DNA of 63,236 bases, the filler included, from Dimargaris cristalligena (taxonomy: Eukaryota): the NCBI GenBank assembly GCA_003614675.1. It is 14 parts of 14 records of this genome, joined end to end, with 100 filler letters (N's around TTAATTAATTAA, not from the genome) between each part and the next. Parts side by side here need not be neighbours in the genome. Positions count along the whole stretch, not along the records: positions 13,575 to 18,016 come from ML003777.1; 13 more parts are not named here. One strand, given 5' to 3'. The notes beneath the pieces were generated by a model. That model was not told the DNA's origin and did not search any database. It saw only the letters and a program-made list of their open reading frames with translations. The translations under genes were made by a program, and so were the position numbers. Every line of letters begins with the position of its first letter. Positions within the stretch are counted from its first letter, which is position 1. This document shows positions 1 through 63,236 of this stretch, in pieces.

Positions 1-342
1 GTTGTTGTGATTAATAACGAGATCAAGCTGATTGATTTTTCGGAGAGTATGGGTATTACAGGATGGTGTCCGCCTAGACCCAAGCCCCTCGATGATGTGT
101 ATGCGTTTGGAGGGTTGGTGTTTGAACTGTATACGGGGACTGATCCACATGAATCGCGCGCTAAGAACATGCAATATCTGTATCAAATTCCCTCCAACAA
201 GATAGACGAACTGTATCAAGAGTGTACCGGTCAAGCAAATGTAACTAAAATTCTCTCCATTCTAAAGAACCTTGATGTGGCCAGGGGTATTACCAGACGT
301 ACAAGTCCTTCGAGTGCGCTAACGCGCCCGATAAACCACTAA
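1..342 (+). CDS. Protein kinase-like domain, C-terminal half (5'-truncated by window start)
   Basis: Frame open from base 1: VVVINNEIKLIDF (subdomain VII-like), GITGWCPP (VIII-like), DDVYAFGGLVFELYTGTDP (IX). No intron seen. Confidence 0.8.
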   Translation, partial: VVVINNEIKLIDFSESMGITGWCPPRPKPLDDVYAFGGLVFELYTGTDPHESRAKNMQYLYQIPSNKIDELYQECTGQANVTKILSILKNLDVARGITRRTSPSSALTRPINH

Positions 343-910
343 TTTAGTCACTATCAACTCATATTGATATAACCATGATCTTCCGGGTTTCTCACCGTCT
401 CTTTCCCCGGCATCGGTACGATCTGCGAGACGGTCTAAGGCATATCTATTCTTAAAGAGTCAATAAAATAGTCGGTTAAAATAGTAAATCAGATAGAAAC
501 TGTAAGTAATGGCATGGGTTAACAATTACCCAATGGGTATTTCAATCGGGTGTATTGCAGATCTAACCTCCTTAGTCACTGAAATGTCGTGACCACCAAC
601 ACTAAATGGTCTTGCGGATCTTGGAAGGAATGGGTTTGGGACTGACCAACCATTCCCTCTTGTACCTCGATTATAATTTCCATCATCACCCAGCTGGAAA
701 TTTGACTTTTGTTTTGTAATATAAATAATGCTGTTGCAAGTGTAGCGTCGAGACCCGGTGGACTGGTTAGGTCGGGAATAACGTCATGGGGGGGAGGGAA
801 GCCGGGAAACTTGGCGGGAGGTTCAAACCACTATCAGGGACCTCATTATTGGCAGATTGTAGTGCGGCCAACAGTGGGGTTGTAGAAGCGCTTTGCGGTG
901 AGAAGGACGT

Positions 911-1564
911 TGTGGTTTTTTACAAATTTATTTACTAAAAAAAATAGAGCGATATAAAATTTAATGGACTAGGTAAAATATAAGAGAATTGAAAATAATG
1001 TGAGAGGAAAATTGGGTAATTTGGGGTTTTATAAGAAAATAAGAGAGAGAGAGATATAATTAGGAACGACTGGCTGGAGTATAACTTGCTTCGTTACACT
1101 TTTCTTGGACTTCGCTTCTTCCCCTTCCTCAGTTCGGCGGAACTGTGGGGTTTTATAGGTGAAGGAAAAAATTAGGGAGTGGTAGGATGCTGAGTTAGGT
1201 TGGAACTCTGCTATGGCTAACTGTACTCGGTAGAACAATGTTGAATAGAATCGATAGATGCAACAAATATTGATATTTGATAAAAGACAAGTAAAATGAT
1301 AGAATACTTCAATTGATAAGTAAAAATAGGCACTTGAACTTTGAAATAATAATCACATGGTTGATATTTTTGTCATTTTCTGGTAAAGAAATGAATAGGA
1401 CTGATAAAATATAGGATATTATTTGATGAATAATTGGTTTTACAGGACGAATTGATAGAGTATGATTAAAGGAGCTGTGCTTTACGTTGATAAATGGGTT
1501 CTAATCAGTAAAGGAATCAGGTAATTAAATATACTTCCAGTTACCTGCACTCTGCAGCGCCACA
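911..1564. mobile_element. Dispersed repeat, probable LTR (family 4)
   Basis: 1268-1564 is closely similar to 36257-36556 on another contig. Both copies end in ...CCACA, and a TGTGG at 911 would give TGTGG...CCACA ends. Left boundary is uncertain and there is no clean TSD. Confidence 0.55.
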
Positions 1565-4170
1565 CAAGTGGGGTGAAGGGTGTGATGTAAATAGAAGTGC
1601 TTGACAAGGTACGTAGCGACAGCAATACTGAGGAGATCGCCTATGTGATTATGAACTTTAAAACCTATCAAGGGAGGGAGGAACAACCTACTAATTATTT
1701 GAATTCCTTGGATCAACAGAACACTCGATTGGGGCTCGTTTGCAACGCCCCCCTTCTCGGGCAGTTAAGTGCTAGCCACATATCGTCTGATACCAGCCAC
1801 CGACTACCAGGTCCCCCACCAACCCCAAATGTAAATTTCTCAAAGGGATGAAAAGGACCCCCGGTAGCCGGTTAAGATGAAAGTTGGTCAGCCATTTTTT
1901 CCTCCCGAACCTAAACAGTTAATGCACAGACACGATGCTGTTGGGGTGGGGAATGGGGGTGAAGACCGGGGGGGGGGCATACAAGGAGGGGTCGGTAGTC
2001 GATCAGTCGCTCCTCCCTCCTTCCATCCTCTGTGGACAACTTCCACAAGGCCCTAGAGCGAATGTGACGGCTGGCCTACGTTTTTTTAATCATCGGGAGG
2101 TGAGCTCCGATTACTACATCATGATTGCCCAGAGGGCTGTTGGGCATTTGCATCCTAGAAACGGTCTGTTGGAGGCAAGGGTATCAAGGCTGAGACTCAA
2201 CCATCAAGACCAGAGTTGAGTGTCCCTCTCATAACCGGGGTTAGAATTATTGTAGACATCATAATTGGAGCATAAGTGAGGTTCATTAATTTCATAATAT
2301 CGGACATATTTTTTTAATAACCCATCTTTTGTTATCTATAATTTAACAGTTCAGGGGTAGTTAGCCGCCTAATAAGCCATGACCCATATGTTTTCCTCCT
2401 ATCCAGTCGATTTACTAAAGAGGCATTGCTCTCAATTTCCAATAGTGTGATTGCCTTACTCGATCCTACTTGAGTAGGGTGCTTGTCTTTTACAGACTTG
2501 AGCCAACATAATGTAATTTAAAACCTAGAAGAGTCCGCATCCACAACCCCGAAGGGGTAAATAGAAAAAGGCTGATATGCTCCTAGTCCAGGACAGCTCG
2601 GATTACTAGTGCGGTGGGGTCTATATCGATGTTTCCGGGGCAGTGATATGCTGGTTCCGGTGATTCGCTTATTTAATACCAGACACGAGTATTGATTTAA
2701 GTATACGCCTACCCCTGCGGTAACATTATAGGGTAATATTACGGATCATTATCCCGCTAAATAACTGGTCATTGAGAAACGACCTTACAGGATTTATATT
2801 TTAAAAAAGCTGAATTTGTATGTACTTAGGCAAATCCAATTGTATAAAATGTTCGATTTCTAGTGTTGTGATATAGGTATTGCACACAATGACAATCAGT
2901 ATACCATATATTACAATGGCATGGACACATGCAGGAGGCACATTTTATGATCATATAATCATGCAGTTGTTTAAGAGATCTGTTAAAGAATATGTTCCTA
3001 CATGTTCTTTATCCTATCCTATTTCACCTAATTATATTAGTTTATTCTGCTATTATGAGATTATTTATGTTAACCACTTATATTTCACCCCATCAAAATT
3101 ACAGTTCAATAAAACTAACCACCTAGAGGCACCTACTGTCCTCTAGCTGCTTTATTCCCTTATTTCCAGTTTTATTTTCTTTACATCCTTTGTATTCCAA
3201 TAGGCTTAGCATGCATAGCTGTAAAGCTGAATACATGCCTCCACTAAATGTTCATAATTAATACCCATTGATATTCCAGCAATCTAGCAATTTTGAGCAA
3301 TATCAGTGGCTGGCCTATTCAGCTATAGATGTCCTATTTATCCCACACAAAATAACATATATTTAAGTTTCTGGTTTGGTAGCCCCTTTATCACTTGGTG
3401 AATATTGACATGCTGGGCAAAAGATGCTGGCTTAGTTAGAATTACCGGAACATATAGATCAGTACTCTATTAAAATCTATTACAACTATGTCATCCAATA
3501 TAGTTACTGTCTGAGTAGTTGGCAGTTTGCCTACATTGAAACAGTATCTCCACTTTGAATATGTGACCAGCAGAGGAAAGAAAAAAACTCAAAACTCCAG
3601 GGGCCATATTATCTACTATAAAATGTCAGAATGGGTATTGGGGTTAGGACTGGTAGATTTCTCCAAAGCAGCTGTTTTGGGGAAGGGGGGGGGGGCTTTA
3701 ATCATCCATTTTTTATAAAATTGGCTAAGTTGGCCCTAATGCAGTTAACACCCTGATTATTTGAAAATAGGGCTAACAGTTGTATATCTACTCTGGATAC
3801 TGTTTTGGCCCTGCAAATAGGTGGGGTTTAAAAATAGACTTGGCAACTTGAGGCAAGGCTTATTTCTAGAAGGGAGGCAAGTGTGGGTTCAGAGTAAGGG
3901 ACCACAATAGCCCTGCCAATAAAAAATATGCCTCTGTTCCCCAGTCTGCCTAATTGGAAACCATAGGTAAGGGAGAATTTGCCTCAATTACTCTGAGTAA
4001 CCCTGCTGCCCTCTCTGATATCTCAATGGAATCTTCTGCTATTAGTAGGTTATAGTGGGGGATACATATAGCAAAGTAAGAAAAATGAGGTAGTAGAGCA
4101 CCTATTAGGGATACCCTTCATGGTCAACACCAAGGCAGGAAGGAGCCAAGCTAATAAAGTTTGAGGGGGG

Positions 4171-4470
4171 TGTGGTGAACTTACACATTTTCTACCTACT
4201 TTCATTTTTAATCCATTTTTCACACTTATCAGAAGTACACCCCTGATGAGTGAATGAACCCCTGCCCCTGACAAGTATAGTCATTTTTTCTCTATTTTAA
4301 TTATTATATTGTTTTTCCTATTATTATATTTTATCCCCTTGACTGTGATGTACCCCTGCCCCTGACCGGATGATACCCCTATATTTACACTGCCCCTGGC
4401 CCGACTGCGCCCTTGTTCAAAGAATAGCTAATAATAGCTTTCTCCCTTTCTTTTTTTCCCTTCTATTGTT
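4171..4470 (+). mobile_element. LTR family 2 copy, truncated by contig end
   Basis: Starts TGTGGTGAACTTAC after a GAGGGGGG purine tract. Reverse-complement similar to 9060-9351 and 20795-21102. Confidence 0.8.
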
Positions 4471-4570
4471 NNNNNNNNNNNNNNNNNNNNNNNNNNNNNN
4501 NNNNNNNNNNNNNNTTAATTAATTAANNNNNNNNNNNNNNNNNNNNNNNNNNNNNNNNNNNNNNNNNNNN
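4471..4570. other. Artificial contig-joining spacer (44 N + TTAATTAATTAA + 44 N), first of 13
   Basis: Identical 100-nt spacers at 4471, 8922, 13475, 18017, 22558, 27092, 31626, 36155, 40683, 45201, 49718, 54229 and 58736. The 12-mer has stops in all six frames. Confidence 0.99.
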
Positions 4571-4848
4571 CCCGTAGGCCTGTGTAAGTAGAGGTTCGTG
4601 GAGGGGCGAACATATATGGTGAACGACGACGTTGGATCCCAAAATGCTCTCCAGTTGCTATACGAATGATGATGGTTCCAGAGTATAAATAAACCGGAGA
4701 GTACACTAGGTTAAATCAATGGGGAGGAGATATCGGCCGGGTGGGCTTATCGAAGTGATATCCTTTTTTCGGTGCAAATGGTCTACATGTTCTATGGATA
4801 TCCAACGATATGTACAGGGCTCAATGAATCGTTCCTGGGTATACTTAC

Positions 4849-6640
4849 CTGATCCTGTAGCTTTAACTGCAGTGCTGCGATTGAATCACTGGTCACTTCA
4901 ATGCCTTCATCTAATTCGGCTTCAATACGGGATTGGGCATGTATGGTCTCTCGTAAGGCTCGTAGCTCGTTCTATCATTTATCAAGAGTATCGATGGATA
5001 GTTAGTTATACGAGGGAGAGTGTGGGTCAAACAGCTGGGTTAGTTGGGGGTTTTAGACCAGAAGCTACAATAAAATCACTGTGGACTATTAGTGCTCCAA
5101 CTATGCAGTTGATTGGACGCTGAGAGGATAAGACCAACTTACTCCCGATTTTTCGAGCTGGTTCTTAATTTTGTTCATTTCGGAGTTAAGATCCTCACAC
5201 TGCAGTTCGAAGCCAGATCTGCGGGTAAGTATATGGTAATGATGGAAATATTACAGTATTCCATAGTTAGATGGGTGATTGTGACAGTGATTGTGATTGT
5301 GTGGGCAGACTGGTTATACTCATACATCACGTTAAGGCCAAGGGTCGGTATAGTACAATTCATCCAGATATCCACATGGCTTGTCCCATTCATAGCAGGG
5401 CTATAGCTCGATCAAGGGGGGTGTGGAACACTTACCGCTGTACAAAAGTACCAAGGAAGCTTTGGTCGAATCCGTGGGCCCGGTCCTCCATACTATACTC
5501 CACATCGGACCGGATCCGGGCGTGCGTTTGGTTTTGGGTTTTCTCAATGGCCTCGAGTATGCCGTGGAGCCGGCTATGGATTAAATGGGTCGCCTCGGTT
5601 AGGCTATGGAAGCGGTGTTCGTCGCAAGTGCCCAGGTCAGATCCGAGTACACTATCATGCTGGTACGGCCGGCCGTCGGGCACCACTGCATCATCGTTTG
5701 GGATATTGCTGGGGGAAGTCCGTTTGGAAGGGAGCCCCGAGGGGCCCAGGGAAGGAAACTGGGCCAGTAAGTGGTTCAAGCCCGCCTGGTCCACCGGAAC
5801 GGGCGGGGCATTCCGAATCGCCATGGGGGTGGTGGTTTCTCCGCTGGGCGGCAGAAGGGGCTGTGGAAGCATCGGAGAGAGCCGTACTTTATCACGGCAG
5901 GCCGGGATCACCATTTCGGGCGGTACCGAAAGGCGCCGGGGACTACTGCCGAGGATAGGGCTGTATTCGTTAGGAAAGCCTGTCGGTGACTCGGAACGTG
6001 GGGTACTGCACCGCAGGAATGGATCGTGATCTTCGGACTCGGGATCGAGCGGGTGGGTTTCAAACACCGAGAACAGGGTTTCGATATGATCGGGACCGAA
6101 TAGCCGGCTGCTGTCCGGTGGTCCGTCATCCCCCAGAGGGCGGAGTTGGCGGATGGGTTCGATGGCCGACATATCCATTAAGCCCAGGGCCTCGGCTGGA
6201 GGGTCAAGGGGGTCTAGTACGGAGCCTCCAGCCCGCGGGCGGTTGGGGTGCGGGGTGACAAAAGACATAAGGTTGAACGACTGGTTGGCGTAGTCCACCA
6301 GTTCGCGACCGGGGCTGGGTCGCACGGGGGTAATGAGCCCCAAGGTTCCTACCCCCGCCCGGGGAGTGCGGGGTCCCCGTAACTTACTGGGGGTGGTTGT
6401 CGGGGCTGTAAGCCGGAGTGGAGCGGGCGGGGTCAGCGGTCCCGGATCCAGCGGCGGACCCTGGACGGAAGGAATTCTGCTAAGGGCCCGTAACATACTT
6501 TTGGGAGTGCCTCTGGGCAACGCCAAATACGCGGAGGATTTGCGCAGGAGCGGGGTGGGAGGGGCATTCTCATCTTCAACGGGACTCAACGGTTGGCAAG
6601 TGACCCGCTGATTCGAGAGTTTAAGTTTTGGAGTCTGCAT
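4849..6640 (-). CDS. Multi-exon hypothetical protein: Pro/Ser-rich disordered N-terminus plus C-terminal coiled coil
   Basis: ATG at 6640 (MQTPK). Exons 6640-5436, 5218-5143 and 4971-4849 join in phase via GTAAG...AG introns, giving ...QRSGFELQCEDLNSEMNKIKNQLEKSG/NELRALRETIHAQSRIEAELDEGIEVTSDSIAALQLKLQDQ. Last exon unresolved. Confidence 0.7.
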
Positions 6641-7634
6641 GCTAGTAGCAGCACGTTGGAAACGAGGGTTCGGGACTTGGATATGCACAATGCATATAAG
6701 TGTGGCGAAAGAAGGAGAGAATAAAAAAACAGTCGGATTGACCTGGCGAATGGGAAGTAGCTGCTCTGGCTGGAGCCTCATCAGCGGAGTGCCAATTAAC
6801 GATAGACACTTGGGGCCCTCGACTTGGAATTTTTTCAGGGGCCCTGAGGTAGCACTAAAAGGGGGTGCTTTCTATTCTAGGTGGTCAGCGGAAAACCCTT
6901 TCTTACTAGCACTTCCAAGGGTTCGTGTCCCTGAACAGTACGGCATTCAATAGACCGTCGTACTAAGGATATCGGTCCACTGGGTTCACTGTGCTTAACA
7001 TGAGCAGGTCCTTTTTTCCTTCTCCCACCCTTGGCATACGGAGCATGGCGCTTGCCACGGACGGCTCCACTCTATACTGGCGTAAGATACAGCCTAAGAG
7101 CGAGAGCTGAACCGTACTTTCGGGAGCCGTAGCTGGCCTCCAAAAGCAAGTCACAGGATCCATCTCGATAGCAGATCCCCCGCTAATGGGTCACCAAAGA
7201 AACGACGAGCCTTGTCCACACGGCCGCCTTCGCCGGGGACCAATCACCGCAGTGGTTAGTGATTTAGTGCGAATAATGGCCATTGAATGAGGCAGCTACT
7301 GTTGATGTTACACTACTTTATGACTCCACATAGTCGGCAAGCCAAAGCCATCGTTAGTGATAAAATTACCTGGTGGCTCACTGTTCCCGACTATAGTCAC
7401 TCGTCTCGGTGTTGGAAAGGAGCGGTTGTTGTTCCCTTGACACTTAACTCCAACCTCCTCCGAAAAAAAATCAATACCTACCTTCTTTCGCCTACTATCT
7501 CCCGTTTTTCCGGATGATTGATCTGCTTCTACATTGCCGTCCGTCTGCCTACGCTACTATTATTCTTCGCTTTACTATAAACCCCCCCGCATTCAACTAC
7601 CTGCCCGTTCCCGCTGCAGTGTGACTATTTCGCC

Positions 7635-8287
7635 ATGGCCACTACTACCGCCCTGACCTCGAAGTGGTCCGCCAAAAACGTGCGTGCCGAGTTCATCGCC
7701 TTTTTCCAGGACCAGCATGACCACACCTTCTTCCCGTCATCCTCCACCGTCCCGCTGGATGATCCCACGCTACTGTTCAGCAATGCCGGTATGAACCAGT
7801 ATAAGCCCGTCTTCCAAGGTACCGTGGACCCCGCCTCCGACATGGCCAAGCTCAAGCGTGCCGTCAACAGCCAAAAGTGTATCCGTGCGGGGGGTAAGCA
7901 CAATGACCTGGACGACGTTGGTAAAGACGTCTACCACCACACCTTCTTTGAAATGCTGGGTAACTGGTCCTTTGGCGATTACTTCAAGGCCGAGGCCATT
8001 GCCATGGCCTGGGAACTGCTGACCAAGCGGTTTGGCCTGCCCGCTGACCGTCTGTACGTCACCTACTTCGGTGGGGACGCTAAGCAGGGTTTGGAGGCCG
8101 ATCTCGAGGCCCGTGATCTCTGGTTGGCCCAGGGCTTGGATCCCTCCCGTCTGCTCCCCTTCGGTTGCAAGGAGAATTTCTGGGAAATGGGTGAACAGGG
8201 CCCTTGCGGTCCGTGCAGTGAAATCCACTTTGACCGTATCGGTGGACGCGATGCCTCTAGCCTGGTCAACTTGGACGACCCCGACGT

Positions 8288-8321
<34 letters not shown>

Positions 8322-8921
8322 AACCGGGAGGCCGACGGCTCCCTACAGAACCTACCGAACCAGCACATCGATACCGGTTTGGGTCTAGAGCGTCTCGTGT
8401 CGGTGCTCCAGGACAAGCGGTCCAACTACGATACCGATTTATTCACCCCCCTGTTCGCCATCATCCAGCAGCGCACCGGCGCCCGCCCTTACAAGGGCCT
8501 AGTCGGCGCCGACGATACCGACGGCATTGACTTGGCCTACCGGGTTATCGCCGATCATATCCGTACCCTCACGTTTGCCATCAGCGACGGTGGGGTGCCT
8601 TCCAATGAGGGCCGCGGCTACGTGCTGCGCCGCATTCTGCGGCGTGGGGCCCGCTATGCCCGCAAGAAGTTTAACGTCCAGCTGGGCAGCTTCTTCTCCA
8701 GTCTGGTGGACACCGTGGTCGAGAATATGGGCGATTTCTTCCCAGAGATCACCCGCAAGGCGGACCAAGTCAAGGAAATCTTAAACGACGAGGAACTCTC
8801 CTTCAACAAGACCCTGGATCGGGGTGAACGTCTCTTCCTGTCGTCCATTGCCAAGGCCCAGGAAACCGGCAATACCCGCGTCTCCGGTACCGACGTGTGG
8901 CGCCTGTACGACACCTACGGT
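7635..8921 (+). CDS. ALA1: Alanyl-tRNA synthetase, N-terminal part (3'-truncated)
   Basis: [79 protein letters not shown] motifs. Confidence 0.98.
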
Positions 8922-9021
8922 NNNNNNNNNNNNNNNNNNNNNNNNNNNNNNNNNNNNNNNNNNNNTTAATTAATTAANNNNNNNNNNNNNNNNNNNNNNN
9001 NNNNNNNNNNNNNNNNNNNNN

Positions 9022-9351
9022 TTTATACTCGAAAGAGGAAGCCTAAATGAAAAGATAGATAGATAATAGAGAAAGGGAGAAAGCTATTGTTAGCTATTCT
9101 TTGAACAGGGGTACAGTTGGGCTAGGGGCAGTGTGAATGCAGAGGTATCATCCAGTCAGGGGCAGGGGTGCATCACAGTCAAGGGTATAAAATATAATAA
9201 TAGGAAAAACTATATAATAATGAAAATGAAGGAAAAATAACTATACTCATTAGGGACAGGGGCTCATTTACTCATCAGGGGCATACTTCTGATAAGTGCG
9301 AAAAATGGAATAAAAATAAAAGTAAGTAAAAAATGTGGTAAGTTCACCACA
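9022..9351 (-). mobile_element. LTR family 2 copy, truncated by contig start
   Basis: Ends AAAATGTGGTAAGTTCACCACA. Colinear with 20850-21102. Confidence 0.8.
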
Positions 9352-9402
9352 CAATTCCAGCAATGGGCCACCCTATCCTATATTAGGAAGGAAGTAGCAC
9401 TC

Positions 9403-9985
9403 TGTCACCTGGGTTAACCACTCTTAGTCCATTAAGAGTCCTGAGGATAGGCTTCTAATAATAGGTAGGGCTTAGACTTGGCCAAGCAGGCTACTAGCAT
9501 TAGGTACAGGGCACAGTACTAACCAATAAAGGCTTAGGTAATCTGCTATATAAGGGATATACAGTGGGTATACTTACAGGTCAGTACAAGGGGGTGAGCA
9601 TATACAAAGTTTATTAAGGTAAACTAGGGGGTAAGAATAAGCTAAGGAATCTAACTGTTCCCAGTGGGGGCCAGTTATATATACACAGGGGATGACTCTA
9701 AAGGGAGGTCCCTGAAGGAAGATACTACTAAGACTACTGATAGGATAAATGGCTAACTGGATAGGTGTAAGGATGTGGAAGACTCTGCTGGGAACTGGAA
9801 GAGTCATTAAATCAGTCCAGGAGTGATTTATGGGAACCCCAGAGTCTGGAAAGGGAATGTTTATATTATATAGGATAATCCCATAGTACCAGGGGTGACT
9901 ATGGGAAGGTTAATATGGTGCTATAAGGCCTAATATGGTCAGTTGATCATTATATCTGGATTAAACCAGATAAGAAGGGCCAACA
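9403..9985 (-). mobile_element. Solo LTR, family 1
   Basis: TGT...ACA ends with near-TSD CACTC/CACCC. Reverse-complement similar to 50722-51292. Confidence 0.85.
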
Positions 9986-10244
9986 CACCCCTGTGTAGAA
10001 TCCAAAGCCCACTCATATTATTCTAGACCCAATGATAACTAAGAAAAACTGCAGGATAGTTTAGATATGGATTAATTTTATTGAGGAGTACTGGTACCAA
10101 CTTCATAATATGGTGTCTTTACAAGAACATGGATGGTGGTATAAAGAAACAGTGAAGGCAGGGAGTGTTGGATAACAATCATAAATGGTACACTCGTCAA
10201 ATTGATATTGTATATAGTGTGGTAGAGCCTTAGTCCTTAGAGTA

Positions 10245-10466
10245 CTACTTGCTCTTACTACCTGCACCCGTATTATTACGGTTTTTACTGGAAAATCTGT
10301 TAGTAATACTTTTGACACCATTCGAGATGGACTCCTTAGCCTTTTGGAATGTGGATTTGGGGGCGGGTTCGGTCAGCTCGAGCCATGGTGCGGGAGCCGC
10401 AACCACCAATTGACCAGTGGTGGCAATAACGATGAGCAGAGTGGTCAATGCGAAGGAAAGCTTCAT
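10245..10466 (-). CDS. Small secreted basic protein (73 aa)
   Basis: MKLSFALTTLLIVIATTGQLVVA|APAP signal-peptide pattern, AAAAATG start context, (TA)n tract about 210 bp upstream. Confidence 0.75.
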   Translation of the reverse strand: MKLSFALTTLLIVIATTGQLVVAAPAPWLELTEPAPKSTFQKAKESISNGVKSITNRFSSKNRNNTGAGSKSK

Positions 10467-13400
10467 TTTTGAGTGGCGGTGAAGAGATGGGGTGGGATGA
10501 GTAAAATGAATGAAGAATCGGTCACAGTGGGATTGGTAAACTAAGAGGTAGTAGAATGAGGTTTATGGAGGTAAACGCGGAGGGGGGTGAGAATTCGATG
10601 ACTCAATGCGAAAATAAAATGGAATGGTGGTTGACAAAATGATGACGTGAAAGTAGGGCAGTCACCACAGGCATTATATATATATATATATAGATTTTAG
10701 AGATATCCGTCGTTTAATTCCAGTGGCCGTTATCAACTCAGCGTGTCTAAAATAAAGATAAAATCAATTTACATGGGCCACCCTTGCCATGTCCAACAGC
10801 AAGGGATGGGTAGCTTCACCTAATTCGACAGAGAACGGATCAGCTCTCCGACAAAATTGATGTGAGCGCCGCGATTTCGGCAATCCTACTATTGTTTAAG
10901 AATGCCGCCAATGAAAATAGATGATATGATTTAGATAGACTTGAAAGAAAGGGGACGCCGTAAATAAATGAAATAATAGTACGAGAGAAGAATATACAAC
11001 GAATGCCTTGATGTGCACATTTCATTACCCCCCCCCCCGATCATCACCAACGCCCCTCCCGAGACTGGAGATGTCTAAAGAGGAGGTTTCATACTCTCCC
11101 TTGCTTTCCATCGTGTTCTCGCTTGTCCGATCATTAGTTTGATTGGCAATATATAAATGATAGCTTTATATTAAATGTGGTCGGCGATCCGACAACAAAA
11201 TGTCGGAAATTCAGAATAAAGAAAAGTCGTGAAGATCGATGCTATATAATCGAAATGCTCCCTTGGTTATGAAATAGAGAAGATCCTGCGGGAAGGGTGA
11301 AGAACGGTTATTGATGGCTAGTAGAGGAATGATCCACCGGTGGTTCATGTTGTGCCCCCCTCCCCTTATCAGCATTTAATGCAATACCCATGTAGATACT
11401 GTCCCGCGGCTAAAAATTCCCCTTCACCCCTATGAACTGTGCATATGGAGGGAAATCGCCCCTTTATTCACTGGCATTGTCTGAACAACTCTTTATTGTC
11501 GGGTAAAATTAGCCTGTGGCGAGCTGAAAGAAGACTATCGTTGCAGTGGGCATACGAATGGTTTCGCCCGTATACCGCCGAACTATTGGCATTTCGATGC
11601 TTGCTGCAAAGCCGGCTATTCGATAACCCAGCAATGAGATTACAATATGCATACCTACCGCTTCCTAAGGCTATTTTACTAACTGTGGTCCGTATGGCAC
11701 TTTTACAATGGTGGCTCGCTCTCACAGTAGGCACACTGCTTCTGTACAACCCAACCAACTTTTCTTATTGGGGTTTAAAAGATGGGATGTAATGGTAAAG
11801 GGACAAGGGGTGTCGCCATTCCTTAACCCACCAGGACGTGGTTTTACCTGCCATCTTACATTCCCCCTGCCGATGCTATCAAAGTATCCGCTGTCCGTCT
11901 CAGTGGTGTATTATAAAAATTATTGTTTTCAGGTAGGACATTTGTTAGATTAATAGGTACACTGCTCAGCAACACTACCCTTGTAGTATATAAAACAGAA
12001 AAACAACCACTAGTTAAACTTGAAGTTATTTGGCCCGCTCTATGCCGTGAAGCTCACATATCGCTTGAATTAAGGGCTCTCACCTACACTTCAACTATTT
12101 TCTGACCCCTGGCAGCTCCAGTTCTCCTTTGAACGTGCGGAGTAGATACCAGCGGTTTTTTAAAAAAAATAAGAAAGACTGTATACCTTAGGGATTTGGA
12201 TGGTGCCCTGTACCGTTTTACCTTACTTACATTTTCATTTGACTGCTTCCCCATTTACGCAAGATAAGGAATAGAGGTGGGGCTATATTGGCAAGTCTTT
12301 GGGCATATTGGCCACCCATAGGTTAGTCTGGGTACTGGCTAATCTGCTCCAGGATACCAATCACATACTTGGCGAGGCATGACAGGACTGTGGACAACAC
12401 CCGGAGCCCAGTGGTCCCCTACAATAATCACCCCAACACTGCACTTGGCCAACGCCAACCCGCTGCCCGGCCTAACCATGTGAGTAGGATATTGTCCCCA
12501 AGTCTAACTGATATCCAGAAAGTTTTAGAGAGGGCTTGACGGTTGTTCTGAATGCCGTGGAATACCTGGGAGTACAAGAATATGTGCGCACCCGCTATAG
12601 TTAAAGTTGAATGCCCAGCCAAGGTAAGCTTAGATAAATGCTAAAAAATGACCACCTCGCAACCCATCGATTATTTAAGACTTAGGAAACCGAGCGACAC
12701 ACGCGGTGAGCCAGGAGCTTACAACTTTATCAACACCAAAACGCTGTATGGAATTGATATTGGGTACTGCTATGTAAAACACGAGATCTATAATGCTTGA
12801 GGAGGGCGAATTTGTAACTTAAAGATGCAAATGAATAGTTACGTGCTGTTGTATTCAGGCCAAGGTAAATAGTAACAGTCGGAGACCAAGGAATGGCCGA
12901 TGCCTAGTCATTCGGAGATGGGGTCAAACATATGCCCCCTGGGTTAAGTTGTGTTACCAGTCGTAATTATAATGGACTTTTGTTAATCCTGGGGTAAACA
13001 ATTAATAAGAATCATAACATTGTACTGTTTATAATATGTAGAGGTAGACCGAGGCTGTTTACCTAATTACACCTGGGTGTGATTAGTGAAAATAAGAGAA
13101 GTCCAACTCAGCTGTATAAGATTCGGAAAACAATAGGAATGGAAAATATGTATATAAATAATATTCGCGCATAAATCCAATTGCTTCAAGGAGAATTGAT
13201 TTTATACTACTGAATTGAATATTCCCCAAAAGTATTATGCTACTTTTTATAAAACTATAAAAGTTCATAATACAATCATTAAAATATCAATAAAAAAGTT
13301 GTAGTACCAACTATTCCCAAGCGGGAACCCACCTCAGTACTAAATTGGATAATATCTACTTAACTTCGCAGATTTAATGGGATAAGGTGGAAACAGGTAC

Positions 13401-13575
13401 ATATGGCCTTTTTTCGGCTTGTTGTGCAATAGCAGGAGAATAGTGAAAAGGAAAGTTTAAACAGTAATAAACGTNNNNNNNNNNNNNNNNNNNNNNNNNN
13501 NNNNNNNNNNNNNNNNNNTTAATTAATTAANNNNNNNNNNNNNNNNNNNNNNNNNNNNNNNNNNNNNNNNNNNNT

Positions 13576-13827
13576 GACTGGATAGTAAATAACTTGCGCG
13601 AGGTGTATACTCCGGTAGTGTCTCATATCGAAATCCGGACGAATAACACTAACATCTCTCACGACGACATCGAACGCGCGCTTAATCTACTTACTAGCAA
13701 GGAAACGGGACCTTTTTGGATCAAGTTGGCACCTAATAACGTAGTTTACAAACCAGGACATTCTCTTTATTGCCTGCACGACAATTTATTAACTAATTTT
13801 CGATACATAATAGGAGGGGACCAGTAA
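13576..13827 (+). CDS. Orphan ORF, 5'-truncated
   Basis: Frame open from contig start (DWIVNNLREVY...IIGGDQ*), globular-looking composition. The stop lies within hairpin GACCAG-TAAA-CTGGTC. Confidence 0.55.
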   Translation, partial: DWIVNNLREVYTPVVSHIEIRTNNTNISHDDIERALNLLTSKETGPFWIKLAPNNVVYKPGHSLYCLHDNLLTNFRYIIGGDQ

Positions 13828-14064
13828 ACTGGTCGCAGGGATATGGATTAAAAGAGAAACAAAATAAAAAGGAAAAAAGAGAAAAGATAAGGGAAAGAGG
13901 GTGGTCTGCAAGGCCGACCGACCCTATATTGATCTATTGTCGTTGGTCAATAAAGGCGGAGTCCCCTCTAAAAGGGGACACCGACTCAATATCCAGAAAG
14001 CAAACCACTTACACTTGCCAATTGCATCCGGTCCGGATGAATAGAACTTATATGCTACACTGAA

Positions 14065-14304
14065 ATGCGGAGGCCGGAGTATGCATTGGGATATCAAACA
14101 CAGAAACACCAACACACAATCCGCTTATATTTCTACAATAAACAGACCATGGTTGAAGCTCTAAAGATGTTTAAGGGTGGCTACGGCATCGATTGGGACG
14201 ATATCAATTCTGAATCTCCGAAATGGAATTCTGTCCTTACTGCTCCGGTCTATCATGCAAGCCCGACGTCAGAATATGCCGAGTGCAGGATCGGTTTTCG
14301 GTAA
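14065..14304 (+). CDS. Orphan ORF (79 aa)
   Basis: ATG-started, protein-like composition, overlaps the next ORF. No recognisable family. Confidence 0.35.
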   Translation: MRRPEYALGYQTQKHQHTIRLYFYNKQTMVEALKMFKGGYGIDWDDINSESPKWNSVLTAPVYHASPTSEYAECRIGFR

Positions 14305-14513
14305 TCACCCAATCGGCCCTCGATGCGTTCCACAGTGCGGGAGCGGCATACAAAACCCTTAAGAAGATAGACCAGATCAGGTCAGAAAAGCTTGACGACA
14401 ACACACTATGTTCGTTATTACAGCTGTTTGTCCACAATCGGGTCAGTGTCAAGGTGGATTCCGACTGGATTCCTGTTCAACGTATTAACGAGTATTTGGT
14501 TTTAGAACATTGA
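14223..14513 (+). CDS. Orphan ORF with N-terminal CxxC-x4-C-x6-C cluster (96 aa)
   Basis: MEFCPYCSGLSCKPDVRIC...; AAATGG start context. Confidence 0.5.
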   Translation: MEFCPYCSGLSCKPDVRICRVQDRFSVITQSALDAFHSAGAAYKTLKKIDQIRSEKLDDNTLCSLLQLFVHNRVSVKVDSDWIPVQRINEYLVLEH

Positions 14514-14638
14514 TCAGGCATTCCCGCGAACAGGATCCAATTAGACGACGAGTCCACATCCGAATAAGAGTCTCTTGCAGAGTAATTTATTTTAAAAACG
14601 ACGACGGAGTCGTAAAACTCTCAAATACCAACTGGCAA

Positions 14639-15040
14639 ATGCCAAATTTACGATCGAGGGGGATTGTGGAGCGCATGGCGTCGGTAGGAGTCCAGCTGCG
14701 AGACTCGGCATATAAGAGGCAGTTGCAGGACATTCTGACCAGTCGGTCCAGTACCATCGAGCAAAAGGACGTGGCCATCAAACTTATTTACCAGTATTAT
14801 GAACGCTCCGACAAGGTGCAGAGTCTGATTGACTGATTACCGGAATCCATGCGCGAAGACTTTGCGACAGTTATTACAGAGAGATCGTTCCGAACAATGT
14901 TATGTCATAGTAGTCCAGATCTCTTGGAAGTATTCTATCCACGATGTTCTGCACTCACGCTACTGAAATTGCCATGCAAAGCCTATCCTATAACCGGGGG
15001 GTCGAATGTATCGTGTCCATACAGACCGGGAGAAAATTAA
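14639..15040 (+). pseudogene. Orphan ORF interrupted by one in-frame TGA
   Basis: ORFs 14510-14836 and 14849-15040 share a frame: MPNLRSRG...QSLID*LPESMREDF... with TGA at 14834-14836. Confidence 0.5.
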
Positions 15041-15179
15041 GCATCTTACAAACATGTACGAGTTAACGACGGCATTACTAGACACGACGATCCGAGATAT
15101 CGATGATGCACTCCTCCCTCCGTAGTCATCGTTTTTTAATTCTTAGAGAGGAGCGAAGCGACGAACGACTTGGTCGTTT

Positions 15180-15398
15180 TTAATCACCTCGAAGAGGTTC
15201 CTCATTTACGACCTGGAGTTCTTCTGTACACGCGCTACAGTACGCTTGGTTAGGGTCGTAGAGGTGTGTTACCGACACCGGAGAGTCGCAGGGCATCTTA
15301 CGATTGGCGCTACTGCGAGTTTTCCCGCACACCGGAGCCAGAAAATGGCCGCATTTATTCGCGTAGTAGTAATAATGACCGCAAGTCGAACAAGGCAT
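15180..15398 (-). CDS. Small Cys/His-rich putative Zn-binding protein (72 aa)
   Basis: MPCSTCGH...KCGH...VC...PC...YCSAC: 7 Cys, two CxxC and two CGH. Confidence 0.65.
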   Translation of the reverse strand: MPCSTCGHYYYYANKCGHFLAPVCGKTRSSANRKMPCDSPVSVTHLYDPNQAYCSACTEELQVVNEEPLRGD

Positions 15399-16411
15399 AT
15401 TGGAATGATTTTGATTAAAAGCTTTGATACTTCTTTGGAGTCGGTTTTAAAAAGCCTCAAGGGCTACTCCTTCGGAGTCGGGACCCCTGTGGGGGTGAAA
15501 ACCTCGAGAGCGGTATACCTAGGTAAGTATCCAATGGACCTCCCCTACCCGCCCCTTTGGGGTCATTCTTTCGAAATCCGAAGGATGAAAACGACTCCGG
15601 AGGAGTACGGTCGGTCGTCGCTCCCTCCCCACGGACACGTATACCCCTCCGGGGTCCCTCCCATTCCGACCTCCGGTCACGACACCCTACAACACACGTA
15701 ACCGTCAACAGGACGTCTAGTCCGCTCCGCTCTCACCCTCGAGGTTTTTCAAAATGACTCCATCGTAGACACCGGCCGCTGTCGGCACAACCCCATTAGA
15801 TTGATTGTTTACATTTTGGGCCAAACTGAAGGGAATAAAAGGGCCTCATCCGGAGAATTATTTGGGAGATCCATCCCATGTCGAACTAATTTCATTGGCA
15901 AAAAGGCTGGGCGTCAATCATCACCTTCCCCTCCCACTCACCTTCTTCCTCCACTCGACACACACGCTACTGCTGTATTTACCCCACTGGGACGCACACC
16001 ATCTAACCAACTTGTGGTTATCACATTGGGTTATGCCCTCCTCCATTGCCGTCGATTGCTACTTTTATCTGCCCCACCCACCCTCTCTCGCCACTGCGGG
16101 TTTCTACATGCCATTACCGCTCTGTACATTGCCTGGTTTATTACTGTTGATTAACCGCTTCCCCAACCCTATTACGTCGTTGACCCCTTTCTCACGTAGC
16201 TCAATAAGCGAGGGCCCGTGGATTTCTTCGCTCGATTCCCTTCTTGCCGTTCATAACCACCAATTGGCTTCAATCTCTTTCGGTCTAGACTTCCCCATTC
16301 AGCAGACTGGTAAGTGCCCTCCTGTTTCATAGAGAGGAATGGTCCGCCATCCCACTCACACAGCCTGCCCACATTCCTTGGTCGCAGTTGGCCAGGCGGA
16401 GTAGAGTCGAC

Positions 16412-16415
<4 letters not shown>

Positions 16416-16443
<28 letters not shown>
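16416..16443. repeat. (AG)n microsatellite
   Basis: Uninterrupted AG run of about 14 units. Confidence 0.95.
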
Positions 16444-16445
<2 letters not shown>

Positions 16446-17056
16446 TTTGGCTCTACTTGAGCTCTTTTCTCGTTGTTGTTACCCCCAAAGTCACGCGACA
16501 CCTTACCGCCTCTACACACCTACCCGCCTCTTCTCTTTACTCCAGTGGTGGTCTATAGAACTCCTTGACTTTGTTCATCCCTACTGTCCCTTTTTATCTT
16601 TCCTTTTCCTTTTTAGCTACCCTAAACAATAACCACCTTCTTACTCTTCTCCCCTCTCAAGACTCGTTGCTCCTCTATTTACCAAACCAAACCCAGCCCG
16701 CTCGTATAAGACTGGTCTACTTTTGGTTACTTGATCCCTTCACCTGCCCCAACATCCGTTCGCGTGATTCGGGGTTTGCTGTTTCCGAGTAATCACCTGT
16801 CCAATCGCGCTCTTAACTAATCCTTCTAGTTTTACTCCTCCGGAGTTCGGTTGGTCGCTTCGCTCCCGCCCTTTAGGTTTTTCAAAACGACGAAGGAGTC
16901 GGTTGGTCGGTCAATAACCTGGGAAGCATCCACGACCGAGAGTAGAGTCCCAGAGATCGTTTTCGATTAGTGGAAATCATCAACTGACGCGACCATCGGT
17001 AAAGATCTGGCGGATATAGAGCTATCGCGGCCTTAAACGACTCTCCGGATAGTACC

Positions 17057-17845
17057 ATGCATATCTTAGAGACATCCACTTGCAGCACTCACCACGTGAC
17101 TATTATCCGGAATGCCGATATCATATATAAAGTGTACCATCCACGACACACGGACTCGTTGGCACTACTGCGAAATACCATTTTTCCACCGCACCACGCC
17201 ATTATCGATTATACCGAATCAGGAAATCCTATAGTGGAATTCGATGGCCGGTATATAGATTATCCCACTATTCACCAGTATCCTAGTGCCGTGCAGTACA
17301 CCTGGGATGGATTAGGACCGCTTACGGCAATGACGGGGCACCCTCACGTACACTATAACGAGCTGTATGTAGTGAAGACCCCCCTAGTATCGTCTTTGAG
17401 TTATGCATTTCATACCGAATTACGCAACCATATTTATCTACCCCCACACAGACATATAGCCTCCTTTATAGGAGTGGTGGTTAATGGAGATGACGTCGAA
17501 GGAATTATATGCAAGCGGTATAACAGCGACGTGGGCCAGTTTACTATTGACGATTTATTCGGATTGTACAGTGCTATAAAGCATATTTCCCAAAATATCG
17601 GTTATCATGGAGATATCTGTCCGAACAATATTGTACGTGACCGGGAAAGTGGCGATATTAAAGTAATCGACATAGCACAGAACGGATATACCGAATCATG
17701 GGCTGCCCCCGAAGTTTTAGAAAGGCGTACACCGGACTTTATATCCGACTGTTACAGTTTAGGACGCGTGGCACGCAGTTTGGGAGAAATCGATACTCAG
17801 TTAGACGCGATAGATAGACGCCAAAGACGATTGCGTACTCCATAG
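17057..17845 (+). CDS. Atypical compact protein kinase (262 aa, intronless)
   Basis: YVVK (beta3 Lys), alphaC E (FHTEL), LPPHRHIASFIGVV, YHGDICPNNIV (catalytic loop), KVIDIA, WAAPE, SDCYSLG. Confidence 0.9.
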   Translation: MHILETSTCSTHHVTIIRNADIIYKVYHPRHTDSLALLRNTIFPPHHAIIDYTESGNPIVEFDGRYIDYPTIHQYPSAVQYTWDGLGPLTAMTGHPHVHYNELYVVKTPLVSSLSYAFHTELRNHIYLPPHRHIASFIGVVVNGDDVEGIICKRYNSDVGQFTIDDLFGLYSAIKHISQNIGYHGDICPNNIVRDRESGDIKVIDIAQNGYTESWAAPEVLERRTPDFISDCYSLGRVARSLGEIDTQLDAIDRRQRRLRTP

Positions 17846-18118
17846 ATGTGTAGCGTCACGGCCCGGGGATCTGGGAGGGTTCGGCGTGGCCCGCCGGGTT
17901 GAGGGACACCAGACCGTGGCGAGGAGGACGGCTGTAACAACCGTTCGAGAGGTGAGCGAGGGCGAGACGGGGGTGGAGAAGGCGACTCTTCCGAGTTCCC
18001 GATGAAAGGACGTTTCNNNNNNNNNNNNNNNNNNNNNNNNNNNNNNNNNNNNNNNNNNNNTTAATTAATTAANNNNNNNNNNNNNNNNNNNNNNNNNNNN
18101 NNNNNNNNNNNNNNNNCC

Positions 18119-19801
18119 GAGGCGTTCCACGAGTCCCTGCGGACATACATCGATTCCAACACCGCTGGATTGATCTCCGGTAAACACGGTAGCAACCGCC
18201 GCGGTCCCCTGGGTGCCATGACCCATAGCGAGTGCAACAAGCGCACTTTCCAGGCCCTGATGCAGCTTCAGTACCTCCACAGCCTGGTCGCTCCCGGTGA
18301 AGCCGTCGGTCTGTTGGCCGCCCAGGGTGTAGGTGAACCGTCGACCCAGATGACGTTGAACACTTTCCACTTTGCCGGGTTTGGTGCCAAGAACGTAACC
18401 CTGGGTATCCCCCGTCTGCGTGAAATTGTCATGACCGCCAGTACCAAACCCCTCACGCCTTCCATGACCCTTCCCCTGCTATCACACGTCACCGAGAAGG
18501 TGGCCACCGACTTTTGCAAGCGCATGACCCGTCTGCGGTTGGCCGAGGTGGTTGACCATGTTCAGGTCACCGAGAGTCTGACCCGGGCGCACCGCAACCG
18601 TGCCCAGCGCCACAAGCGTTACGTGATCCGCATTGACTTCTACAACAAGGAAGCCTGTGCCGAGGAGTATCTGATTACACCCGAAGATATCGAGAATACC
18701 CTGGAAATGCAGTTGATTCCTACTCTGGGCTATATTATTGGCCAGATTCTGAAGAACAAGGCCATTAGTTCCGTGATCAAACGCATCGATCGTACCTCGA
18801 CTAATGCCCAAGCGGCCGACGATGCGAATGTGCCCGTGGATCTCGTCGAAGATGATGACGATAACCGGGTTCTTTCGCGCCCTAGACGGCCCGAGGGCAC
18901 TACTATGCCTCAGGACGATGACGATTCCTCCGACGAAGATTCCGATAATGAACGGGAAGGGGGTAAGCAGGAGATGCGTCGCCAACAGCGCCAGAAGGAT
19001 TTCAGCTCCTCCGCCACTGAACAGCCCGACGCTGATGCGGCCGGGAAGGACGAGTTTAGCGCTGAGCTGGATGCCCTGGACGCTTCGCTCGCCGAGTCGA
19101 CGCGGGACGATGAATTCCGTAATACGATTGACCAAGCCGCCCGGATCCGCCGGATCATCCAGGATAACGAATTCTTGGAAAACTATAAGTTTGAGAGCGA
19201 AAAGGGTTGTTGGTGCGAACTGACCCTGGAGTTCCCGGCCGAAACCAAGAAATTGCTCATGGTCTCGCTGGTGGAAAAGGCCGCCGACCGCGCCTTGGTG
19301 CAGGAGCAGGCCCACATTAAGCGGGTGTTCCCCTTGGCCAAGGAGAATGAACACGATACGCGCGATCAGTTGGCCACCGACGGGGTTAATTTCGCCGCCT
19401 TTTGGCCCCACGGGGACATTCTCGATATCAACAACATGACCACTAACGATATTCACGCCACCCTCCAAACCTACGGCGTGGAAGCGGCCCGTTCCGCCAT
19501 CATTAACGAAGTGTCAGGGGTGTTTGCCGCCTATTCCATTGGTGTCGACCCCCGCCATATTTCCCTCATCGCTGACTACATGACGTTTGAAGGTGGCTAT
19601 AAAGCCTTCAACCGGAAATGTATTGCTACTAACGCTTCGCCGCTCGCCAAAATGAGTTTCGAATCGACCTGCAAGTTCTTAACTGATGCGACCATCTACG
19701 GTGACTACGATGTTCTGAACAACCCTTCGGCCCGTTTGGTCGTGGGGGCACCCATTCTCGCCGGTACCGGTATCTGCGATGTTCTTCAGGAAGCGGCTTA
19801 A
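18119..19801 (+). CDS. RPA190: RNA polymerase I largest subunit, C-terminal part (5'-truncated)
   Basis: PGEAVGLLAAQGVGEPSTQMTLNTFHFAG...NVTLGIPRLREIVMTAS, acidic Pol I expander region, TYGVEAAR, RHISLIADYMT, KMSFE, PSARLVVG...GTG. Confidence 0.97.
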   Translation, partial: EAFHESLRTYIDSNTAGLISGKHGSNRRGPLGAMTHSECNKRTFQALMQLQYLHSLVAPGEAVGLLAAQGVGEPSTQMTLNTFHFAGFGAKNVTLGIPRLREIVMTASTKPLTPSMTLPLLSHVTEKVATDFCKRMTRLRLAEVVDHVQVTESLTRAHRNRAQRHKRYVIRIDFYNKEACAEEYLITPEDIENTLEMQLIPTLGYIIGQILKNKAISSVIKRIDRTSTNAQAADDANVPVDLVEDDDDNRVLSRPRRPEGTTMPQDDDDSSDEDSDNEREGGKQEMRRQQRQKDFSSSATEQPDADAAGKDEFSAELDALDASLAESTRDDEFRNTIDQAARIRRIIQDNEFLENYKFESEKGCWCELTLEFPAETKKLLMVSLVEKAADRALVQEQAHIKRVFPLAKENEHDTRDQLATDGVNFAAFWPHGDILDINNMTTNDIHATLQTYGVEAARSAIINEVSGVFAAYSIGVDPRHISLIADYMTFEGGYKAFNRKCIATNASPLAKMSFESTCKFLTDATIYGDYDVLNNPSARLVVGAPILAGTGICDVLQEAA

Positions 19802-20624
19802 TTTCTCTTATCCTCCCACACCATACTATACCACTTATACCACTCCTATTTTCTATTTCCTATTTCCACCTTGCATCCTAATGGTAGGGAGAGCCACCCA
19901 TACTCTACCAGATGGTGAAGGGAGGCAGATTTGATTCATTCTAGTACGCCTATAATAGTTATTTAGATATCATTAAAAATCTACTTATACACCACCAACT
20001 TGATTTTAGTTTCTGAAATAACAGTAGATATTCATACCTCGCATTTCCCTCTTGCCTCCATCTCAGCCGTGATCAGTTGGTTTCATTTTTAATTGGAGAT
20101 TATTCCGGATGCCGCCTTTATTATTATTATTATTTTTTCTTACACCTATTATAACACCACACTCTACCCCTCCAGCCAATCTCACCATGTACCTCTTTTG
20201 ATTACTTTACCTTTTTCATTGTAATCCTCATTTTTACTTTTTTACATGGATTTTCTTTGATTGATTAATAAACACGCCTATTTTTTTTTTCAAGCCCTCT
20301 GCTGAACTCTCAATGTAGATTATGGGGTATATCAATGGTTCAGCCCATGTATGGGGTGATAGTAACATGGTATACTTTCCATAATACTGTTATATGTTAA
20401 CAAGGGTAATTGAAATGAGCTGTAGTATTTATAATTTATAGATATGGATATGCCCAAGGAAAGGAACCTCTAAGAACTAGGAAGTGGCAGAGGCAGAGGC
20501 TCTTGGCTTTGATGATAGCTAACAGCCAATGGGCATAAGTTTACTGGTTATATCAAATGTTATTTAAGATATATTTTGGACTAAGGTGCCTAATACAAAA
20601 GTGGGATATGGCTATTGCACAAAT

Positions 20625-20794
20625 TAACCACCCTTAGTCTATCAAGAGTCCTGGGGATAGACTTCCAATGGTAGGGCTTACTTGGGCTCAGTTATGGAGT
20701 TATTAGTATTAGGTACAAGGGTCTGGTACTAACTAGTAAAGGCTAGAGGTAATATATATGTAAAAGATATGCAGGGAGTATACTTACTAGTTAG
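20625..20794 (-). mobile_element. LTR family 1 fragment, interrupted by the Gypsy element
   Basis: TTAACCACCCTTAGTCTATCAAGAGTCC... matches 9414-9583. Confidence 0.8.
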
Positions 20795-22557
20795 TGTGGT
20801 AAACTTACCACATTTTTACCTACTTTTTAATAAAGTTAATGTGAAATAATAGAAGGGAAAAAGGGAAAGGGAGAGAGCTATTTTTAGCCATACTTTGAAC
20901 AGGGGCAGTGTGAATGCAAGGGTACAGTCTGGTCAGGGGCAGGGGTGTAGCTTAGTCAAGGGTATATAATATAAAAATAGAAAAAATAATATACTAATAA
21001 AAATATAGGAAACATAACTATACTCATCAGGGGCATACTTCCAATAAGTGCGAAAAATAAATAAAAAATAAAAGTAGGTAAAAATGTGGTAAGTTCACCA
21101 TATCATCCCCTCCCAGAATAAAACAAGGGAGACTACTTGGTGGGCTGGACTTGCTTCCAGTAATTGGTAATAGTGGTTGGATTGTCAAAGTTCTTAGTAG
21201 GTTCCCAGGAGCCCTTGGTAAGGTCATGGTTCCTCCATCTAATAAGGTAGAATAACTTGCCCTTGACCTTAAATTGTAAGATAACTTTAACTTCATGTGA
21301 TAGGTCATCAAAAAGGGGCTGGTCAAAAATAGCATTGAGGGAACTGGAATGGTAGTTGTAAGGGAGGAGTTTACCATCAATATCTTGGAGAATATTAGTA
21401 CCAGCCTTAGTCTAGTTGATCACTTTGAAAGGCCCTTAGAATTGAGCTTTGGTAGAGGTCTTGCACAGAGGGTCTCAAAATATAACATATACTATTCTTA
21501 AGCTCGATGGAAATAGGCAGAGTATCCTTACTCTTAGCCTTGGTGTTGGTGATAGTGATGTCAGTGACCATAGGGAATAGGGTGTTCATCATAAACTGGA
21601 TGCACTGGTCAAGTTTTCACAGGTCTTTAGTGGTAAGTCTCTTGGGTGCTTTGATGGCTGCTTAGTGTTCTTGAAGCTGGTTGGGCTGATGTCCAAAGAA
21701 GACTAGGAAAGGTGTCATCTTGTGCCTATTGGTGACCTTAGTGTTGATACAGTACTGGACAAAAGGCAGAGCAAGGTCCCATTGGTACTTAGTTCTATAA
21801 ATGAGTTTAACTATAATATTCTTGGCATTCTGGATAGTTCTTTTAGCAGTATCATTAGCTTAGGGATGGTAAGGGGTGATTAATTTATAGTTAATGGTGG
21901 CAGACTTAGTAAACTCAGTAGTATACTTTTTGATAAACTTGGTACCATTGTTAGACTAGATGATCTTGGGGAAGCCAACTAGAAGGAAAATATCCAGGAG
22001 GGTCTTGGCAATGGTTACTATAGTCTTATCAGGGATACCTCAAAGGATAACAAATCTAGTGTGTATATCAATTAAGATAAACATAAAGGTATTGTTAGCC
22101 TCAGAAACAGGGAAAGGGCTAGCCAAGTCAATGGCAATATAATCAAAAGGTTTGGTTGCTGTGATGGACTTGGTAGCTTCTTGAATTGTTCGGTGGTTGT
22201 TGAATTGAAGGCAGAGCAAATACTGTTTGAGTGCATTGGCAACATCTGATCGCAGGTTGGGCCAGTTAAAACCATCTTGATGAATAGCTGTAACAGTTGC
22301 AGTAATACCAAAGTGGCCTCGTAAGTGGTTTCGCTCAATGATGCCAGGTCGGAGGTGCTCATCAGGTAAGATGAGGGCTACAGTCTCGGTTGTAGGCTTG
22401 TTGGAAACAGTCAGGGTTCGAATGGTAGGCAGAGCCTCACCCCCCTCTGAAGAGGTAAAAAATCTAGACAAGTGGTCAGGGAGGTTATTCTTAATACCAG
22501 GTCGATGGATAACAGCAAAATCATAATCAAAGAGAATCTCAGACCAGGAGATCAACA
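20795..22557 (-). mobile_element. Ty3/Gypsy chromovirus 3' part: decayed RNase H end, integrase, chromodomain, PPT and 3' LTR (family 2, 20795-21102)
   Basis: Minus strand: DYDFAVIHRPGIKNNLPDHLSR, HLRGHFG, PFDYIAIDL, IDIHTRF, GFPKII*SNNG, TPYHP, chromodomain EVKVIL..YLIRW..SWEP..NF..YW (stop at 21133-21135), then GGGAGGGGATGA abutting the LTR. Several premature stops. Confidence 0.93.
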
Positions 22558-23162
22558 NNNNNNNNNNNNNNNNNNNNNNNNNNNNNNNNNNNNNNNNNNN
22601 NTTAATTAATTAANNNNNNNNNNNNNNNNNNNNNNNNNNNNNNNNNNNNNNNNNNNNGGCCGGATGATTATGGTGATGGGGGGGGACGCTGTGGACGGCG
22701 AAGAGGTTGGGTCGGACATGGAACTGATGCAGACAGGAGGGTAAAGGCAGGAGAAGGGAAGTGGCAAGCGGTCTAATTATTAGGGTCACTGGAAAGAAGC
22801 GGGACGGAAATAGCGGGGATGGGCGGACAAACACAGAAGCTCATTCGCATTAGAGGGTAGTTAGTACACTCTTAAACAGAAGAAAAAGTAGGAGAGTAAG
22901 AGAGGGGGAGACGCCGTGGGTTCTAGTCAAATAACCACCAGCCCTTCCCTCCCTTGCCTTCATTTCGGTCTCCCCGCCTCACGCCCGCCCCAGTGGCTCG
23001 ATAAAGATAGACTGACTCGGCGCCCGTCCACGGCAGCGCCCTGGTGCCTCCAAGCCCTTCCCTTTTATATCTATTTATATATATATATTATTTTACCCCA
23101 ATTCCCTCCCCCCGCCAGTTCGACTTTCCCGTTCCCCATTGCCAACCGATTCCCATTCACCC

Positions 23163-25793
23163 ATGTTGAAGCAAGTTGTGGCCGTGATTGGCTCTACGGG
23201 AGTGGGTAAATCCCAGCTCGCCGTAGAACTGGCCAAAGCCTTTGGTGGGGAAATCATCAATGCCGACGCCATGCAGGTAAGGCAAGCAAGGGGCCGTCCA
23301 TTCCCTTCGTGGTGGTCACCCACCCCTTTGACGTTGTTCAGCTTGCCGGGGTTCCTTGACGGCCCCACACCCGTCGCCCTAATGGCCGGGAATGGGTTAT
23401 AGTGGACCCGCCAATATCTAACTCGTACGGCTTTCACCCTCCTGTCTTCCACCCCACCCCACCCACTGTGTAGATGTACCAGGGATTCGATATCCTCACC
23501 AACAAAGTAACCCCTGGCGAGCAGGAGGGTATCCCCCACCATTTACTAGGCTGCCTTAGCCCTAATGGTGAATACAGCGTGACCGACTTCGAGAAGGATG
23601 CCTTGAAAAAGGTAAGTGTGTTCAAATCAATGCCCTCTCTCCTGAACAGACCTTGGCTTCCCCCCTTCACGGGGGCGACAGGCCGGGCCAGTTAGCACCT
23701 ACCAAATAGGTTGTAGGGGGGCACTCACGACCTTCCTAGCCATACCACTGATTAATGCATCATAGTGCTATTATCTTACTAAACAGTGTTTCTCCCGGCC
23801 TTGACCACTTTTATTTTACGCAGATCGCCGAGATTCAGGCACGCGACCGCTTGCCGATCCTGGTGGGGGGTACCCATTACTATGTCCAGGCCGTGCTGTG
23901 GAATCAGTCGTTGGTGTCGAACCGAGCCCCTTTGCCAAGTCAACCGTCGACTGCCCCCTTTCCCGGCCTAACCGGTGAGGTCCAGGATTTTAATTCCCTT
24001 GACAACCCTGCTCTATACCGGCTCCTTAATACTGTCGATCCGACCATGGCCCAACAGTGGCACCCTAATGATCGGCGAAAGCTCGTGCGGAGCCTAGAGG
24101 TTTATAGGGACACTGGCCGACCGCATAGCGAGTGGATCCGGGAGACCCAGACGGCCACCCACGGCAGCCAGCGACTGCGCTTCCCTACCTGTATTTTCTG
24201 GGTGGGTGCCGACCCTCCCACTCTCAATCCCCGCCTGGACTCTCGAGTCGACCAAATGGTCCAGGTAAGTTCGATGCCTAGTTCGGGAGTAGTCTAGTGT
24301 ATTGGGGTGTATATTTTTTTCCAATCGTTGTGTGTCTTCTTCAGTCGGCCCCTTAGTTTTTACTGTATACATCGATTCCGCCATGTTCATTAATATATGA
24401 TGGGGTTACGCTTATGGTCTACTGTTTTGAATTTTTGTCAATCGGTAATATATAGCGGGGTCTATTATCCGAATTGGAGGAGCTGCGCCGATTAGAGCCG
24501 GTGACCGTTTCCGGGGATCGGGACTATACCCGGGGAATTCTACAAGCCATAGGTAAGTATCATGGGCGCTATGTCGGGCTAAGGATTTGTCTAGCCTTCA
24601 TTAGGTGGCCCCATTTATCTTCATCAAATGTCGTTATTGTGGGCCCCGTTTCCTACTATGTGGCATGAGGTTTAATCTTCAATACCGCGCGAAGATCTCT
24701 CCCCTCATTATGTTAGTGCCTTAATATTTAAATATTTCTCGGTCTGGAGTCGTTGGTAATCTAGTATTTGAAGCGGAGCAACGCTTTTTATTTGTCCCTC
24801 GCCTGGGTTGCTAATTAGATAATGATCAACTCATTCCATATGTGTTCTCTCTCCGATTTGATCATGTTAACCCCTATGCCCTCGATGGGTCGATGCAGGT
24901 CTAAAGGAATTTGAACCCATGCTCCAACAAGCGCAAATGATGGGAGTGGCCGATTACAATGGTAATTAACTAACATCTGGCCTTGGTTGGCCCATCTATT
25001 TGTCGTTGCCACTTATTAAACGATCGACTTGGGTGATGGAATGGAATTATTTCTTCATTCGTATACATTGGCCGGAGAACGAAAGTGTATTTCCTTACAA
25101 CTCCCCTATGGGGAAGGGTGAGTTGCTCTCGTACATTTCCTAGATTTAGAGGTATTTGTCCTTCATAAATACCAACCTGTATATTCATTGCCTTGAATTA
25201 TGTTTCGTTACTGCTACCCATCACCGGACCTCGGTGCTTATACAGATCCGCAGTTAGACGAGGCCCGAACCATTTGCCTGGAGCGAATGAAAATCGGTAC
25301 CCGCCAGTACGCCAAGCGGCAAATTGCTTGGATTCGCAATAAGCTACTGCCGCTCTTTCGGGCCACCGAAGTGGGCCCCCCGGCATCCGCGTTTTATCTC
25401 CTCGACGCCAACCACCTTGATGCGTGGTCTGCTCGGGTTCGGGACACGGCAGTGGACGTAAATCGGGCCTTCCTAGCCAGCGGCCCTCTGTTGGACCCTA
25501 TCCAGGTCAACCCGGCTGCTGCCCCGTACTTAAACCCCGGGCAAACCGGGCCATTACGAAGCGTTGGGGATTGGAAGAAGCACACCTGCCCTGAGTGTAC
25601 CGAGGCGAATCAAGGCACCCCGCTGGTGTTGAATGGCCAGGCCGAGTGGGAAGCACATCGAACCTCCCGCAGGCATCGTCGTTCATTGAAATGGCTCAAA
25701 GTGCAGAAAGACAAACTTAAGTACAGGTCCACCTCACCTGCTTCGATCCCCGATTCGAAACCAACAGGGGCAACGCAACCACGGAAGCACTAG
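23163..25793 (+). CDS. MOD5: tRNA dimethylallyltransferase (isopentenyltransferase), 6 exons
   Basis: Exons 23163-23276, 23474-23611, 23824-24264, 24456-24552, 24899-24961 and 25246-25793 join in phase with GT-AG. Motifs [55 protein letters not shown] and C-terminal C2H2 finger. Confidence 0.95.
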
Positions 25794-27363
25794 GATGTAC
25801 ATTGTGCTCCTTGGCTATCCATCGATTGTGTATGATTGGTGACTGGTCTCGTTGACCTGATAGAGCAAAAGGGCCATATGCCGACATTTTTTACTCTATT
25901 TAGAAGCGGGATTTTACTATATTTTATCCGTTTCTTGTATTATCCATTCCCCGATTAGGTGAAGTTCCAGCTTAATTCGCGGATGTCGACCGCAGCCCCC
26001 TTTGGCTCTTTATGATTTCATTTCATCGCATGTTGTCCCATTCCAGTCAGTTTCCCAAGCAAAAACTACTCCTGGCAGGGTGTACTAGCCAGAGGCGCAG
26101 ACATAGAATTTCCGAGACCCAATTAAGAGTGCCGTATTGCTCTAAGAAAATTAAAGTAAAGTAAGATACAGTTGGGCCGGCGGTATAGCCCCGTTGGGGG
26201 AGAACGCTGGATAGAAGACATACTTACAGTTTGGTTGAAATCCGGGAGGCTAATTAATGGAGGGGCTGGTGAAGTTTTGGTCGCGGGCATTAAATTCGCT
26301 GCAGTAATATCATCAAGTAAATCGGGGAAGTGACATCTACTACCATTTCCGAATAGGCCAGAGTAGTCGGATAGATGATAGCTTAACCTAAAGCCGTTTC
26401 TACTCGAGGAAATATTTTCACTCATTGCCTTGGATGGTGTTTGCTGGCGTTCTTTGGCCAGTACTTATATTCACGCTTCCATAGCTACTCATCAAGGACT
26501 CCACAACTGCTATGCCTCACTAAGACAGTAGGACCTGGTCCCAATTGCATTCTAAGCACCTTTCCCACTACACACTGACTATGGATACCGATCAAAGCCT
26601 GCAAGCCGCCACACTCCCCCACAGCCCGTTCCCGGCCCCTAACATTAGGGAATTCCCCCGGGTCAACCATATATCCGAATTTGGCTGAAGTGTAGGCAAG
26701 GAAATAGAAAACCGGACCTTTATTTTTTACCTGTAAGAAATACCCGCCCCAGCCAACGGGGTTTTCATTATGTGGCCAGGGTGAACACCATCTGCCGTAA
26801 TATAAATGCATCTATAGTCCCACACAGACTAACAATCAATACCCGAAATATCTAACTGGCTGACCCATGTTATACCCCCCCCCTGGCCGATACTCTAGTT
26901 TGCTCTCATGAGGAGGAGTTAGGGGTAGACGAGCTGGCCATGTGGTGATCAACCCGGGTCATTTTTCATACACAAGGGATGAGGGGAGGGGGCATTTGGG
27001 GGTCATGCATGGCACAAAGTATTTAAGCCAGGATATTATAAATAGGGTTTCTCTGCCCACCTGGCCGCTCGACTTTCACCACTGGTGACCTNNNNNNNNN
27101 NNNNNNNNNNNNNNNNNNNNNNNNNNNNNNNNNNNTTAATTAATTAANNNNNNNNNNNNNNNNNNNNNNNNNNNNNNNNNNNNNNNNNNNNGGGCCTAGG
27201 AATAGGTGCCGCCGAAGTTTGTGGTTCTTGGGGAGGCGGCACAACAGGCTTTTATAAGAGACCCTTTGTTATACCCCACCTCCCAGCCCGTCCGCAACCT
27301 CAATGGCCCCATCCATCCATCCAAAACCCCAAATACCTACCCATCTCTACCCCCGGTACACCG

Positions 27364-28356
27364 ATGGCAACTCGTAATAGTGGTCAGCCCCCCCCTGGCC
27401 CCCCTAATCCATCCATCCTAGCTCTGCAGCAGGAATTCCTCCAAACCCTAGCTACCCATAGTACTGAACTTACCAAGCAGTTTACATCCCAACTCGCAGA
27501 CCAGCAGGCCCAAATGGTTACCCAACTAGCTAGTTATAATGACCTCCTTACCCATTTATCCCTCATTGAGGCTGAATATGATGCTGCCCACCAAGCCCTT
27601 ACTGCATCTGAAGCCAAGAACAAAGTACTTGCCACCCAGATTACCTCCCTTATGGCCCATACCCCTAGTCCCAACCACCCTGAAACCCTATCCACCAGCC
27701 CCCAGCCTGAACTGACCTATGCCTCCCAGGTAGCTAAGCCTGCTCCACTCACTGGCCCTCCAGGCCCCCGCCATACCACTATCAATACCTGCAACCCACC
27801 CACCAATGGCCACTTGGTAACAGCTACCCATGCATTCCAACTCCCCACTGGTCCACAAGGCTATGAGTATATCATTATCCCCCAAGGCCATAAAATGTCC
27901 TGTACAGAAGCCTGCCATAGCCTCCATGTCCTTGGTATTGACACAGCCCACATCCTAGATATTATCTTCCCAGCCCATAACCATACAGCCCTACTGGTAT
28001 ACCAACAGTACTCCCCAACCCTCTGTGCCACCCTTAAGTCTGCTAAGGTCACCCCAATTGAGGACTTTGAATTCTGGGACCCTAAACACCTTGCTGATCC
28101 CAAATTTGATAATGAGTCTGATGCTACCAAGTATGCTATTACTATGGAGATACACCATGATCACTGTATCTACCTACTTATATTTTTGAGTGCTAATCAC
28201 CCCCATATTGCAACTGCCATTGGCTACTTCTTTGCTGAACAGGGCTGGATTTCTACCTCTGATATCCCACCCAGCTGTACTAATCCCTCTAAATGTTCCC
28301 ACCTAACCAATGGTGACTCTGACCAGGACTCTATGGATAACCACATGCAAGAATGA
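27364..28356 (+). CDS. LINE ORF1 protein (coiled coil plus C-terminal domain), heavily mutated
   Basis: 330-aa ORF with heptad region and TYASQV motif directly upstream of ORF2. Stop overlaps the ORF2 start (ATGA). Confidence 0.75.
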   Translation: MATRNSGQPPPGPPNPSILALQQEFLQTLATHSTELTKQFTSQLADQQAQMVTQLASYNDLLTHLSLIEAEYDAAHQALTASEAKNKVLATQITSLMAHTPSPNHPETLSTSPQPELTYASQVAKPAPLTGPPGPRHTTINTCNPPTNGHLVTATHAFQLPTGPQGYEYIIIPQGHKMSCTEACHSLHVLGIDTAHILDIIFPAHNHTALLVYQQYSPTLCATLKSAKVTPIEDFEFWDPKHLADPKFDNESDATKYAITMEIHHDHCIYLLIFLSANHPHIATAIGYFFAEQGWISTSDIPPSCTNPSKCSHLTNGDSDQDSMDNHMQE

Positions 28357-31300
28357 GCCCCTTTAGAATAGCCCTATGGAATGCCTACTCACTCTCCACA
28401 GTTAAAGCTCAGGATACCCTCTGCCATGCCTCCCTCTTTGATATAATCTTTATTACTGAAACTTGGCTTCTGCCCCCCAAATGCCTACATACCCCATGGA
28501 CCCAATATCACCAATATGGCCTACCTACCTCCAACCAGTGGCTTAGTCATATGGGTATTTGTACCCTTGTCAATCCCTCACTTAATATCCCTATTATTAA
28601 TCTCAATCTTACCTCTCCTCACTGTCTCAGCCTTTCCCTTGGGTCTTTCCAAATTATATGTCTCTATATCCCCCCCCTTCTCCCATCCAAGACACTCATT
28701 TCTACCTTATCCTCCCTCCCCCTTACCCCAAATACTATTCTCTGTGGGGACTTCAACTCCTGGCATAGACAGCTTACAGGGGACCACCATCAAAATACCC
28801 TTAGTATAGCCCTCCATAAATGGATTACCACTATATCATTCCATGTCCTTAATAATACCCTGGCCCATGGTATTCCCACCTTTTACCATTACTACCCTGG
28901 CAGGCCTACCCAGACCAGTATTATTGACCTATTTATATGTAACTTTGAACTGGAATCTGCTTCCTTAAATATCCATAAGGACCTAACACTTGGCTGTGAC
29001 CATGCTATCCTGATCCTTACTTTTTTCCCCCTACCCCACCCTATTCCTCTCCCCCTACTAGTACCCCCCACAAATGGCACCTCAATAGACTTGCAGATGA
29101 GAAACACTGCCTCTACTATACCTCCTCTTTTATTACACACTCTACACCCCTCCTGAATCAATTACTTCCCCTTATTACTAACCCCCCACCCCTAGCCCCT
29201 GATATCCACCAACTCACTCTTGCACTTAATGGCTGTATCTATACTGCATTGGACAGCTCAGTTGGCCATCAGGGGCCACATATGCCCTTTTCCAAACCTT
29301 AGTAGATACCCCACCTTACCTCTGCTGTACAACTTCGGGACTGTCTGTATAAGTAGTGGCACCAGGTTATTGGTATTAACAAAATAGTTAAATGGGCTGC
29401 ATATCAATTAGCACAAAGGAAATTTCATAATACTATCTGCTCCCATCAGTGGCTGTCTTGGCATTAATTCTGCACCTCCCTTGAAGAAAACCCCCAGTCA
29501 GCTATCTCCCATATCAGCCGCCTGCAATGCTATCACCAACTACAGCCCTCATTCACCTATCCAGATGGCCCTCTGACTACCACTAATATTATGGCTACTC
29601 ATTCAGCCCAGACATATGATGGGAAACACCTCCCTTCCCCCTCCCATCCCATCCAGTGATACTCCATATACACTACCTGATTCACTCCTATCACCATCAA
29701 CTGTGACATATAACATCTGCTGCCTACCCTATAGGAAGGCTCCTGGTCATGACCATATTAAGGCTGAAATACTTTGGCCAATTACTGGTCCCCTCTCCCT
29801 TATCCTCTCTGCTATCTTCAGTCTCTGCTGGTAGTGGGCCTATACCTCCCCTCTCTGGAGGACAGCTATAGTTTTCCCTATTTTTAAAAAAGGTGATAGG
29901 TCTGATCCAGCTAATTATTGGCCAATCTCCCTTACATCACACATCAGAAAATTATTTGAATACTGTCTGACCCCCTTTCTTAATATGTTCACACCACCTC
30001 TGGATCCTGCCTAAGGTGGTTTTTGGTCCCAATGGGGTGCACTTGACCAGGCACTATGCCTCCATGAGCTTATACAGGCCCACTATAATACCTACCACCA
30101 TTTTCCCACTATTACCTTCCTTGATATTAAGGCAGCCTATGATACAGTAGACCATTCAGTGATTTGGGCAGCTATCTCTAGTATATCCCCAACCCCTGGA
30201 TTCCTCCCCTTACTTTCTCATATTTTTGATGATATATTTATATCAGTCTCTCTTCAATGCTTTATCTCAGAGCCTTTTAGGCCAAAAATGGGGGTTCTAC
30301 AGGGCTCTGTTCTGAGCCCACAACTCTATTTAATCTTTATTAACAGTCTACCCAGCCTTATTCAGTAAGCTGCACACCCATCTACACCCTCTATCCCCCC
30401 CTGTAGTGGGTATAATCACCACTCTTTAGCTATTAATTCACTACACTATGCTGATGATGTTACTATTCTCAGCTCTCCTGATGATGTTGCTAACATGTTG
30501 GTCCTTGCTGAGAGGCACTCAATTTTACATGGGTACCGCTGGAGCCCCTCTAAGTGTATACTCCTCACCACAAACCAGCAGCTCCCCTTTAAACTATATG
30601 GCACCCCTCTGACCCATCAAGAGGATTTTCCTTATTTGGGTATCCCATTTACACAAAAGGGGATATCTCCTCCCCTTCTCCTGGCCCATACTACCAGTTG
30701 TACATACAACTGTATGGGGCTGCTTGCAGCTATGGGCTTGAAATGGTCTGGCTTTAATACTGCCCTATGTTTGTACCTATATACTGCTCTTGTGTGCGCA
30801 ATTTTTGAGTATGGTATAGCTATATACTCCCTTAATGCTACCCAGACAAAAACCCTGGAAAAAGCCCAAGATATCTACTTACGGTGGATTATTGGTAGCC
30901 AGGATAGATCATCTACCCATATTCTCCACTATATCTATGGCCTCCCATCAATAGCCCACAGGGCCTAGGTTCTCACTGCCAAATACTGTCTTCGAGTGGC
31001 CCTTCTGCCAGAGGATAGCCTCCTTACACTCATCCAGCCAATCCTCCGAGAATCCTACCTCTCATCCACTCTCTGCTAATCCCCTCTCTTCCTCTCTATC
31101 CCCCTGTCCCCCTCTAATTCTGACATTAGGATTCCCATACTGAAGGCCTGCCTTACCGAAGTTGATTTATTACAGAGTACCCAGGCCCTTATGAAAGGTT
31201 GCTGCTATCTTATTGGCAAAGACCCCATTACCTACTTGCCTGCCACTCACTTTGAATGCCACCATCTAATTCTCTCATATATGGGGTAGTTACTAGGCCA

Positions 31301-31599
31301 CTATAAGGATTGCCCATGTGACACTGGCCACACATCCCAAAACCATCTCCCAAAATGCCCTCTCATCCCCCACCCATTACTTAATGCACTACCATCCCCC
31401 CAACAGATAATAACCCCATTGATTTTGCCATCTCCTCCCTACCAATGTCCCCCCACTACCCCTGCCACTTTTAGGGTCCCCCTCCTTAAAATACTACTGT
31501 ATATTGACCATATATGTCACCCTGATATCATACTTCCCCCAGAGGTCTCGGGCTTAATTTGGTCTACTACCATTGCAGTTAACCCTCCAGTCATATAGT
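28353..31599 (+). pseudogene. LINE ORF2 (APE endonuclease, reverse transcriptase, Cys-His tail) with stops and frameshifts
   Basis: LWNA, ITETW, GDFN, IIDL, CDH; KAPGHD, PIFKKGD..NYWPISL, FLDIKAAYDTV, GVLQGSVLSP, YADD, YLG; CPC...HLPKC. End approximate. Confidence 0.9.
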
Positions 31600-32647
31600 C
31601 CTGAGCTATAGCTCTGCCTCCCCCTNNNNNNNNNNNNNNNNNNNNNNNNNNNNNNNNNNNNNNNNNNNNTTAATTAATTAANNNNNNNNNNNNNNNNNNN
31701 NNNNNNNNNNNNNNNNNNNNNNNNNGTCAAGTTTACCACTGCCCTAATTTGAGTGCAAATATGACTCCCTTTAATGCTTTGATATAAAGCAGATATTATC
31801 AAAAAAAGAAATAAATTCCAATATAATTTCGTTTGTTGCACACTGGCTCTTAGGACCATTAGCTCTTTATGTATATCTTTAATACTTCTATTTAGTCAGG
31901 GCGCGCATGACCGTAGTCATTACCGCCATTATTATATGAAAGCATAGTGTATGGAAGAACCACAATATCGAAACCATATTAAGTGGTTGAAACAAGATTA
32001 CAGTCGACTATACGGAGCCGAGAATTGCAGAAACACTAGTTGATAGTTGGGAAGGAGTCGAATAACTGAGATGGCCAGAAATATGGGGTGTATGGAAAGG
32101 GCGCCTGGACCTTAAGGACGCAGCAGTGGTTAACTTGGGTACCGTGGCTTAGACTGTCTATCCGCTTCCGACATCTCTGGCACTTCTCACCATTAATAAA
32201 CACTGACCATTCCTTAATTTCACTTTTTCACTTTTATCAGCCAATCTAGCCAGTAGTAGTAATTGCTCCCAAAACGTATTTTGATTACACAGAAGACTAT
32301 GCCTAGCGGGGATGATAGTTGAATACAGGGGGTATAGTAGTGATACATCTCCTCTTTTAGTTTGGTTATGATCCAGTGCTGCTGTATTAGAGAGGTATAT
32401 AGAATTTTAAATGGTATCTAGATAACACTACCTATTTTAGTATTATCATTCAAGATGAGTTGGCCACAGGGCTCATACAACTATTGTAATATTTGTGGTT
32501 TTGACCATTTTAATATCTATAAACTCAAGCTCTGCTGTTCTTATTTTTTTCTAGCCCCCTTTGACCCTTCCAGGATAAATATAAAAGGGTTGGAAAGGGT
32601 GGTATTTACAAGAATGAATTTATATATAAGTATTTACAATTGGTTAC

Positions 32648-33194
32648 TGTTGCCCCTCCTAATGCCACCTAAATGCAGAGTAGCAAGCAGCCCATCCTAT
32701 CCTGCCTTATAGGGCCATATTGCCTGCCCTTGCTATATAATCCTCTATGACCAGCCCCCCAATGCTTCAAACACAGCACTCCACCGGCTGATCCAATGTT
32801 CCTCCTTTCTTAATGGAGTCTTCTGGAAGCAAGACCACCTGGTCAAGACTCCATCCCTCACCTCTTCCTTAGTCATCCCATTCTCTTAGGGGCCTCTTAT
32901 TATGAGCAGCCCCCATGTATCAATAGCTGGGCCCCTCTGGGACCAGTTCAGTTCCTTAGCTTATTTCTTACCCCCATAATTTATCCTCAATAAACTTCCT
33001 ATATACTTACCTATTGTATTAATCAGTAAGTGTGCCCATTGCACATCCCTTGCATTAGCCACACATATCCTTTATTGGTTAGTACCCCTCCCACCCCAAC
33101 ATTAGTAGCTGCTTGGCTGAGCCTAAGCCCACCTACTGTTAGAAGCCTACCCCCAGGACTCTTGATAGACTAAGAGTAGTTAACTCGGGCAACA
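32648..33194 (+). mobile_element. Solo LTR, family 1
   Basis: TGTTGCCC...GGGCAACA termini with perfect 5-bp TSD GTTAC. Confidence 0.92.
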
Positions 33195-34221
33195 GTTACA
33201 GTGGCAACTATAGCCATAGTTGCAGGAGGTGCTCAAGCAGTGTACCTCTACATTTAGGATGGTTGGATATAAATGAAAATGAAGTCATAAGACAACTCTA
33301 TCTATACATGGCAAGCTTGTAGTTACCAGGTGGCTATTTGAGTGGGCTGCCTATAACCCCCTCCCACACATGCACACACCTTGGTTAATCCACTCATGTG
33401 TTGGTAAACCCCATTTCTGGGATCCCATCCCTTCCCCCCTGAATACATAATACCCCCCACCCCAACATTGCCCCATGCACCAATGCCAATAGCACAGGGT
33501 ATATAAAAGGGTGGGTTGGATAATTATTTTGCCTCTGTAGCCACAGGCACAAAGCATGGGATCAACCATTGCCCTGATGCAGGATAATGAAACTTGAGCC
33601 AACTGGGGCCTGAACTTAGATGGCTCACTTTACACTCAGAGTGGAAAAAGCAAAGTCAATAGTAGACTATGATTGGGCTTTAAGGCAGATGTATACCAAC
33701 TGGGACAAAACTTATGTCTCAATTATTGTACTCCAATATCTGCCCCATGTAACAAAGAAGATGCCCCCTCTTGGCAAAAGTATTGATGACATTATATATA
33801 ACCCTAGGCTTCATATCAGCTGCTGGCCAATATGGCATTGGAGTCTTCTTTAATACCAATAGCTATGATACAGTGCTCAAGCGGTGGGCAGTGGTCTGCA
33901 GTAACATCAGTAATGACATTCTTCACACAATTGATACTCTTATGGATGCCTATTTTTCTATTATTATTATGCAATGAAGGGTGCTACTACCATCCCTCAT
34001 TCTCAAGTGGGGCCAGATTCTAAATGAAAAAGACACTACCACTACCGCTGGTTTACCTGCTATTGTTTGAATCCACATCTCTACTATTTTACTTTCCTGA
34101 TGACTACGTACTTATCTTTGGCATTGGGATACATAGCATCTTGATTTGTATAACCTTAGCACACCTAGCTATATTTTCCACATACTCTTCCCCATTCCCC
34201 CACTACCTTTTAACCATCACA

Positions 34222-34573
34222 ATGAGAATTAGATTGGTCTTCATTGTGGTCATTGCCATTATGAGTAGTCTTGTATTTGTCACTTCTCAATTCAAGGAAC
34301 CTAAACACCATCTTGTGTGTCAAGGCAAAAAGTCAACCAGTGGAGATATCAATGAGGGATCTGGACAAGCCTCTAGTTTCAAAAAAAAACAGTAATAGTA
34401 AATCAATATTGAAGACATCTACTAAGGGTGGCACCCTTGGTGGGTCCTTTTTGGGAAAGGCCACCTTCTACAATATTAAGGGAATTCACCCCTTCACTAA
34501 TAAGAGTAGCACAAAAATGTCAATATTAGTACTAGTAAGTACTGGGTTGATACACATAAGTCCACTATTTTAA
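34222..34573 (+). pseudogene. Decayed small secreted protein gene
   Basis: MRIRLVFIVVIAIMSSLVFVTS signal-like start, no CpG in the region, apparent frameshift at an A9 run (34381-34389). Confidence 0.45.
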
Positions 34574-34591
34574 GTTTATTTTAAAAATGAT

Positions 34592-35803
34592 TGTCACCTG
34601 GGTTAACTACTCTTAGTATGTTAAGAGTCCTGAAGATAGGCTTGTAATAATAGGTGGGGCTTAGGCTTGGCTAAGTGGGTTGCTAGTATTAGGTATAGGC
34701 ATAGTACTAACTAATAAAAGCTATAACAGATATATGCAAGGGATATACAACAGGCACACTTACTAGTCAGTATATGGGGGATGAGTATATATAGGGTTTG
34801 TTAGGGGTAAACCAGGGGGTAAGAAATAAGCTAAGGAATCAAACTAGTCCCAGTGGGGCCTAGTTATATACATGTAGGGAAAACTCCAGAGGGAGGTCTG
34901 AGGGAAGGATATTACGAAGACTATAGGATAGAGAATTAGGCTAACTGGACAACTATAGGTATCTAGAAGACTCTGATGGTAACCAGAAGAGTCTTCAGAT
35001 CAGTACTTGAGTGATTAATACAAAGAGGTGGAGTCTAGAAGGTGTTGTGGTTGCACTTAATACCACAAGGTAATATAGCCTGATAACCTTATCAGGGCTG
35101 GCTAGAGCAGTCTTAGCCCAGTGGAAAAAACTAACTAACTAAGGAAAACACACACTCAGCAGGGACAATTCTGATCTGATCTTCAGACAGAGATAACTAG
35201 GGCAGCCGGGGATCACACAGGGATCCTTCTAGTGTATGATAGATAAGGAACAATGAATGGGCTTGGGCCAAATTGATAACAGGGATAGAGCAAGACCAGT
35301 GGATTAAAATAGCTAACTGGTAAACTATACTTAGTGTAATAACTGCCTATTTATTAGGAGAATACCCAATAGGTATTTATATGAAATGTAATAAAGGCCA
35401 CCAATATTGGCAGCTCTGAGGGTACTAAGTCTGGGGATATACCCAGACTTCTTAACTAAAATATCCTCAAGTTATGAATAAGAACTATGAATACTGAATA
35501 TTAAATATTGAATATTGAATACTGGAAAAACATCCTAGCCATCAAAGGGCTTGTAACTGGGTGGGAAAAGATGAAGACTGACATTTAGTGATATTCTTTA
35601 TCTTTTCTAAACTAAAAATAGGTTGGCCGGGATATGCTATTAGAGATTAAGTAGGCCCAGCTATAACAAAGGTAAAGAGTTATATAATATAGGATTATCC
35701 CATAGTACTAGGTGTAACTATGGGATGGTTAATATGGTACTATAAGGCCTAATAGGAAAATACACTAAGGTATCCACATTAAGGAGGATTAGATAGTCTG
35801 ACA
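34592..35803 (-). mobile_element. LTR family 1 copy split by a nested insertion
   Basis: Family-1 sequence at 34592-35042 resumes at 35669-35803 (TGTCA...TGACA ends). Confidence 0.85.
35043..35668. mobile_element. Nested element, probable solo LTR (family 3)
   Basis: TGTTGTGGTTG...CAGCTATAACA imperfect inverted termini, flanked by AAGG/AAGG. Confidence 0.7.
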
Positions 35804-36254
35804 GAAAAAGCAAATCTCAAAATGGCTCTCTCATTTAGTGGGCATTTATGCTAGTAGGTGTTTGAGCAATATAATTAATTAATAAGTAACCATGGTTGAT
35901 AAAAAATTCAACCCACTTAGCCTTTATTTTTATTATTTCCAATTACTTTTCAATTGACTACACCATATCACTAATGTGTTGAATAAATATTTTTATATGT
36001 AATAGTTTTTCTAACCCTCATGAATTGCGCTTCCATTTTAAATGTCACAACTGTAATGACACTTGAATGCAGAAAGCTATTAATATATTATTTGAATATA
36101 TAGTCGAACTCAGCGCAAACTCCCTCTCTTTAGGGCGCTTCACCTGGCTAAAATNNNNNNNNNNNNNNNNNNNNNNNNNNNNNNNNNNNNNNNNNNNNTT
36201 AATTAATTAANNNNNNNNNNNNNNNNNNNNNNNNNNNNNNNNNNNNNNNNNNNN

Positions 36255-36556
36255 AGTATTGGTATTTGATAAAAGACAAGTAAAATGATAGAATACTTTG
36301 ATTGATAAGTAAAAATAGGTATTTGAACTTCGAAATAATAATCGAATGGTTGATGTTTTTTTTTGTAGTTTTCTGGTAAAGAAATGAATAGGACTGATAA
36401 AATATATGATATTGTTTGATGAATAATTTGTTTTACAGGATGAATTGATAGAGTATGATTCAAGGAGCTGTGCTTTATGTTGATAAATGGGTTCTAATTA
36501 GTAAAGGAATCAGGTAATTAAATATCCTTCCAGTTACCTGGACTCTGCAGCACCAC
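36255..36556. mobile_element. Family 4 repeat, truncated by contig start
   Basis: Closely similar to 1268-1564. Confidence 0.75.
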
Positions 36557-36562
36557 ACTGAT

Positions 36563-37072
36563 TGTCCCATCCTATCTTGCCTTATTACACCATATTACCC
36601 CCCTTACTATATAACCCACTATGTCTGGGTCCTAACACTTCTCATACAATACTCCACTGGCTGATCCAATATTCCTCCTTTCCTAGTAGAGTCTTTCAAA
36701 AGCAAGCCCACCTGGCTGAGACTCTACCCCTCACCTTTTTCTTAGTCATCCCATTTCTCTTAGGGATCCCTCATTATGAGTAGTCCCTGCATAAAAATAA
36801 CCAGGCCCCCTCTGGGACTGGCTCAGCTCCTTAGCTTATTCTTTACCCCCATAGTTTACCTCAATAAACTCCTTATATACTCACCCCTTGTACTAGCCAG
36901 TAAGAGTGCCTGCTGCATGACCCTTACATTAGCTTGTACCCATCCTTTATTTAGTTAGTACAAATCCCTCCCTAATACTAATAGCCCACTTGGCCAAGTC
37001 TAAGCCCCACCTACTGTTAGAAGCCTACCCTCAGGACTCTTAACAAACTAAGAGTAGTTAACCCGGGTGACA
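36563..37072 (+). mobile_element. LTR family 1 copy (5' end eroded)
   Basis: Ends CTAAGAGTAGTTAACCCGGGTGACA like the other copies. Confidence 0.8.
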
Positions 37073-37075
37073 GGT

Positions 37076-37413
37076 AGGAATAAGCTGAGTAATTAAACTT
37101 ATCCTAATAGGACCTAGTTATATATATATGAGAATAACTCCAGAGGGAGGTCCTTGGAAAAGGATATTACTAAGGCTGAGGTATAGGTAAATGGGCTAAT
37201 TGAATAGCTGCTGGTATCTAGAAGACTCTGATAGATTAGTACCTAAGTAATTAGTATAAAGAGGCCAAGTTTAGATAGGGGAAAGGTAATAAACAATAGC
37301 TAATGATCCCATTGTACCAGGTGTGACTATAGTAATACTTATATGGAGTAATAGGCCCTAATATAGTTAGGAGTCTAATCTAGCTAGATTAAGGTGGATT
37401 AGAAGGGCCAGTA
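37076..37413 (-). mobile_element. LTR family 1 partial copy, inverted
   Basis: Matches 9634-9985 and 51614-51943. Confidence 0.7.
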
Positions 37414-38733
37414 GTAAGGACTGTATGTATCTAAGAAGAGTGGTAAATAAATAACCCTAATAAGTTTTCTACTAAAAACCTATTTATTTAGATAATTAAG
37501 AATAATTTTATATATGAAAATCATTTATTTTTATCTATTACTATTAATAGCAATAAGTAAAAATGTAGTGCCAGGTAACTTTATTATTAATAGAGTAGAT
37601 TTGTGATTGTGAGAAATAGACTTAATCCCCACTTAGGAATAACTTGGCATCAATGCAGTAGGGCTATGCCATATTGGAGTAGGGACAGGTGGACTTGGAG
37701 ATACTGTTACTCAGAACTTTAGGGTAGTATTAGGTACAGAGGAATAAAAAATTGCATCAGAATGGCTAGACACTGGTAATGAAGGTAGTGATTTCTATTG
37801 AGCATATTAATAAGTAAAACATCTTTCAATGTATGATTGGCAAATTTTGGCATCATGGCAAATGGTGAACTGATCCTTAACCTGAATGGATAATATACTA
37901 GGAAGAGTTAATAAAATTCTACAATATGGTTCAATGGGGCATTAGAAATATGTTGACAGTAAGGGTGTAGTGGTAAATCTACTACAGTGGCTACCCAGTT
38001 AGGTGCTGTATAAAAATTCACTGAATAAGCACTAATAAAGCAGCCATCCTCCAATCGAGTTAGCTGTCAAAGGGGAACTATTTATAAAATTGGGAACAAG
38101 CACTGGGTACTCAAAAGGGGGGCAGGCATATAAGTTGTAGATAAGTCACCGTAAAATAAACTAAATGGTTCAAGGTCAACCAGAAGGGGGTATTTGTATA
38201 GGACTGAGTAATATTTCATTATACAAGATGAAAGTAGTTTGCCTTGTCTAGAGGAATGTGAGCTGTTAGGCGGCACAATCAATTAAGTGTCCATTGCCTA
38301 CCCAAATGGCAGGAAGTCCTATTAATTGCCCGAGGATATATTGCATGTGATCATTATAGCGACTTTTAATAAACGATTTAAAATCAGATTTACTCGTAAA
38401 ATACTAGGGATAATTGCCCCACCAATGGTACTGAAGCCCCGAAGCTTCCTGTCATCAAATCCCCCACTGGCCTGGGTTATTCCAGGGCAGCTGAGTAAAC
38501 TCCACCAAGCTAAGCTGAGTTTGCATTACAACCACCTGATCTTCCTATTGATTCACAACCCACCCATTCTACCTAGTCTGTTACCCTTCCGGACCTTGGT
38601 TTTTTCAGTAGCCTGAGCATTCTTGCATCTCCTTCATCTCTCCGGCATAATTATTTTCTCCACTCGCCTCCCCCCTTTTAACCGCTACTAGCTCTACGCC
38701 TCTGTAATAACCCGTTGATTCATATTCTCCAAC

Positions 38734-40353
38734 ATGGCTGCCCCTACTGTCTCGGCTCCCGCTTCCGCCCCCCAGGCTTCGTCCGGCGCCTCCGGGGTTT
38801 ACAAGGATAAGGAGAAGCCCATGGAGGTGCGATCCAGCAATATCGTGGCCGGTAAGGCGGTCAGTGACGCCGTACGTACTAGCCTCGGCCCTAAAGGTAT
38901 GGACAAAATGATCCAGACCGGTTCCGGTGAAGTGATTATCTCCAACGATGGTGCCACGATCCTTAAACAGATGGCCGTGATGCATCCCGCCGCTAAAATG
39001 CTGGTCGACCTTTCCGCGGCCCAGGATGTGGAAGCGGGTGACGGCACTACCTCGGTGGTGGTGCTGGCCGGTAGTTTGTTAAACGCCGCCCATAAGCTGC
39101 TCGGCAAGGGTATCCACCCTACGCTCATCGCCGAAGCCTTCCAGCGGGCCTCCATCAAGGCGGTCGAGATCCTGACCGACATGGCCATTCCGCTGGACCT
39201 GTCGGACCGGGAAAAGATGCTCAAGTCCGCCTCGACGTCGCTTAACTCGAAAATCGTTTCCCAGTACTCGAGCCTATTGGCCCCCCTGGCCGTGGATGCC
39301 GTCATGAGCGTCATCAACCCCGACACCGCCAGCAATGTCGACCTCAAGGATATCCGGGTGGTTAAGAAGATCGGTGGGACCATCGATGACACCCAACTCG
39401 TGCGTGGTCTGGTTTTGGGCCAAACCGCCATCAAATCGGCGGGTGGACCTACTCGTGTGGAGAAGGCCAACATTGCCCTAATTCAATTCCAGCTTTCGCC
39501 GCCCAAGCCCGATATGGACAACCAGATTGTGGTGAACGACTACCGCCAAATGGACCGCATTCTGAAGGAAGAGCGCCAGTACCTCCTCAACCTGTGCAAG
39601 AAGATTAAGAAGGCCGGCTGTAACGTGGTTCTAATCCAGAAGTCCATCCTCCGCGATGCCGTGAATGACCTTTCGCTGCACTTCCTAGCCAAGCTCAAGA
39701 TCATGGTGGTGAAGGACGTCGAGCGCGACGAGATTGAGTTTATCTGCAAGACCACTGGTTGCAAGCCCATCGCCGACATTGATAGCTTTACCGAAGACAA
39801 ACTGGGTCACGCCGACCTGGTCGAGGAGGCCGAATCCAACGGCTCCCGAATTGTCCAAATCACCGGCATCAAGCAGGGAGGACGTACCATCTCAATTCTG
39901 TGCCGTGGCGCCAACGGGCTGATTCTGGAAGAGGCCGAACGGTCTCTGCACGACGCCCTGTGCGTACTCCGTTGTCTGGTCAAGAAGAAGGCCGTACTGG
40001 CCGGCGGCGGTGCCCCCGAGATTGAGATGTCCCAGCAGCTGATGCAATACGCCAAGTCGTTAAAGGGTATGGAAGCCTATTGTTTCGAGGCCTACGCCGA
40101 GGCTCTCGAAGTGATCCCCACCACTCTGGCCGAAAACGCCGGGCTGAACCCCGTGGCCATTGTGACCGAATTGCGCAACCGCCACGCCCAGGGCGAGAAG
40201 TCGGCGGGTATCAATGTGCGCAAGGGTACCATCACCGACATTTTGGAAGAAAACGTTATCCAGCCCCTGTTGGTCTCCACCAGCGCCATCGAGCTGGCCT
40301 CAGAGACTGTCAAGATGATCCTCAAGATTGACGATATTGTCCAGATGAGATAA
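38734..40353 (+). CDS. CCT4: T-complex protein 1 subunit delta (intronless, complete)
   Basis: [72 protein letters not shown] delta-type motifs. Confidence 0.97.
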
Positions 40354-40782
40354 GCACCCAGTTGTATCCAAGTTAAACATGACCATCTTCCCTTCAGGTC
40401 CAGGCTGCTTCCAATTCTGAACCATCGTTTTAAGTTTACCAGCATGGACAATCGTTCTAATTGGACCACTCTCTCCAAAAAAAAAATTGTTTCCGCTTTC
40501 GGCGAATCCGTTCCCCCTCTGGCACCCTCCAAATTTTTTGGTGCTAATCACTGGCGAAGCCCGCCGTGATATTCGAAGTTTTTATTAGTTTTACCCCATA
40601 GTTGAATCATTTCCTCCGCTAATTTTCCGAGCCAGGTAGGCTCATCCAAATGGCCCCATCTAATCCAACCAGCTTGTGCGATNNNNNNNNNNNNNNNNNN
40701 NNNNNNNNNNNNNNNNNNNNNNNNNNTTAATTAATTAANNNNNNNNNNNNNNNNNNNNNNNNNNNNNNNNNNNNNNNNNNNN

Positions 40783-40876
40783 GGCAACGAAATACTGGCT
40801 CGGGGTGTCCACCCCACGGACTCGGATAGACTGACCCGTTTTCAGTCCAGATACATAACTGTACAAGTCGGCCATG
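40783..40876 (-). CDS. 5' end of an unknown gene, truncated by contig edge
   Basis: ACCATGG start context, MADLYSYVSGLKTGQSIRVRGVDTPSQYFVA open to the edge. Confidence 0.5.
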
Positions 40877-42984
40877 GTATCTGTGGTGGGTTTGTTAGGG
40901 GATGGAAGGGTTATGGGGGCTTGCAATAAAAGTGGGGGGGGTATAAATTTAAAATAATGGGAGTGGGCTTCGAAAGTCAGGGGGAAGCGGGTAAGGATGT
41001 TGAAGAATCGGAAAAGTTGTAGAGTATTCGTAGGGACCACACCTCATGTATTTTATACTGGTCATTCGAGAGTGGCCGGTCATCGTATTTCGCATTAGAT
41101 TTCCCGTTTTATGACTTTGTATATACGTAAACTAAGTTGTCATCTGGCCCTATTCAAAAACAGCTGCGTTGCTTTTCCGGGGGGGGAGAGGGGGAGTGAA
41201 AGGTAAGTTCCCAGTTAGTCATGCTACCCGAATTGTAAACTCCTTGCCTCCAATACACTTTCAAAACCCAGCCAGCTCAGGGTAAGTCGCTAAAGTAGGC
41301 TGATTGAGCTAAAAGTGAAAGGCGGGTTAATCACCGGGTGGTTTTCGATGGTAGTGATGCGACAGCCTGGTGGTTTTAAGAGGGTTAACTCGTCGGATAA
41401 GATGGAGCCAGAAGCCTTCCGGTATCCGACTCGATTGTACCGTGGCTAAGTATTAGAATATACAGAGAAAAACAAACAGGGGGGAGTGAAGATGGAGATG
41501 AAATAGACTATCTAAAAGCCGATGACGCACCTCGAATAAAAGCCAACGAAAATGGCGGTGAGGGGGGGAGGCAGTACGAGTAAGTTGGGGGCTATATTGA
41601 CGAGGTCTTGGTCAACCGTAAGGATGGAAGAGCCTGGCTTGAAGCTTAAACCCATAAACCGTGTGGACAACGGCAATACTCAGCTAATCCACGGCTGCGA
41701 TGTGGACTCGGTGCGAACACCAAAAATCCGCGGAGTTTAATCTTAGACTCGTCTTTGTTGATTCTTTTGGAGTAGAGTGCAATGGTTCTGGCTTAGCATT
41801 GGCTAACACCCCTTGTGAACCATGCGCCCTACCAAAACGAGAGAATACCCCCAACTAAACTGCCTTGTTCGCAACGGGAGAGGGAGGGGGAGTGCTATCC
41901 GTTAGGAGGGCAATGGGTCTGGCTGGAGCTAACCCGTGCGGGGACCATGTGGACGTTGGCGAGTGTTTTTTGGGCCATTTCCGGTGCCGCCCCATGACCC
42001 CCGCAGATACCAAGTCGCTCGGTAACTATTCCAAAAACTAAAATAATAATGTAGCCATGCCGGCTAAAAAATAAATAGTTTCCGCTTTTTATATAAAAAC
42101 ACACACACAGACATTGATAATTCACCTATAAATTATTTTCGTACAGGGAATAATTTGTTCCAATAGTCAAATTTGATACTATATCAACCAAAAATATAAA
42201 AAATTAAACTAGAAACGAGAGTGGCTAGAGACTGGGCCGATTGGCTAAACCAAATTCGCCCCCCCCCCCTCTATTGTCGCACTGCAGGGGAAGCCTTTGC
42301 TATCCCAAATATCCTAGCCTCCCTCGCCTCCCCCCTGTAAATCGCACACCCGGAATGGCTTGGCCATGATCACTATTCGCTTGACTCCTCTTGGTGCCAC
42401 CGATAATTCGTTCGGGGCTAGTCTGGTACTGGTGGCTCTTCAATTGGGCCAAGGGGGGAGGGGGCCTCGATACTTCCACGAGTGCTGGGGGATGCAGGTG
42501 TTTTTCAATGCTCCACATGGTCATTTTTCTATAGGGCGGACCGGCTAAGCAAAGAGCCCGCCGAGGGAGGTGCGCCGGCAACGAATCGTTTAGGCTACCG
42601 GTTCATGAAAATGAGTCGCCCTAGCAGAGGTCTGCGTCTAACTAACCGTCGACATTGGGTCTTGTCGGCTATCGGTCTCGATCTTGCGCGTATATAAATA
42701 CCCCCCATTCGCACCCTTTATTACTGCACACCAACTACCCGTCTTCCAGCCGTGTTACATATTTTATATTTTACCGGCTAACATCTGATTATTTTTCGAG
42801 ATTTCAGTGTCAACCACGTATATTAATTTGTATCACCGTTCACATACCTATTTCCCCCGCAAAGAGTAGTACTATTCGATTATTTATTTTTATTTTTGAA
42901 TACCCCTATTTTTGGAGTACCTTTGCCCGATAATTTAACCACCACCACAACTATCCCCGACTTAGACCATCCCAAAAAAGTACA

Positions 42985-43817
42985 ATGGAGTTCAACTGAC
43001 TGCGTTTCCCATTTCGCTAGCGGTCATGTCCATCCATGCCTCCCCCGTGTACCGACCTACGGTGGACCTCAACCAACAGTATCCATCTGGCAACTCCTAC
43101 TCCAACAATGGGTTCGAATACGAACTAAAGACCTCTTTCACTGGATATGGCACCACCCCCAAAGCCTCAACCGGGGGCTATCAACCGGACGATTTCTCTC
43201 CCTCATATGGGCCGGAGCAGGTCCTGGGAACGACCGGCCATGGATACTCGCCCTTTGGGGGAAAACCGCAATACACCGACGACCAGGAGCTTGTCGGCGA
43301 ATCGGAACCTAACTACGACCACAGTCTCATCAGCAACAGATACCACCCCAACGGCATGTACAAAGGTGGGCATCGTAGACACCACTTCCAAAACCCTGAA
43401 TCTATGCCGGTCCGAGGGGACGGGTCTATTAGTGCCGACCCTTCGCGAAATGGCGACTTAAATTTCGGTAATTCTAACAAGGCATCGGAAAAGAGCCAAA
43501 ACAGTGATAAAGTCAGGTATACTACGTCGGACTTCTATAATCCCTACGCCGACTATGATTTTAGCCAGCGCCCTGATTTTGATCCAAAAATTGTGGATGC
43601 GTGGAACAAAGAGCAAGAGGCGGAAGAAGCTCCGTGGGTGCCTTCTCAAAATCAGTCGACGAACCTCTACCCGCTGATCAGAGCTAATAAGCGCGAGGAT
43701 CAATCTTACGACCAGTCGCCGAAACCCTACTCCCCATCGACCAGCGATTACTCGTACTTATTGAAAACTATTTCGGTCGAGGGCCAAATACTCCCAGCCG
43801 TTTGGCCAAAAAGGTAG
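42985..43817 (+). CDS. Putative secreted low-complexity (Y/S/P/D/N-rich) protein with a frameshift in its signal peptide
   Basis: 263-aa ORF 43026-43817 is preceded in frame by LTAFPISLAV. ATG at 42985 is out of frame by one base. Confidence 0.6.
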
Positions 43818-45358
43818 AAAGGGGGGAGAGGCCATGTTGTACTTGGATACTAGTAGACCGGGCATTCTATAATAACAGTCCCTTTAGTCGGTCCTCCATG
43901 ACCAATTTCAGGGGATTAGACTGCTTTTGAATACTTATTTCTAGATGGGACACATTCGTTAAGTGAACTAGCGATTGTATGTAACATGGCATGAAATAAT
44001 CATGGAGCGATTAGACCGAAGCTCAATTGGGACTATTCAGCTTTGATTAATGCCCCAACCAGAAAATACGGAATATTTTAACCGGTGTTAGTCGTAAAAT
44101 CGTCAGTGAACATTCCTGCCTATGTGGAATATCTAATAGTGGAGGCGGAATATATAATGGTCACTCAACTTCCGCCCAACAGACTTCACTGACCCATTCC
44201 TGACATTACTATCCATGAATAGTGGTAGTCCTGGTGAGTTAAGGGTAAGAGTCAGATTTGGTGGGGTGGGCAGGAGGATGGGGCAGGTTTGGCTCATCCA
44301 AGTGGAATAGTAGATCCTAGCTGTTTGCTGAGGAGTGATGTATTTTATCTACCCCAGGTGGTGAGGCTAATACTATTGATGAGTAACTAATTTTTTTGCC
44401 TGGGACCTTCCCCAACAAGCCCAGGATGCCTTACCTATTGTGACCACTCCTGGAGGGTTTAATTGTGGATTCAACTACAGATTATCAACTCTTCTCACAT
44501 ACTTTAATAAGATAGTCCCTGATCCCTCAAAATCCATAATGGCTGGAACTGCTGACCTTAAGTTAACGTTTTTGTTGTGAATATGGGATGGATAGCCTCA
44601 GTGTACAGTATTGCCGTTCTAGTAGTCTATGTTTAAAAACACCATTTCCAATGTACTATCATACCAAAATGACCTACGACTCATCCCACTTACTGTGGCG
44701 CTCCATAAGCCATCTATGATATTCAGTTCACTTTAACTAGAGGACTGATGTCTACCTGTGCTTTGGTTTGGAATTGCATAGCCATACTGTGGGTTGTTAC
44801 AGCCACCATTGGCACTGGTGTCACAGTGTGGTGGTGTCAGGCCACTAAAATGAACAACAAAAATACTATCAAAAGGGCAGGGTGGCTTCTCCAGGCGAAC
44901 TGGTTTGTCACTCAAATGAAAAATAATAAAACCAACTGTATAAAGTTTTAAACCAAAGTAATCCAATATGAAAAATACCAGTTTGCAAGCTCAAAAGGAC
45001 CATTTCCTTGGCAACCACAACTTTCAAAGGTATATAAATCCAAGTAATCCAAAGTAATAGTAAATGTAGTTTTATTGTAAAGAAAAAAAGTAGAAGAAAA
45101 TTAACCCTAAACAAATTGATACACAGAAAAAAAGAGGGGAAAAAATTTCCTATATATGCAAAAATATGCACACTAATGCATTACCGATTGCTTGCATTCA
45201 NNNNNNNNNNNNNNNNNNNNNNNNNNNNNNNNNNNNNNNNNNNNTTAATTAATTAANNNNNNNNNNNNNNNNNNNNNNNNNNNNNNNNNNNNNNNNNNNN
45301 ATAGATCGAACAGCTCCTTTGAACAGCCGCAATGCGCTAACTGAATGGTTTCAGGCCA

Positions 45359-46066
45359 TTATGTAATAATCGTGATGCCGGTGAGGTATTGGATTGATAA
45401 CATGCGCATAATCTCCCTATCATAACTCGAGACATAAATATAGTTATTGTTTGCATCAATAGAGTCGATGATATAGCAGAACCCACCGGCAGATAGTTTA
45501 GCCAACACGGATTCACGATAGGAGTCCTTCTTAGAGACATCGCCATTATACACGTTGATTCGGTATTTTCGAGTAGCCTGGGTGAGATCACAGTTCGAGG
45601 TAGGCGTCGGTGTTGGCGTGGAAAAGGTTTTTGTCGGAGCGGTGGTGGACATTGCATCGGAAGTGGTGGTCGGTTCAGGAACAGGTTCTGTGGAAGTAGC
45701 CATATCTTCAGTGGTGGTGGTGCTGCTTTCGTAGGGGTTGGGACTCACCGTGGAGTCTGTAACGATATCATCTGTAGTGGTGGTGGTAATTTCGTAGGGG
45801 TTAGGGCTTACTGTATAATCCGTAACAATATCGTCGGCAGTAGTACTTTCGTAGGGGTTCGGACTCACGGTGGAGTCAGTGACAATTTCATCGGTGGTAG
45901 AAGTGGTGGGATCCAAAGAGGTGACCGTGCTGGAAGCAAGAGGCCCACACTTCTGGGGACTGCCGCGACGTTGGAGGGAGAGGCAGTCGGGGTCTGCAGG
46001 TAGGGCGACAACGGTGCTTTGAAGGGCAACTACCACTCCGATGAAACACAGTAGAGACTGCTTCAT
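45359..46066 (-). CDS. Secreted Thr-rich protein with C-terminal ~65-aa globular domain (paralogue A)
   Basis: Signal peptide, DC-x2-LQRR-x3-QKCGP, mucin-like linker. Homologous to 47177-47731. Confidence 0.9.
   Translation of the reverse strand: MKQSLLCFIGVVVALQSTVVALPADPDCLSLQRRGSPQKCGPLASSTVTSLDPTTSTTDEIVTDSTVSPNPYESTTADDIVTDYTVSPNPYEITTTTTDDIVTDSTVSPNPYESSTTTTEDMATSTEPVPEPTTTSDAMSTTAPTKTFSTPTPTPTSNCDLTQATRKYRINVYNGDVSKKDSYRESVLAKLSAGGFCYIIDSIDANNNYIYVSSYDREIMRMLSIQYLTGITIIT
45725..45897 (-). repeat. Coding tandem repeat, 3 x ~19-21 aa (D[DE]IVTD[SY]TVSPNPYE)
   Basis: Three near-identical units in the protein and DNA. Confidence 0.92.
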
Positions 46067-47176
46067 TATGAATTAAAGGTGTAACGTGGACTGAAATTCC
46101 TTCGACAATAGATGAGATAGTATGCTCGGATAAGCGAATCCTCAAGTGTAACCGGCAATTAATTAGAGATGGCAAATTTACTGATTTCCGCAGGTCAAAA
46201 AGGGGGGAATGGTATTATTAATCGAACCACGCAATCACACAAGTAAAATGTAGCGGCAGGAAATGGGCGGAGAACGGCCGCTTTAATAGAAGCGGAAATG
46301 AGATGTTAGCGATGGGTGGCTTTTTTGGTTGTAGGCAAATCCACCCAAAGGCAAATCTCCAGGCTTCGCTTCCAGTATTCGTGGAGTGAACTAAAAATAT
46401 AGGTTTACTTTCCATCCCCATCCGCTCCCACCTCATCACTTGCCCCAATGTGTGCGTGTGTCTAGCGAATCCTCTAACAGCGGCAATCAATTCAGCCCAC
46501 TAAACTGGTGACCAACAATCACCGTCCAGCACATCCATCCCGGTGGACGCGTGTGTATAAATTTAGCTCGACTGTGTGATTCAAATTGGGAAACAATGGA
46601 GCTAGGATGTCCATTTTCGGCGAATGTACGTCGGCGGAGTTGTCATTATACAGTCGAAATTCATACATTAATCTACTCATTTTTGTGTTTCCTATGTACC
46701 TACTGATTGACAGTAAAATTCATAATAAAGTCGGAGTTACGGAGCTGATTCACTATTGGAAAGCTGCTCTTGTCAGCCCCTTCGTAGTTTCTGATGGGCA
46801 TGTGGATAAGTTATCGACGGCTTCGTCCCTCATCTATGTGCTTGTCTATTGAAAAGGCATTGGCTGCCAGAGTATTACGGACGATATGGTGGGAATTCAA
46901 TACTTTGGCTTAGCTGTTCAGCTGATATTTGTGTGGACAAATAGAAGGTGTATTTTATAAAAATTGCTAAAATCTAACCCATAAAATGCATTTTCAGGCG
47001 GGCAGCCTGGGCGGACCTCCCCCATATGGTTTGCGTTGGCACTCCAAACGTGACCATCCAGAATTATTGAATTGACACACTTAAACTAATATTGATTAAC
47101 AGTAAGTTTATTGTTGACGGCGCAATCGACTCACTCAAGCGCAATTTATAATTGAAACGTAAGTCAAATAAATATT

Positions 47177-47731
47177 CTATACCGCGTTGATGCTCTGGAC
47201 GTGGGCCAAAGTCGCATACTGAGGGATAAGGTCTGCAAAGGTTCGGACAAAGACATAGTTACCAATGGTGTTGATGGAAACAACCTTGTGGCAAAGGCCA
47301 CTCTGTTCCAACGCAGCCAAGAATTCATTGCGGTATTGAGTCTTTTGCTCTTCACCAGTACCAAAAATTTTCATTAGGTAAACCCTGCTCTTTATAGAAT
47401 CAGGTTCGCAGGTTGATGTGGGAGTCGGTGTGGCCGAAGTCACAGTTGAGGTTGGCTCGATAGCGGTGGGCTCCGGGGCGGGGTTAGTGGTGGTGTCCAG
47501 GTTCACGGTAGTGGTGTTGCTTTCTTCGGGGGCCGTGGGGGTAGCAGTGGTGGTAGTCGTCGTCGGTTCCCAAGCTGAGGTCGTGGCATTATTGTGGGGG
47601 GAAGGGGGTCCACATTTCTGGTTTTCATCGCGACGCTGGAGATTAAAGCAATCAATGTCAACGGGAGAGGCGAGCACAGCAGTTTGGAGGGTGATCAGCG
47701 CCCCAACGAGGAACAACAGGGACAGCTTCAT
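47177..47731 (-). CDS. Secreted Thr-rich protein with C-terminal globular domain (paralogue B)
   Basis: Same architecture and four aligned Cys as paralogue A. Confidence 0.9.
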   Translation of the reverse strand: MKLSLLFLVGALITLQTAVLASPVDIDCFNLQRRDENQKCGPPSPHNNATTSAWEPTTTTTTATPTAPEESNTTTVNLDTTTNPAPEPTAIEPTSTVTSATPTPTSTCEPDSIKSRVYLMKIFGTGEEQKTQYRNEFLAALEQSGLCHKVVSINTIGNYVFVRTFADLIPQYATLAHVQSINAV

Positions 47732-49286
47732 AGTGAAAGAGTGGCTTAAGGCTAAACGTAATAAATCAAGACGATGCTGGTATTAAGACAATGCTCCCAA
47801 CGAATGTAATGATGATACTAATGGCCGCCGTAATATCGAGACAGTGTAGTCCGAAATGAGCTGGTACAGATACTAAGGGGATAGAGAGACGAAATGTGTA
47901 GGGCAACTTCGCCCATGTGTATTAGCGGAGAGGGACTTATATATTACCGCCCTCAACTGGGGAGACATCGATGCCCATCCTCGTTGGAAAGTTGGATGAT
48001 TTTCGGCGGTTTTCACTTATTTTCTCTGTTAGCTCCACGGTAAACTACTAAATTGAGCAGCTTTGTACCTCCTTTATTTTGGTGAATCCTACTATTGGAC
48101 AATATGGGAGAAGTTCATACAAGCTGTAGTACTCTTTGATCAGCGGCCCAGGCTTAGATCTCCTTATTGTAGGCAAGAAGAGCGCCCGCTATTGAAACTG
48201 TAAAACCTCCTGCTTGTCATTTAAAGAACCTTGGAGGCATGGGAAGATTGCCACTATAGTGAATGTATAGCAGTGAGCAGCTTGATTTACTGGGCCAATC
48301 ATTACCCTCCGGTTCTCGTCGAAACCACACCCACAACTACTGGATTATAATGATTAGTCTGGGTTCACTTTGCTCAAGGAAGAGTATCAGAGCAATGTGT
48401 CCTAGGAGTCGTTGGGTATTACCTCGAGCCGTTTGGCCGAAACTCAATTGACAGTATATGGAAATGTGCCTATACTAATTGAACATATAGGAAATGCTTC
48501 CAGGGATTAAATTGTATAGCCAAGCGGATTGTTTTCAATGCCGATGCGAATGCATATTGGCCTTATAAGCATCCACCCAATCGAATAATGAAATAATATT
48601 GTACACCTCTATTGATACCTACTCGACTGCCGTCAAGGTGGACGGCTTAAAGAAAAAATATATACGTGGTATCCATTAGATCTATTGGAAATTGATCAGT
48701 ATCGACTGAGTGGGGGTTGCAACCAGCCCGGGGACAGATACGTATGTCGTCAATCGTTGGTGGAATGTGCTCAATTAAATAGAGGATACTCCCAAAGTCG
48801 ATATGACCATTACATAATGGAGCCCGTATGAGCAGGATCATTGGGATTTTGGTTTTATAATTATGAACCAGTGTGGATTATTTGTTTTTATTATGGGGTT
48901 GAGTACTGCTAGCGGTTGGGGCTAGATTACCAATTTCTCTTACGCGTCCCCCGCTACACCGAAGTTCTATGGTTCTGGTTGGAATCTAGCTGAGTACCAC
49001 GAAGCCTTCTTATTTAAAAATGATCCACTCCAGTGACTAATGAGGTATATTGGTTTATTTTTAGGTTCTAGTCACCTGAAGTGCGAACTCCAGTTGCGCC
49101 ACATCATCATAAACCCACGAGACTGAAATGACCATTCTTGGTTGTTATTCGGAGGCGAATCAACCACTAGCTATTTGGCAAATTAGATTCATGGCGTGTA
49201 CCCTGTTTATTGATTATCGTTAGTTTATTCGTCCCAGAGAAATTCAGGATAGCAAACTCGCTTTGGAATGGTTAGCCTCAAGGCAA

Positions 49287-49430
49287 ATGTAGGAGAAGTT
49301 CATCCAAGCTGTATAACGAAAAATCCATTAGATTCGGCCAATATTACTAGTTAAAAATACATTTCCCATATATTTTCCCATACACGTATAATGTAAACCC
49401 TTCTATAGCTGGGCCGAATTTCACCCATGT
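49287..49430. mobile_element. ~144-bp MITE-like element
   Basis: Colinear with 60764-60907 and 61875-62017. Imperfect ~25-bp TIRs. Confidence 0.75.
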
Positions 49431-50022
49431 CGTCTTTAAAATAACCTTAGATAGCAGTGGGCCTATGGTTTCAGGTGATAATAACTTTGAGCAATTTTAA
49501 TGTTATCGTGGGGGTCTGGATATGAAATCAGATAATCTAGTTTGGTGTAGATAATCAAGGCCATCGCCAGAAGCCCCCCCCCCCTTTTAATGGTGGGTCT
49601 GGGGCAGTCTAACGTACACATTCCGAGACCTTGAATGCCCTCTATCTACTCTGGGGCAAGAGTGTTAGAGGACTAACCAATAGTAAACCCGATATGGGAC
49701 ATATATAGTGAATCAAANNNNNNNNNNNNNNNNNNNNNNNNNNNNNNNNNNNNNNNNNNNNTTAATTAATTAANNNNNNNNNNNNNNNNNNNNNNNNNNN
49801 NNNNNNNNNNNNNNNNNTACTCCCCCTTACTGCCACCTCTTGGAACAGCAAGTCTATCATCACCTTTCCCTTTTATCATCTATTCTTTCAAATAAAGTTC
49901 AGTTTTCAAGGATTTGATTTCAGTTCTTTACAACTGGTACTCATGGTAGACATTAAGTATAAATATTAGAAATAGGAAATATATCTACTAAAGTGTTTGA
50001 AATAATAATAATGAATATAATA

Positions 50023-50560
50023 TGTCACCCCTCCTAATCTAACCTAATCTGGCCTCATTGATCACCGTCTTAGCAGGCCTTATAGCACCATATATCATAT
50101 ATCACCTAACCAGTTGGATCCTTCAGAGTTCACACTACTCACTCCCCCACTGATCCGAGTATCTTCTGGTTCCCATGGAAGACTCCTCTCTGTGACGAAG
50201 ACCACCTAACTCTTACTATTGATACCTTAGTCATGTAGTTTCCCCTTGGGACCTCCCTTTGGAGTAGTCCCCTGCATATATATAACCGGGCCCTACTGGG
50301 ACCAGTTAGATCCTTAGCTTATTCTTACCCCTGTAGTTTACCCAATAAACTCTATATATGCTCACCCCTCCTTGTACTGACCAGTAAGTATACCCACTGC
50401 ACATCCCTTGCATCCCTCTAATTGACTAAGCCTTTATTGGTTAGTACTGTGCCCTGTACCTAATGCTAGTAGCCCGCTTGGCCGAGTCTAAGCCCCACCT
50501 ACTGTTAGAAGCCTATCCCTGAGACTCTTGATGGACTAAGAGTGGTTAACTCAGGTGACA
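50023..50560 (+). mobile_element. LTR family 1 copy (no TSD)
   Basis: TGTCACC...GGTGACA termini, internal TATATAA then AATAAA. Confidence 0.9.
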
Positions 50561-50721
50561 CTTAAGGACATGGATTAAGTAGTCTCATAGGTACTGGTAC
50601 TCATGGTAGACATTAAGTATAAATATAGGAAATAGGAAATATATCTACTAAAGTATTTAAAATAATACAAATGAATATAATAAAGATTTATTAAAATTAA
50701 ATAATAATATTGAATCCACTA

Positions 50722-51292
50722 TGTCACCCCTTCTAATCTGACCTAATCCGTCCTAACAATCACTATTATAGCAGGCCTTATAGCGCCATATTGGACACCC
50801 TGGTCCTATCCGGGCACCAAATATCATATATCACCTTGCCAGCTGGACCCCTCGGAGTTCACACTACTCACTCCCCTGATGATCCTAGTATCTTCCAGTT
50901 CCCATGGAAGCCTCCTCTCTCAGACAAGGACCACCCAGCCTTTCTTATTGATACCTTAGTTATGTAGTTCCCCCTCCCCTCGGGACCTCCCTTCAGAGTA
51001 ATCCCCCATGTATATATAACTGGGCCCCATTGGGACCGGTTAGATGGCTCAGCTATTCCTACCCCCTAGTTTACTCCCAATAAACTCCTATATATGCTCA
51101 CCTCTTATACTGACTAGTAAGTGTGCATCAGTACATGCCCCCTGCATATATACTCTACACTTGCTTTATTTAGTTAGTTCTGTGTTCTACCTAATGCTAG
51201 TAGCCCACTTGGCCATGTCCAACACCCCGCCTACTGTTAGAAGCCTATCCCTGAGACTCTTAATGGACTAAGAGTGGTTAACTTGGGTGACA
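50722..51292 (+). mobile_element. Solo LTR, family 1
   Basis: TGTCACCC...GGGTGACA with perfect 5-bp TSD CACTA. Confidence 0.95.
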
Positions 51293-51384
51293 CACTAAAG
51301 TAAACTTTAAATAATAGATAACTTCTTTATTTCCTTTACAGGATGTTAACCTACTTAATCTACCTTAATCCAGCTAGTTAGGTA

Positions 51385-51943
51385 TGTTACCCAGGTTATC
51401 CACTCTTAGTCCAGCAAGAGTCCCAAGGATAGGCTTTAATGGTAAATGGGGCTTAGACTCAGCCAAGCGGGCTACTAGTGTTAGGTATAGGTATGGTACT
51501 AACTAATAAATGTTAAGTAGTAGGGATATGTAAGGGATGTGTAGCAGGTACACTTACTGGTCAGTATAAGGGGGTAAGTATATATAGAGTTTATTGGAGT
51601 AAACTAGGTGGTAAGAATAAGCTAAGGAAACTAACTAGTCCTAATAGGGCCTGGTTATATATACATAGGGATAACTCTAAAGGTAGGCCCCAAGAGGAAA
51701 ATACTACTAAACTAATAGTATAGATAAAGAGACTGACCAGCTAATATGAGTAACCAGAAGACTTGTCAAATTAGTACTGGAGTAATTAGTGTGAAGTGGT
51801 GAGGTCCAGTCAGGAAAGGTTATATAATAATGGTGATCCTCATAGTATGGGGTATGCCATGGGAAGGCTTGATATAGCACAATAAGGCCTAATTAAGTCA
51901 GTATCTACACCCAGCAGATTAAGGTAGATTAGATAGTCCAATA
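51385..51943 (-). mobile_element. LTR family 1 copy, inverted and more diverged
   Basis: Begins TGTTACCCAGGTTATCCACTCTTAGTCC. Colinear with 9403-9985. Confidence 0.85.
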
Positions 51944-52154
51944 ACTAGTTAATATCTTAAAACTATATAAAAAAAGGATAAAAAGGTACCTGTGATATTG
52001 TAATATGACTATAGTTAGTTTTGTAGGAGTAAGATCTATTAAATAGCCAAGATATACTAATGAATGTAAAACCACTACCATTTTTCTAAGATACTATATT
52101 ATTTTGACCCCTTTCCTCCTACTAGCTTATTTACCTTAAATCTCCTGTCATAGG

Positions 52155-52728
52155 TGTCACCCCTTCTAATCTAACCTAATCTATCCTAAGTGATCACCAT
52201 TATAGCAGGCCTTATAGTACCATATTAGATACCCTGGTCCTATCCGGGCACCAAATATCATATATCACCTTGCCAGCTGGACCCCTCGGAGTTCACACTA
52301 CTCACTCCCCTGATGATCCTAGTATCTTCCAGTTCCCATGGAAGACTCCTCTCTGATGAGGACCACTCAACCTTTCTTATTGATACCTTAGTTATGTAGT
52401 TCCCCCTCCCCTCGGGACCTCCCTTCAGAGTAATCCCCTGTGTATATATAACCGGGCCCCATTGGGACCGGTTAGATTCCTTAGCTTATTCTTACCCCCC
52501 ATAGTTTACCCAATAAACTCGATATATGCTCACCCCTCCTAGTACTGACTAGTAAGTGTACCCACTGCATGTTCCTTGCATCCATCCAATTACCTAAACC
52601 TTTATTAGTTAGTACTGTGCCCCATACCTAATGCCAGTAGCCCACTTAGTCAAATCTAGGCCCCACCTACCATTAGAAGCCTATCCCCAAGACTCTTGAT
52701 GGACTAAGAGTGGTTAACTCGGGTAACA
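52155..52728 (+). mobile_element. LTR family 1 copy (no TSD)
   Basis: TGTCACCC...GGGTAACA. Long identical stretches shared with 50722-51292. Confidence 0.9.
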
Positions 52729-54329
52729 CAGAGAATATGCAGATGTGGCAGCCCATCCATTTACATCATATGGGGTAAATATATTATCTATGAACTATAT
52801 GAACTATGTGACTATCACAGTTGAATTTTACCTGACTGTTCATTAATTTAACTGGTAAATCTGTGTAGCAACATTATCCTAAGACTTAGGGTATATAATG
52901 TGTACATATATCTGTGACTATTAGGTTGTTTGGGTATAACTATGGCGAATATTGTGGCTAGTAATGTAAGCAAGAGCCTGTGTAGTGAAATTACTTGCTA
53001 GCTTTTTTTTTCACCTGGTGTTATCTGGTATTTCCATGGCCTATTTTGAATCATATATCATTGGGTGGAATTTAATGACCTGCTCTCTCAAAAGAATACA
53101 TTTTATATTATACTACCAGGGAAATAGGCATTTGTCCTACATTAGATATTTCCTAACTGGCTACTGATATCATACAGGGATGAAGACCACCCCCTCCCTC
53201 CTATTTGAAAAATGGGAGGCATACCTGAGAAAAAATAAGAATAAGAAGGGGTGGGTTGATGTGGCTAAAGTAGTAGGGTTTGGTAGCAAATGAGGGCTGA
53301 TGAAGAGTCCATGTTTCACTTGAATCGACCTACCAGATACCCTGTCTAAAATCACTTTTAAGGGATTTTTACCTCCCAAAGGGCACTTACGGGCTCCCAG
53401 GCTTGGTATAAGAGGTATAATGATTAATTTTATCTTCACTCCAGTTATCTGCCTCTCCCCCTAAAGACCACATCCACCACCTCCTCCTCTATAAGTGGTT
53501 AGAATAGTCCGAAAAATAATATATTTTATACTTGGGCATATAATGGGACTTCTCCCCTCTTCTGAACAACCAGAGAGAGAGGGAGAAATACCCTCTCCTC
53601 AAATGGCCGGAGAGGCCAATAGGAGGGGGAGGGGGATCCTAACCAGGCCACAATCCCTTGCGGTATTTATCATACTCGCTAGCCTCTCTGGGAAGTTTGG
53701 GAGTACTCTTCTATGGGTGGGTGGGGAGGGTATTTCACCCAGTCTAACGGGTCCAAGTCCACCAGATATAATTGGCCGAAGGGTGCCTAAATTAAGACGA
53801 TTGAACAATTGGTGTATGCCACACTCAAAAAGAGAGAGCGAGAGCGAGAGAGAAAATGGGGAAAGCGAAAAAGAGTTGTACAGTGATTTGGGCTAGGCTT
53901 CTTTGCTTCCTTCGTCCCCTTCTTTTGGGTATAGGTAGTACGAGGAAATTGGGGAAACGGGTTTAGCTTCTTTTGAGCACAGCCAATAATCTGGCACCAT
54001 TATTACACACACTCACGGCTCCTCCTGCCACTCAGCTTCAAGTGGCTAATATAGACCGTTAAATATGGGCAGGGCGTGTGGTATGGTTGGGGAGGGGGAA
54101 CATATGGGCTGATCTGGCCATAGCCCATAGCCCTCCGAAAGGCCGGAATAGACTGCCGCTGGCTAACATTGATTGGTAGAAGGGCCTTACAAAAACTAAT
54201 GCTGGATTTGAAGGAACCACCCGAAATTNNNNNNNNNNNNNNNNNNNNNNNNNNNNNNNNNNNNNNNNNNNNTTAATTAATTAANNNNNNNNNNNNNNNN
54301 NNNNNNNNNNNNNNNNNNNNNNNNNNNNG

Positions 54330-54758
54330 GAGAACTACGCGGAAAAGTTAATTCCCTATATTAGAGAAGCCCAGGCGGCCCGTCGTCGTCACCGGAAACC
54401 AAAGTCGCCCCCCGGGGAGAAAGAGGACAGCAAAGGCGAAGGTGAAGAAGAGGATGGGCCTCCACCTGAATCCCTGCTGATAACGGTGTTGACATCGGAG
54501 CACATGAACCAAAGCGACCTGCCCGTTCTATTACACGATTTAACACAGTGGCTGCAGTGGGTGCGCCGTTCGCCGATGCCGGTACCCCCTCGTATTAACC
54601 CGTATCGGTGCCTTCAACTCAACTCCCGGGCCATGCTGACCTTTATGGCCGGTCATTTGGACGAGTGGGTGGCCCAAACTCTACCCAGGGACCCAAATAT
54701 TTTGTCCAGTGATGACAAGTCTCGTCCTCCGGAAATCCGCATCGAGGAGCGATTCTGA
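54330..54758 (+). CDS. 3' end of an unknown protein
   Basis: Frame open from contig start (ENYAEKLIPYIREAQ...IRIEERF*), followed by a (TA)n tract. Confidence 0.7.
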   Translation, partial: ENYAEKLIPYIREAQAARRRHRKPKSPPGEKEDSKGEGEEEDGPPPESLLITVLTSEHMNQSDLPVLLHDLTQWLQWVRRSPMPVPPRINPYRCLQLNSRAMLTFMAGHLDEWVAQTLPRDPNILSSDDKSRPPEIRIEERF

Positions 54759-55724
54759 GGATATATATATATATATATAGATATGCGGATTTTTCGGGGA
54801 GTAAATATGTTGTCAATCTTCAATCCAGCTCATTTGAGAGAATATAATATTCAGGGCAAATGTCTCTTTTTTAAAGTTAGTATAATAGCTTCATTATATA
54901 AATACGATAGGCCATGCGTGGTCTCGAAAAGATCGTTTTGTGCCTATTAAGTGTAAAGAAGAGTGGGCACTAGAAATAGCTGAGTGGATGATAATATTAG
55001 TAATGTTAGCGATAAGATAGATAGATGCTCCTAGCTACAAAGAGCTGGTTTCTAAGCAAGGGGTTATCACCATTAATATGAATGGACTACACAGAGTATT
55101 TTAGATAGTGGTGGATGATTGATAGGGGGGAGAGTACCCGCCCAGTCAGGTGACCAGGCATTTACTAATTGGTCGATTATGATGAAGAAGAGGGTGTTTT
55201 GGATGATAATTATTACCTCAGCACTACAGCGGCCTTACGGTGGTGGAGGTGACAGTGATGGGGCTGGCTTGGGGTGGGTGGATTTCAAGATGAAGGTGGA
55301 ACCCAGCTAGGCCAATGAGAAACGGCGGCGATTGTCACTGGATTGGCGGAACTCCCCCCCCCCTAGCACTTCTCCCACTCCAAACTGCTGGATGGTGGGA
55401 CCAAGATTAGTCAGGGCCTCATTATCAGGTAGAGAAAGAGAAGAGAACCCCCGCAGCCTTATTGTCAAAGGGCATATATTGTGTGAATGCGCGGGTGTGG
55501 GTGGGAGGAGATACTCCTACTACTACTAATATTACTATTGCCAAGCTGACTGACTACTATAGAACCCACACCCGCCCAACCCCGCCCGTTCCATCCGGCT
55601 TTCTTCCTTTTGTCAACGTTTCGCATCGTTGTTGTATTTTGTTCGAACCTACTCGTGTTTCTTCCATCTCTCTCGCTTATCTACTCTCCTTTTTTTAATA
55701 CCACTCACTCCCTCGACTATCGCC

Positions 55725-57126
<1,402 letters not shown>

Positions 57127-60029
57127 GCGATCCCCCCGACTGCCCGGCCCTTCATTAGGTGAATAGATGGATGCGAGTTTCAATACCTCCCCGTACTTCC
57201 TTGACCACCTTATGTATCAGCCAAGCCCGATTTTCTTCTTCAGTTCGACTTTTTCCCCCTTGTTGCCGGTCCATTTCCCAATTGTCATACTTATTATCAA
57301 CCCCCCTTGGTATTTTTATCCCTTTCAAAGAATGCCGTTCGCACTTGTCCGTCCTTTCGCTCCACAAAAGGTTTGGTCGACGAGTAAAGCTGTTTGTGAA
57401 CCTACTACTATCCCCAATGGTACTCTTTGTATCTGGCCTGTGTGTGCGCATGTTCGTGATCTCCTCGTTTTGCTATTGACATGGTCTCGCCCATTCGTTC
57501 AGCTACCCGTGTTTCTTTCCTACTTATTGTCCCTGCCTATCCGTCGCTTTTTGCTTATTTAGCCTTCAGTTGCAGCATGTCGATATACTATCATGCTGCT
57601 TGCCTATTTGGGGTTTAATAATAAAATCGTCGTTTAATCAGATCGCAATATTCTCTCTAGCTTGAAACGGTGAACCATGCCGAGCCCTGTATTACCTATA
57701 TGTCCTGGCCTATGATATCTACTTTTTAACCCATGTATAATAGGACCATCGTTCGTCTAGACGGGTTAGACCCGATCTATTCATCACTTCCAGGACTGTA
57801 GACCCAGCTATAGACTGGTATGCCAAGGACAGGGTTATGGTTGGAAATACTTGCCGTTTTTGACTGGATGTCTTTATAACTACAGCTCACATTTCATCGT
57901 GAAAACTAAAGGGAAGCCCACCTGTAGCACCCTTGAATACTAGTAATCGTCACAGTTGGGCAGTGGTTGGTTTTTTGATTCATTTAAAAAGTGATTCCTT
58001 ATCATTTTGGATATCGCCCGTCTGCAACCTCCAAATCCGAACTTTAATATTTGCCTACTCTAAATACTCTACTTATTAAAAGCTAGTCACGACTTCGGCC
58101 CATCACTTCCGTTTCGTCAGTTGGTTCTTCAACAGTCCAAAATGGAACATCTATTTCCGGAAAACCCGAATAAGTTGAAGAATATTTGGAAAACGAAGGT
58201 GTCCCTATTCCGTAATTTATCAAGGCATGGCCGTAGATTGTTCCTATTCAAACTCGCAGCTTCGGCAACCTATGGTCAGTAGTAATGTTTACATATCAAA
58301 TTATCCAATATGGCTCAATTCGGGCACTGATCTTCGCTGTCTTCATTTTGTATCCCCAGGTAACCCTATTGCTATTCTCTGCGGCCAGGAACAGGTGACA
58401 TGTGCGTCGGGAATGGTGCTTTCCTTAAAATATAGTTAAGCAAGAGTTGATTAAATTATCTAAAACAGCACGGCTGTCGAAATATCCACACTAGTTAAAC
58501 TTACAAAGTAAGGAGAGCCAGGCCACAATATCAATAGTAGGATGTGTTAAACAAAAAGAATAATCAAAGTAAGCAATTTATTAAGCTGGTATATTTATAA
58601 AATAAGGGGAATAACATGTTCCTCAGAGCTTTATTAGAAAGCTGTTTATAGACGTAGGAGTGTAGTAGTAATATGAGGGAGGATTGTCAAAAAAGAATGG
58701 CCGGTGGTGTGCGTTATGCCAATCGGGAAATATACNNNNNNNNNNNNNNNNNNNNNNNNNNNNNNNNNNNNNNNNNNNNTTAATTAATTAANNNNNNNNN
58801 NNNNNNNNNNNNNNNNNNNNNNNNNNNNNNNNNNNAATTTTTCGCTTATTCCTCAGATATTACCGTGAACTCTTATTGATTTACTATTAACGGACACCAC
58901 CGTTTTTTATATCCCAATAAACCTTATACCTCGTTTATATCCCCCGTTCTCCGTTTTGTTCCATTGATTACCCATCCCTCCGTTATCCCGCCATGACGAC
59001 GCCCAACTCCGCCCCTGTCTCCTCCAACTCCGCGAACCTCCCGTCTTCTACCACCAGGGAGCTGGCCGCTGCGACTTCTGGCCAGGTTGATAAAGAGGCC
59101 GTTGCCTCTACGCGAATTCCGAAGGCCGCTGGCAATAGGCCGGACGCCCCGGGTAGTACAAATGTTATGTCCCATTATGCAGCATCATTGGAAGCAATCG
59201 CATTGTTTAATAAAGGAGGGGGAAGGAGTGTGCACGTCTTTTTGTATGCTACAAGGCTCTCTTTCAAACGTGCCTTAAGGAATGCAGTCCACTGACCTGA
59301 GATTTTCAACAGCCCTAGGGGATATAATCCACGGGCCCAGCTCCGTGACTATGATACTGGACTTTCACGGCGGTAAGGGGGTTGGGGATCTAACAAACAT
59401 CTTTAAAGATCCTAATTGTGCTATCCCATACTGAGGCGCCTTGCGCTTTTTATATTATTATTATTTGAGGACAATCCTTCTCTTTAACATGTCTTCAGAC
59501 AACCAGGCATCTGCCTTAATAAAGGCCGGGGTCAGTATTTGTTATATTAGGGCCTGTAACAATCTATCCAAACCAGCCTTTTGGATTGTTGGATAAAATA
59601 ACCATACCTCTTATTCTCACCCTTATATAAATATGCCATGTCCATATCTACCTACCAAACCTCATCACTACATATCACTTGAAATTATCGCATTTATACA
59701 GCCGGTTTAATAATTATTTATACTTAGTATTCTCATTGTATTCGCGTTGCATATGTATACCTCACTATCTTAGCCCCTTAATGTTCTATCAACAGCCGAA
59801 CTTGACCTACGGGTATAACCGGTTCGGCTCACCCAGCACTGCATCTATTTCAGTTTCTGTATTGATTCCTTCCAGTTCCCCTTTATTGTAGCCCATAGGT
59901 TCTTTAATACGCTTGGGACGCCATTCCATAGACCTCTAGATCCATTACCCTTAATACCGCGCGATTTCGCAATATTTTGAAGCGGCAATTACACCTACAA
60001 CCACCCAGTACCTCCGCCCCACTACTACA

Positions 60030-60632
60030 TTGGGCACTATGACACTTACTAAGTCGAAATCCTATCCCCAGATGAAGGTGAAGCGCTCGATGGCCTCAAT
60101 TTTATGCTCGACTAACGACGGAACCCCGGTCCCGAACCGACTGTTCACCCGGGATCAAATTTACATGTTAGTCCACAACTCGACCACCCATCGGCGGTCC
60201 ATTCGAAAACCGGTGAATCCCCATTGCCTAGCGAACTTGGGATCCTCCAGCCCTCCTACTGCCGCCACTTTTTTTTTACCAGCAGTGGATATGCCATTCC
60301 CTTCGCCAAGGTACGATCGGCGCGGGAGTTGCCTACCTGAGAACCGTCCCTACTACCGCCACATACCCCATCATCCCGAGGACCCCCGTTGAGACAAGCA
60401 CCGCAATTCGAAACTGTGCATTATTCGCTATACCGACTATGCGTCGGTGGAGGACTATATCCACGCCTTCTTGCGTTTATGATACGAACTCGACATTAAA
60501 CCCACCCCCAGCGCCAGCGTGATACTTTTTCGATTTGGATTGGGTCAGACCGGCTTGGCCACTCGGGTGTCTTTCTTTAAGCCCCAAACTTTGAGGGAGG
60601 CCATTGATATCGCTCGCCTTCAGCCATTATGA
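60030..60632 (+). pseudogene. Ty3/Gypsy Gag capsid-like frame with two in-frame TGA
   Basis: KLCIIRYTDYASVEDYIHAFLRL*YEL...FRFGL...VSFFKPQTLREAIDIA resembles the MHR and capsid CTD. TGA at 60390 and 60480. Confidence 0.65.
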
Positions 60633-60763
60633 GCGGATGGTTCCCACTATAAGGCTGGGGGGGAGGAGGGGCGGTGGCTGATAAGCATTAGGCCAACCGT
60701 CTACCCCATGGATTTTATACTAATGATGTGTTTGAAATTCATTTCTCACATCCTGCCGATTAT

Positions 60764-60907
60764 ATATGGGAGAAGTTCATACAGGCTGAAAACCGAAAAA
60801 TCCATTAGATAGTGCCAATATTACTGGTTAAAAGTCATTCTCCCTCATATTCTCCTATACGCATATTATGTAAAACTTTATATAGCTGGTTTGAATTTCA
60901 TCCATAT
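60764..60907. mobile_element. ~144-bp MITE-like element
   Basis: ATATGGGAGAAGTTCATACAGGCT ... AGCTGGTTTGAATTTCATCCATAT imperfect TIRs. Confidence 0.8.
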
Positions 60908-61874
60908 CTTTGGTTAAATCAGACCACACTCGAGGCATCAAATCATCTTGATTGTATCTTTCATCGAACTCAATAAAACTAACCGCGGTAAACTAGCGAT
61001 GTTACTTGCGATTCTCTCCATATTTTATAATTGTATAAATATGTATTATATAGACCTTGTGTTAACCCTCCGGTTTAAAAATACAACATTATAGGGGGGT
61101 TGCTGCCCATATTTGTAACCTTGGCTGATATGAATTGTCGACGCTAAGATTAAGGTCCACTCACCCTTGAATGGAGGGCCTTCATATTTTAATATATTGT
61201 TATACTGTCCCATGTGCATTGGGGGGTTTGCTTTTAGGTCGCCTCTCTCGGATGGGAAGGGTTAATCCGACGCTATGGAACACCCAAACCAGCCACCTGT
61301 AGTACATATGGGGGGATCATCTTTTCGTCCACTACCATAATCTTATTCCGAGAATGCATTACTATTATTTTGGAGAGCAATGTAAATAGCCTCATTGGAG
61401 TATATGTCCCAGCCTGTTGCTGCCTGTTAGCCTACGCGTGGTTTGAAAATTTCCTTACAACATTTCCTTATATTTTAAGAACCCCAAGTGATGCGGCATT
61501 CAATTCCACACTTTATTTAACTTCTCACTTCACCTACACCCGTGTAACCAGTGGTCATATTGGACTAAGTACATTTCGATTTAATAACCCCCGCAGCCGG
61601 GCACTGTCATGGAAACTTAGGCAGTAGCCGCAATGTAGATGGTCCCGTATATATTGCAGCCTCGTAGTGTAACTCTGTGCCAGACCTATATAGCATCGCC
61701 TCAACCATTTTTATAAATATAGTCAGAGCACGGATCCTACAGTGTATCTGATAACCAATTCCGCTCTAAATGACACGATTAAGCGCTCAATGGCGAAGCA
61801 GTCAGTGGATTGGACAAACGTTGAACGTAATTTATTCTATCAATCTATTTGGCCGGTCCAACTTACCTAAATCA

Positions 61875-62017
61875 ATATGGGACAGGCTAAACCGGGCTAT
61901 ATAACGAAAAATACATTGCATGAGGCAAATACTACTAGGGAAAAATAGTATTCCCACTTATTTTGTGCCATACATATGTCTGTTAAAATTAAATGTAGAG
62001 TTGAATTTCATCCATAT
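61875..62017. mobile_element. ~144-bp MITE-like element, diverged
   Basis: Same length, core (ATAACGAAAAAT.CATT) and right terminus TTGAATTTCATCCATAT. Confidence 0.65.
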
Positions 62018-62409
62018 GATTTTTCTTTGTGAGCTGCGACAAGTGTATGGCCGTTATTTGGAAGAAACTAATTCCTCCGAAAGTCGGAGGCTCTGTACAA
62101 CCAGTTGGCCTGCCTTACTTCTCTTTTTCGTTCTTTCGGGGCACTGACACGTACTATAAGTTGGATAAATTAAAGCAGAATCGGGAAGTCCATACTGGCC
62201 ATATTGTACTACAGCAACCAAAAAGAAAATCGGTATGCCTTGCAAGGAGAGTGTAAAATGACTGGAACGTCGCCGTCTAAGTCATTTCCGTGCTTCCCTG
62301 ACTAGTGCACTTTAGTACCCATAGACAAAGTCCAGCATACATATCCTGTCGCCAGATTTCTAATTATGACTTGGCGCCGATGAGTGCTATGCTCTTGGAC
62401 AAGGGTACA

Positions 62410-63236
62410 TGTTAACGAGTTAGAGGCCCCCTTATGGCAAGGGAGGGCGAGAAGACGCTCTGGCTTATATTGACGACCTTCCATTTCACTCACACTTACG
62501 TACAGGCCGTTGTAGTTATTCGTTCCCGGCTGTATAAAGGTCCAATTGCTAGCTTGTGTTGGAAATATAAGTTTGATGGTAAACGCAAGTGCCTTCAGAT
62601 GCAACTAAAAAAGGATTTAAAGAAGAGAGAAAGAACCGCAAGGGGCAAAGCTAGATGCCCACGGTTGGTTTTATTGAATTGGATAATAGCAGTAATAACG
62701 ATTAGGACAAAGTTCCAGTTATAGGATGATATAGTAACGGCTATAGTAAAGTCCCAAGTATAGGACGAGCTAATCACAGAGATGGAATCAGTGGGACGGG
62801 GGAAATGAATTTCCAACATTCCCCTTTCATTTATTATCGTCCCATCCAAAGAGCTGTAAACAGCGAGAAAAGGCTGGTAAACTAAGGGCTTTAGTTAGGA
62901 AATCTGCCCTTTGTTTTTCGCTCGCTACCTTGTTTAGTTTTACTACTTCTTTTTCAATATAGTCGCGAATAAAGTGGTAACGAATATCTATGTGCTTAGA
63001 CTGACTATGATTTCCCGGATTTGTTGCCATGGTGATGCTAGCTGTGTTGTCACAATCGATGGTCACAATAGGTGTGGTTTCACCCAGGAATTCAAGTGAC
63101 GCTTTTAACCAGATTGCTTCTTTGACGGCTTCGGATAAGGCGATATACTTGGCTTCAGCAGTGGATGCAGCAACGACCTTTTGTTTCTTTGACGCCCAAC
63201 TAATTGGTGAACCGGCTAAAACGAAAACGTATCTAT
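62410..63236 (-). mobile_element. Ty1/Copia 3' end: RNase H (63236-62827), PPT and 3' LTR (62818 to ~62410)
   Basis: ISWASKKQKVVAASTAEAKY, IDCDN, SKHIDIRYHFIRD, ADFLTKAL*, then AAAGGGGAA abutting TGTTGG. Distal LTR end (TTAACA) is tentative. Confidence 0.93.

Follow-up and report, generated by a model that had tools for sequence, protein, structure and literature searches.

Degenerate copies of a short non-coding unit cluster in both orientations within one contig of Dimargaris cristalligena

Six degenerate copies of one short non-coding unit cluster in a single contig of Dimargaris cristalligena nuclear DNA, in both orientations. The unit is 55-70 nt long, and its copies span 2.35 kb (14571-16901) in spacers. 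The window, that is, the whole stretch of DNA analyzed (63,236 nucleotides), is made of 14 contigs of about 4.4 kb each joined by N/TTAATTAATTAA linkers, and all the copies are found in the contig at 13575-18016. We tentatively read them as decaying copies of a short repeat, either MITE/foldback-like or locally inverted-duplicated, an interpretation that we would place a little short of an even chance.

The order of modules is identical in all the longer copies, and it is cyclic: TTTTTYAAAAYGAC, N3, GGAGT, CGGTYGGTCG, CTTCGCTCC, CCCTnnAGG, and then TTTTT... again. The modules are pieces of one 55-70-nt unit with fixed order rather than independent elements. The copies are about 73-91% identical to one another, with indels, and their divergence leaves no sharply conserved core. 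The unit is CpG-rich, and CpG/TpG alternatives are found among the copies (AAAACGAC/AAAATGAC, CTCGAGG/CTTGAGG and CGACGAC/CGATGAC).

Recurrence of the modules in both orientations had been proposed in the initial annotation, and the six copies, distributed over the plus and minus strands, bear it out. The two alignments given there also hold after correction by one nucleotide: 15723-15758 matches 16856-16891 (formerly 16855-16890) at 30 of 36 positions, and 15150-15166 is the reverse complement of 16850-16866 (formerly 16849-16865) at 16 of 17. In addition, 14590-14612 matches 16879-16901 at 21 of 23 positions, and 15594-15607 and 16833-16846 are reverse complements without a mismatch. The best matches (36 nt at 83% and 23 nt at 91%) far exceed the length of a transcription-factor site. 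The pattern CCCTnnAGGTTTTTYAAAAYGAC does recur, with two exact matches against 0 expected, and so does ACTCC-N3-GGAGT, found three times (15466, 15594 and 16834) against 0.08 expected. Other details had been overstated. The ungapped full module GGAGT(N)CGGTYGGTCGCTTCGCTCC occurs only once, even if three mismatches are allowed, and its other occurrences are partial or bear indels. The TTTT..AAAAYGAC module, said to be present in both orientations, is exact on the plus strand only, while its minus-strand copies are degenerate.

Could such similarities be chance resemblance among compositionally biased spacers? Several weaker inverted matches (scores of 13-15) do not surpass the best diagonals of shuffled sequence, and the hairpin total discussed below is not significant. 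However, 150 dinucleotide shuffles yield no direct match scoring above 18, whereas the contig has two, with scores of 24 and 19; diagonals scoring at least 14 number 15, compared with 4.2 ± 2.0 in shuffles; and the 23-nt pattern and the constant module order point in the same direction. Shuffle and pattern counts refute the chance explanation for practical purposes, and we find it hardly conceivable. Short words are also enriched in the contig: GAGTC/GACTC is present 20 times (9.8 ± 2.9 in shuffles) and AAACGAC five times (0.7 in shuffles), and 0 of 300 shuffles reach either count.

Copy 1 (14571-14612, plus strand) has its core at 14590-14612, TTTTAAAAACGAC-GAC-GGAGTCG. Copy 2 (15118-15198, minus strand) contains the full unit with flanks, aligned over 44 nt at 73% with a gap, and overlaps the stop codon of a minus-strand ORF (15180-15398). 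Copy 3 (15430-15496, minus strand) and copy 5 (15702-15771, plus strand; CGCTCCGCTCTC-ACCCTCGAGG-TTTTTCAAAATGAC-TCC) form the left and right arms of an inverted arrangement of 327 bp. Copy 4 (15567-15629, plus strand; 38 nt at 79%) reads AAAACGAC, ACTCC-GGA-GGAGT, ACGGTCGGTCG-TCGCTCC, and its GC box lacks 2 nt. Copy 6 (16826-16915, plus strand), the most complete, comprises about 1.3 units: ACTCC-TCC-GGAGT, TCGGTTGGTCG, CTTCGCTCC, CGCCCTTTAGG, TTTTTCAAAACGAC, GAA, GGAGT, CGGTTGGTCGG. The nhmmer E-values of copies 1 to 6 (1.4e-4, 1.5e-9, 2.2e-12, 0.0088, 1.5e-13 and 2.7e-15, respectively) reflect matches by construction, as the copies are the training sequences.

The repeat had also been described as palindromic. 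Short palindromes and hairpin motifs do exist in it, but for all six copies the fold is no more stable than that of shuffled sequence: energies remain at shuffle level (z from -0.84 to +1.21), and the same values apply when stable hairpins at gene 3' ends are sought among the six copies. A hairpin-based role as terminator or origin thus gets no support from folding energies. An Rfam scan detected no RNA family (only SNORD65, with an E-value of 0.97), and a tRNA scan found none. Mini-hairpins of the 5+3+5 type are not significantly enriched in the contig (8 vs 4.6 ± 2.1; 41 of 500 shuffles reach 8). Seven of the eight perfect ones have a common frame, AC..C-N3-G..GT, around two inner pairs that are variable on either side. 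Because these hairpins were pre-selected as perfect, pairing and covariation exist by construction, and only the common frame is informative. Three ACTCC and two ACGAC hairpins are, moreover, homologous copies and not independent events.

The common frame is one argument for an explanation based on a DNA structure recognized by a protein. The repeats would then be origin-like iterons, or the ends or subterminal sites of a rolling-circle, HUH or recombinase element, with the AC..C-N3-G..GT mini-hairpins and GCT(T/C)CGCTC boxes acting as putative binding sites. GCTC-like boxes do recur beside the hairpins, and repeated boxes and short A/T palindromes are present. The adjacent minus-strand ORF at 15180-15398, which is Cys-rich and 72 aa long, matches the zinc-binding domain of the IS91 transposase, but the match is sub-threshold (E 0.0036; 17.7 bits vs a cut-off of 26.3) and the ORF has no homologue. 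Stems of 5 bp that fold at shuffle level and are in part homologous argue further against this possibility. A Pfam search of the 49 stop-to-stop ORFs of the contig yielded nothing above threshold: no transposase relic, Rep, initiator-like ORF or viral hallmark was detected. The GC-skew profile is uninformative, as the contigs are concatenated. We regard a protein-recognized structure as extremely unlikely.

The 327-bp block (15436-15762) has imperfect inverted arms at 15436-15463 and 15735-15762, an inner inverted pair at 15465-15481 and 15592-15608, and many AC..C-N3-G..GT mini-hairpins. Its fold gives a z of -1.95, with four of 100 shuffles equally good. Both arms are made up of copies of the unit, which could be paired equally well in other ways. 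Inspection of the flanks of 15436-15762 revealed no target-site duplication: the junctions carry no direct repeat of 2-10 nt, even when a shift of 1-2 nt is allowed. The sole strong hairpin among those tested is an imperfect palindrome at 13954-13986 (GGAGTCCCCT-CTAAA-AGGGGACaCC; score 19; z of -5.21, 0 of 200 shuffles). It carries the GGAGTC word too, and adjoins a stretch that is multi-copy in sequencing runs.

The "island" of genes to which the repeat had been assigned is no more than one assembly contig. Its left border is an artificial linker, N44-TTAATTAATTAA-N44 (13475-13574), and its right border is another (18017-18116). Because unrelated small contigs were joined to make the window, it offers no safe ground for arguments about an island. 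The 13 remaining contigs, which contribute 58.8 kb from the same assembly, yielded no copy of the repeat in motif and profile searches. These contigs do share different repeat families among themselves. No added depth was seen over the copies in four sequencing runs at a likeness of at least 90%, and the bins at 14469-14617 and 15065-15809 were at flank level, so the runs give no sign of a dispersed high-copy family. Tandem Repeats Finder detected no period of about 55. Paralogous pieces in the runs align to 13767-13970, 13895-13976 and 14638-14768, while 17857-17892 is flanked by loose ends. Given that parts of the contig are multi-copy in the runs, the neighbourhood is repeat-prone. Kinship of the copies with the high-copy repeat at the contig end (17846-18016) was discarded, as local alignment scores (14 or less) were at chance level. 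The CpG observed/expected ratio of the contig, 1.07, is the highest of the 14 (others, 0.09-0.89), and this is its sole organelle-like trait. A mitochondrial palindromic repeat of the GC-cluster or double-hairpin kind was rejected: the kinase described below uses the standard code and its Coemansia relatives are of nuclear type, the tRNA scan was negative, and depth over the contig in one run (X5) equals that of paralogous contigs.

The only verified gene near the repeat is a protein kinase gene (17057-17845, plus strand), and every copy lies outside it. The gene is intact and intronless, and encodes an atypical kinase of 262 aa with HGD..PNN, DIA and APE motifs. The Pfam Pkinase match (E 3.2e-5) is below the curated cut-off. 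A homologue search gave 10 matches, the best with 45% identity across the full length. The named relatives come from Coemansia, a genus of the same subphylum, where they are hypothetical proteins encoded on contigs 1.4-48 kb long; the closest relative, P0001, sits on a contig of 4347 bp. GC3 of the kinase is 0.44, compared with 0.62-0.74 in four housekeeping ORFs, and a 1-kb tract that is C/T-rich on the kinase coding strand lies ahead of the gene. A search for a kinase pseudogene elsewhere in the contig, by tBLASTn with four kinases, gave a best E-value of 0.43.

The remaining claimed genes fared differently. One of the three corresponds to the second exon of a public gene model, P0017 (14223-14836, plus strand), an ab initio-type prediction for a D. 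cristalligena hypothetical protein of 111 aa; in the other assembly of this fungus, the P0017 gene sits on a contig of 71.8 kb. The model consists of an exon at 14223-14382, a predicted intron at 14383-14658 (GTCAGA...GAG) and an exon at 14659-14836, and the motif is located in the predicted intron. An introner reading was dropped, as it rests on this one ab initio intron only. The 72-aa ORF is unsupported as a gene: besides having no homologue, it shows low protein-likeness (recognition 1960, best score 0.80), and its only domain matches, to zinc ribbons, are sub-threshold. A codon-score test of small ORFs favours any open frame, and its result was therefore discarded.

These neighbours bear on the claim that the repeat sits sense-upstream of genes. 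Three of the six copies are indeed located sense-upstream of an ATG-ORF, within 180 nt, but the other three are not. The distances to ATGs 14639, 15398 and 17057 are 37, 42 and 166 nt, in agreement with the earlier estimates of about 40, 40 and 170. Counted in sense, copy 1 stops 37 nt short of ATG 14639 (plus strand), the TTTTTAAAACCGAC box of copy 3 stops 42 nt short of ATG 15398 (minus strand), and 166 nt separate the A/T box of copy 6 from the kinase ATG. The probability of finding at least three of six copies within 180 nt sense-upstream is 0.076 (about 0.08-0.1), calculated post hoc; that of finding at least two of six within 60 nt is about 0.05, by hand calculation from a fraction of 0.061. 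A promoter role thus has a borderline, post-hoc positional hint in its favour.

The hypothesis behind this hint is that the unit may be an orientation-dependent cis-regulatory module, in which the TTTTNAAAAYGAC box, a TATA-like A/T palindrome, is combined with CGAC/GGAGTC words. It would act in the promoters of a small group of lineage-specific genes, perhaps after exaptation from a repeat. We consider this rather unlikely, and keep it in play because two copies lie 37 and 42 nt before ATGs; these distances and the similar start contexts fit a promoter element better than debris. Orientation also agrees: between the ORF at 15180-15398 (minus strand) and the kinase gene (plus strand), the copy on the minus strand points towards the minus-strand ORF and those on the plus strand point towards the kinase. 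The enriched GAGTC/GACTC and AAACGAC words and the C/T-rich tract ahead of the kinase are in line with it as well. However, the statistics are post hoc and involve six copies, and the kinase alone is a verified gene. Copy 1 is intronic in the public model, copy 2 falls at an ORF's 3' end, and the nearest ATG-ORF is 438 nt away from copy 4 and 275 nt away from copy 5. Similarity over 36-70 nt in fixed order indicates descent and not convergent sites, and ordinary genes on the other 13 contigs do not have the motif nearby.

A bolder version, which we hold to be quite unlikely, is that TTTTNAAAAYGAC-N3-GGAGTCG might be the private promoter of a compact lineage-specific cassette of intronless small genes, possibly virus- or transposon-derived. 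The box would lie about 40 nt ahead of start codons and would have spread as the entire 55-70-nt unit was duplicated; it would give the cassette a transcriptional programme of its own in the mycoparasite Dimargaris.

Giant viruses offer a partial parallel. Mimivirus has promoter boxes, and the 3' ends of its transcripts obey a "hairpin rule". The Dimargaris contig resembles Mimivirus in that an A/T-rich box precedes start codons by about 40 nt and short spacers contain small palindromes. It differs in that no viral genes were found on the contig, the hairpins are unstable and the named relatives of the kinase are fungal. Under a viral hypothesis, the copies would be the promoters and terminators of a compact foreign element, such as an endogenous virus-like one, in which small intronless ORFs and a kinase gene would be accompanied by a dedicated upstream motif and by 3'-end hairpins. 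In a published survey, D. cristalligena has one giant-virus capsid homologue and is the sole non-zoosporic fungus with one (PMC13533422). Within the window, the contig is also atypical in its CpG ratio and kinase GC3, and its short ORFs lack homologues. On the other side, its 4.4 kb harbor no viral hallmark gene among 49 ORFs, a PHROGs search with seven ORFs gave only a weak kinase match, and IMG/VR contains no relative of the kinase family, of an 83-aa ORF or of P0017; the borders of the "island" are, besides, linkers. The pattern TTTTYAAAAYGAC-N3-GGAGTCG had 0 matches in IMG/VR. GGTYGGTCGCTTCGCTCC had 18 single matches there, in phage-like contigs, judged to be chance because none has the A/T module and similarity is limited to 36 nt or less. 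A metagenome motif scan (one run) gave five single matches without extended similarity. Altogether, a viral or otherwise foreign origin seems to us very unlikely.

We therefore return to the reading of the copies as a decaying short repeat. Similarity over 36-70 nt in a fixed order argues that they are related by descent. Their origin would most likely be a short non-autonomous foldback/MITE-like repeat, or the inverted local duplication of a short tandem array. The unit may have been copied into nearby non-coding DNA, and may now be drifting, partly by CpG-to-TpG changes; self-propagation, as proposed before, is compatible with the presence of copies in both orientations. The ACTCC-N3-GGAGT "hairpin" would arise at the junction of one unit with the next and is too short for a stable structure, and the A/T palindrome may by accident provide adjacent reading frames with TATA-like boxes. 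Counting against this reading, no target-site duplication was found at the junctions of the inverted block, no copies elsewhere in 58.8 kb and no transposase relic in the contig; the CpG-rich unit and the highest CpG ratio among the contigs also weigh against it.

Known elements offer partial parallels. Degenerate MITEs reportedly exist in Epichloe. In hAT/Ac and CACTA/En-Spm elements, arrays of subterminal transposase-binding motifs occur in direct and inverted orientation. Foldback and class II subterminal arrays resemble the Dimargaris repeat in that short motifs run both ways over a few hundred bases, with arms made of sub-repeats; unlike them, the Dimargaris contig showed no element ends, transposase or target-site duplication. 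Elements of the mimp (miniature impala) kind are found in promoters of Fusarium oxysporum effector genes (PMC3599309). Like mimp and the Epichloe MITEs, the Dimargaris repeat is short and non-coding, with putative inverted ends and degenerate copies in both orientations, and some of its copies are found in spacers just upstream of putative small lineage-specific genes. Unlike MITEs, it showed no target-site duplication, parent transposon or dispersed copies in the window and in the ORFs of the 4.4-kb contig. Its unit is, in addition, cyclic and tandem-like, with all copies within 2.35 kb, while a MITE is a single TIR-bounded body. Growth of inverted repeats by template switching, reported in yeast promoters (PMC13100816), is a non-mobile route to short promoter palindromes; template switching alone leaves six copies of a 55-70-nt unit unexplained.

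If the copies are repeat debris, they are ordinary genome texture, and the main value of this analysis is the correction of the "island". If they are instead a positioned promoter element, it would be among the first cis-elements described in Zoopagomycota. Such an element would provide a handle on co-regulated, fast-evolving small genes in a mycoparasite, as proximity to mimp does in Fusarium.

The window is not a single locus: it strings together 14 contigs, each ~4.4 kb long and unrelated to the others. Thirteen 100-nt linkers, identical in sequence (N runs flanking TTAATTAATTAA), divide it into 14 pieces of 4,351-4,470 bases. These linkers, located at 4471-4570, 8922-9021, 13475-13574, 18017-18116, 22558-22657, 27092-27191, 31626-31725, 36155-36254, 40683-40782, 45201-45300, 49718-49817, 54229-54328 and 58736-58835, also surface as 'repeats' D1 and I1-I3 in a repeat search of the window. 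Long-range patterns that span them, such as skew or 'islands', are artificial. Because the repeat under study lies wholly within piece 4 (13575-18016), between linkers, the 'island' to which the initial annotation assigned it, sharp borders included, is an artefact of concatenating small contigs. In the other pieces, the genes are ordinary nuclear ones (alanyl-tRNA synthetase, RNA polymerase Rpb1 domain 5, a CCT chaperonin, IPP transferase, a LINE-type endonuclease and an integrase zinc domain). Neither BLASTN nor TBLASTX matched piece 4 to any of these 13. Common repeat families of 280-590 nt, with 74-92% identity, are present in pieces 1, 3, 5, 8, 9 and 12 (for example, 9403-9736 and 50228-50560), and piece 12 harbors multiple copies, both direct and inverted.

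The repeat itself is real. The repeat search recovered the direct match of 30/36 (15723-15758 with 16856-16891) and the inverted pair of 16/17 (15150-15166 with 16850-16866) that had been described, although the second coordinates of both had been one base off. It also detected a direct match of 21/23 (14590-14612 with 16879-16901) and an inverted pair that is perfect over 14 nt (15594-15607 with 16833-16846). When piece 4 was compared with itself by an ungapped diagonal scan, the best two direct matches scored 24 and 19, while the maximum in 150 dinucleotide shuffles was 18; the idea that the resemblance arose by chance is thus left with a negligible probability. Diagonals scoring at least 14 numbered 15, compared with 4.2 ± 2.0 in shuffles. 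Inverted matches scoring 13-15 are at chance level when taken singly; they count only because they fall on the same modules. Three short modules have three matches each in the window (0.37, 0.23 and 0.08 expected), eight of the nine within piece 4; the remaining one, in piece 5 (19078-19091), resembles the GC box with two mismatches. The proposed recurrence of full modules holds for the 23-nt A/T module, with two exact matches where none was expected, but a single ungapped occurrence is all that was found of the full 25-nt GC module. What was originally observed is real, though of narrower scope than first stated.

Six degenerate copies were found by BLAST of the fullest one (16826-16915) against the window and by a profile built from the six segments, whose E-values for these copies hold by construction as they are its training sequences. 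Copies 1 (14571-14612), 4 (15567-15629), 5 (15702-15771) and 6 (16835-16901) lie on the plus strand, and copies 2 (15118-15198) and 3 (15430-15496) on the minus strand. The profile detected no further copy at E<1 elsewhere in the window. Module order is constant: the A/T palindrome TTTTTYAAAAYGAC, three bases, GGAGT, CGGTYGGTCG, CTTCGCTCC, CCCTnnAGG and the A/T palindrome again. A single order indicates that the modules are parts of one cyclic unit of ~55-70 nt and not shuffled elements; where one unit meets the next, their junction forms the ACTCC-N3-GGAGT 'hairpin'. TRF detected no period of ~55. A 327-bp block (15436-15762) has copies 3 and 5 as imperfect inverted arms and an inner inverted pair inside; no flanking duplication was seen when its flanks were read by eye. 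The length of the similarity and its fixed order argue that the copies are related by descent.

The palindromic character attributed to the repeat did not translate into folding. As single-stranded DNA, none of the six copies folded better than its own shuffles (z from -0.84 to +1.21), and this argues against a hairpin or iteron site recognised by a protein. For the 351-nt block, z was only -1.95, and 4/100 shuffles were equally good. Perfect 5+3+5 mini-hairpins were eight, compared with 4.6 ± 2.1 in shuffles (41/500 reached eight). Seven of them share the frame AC..C-N3-G..GT, with two inner pairs that vary on both sides, as such a site might have; however, they were preselected as hairpins and several are homologous, so that the frame offers a lead without proving that structure is under selection. 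We consider a recognition site of this kind very improbable. The sole strong hairpin of piece 4 (13954-13986; z -5.21, 0/200 shuffles) opens with the same GGAGTC word as the repeat. It is an imperfect palindrome with a 7-bp GC-rich stem and outer pairs, located ~130 nt past the stop of a 5'-truncated 83-aa ORF (13576-13827), and adjoins a stretch that is multi-copy in sequencing runs. Rfam and tRNA scans were negative.

The repeat had been reported to tend to lie sense-upstream of genes. Measured from the end of the A/T box to the next same-strand ATG-ORF of at least 60 aa, copies 1, 3 and 6 are indeed 37, 42 and 166 nt away, but copies 2, 4 and 5 are at 351, 438 and 275 nt. Post hoc, three of six copies within 180 nt gives P=0.076 (background, 18% of position and strand pairs), and two of six within 60 nt gives P ~0.05 (calculated from a fraction of 0.061). 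As these P values are post hoc and copy 2 overlaps the stop of a minus-strand ORF, the tendency is a hint and not a result. A positioned promoter module, to which copies 1 and 3 lend that same post hoc hint, ranks second among the readings but is unlikely. Just one of the three downstream 'genes' could be verified.

That one, a 262-aa kinase ORF (17057-17845), is a real gene to judge from protein comparisons. An exhaustive phmmer search gave 10 relatives, among them one full-length protein at 45% identity and hypothetical proteins from several species of Coemansia, a fungal genus in the same subphylum. The ORF also shows a weak match to Pkinase and a likeness to small fungal kinase clusters of the ESM Atlas. 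The ORF is intact, yet no self-match was found in the protein collections searched, and it appears to lack annotation in public gene sets. A 32-nt direct match (14870-14901 with 17601-17632, the latter encoding the catalytic loop) has 78% identity and a score of 18, equal to the best shuffle; tBLASTn found no kinase pseudogene supporting it. ORF 14639-14836 is 100% identical to exon 2 of an NCBI D. cristalligena gene model (111 aa), which is located on a contig of 71,852 bp. Mapped onto the window, the model has an intron at 14383-14658 that contains copy 1 and whose splice sites (GTCAGA...GAG) look unconvincing to us. The model may derive from a project on low-coverage Kickxellomycotina genomes whose annotation pipeline builds ab initio consensus gene models (PMC9866270). 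The Cys-rich minus-strand ORF 15180-15398 has no homologue and a low protein-likeness score, and none of the 49 stop-to-stop ORFs of piece 4 matched a Pfam family above threshold.

Composition sets piece 4 apart. Its CpG o/e is 1.07, the highest of the 14 pieces (0.09-0.89 in the others), with a low GpC o/e (0.75). Pieces 7, 8 and 12 are nearly CpG-free (0.09, 0.17 and 0.23), and piece 7 has the LINE-type endonuclease ORF. GC3 is 0.44 in the kinase and 0.62-0.74 in four housekeeping ORFs. GAGTC/GACTC occurs 20 times (9.8 ± 2.9 in shuffles) and AAACGAC five times (0.7), counts reached by 0/300 shuffles in either case. Because of this composition, and because PMC13533422 reports that D. cristalligena has one homologue of a giant-virus capsid, a foreign or viral origin was tested. 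However, no viral gene was found on piece 4, nor any IMG/VR relative of three of its proteins, nor motif relatives in IMG/VR or JGI metagenomes, and viral-type signals are accordingly very improbable.

Five DNA runs from two studies, all carrying the label organism A, cover piece 4 almost completely, and contigs of four of them (including X5, from the second study) match it with few differences. Bins with repeat copies have depth at flank level; near-identical copies elsewhere are not evident by this method, which is blind to diverged ones. Run pieces from elsewhere in the DNA of the organism match 13767-13970 (15-16 differences) and 13895-13976. In 4/4 runs compared, a paralogous contig aligns over 14638-14768, where ORF 14639 starts. 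It has 11 differences there, of which the eight given with a position are transitions throughout, and it becomes dissimilar right upstream of 14638, just before the ATG. In 4/4 runs, too, many different flanks join at 17857 and 17892. The segment from there toward 18016, GC-rich and right after the kinase stop, reaches a depth of up to ~56x flank in run X1; it is a high-copy repeat and probably ended the contig. Run contigs also break at an (AG)14 microsatellite (16416-16443), which falls within an ORF-poor tract of 1 kb (15800-16830) that is C/T-rich on the coding strand of the kinase. The paralogous pieces and the many joining flanks indicate a neighbourhood rich in repeats and paralogues.

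The likeliest reading, which we hold tentatively from sequence, is that the copies may be a decaying short repeat, either MITE/foldback-like or locally inverted-duplicated. Its closest described parallel is the mimp (PMC3599309), a MITE whose deletion from promoters showed no direct role in expression there, and which is sited in effector-gene promoters of Fusarium oxysporum.
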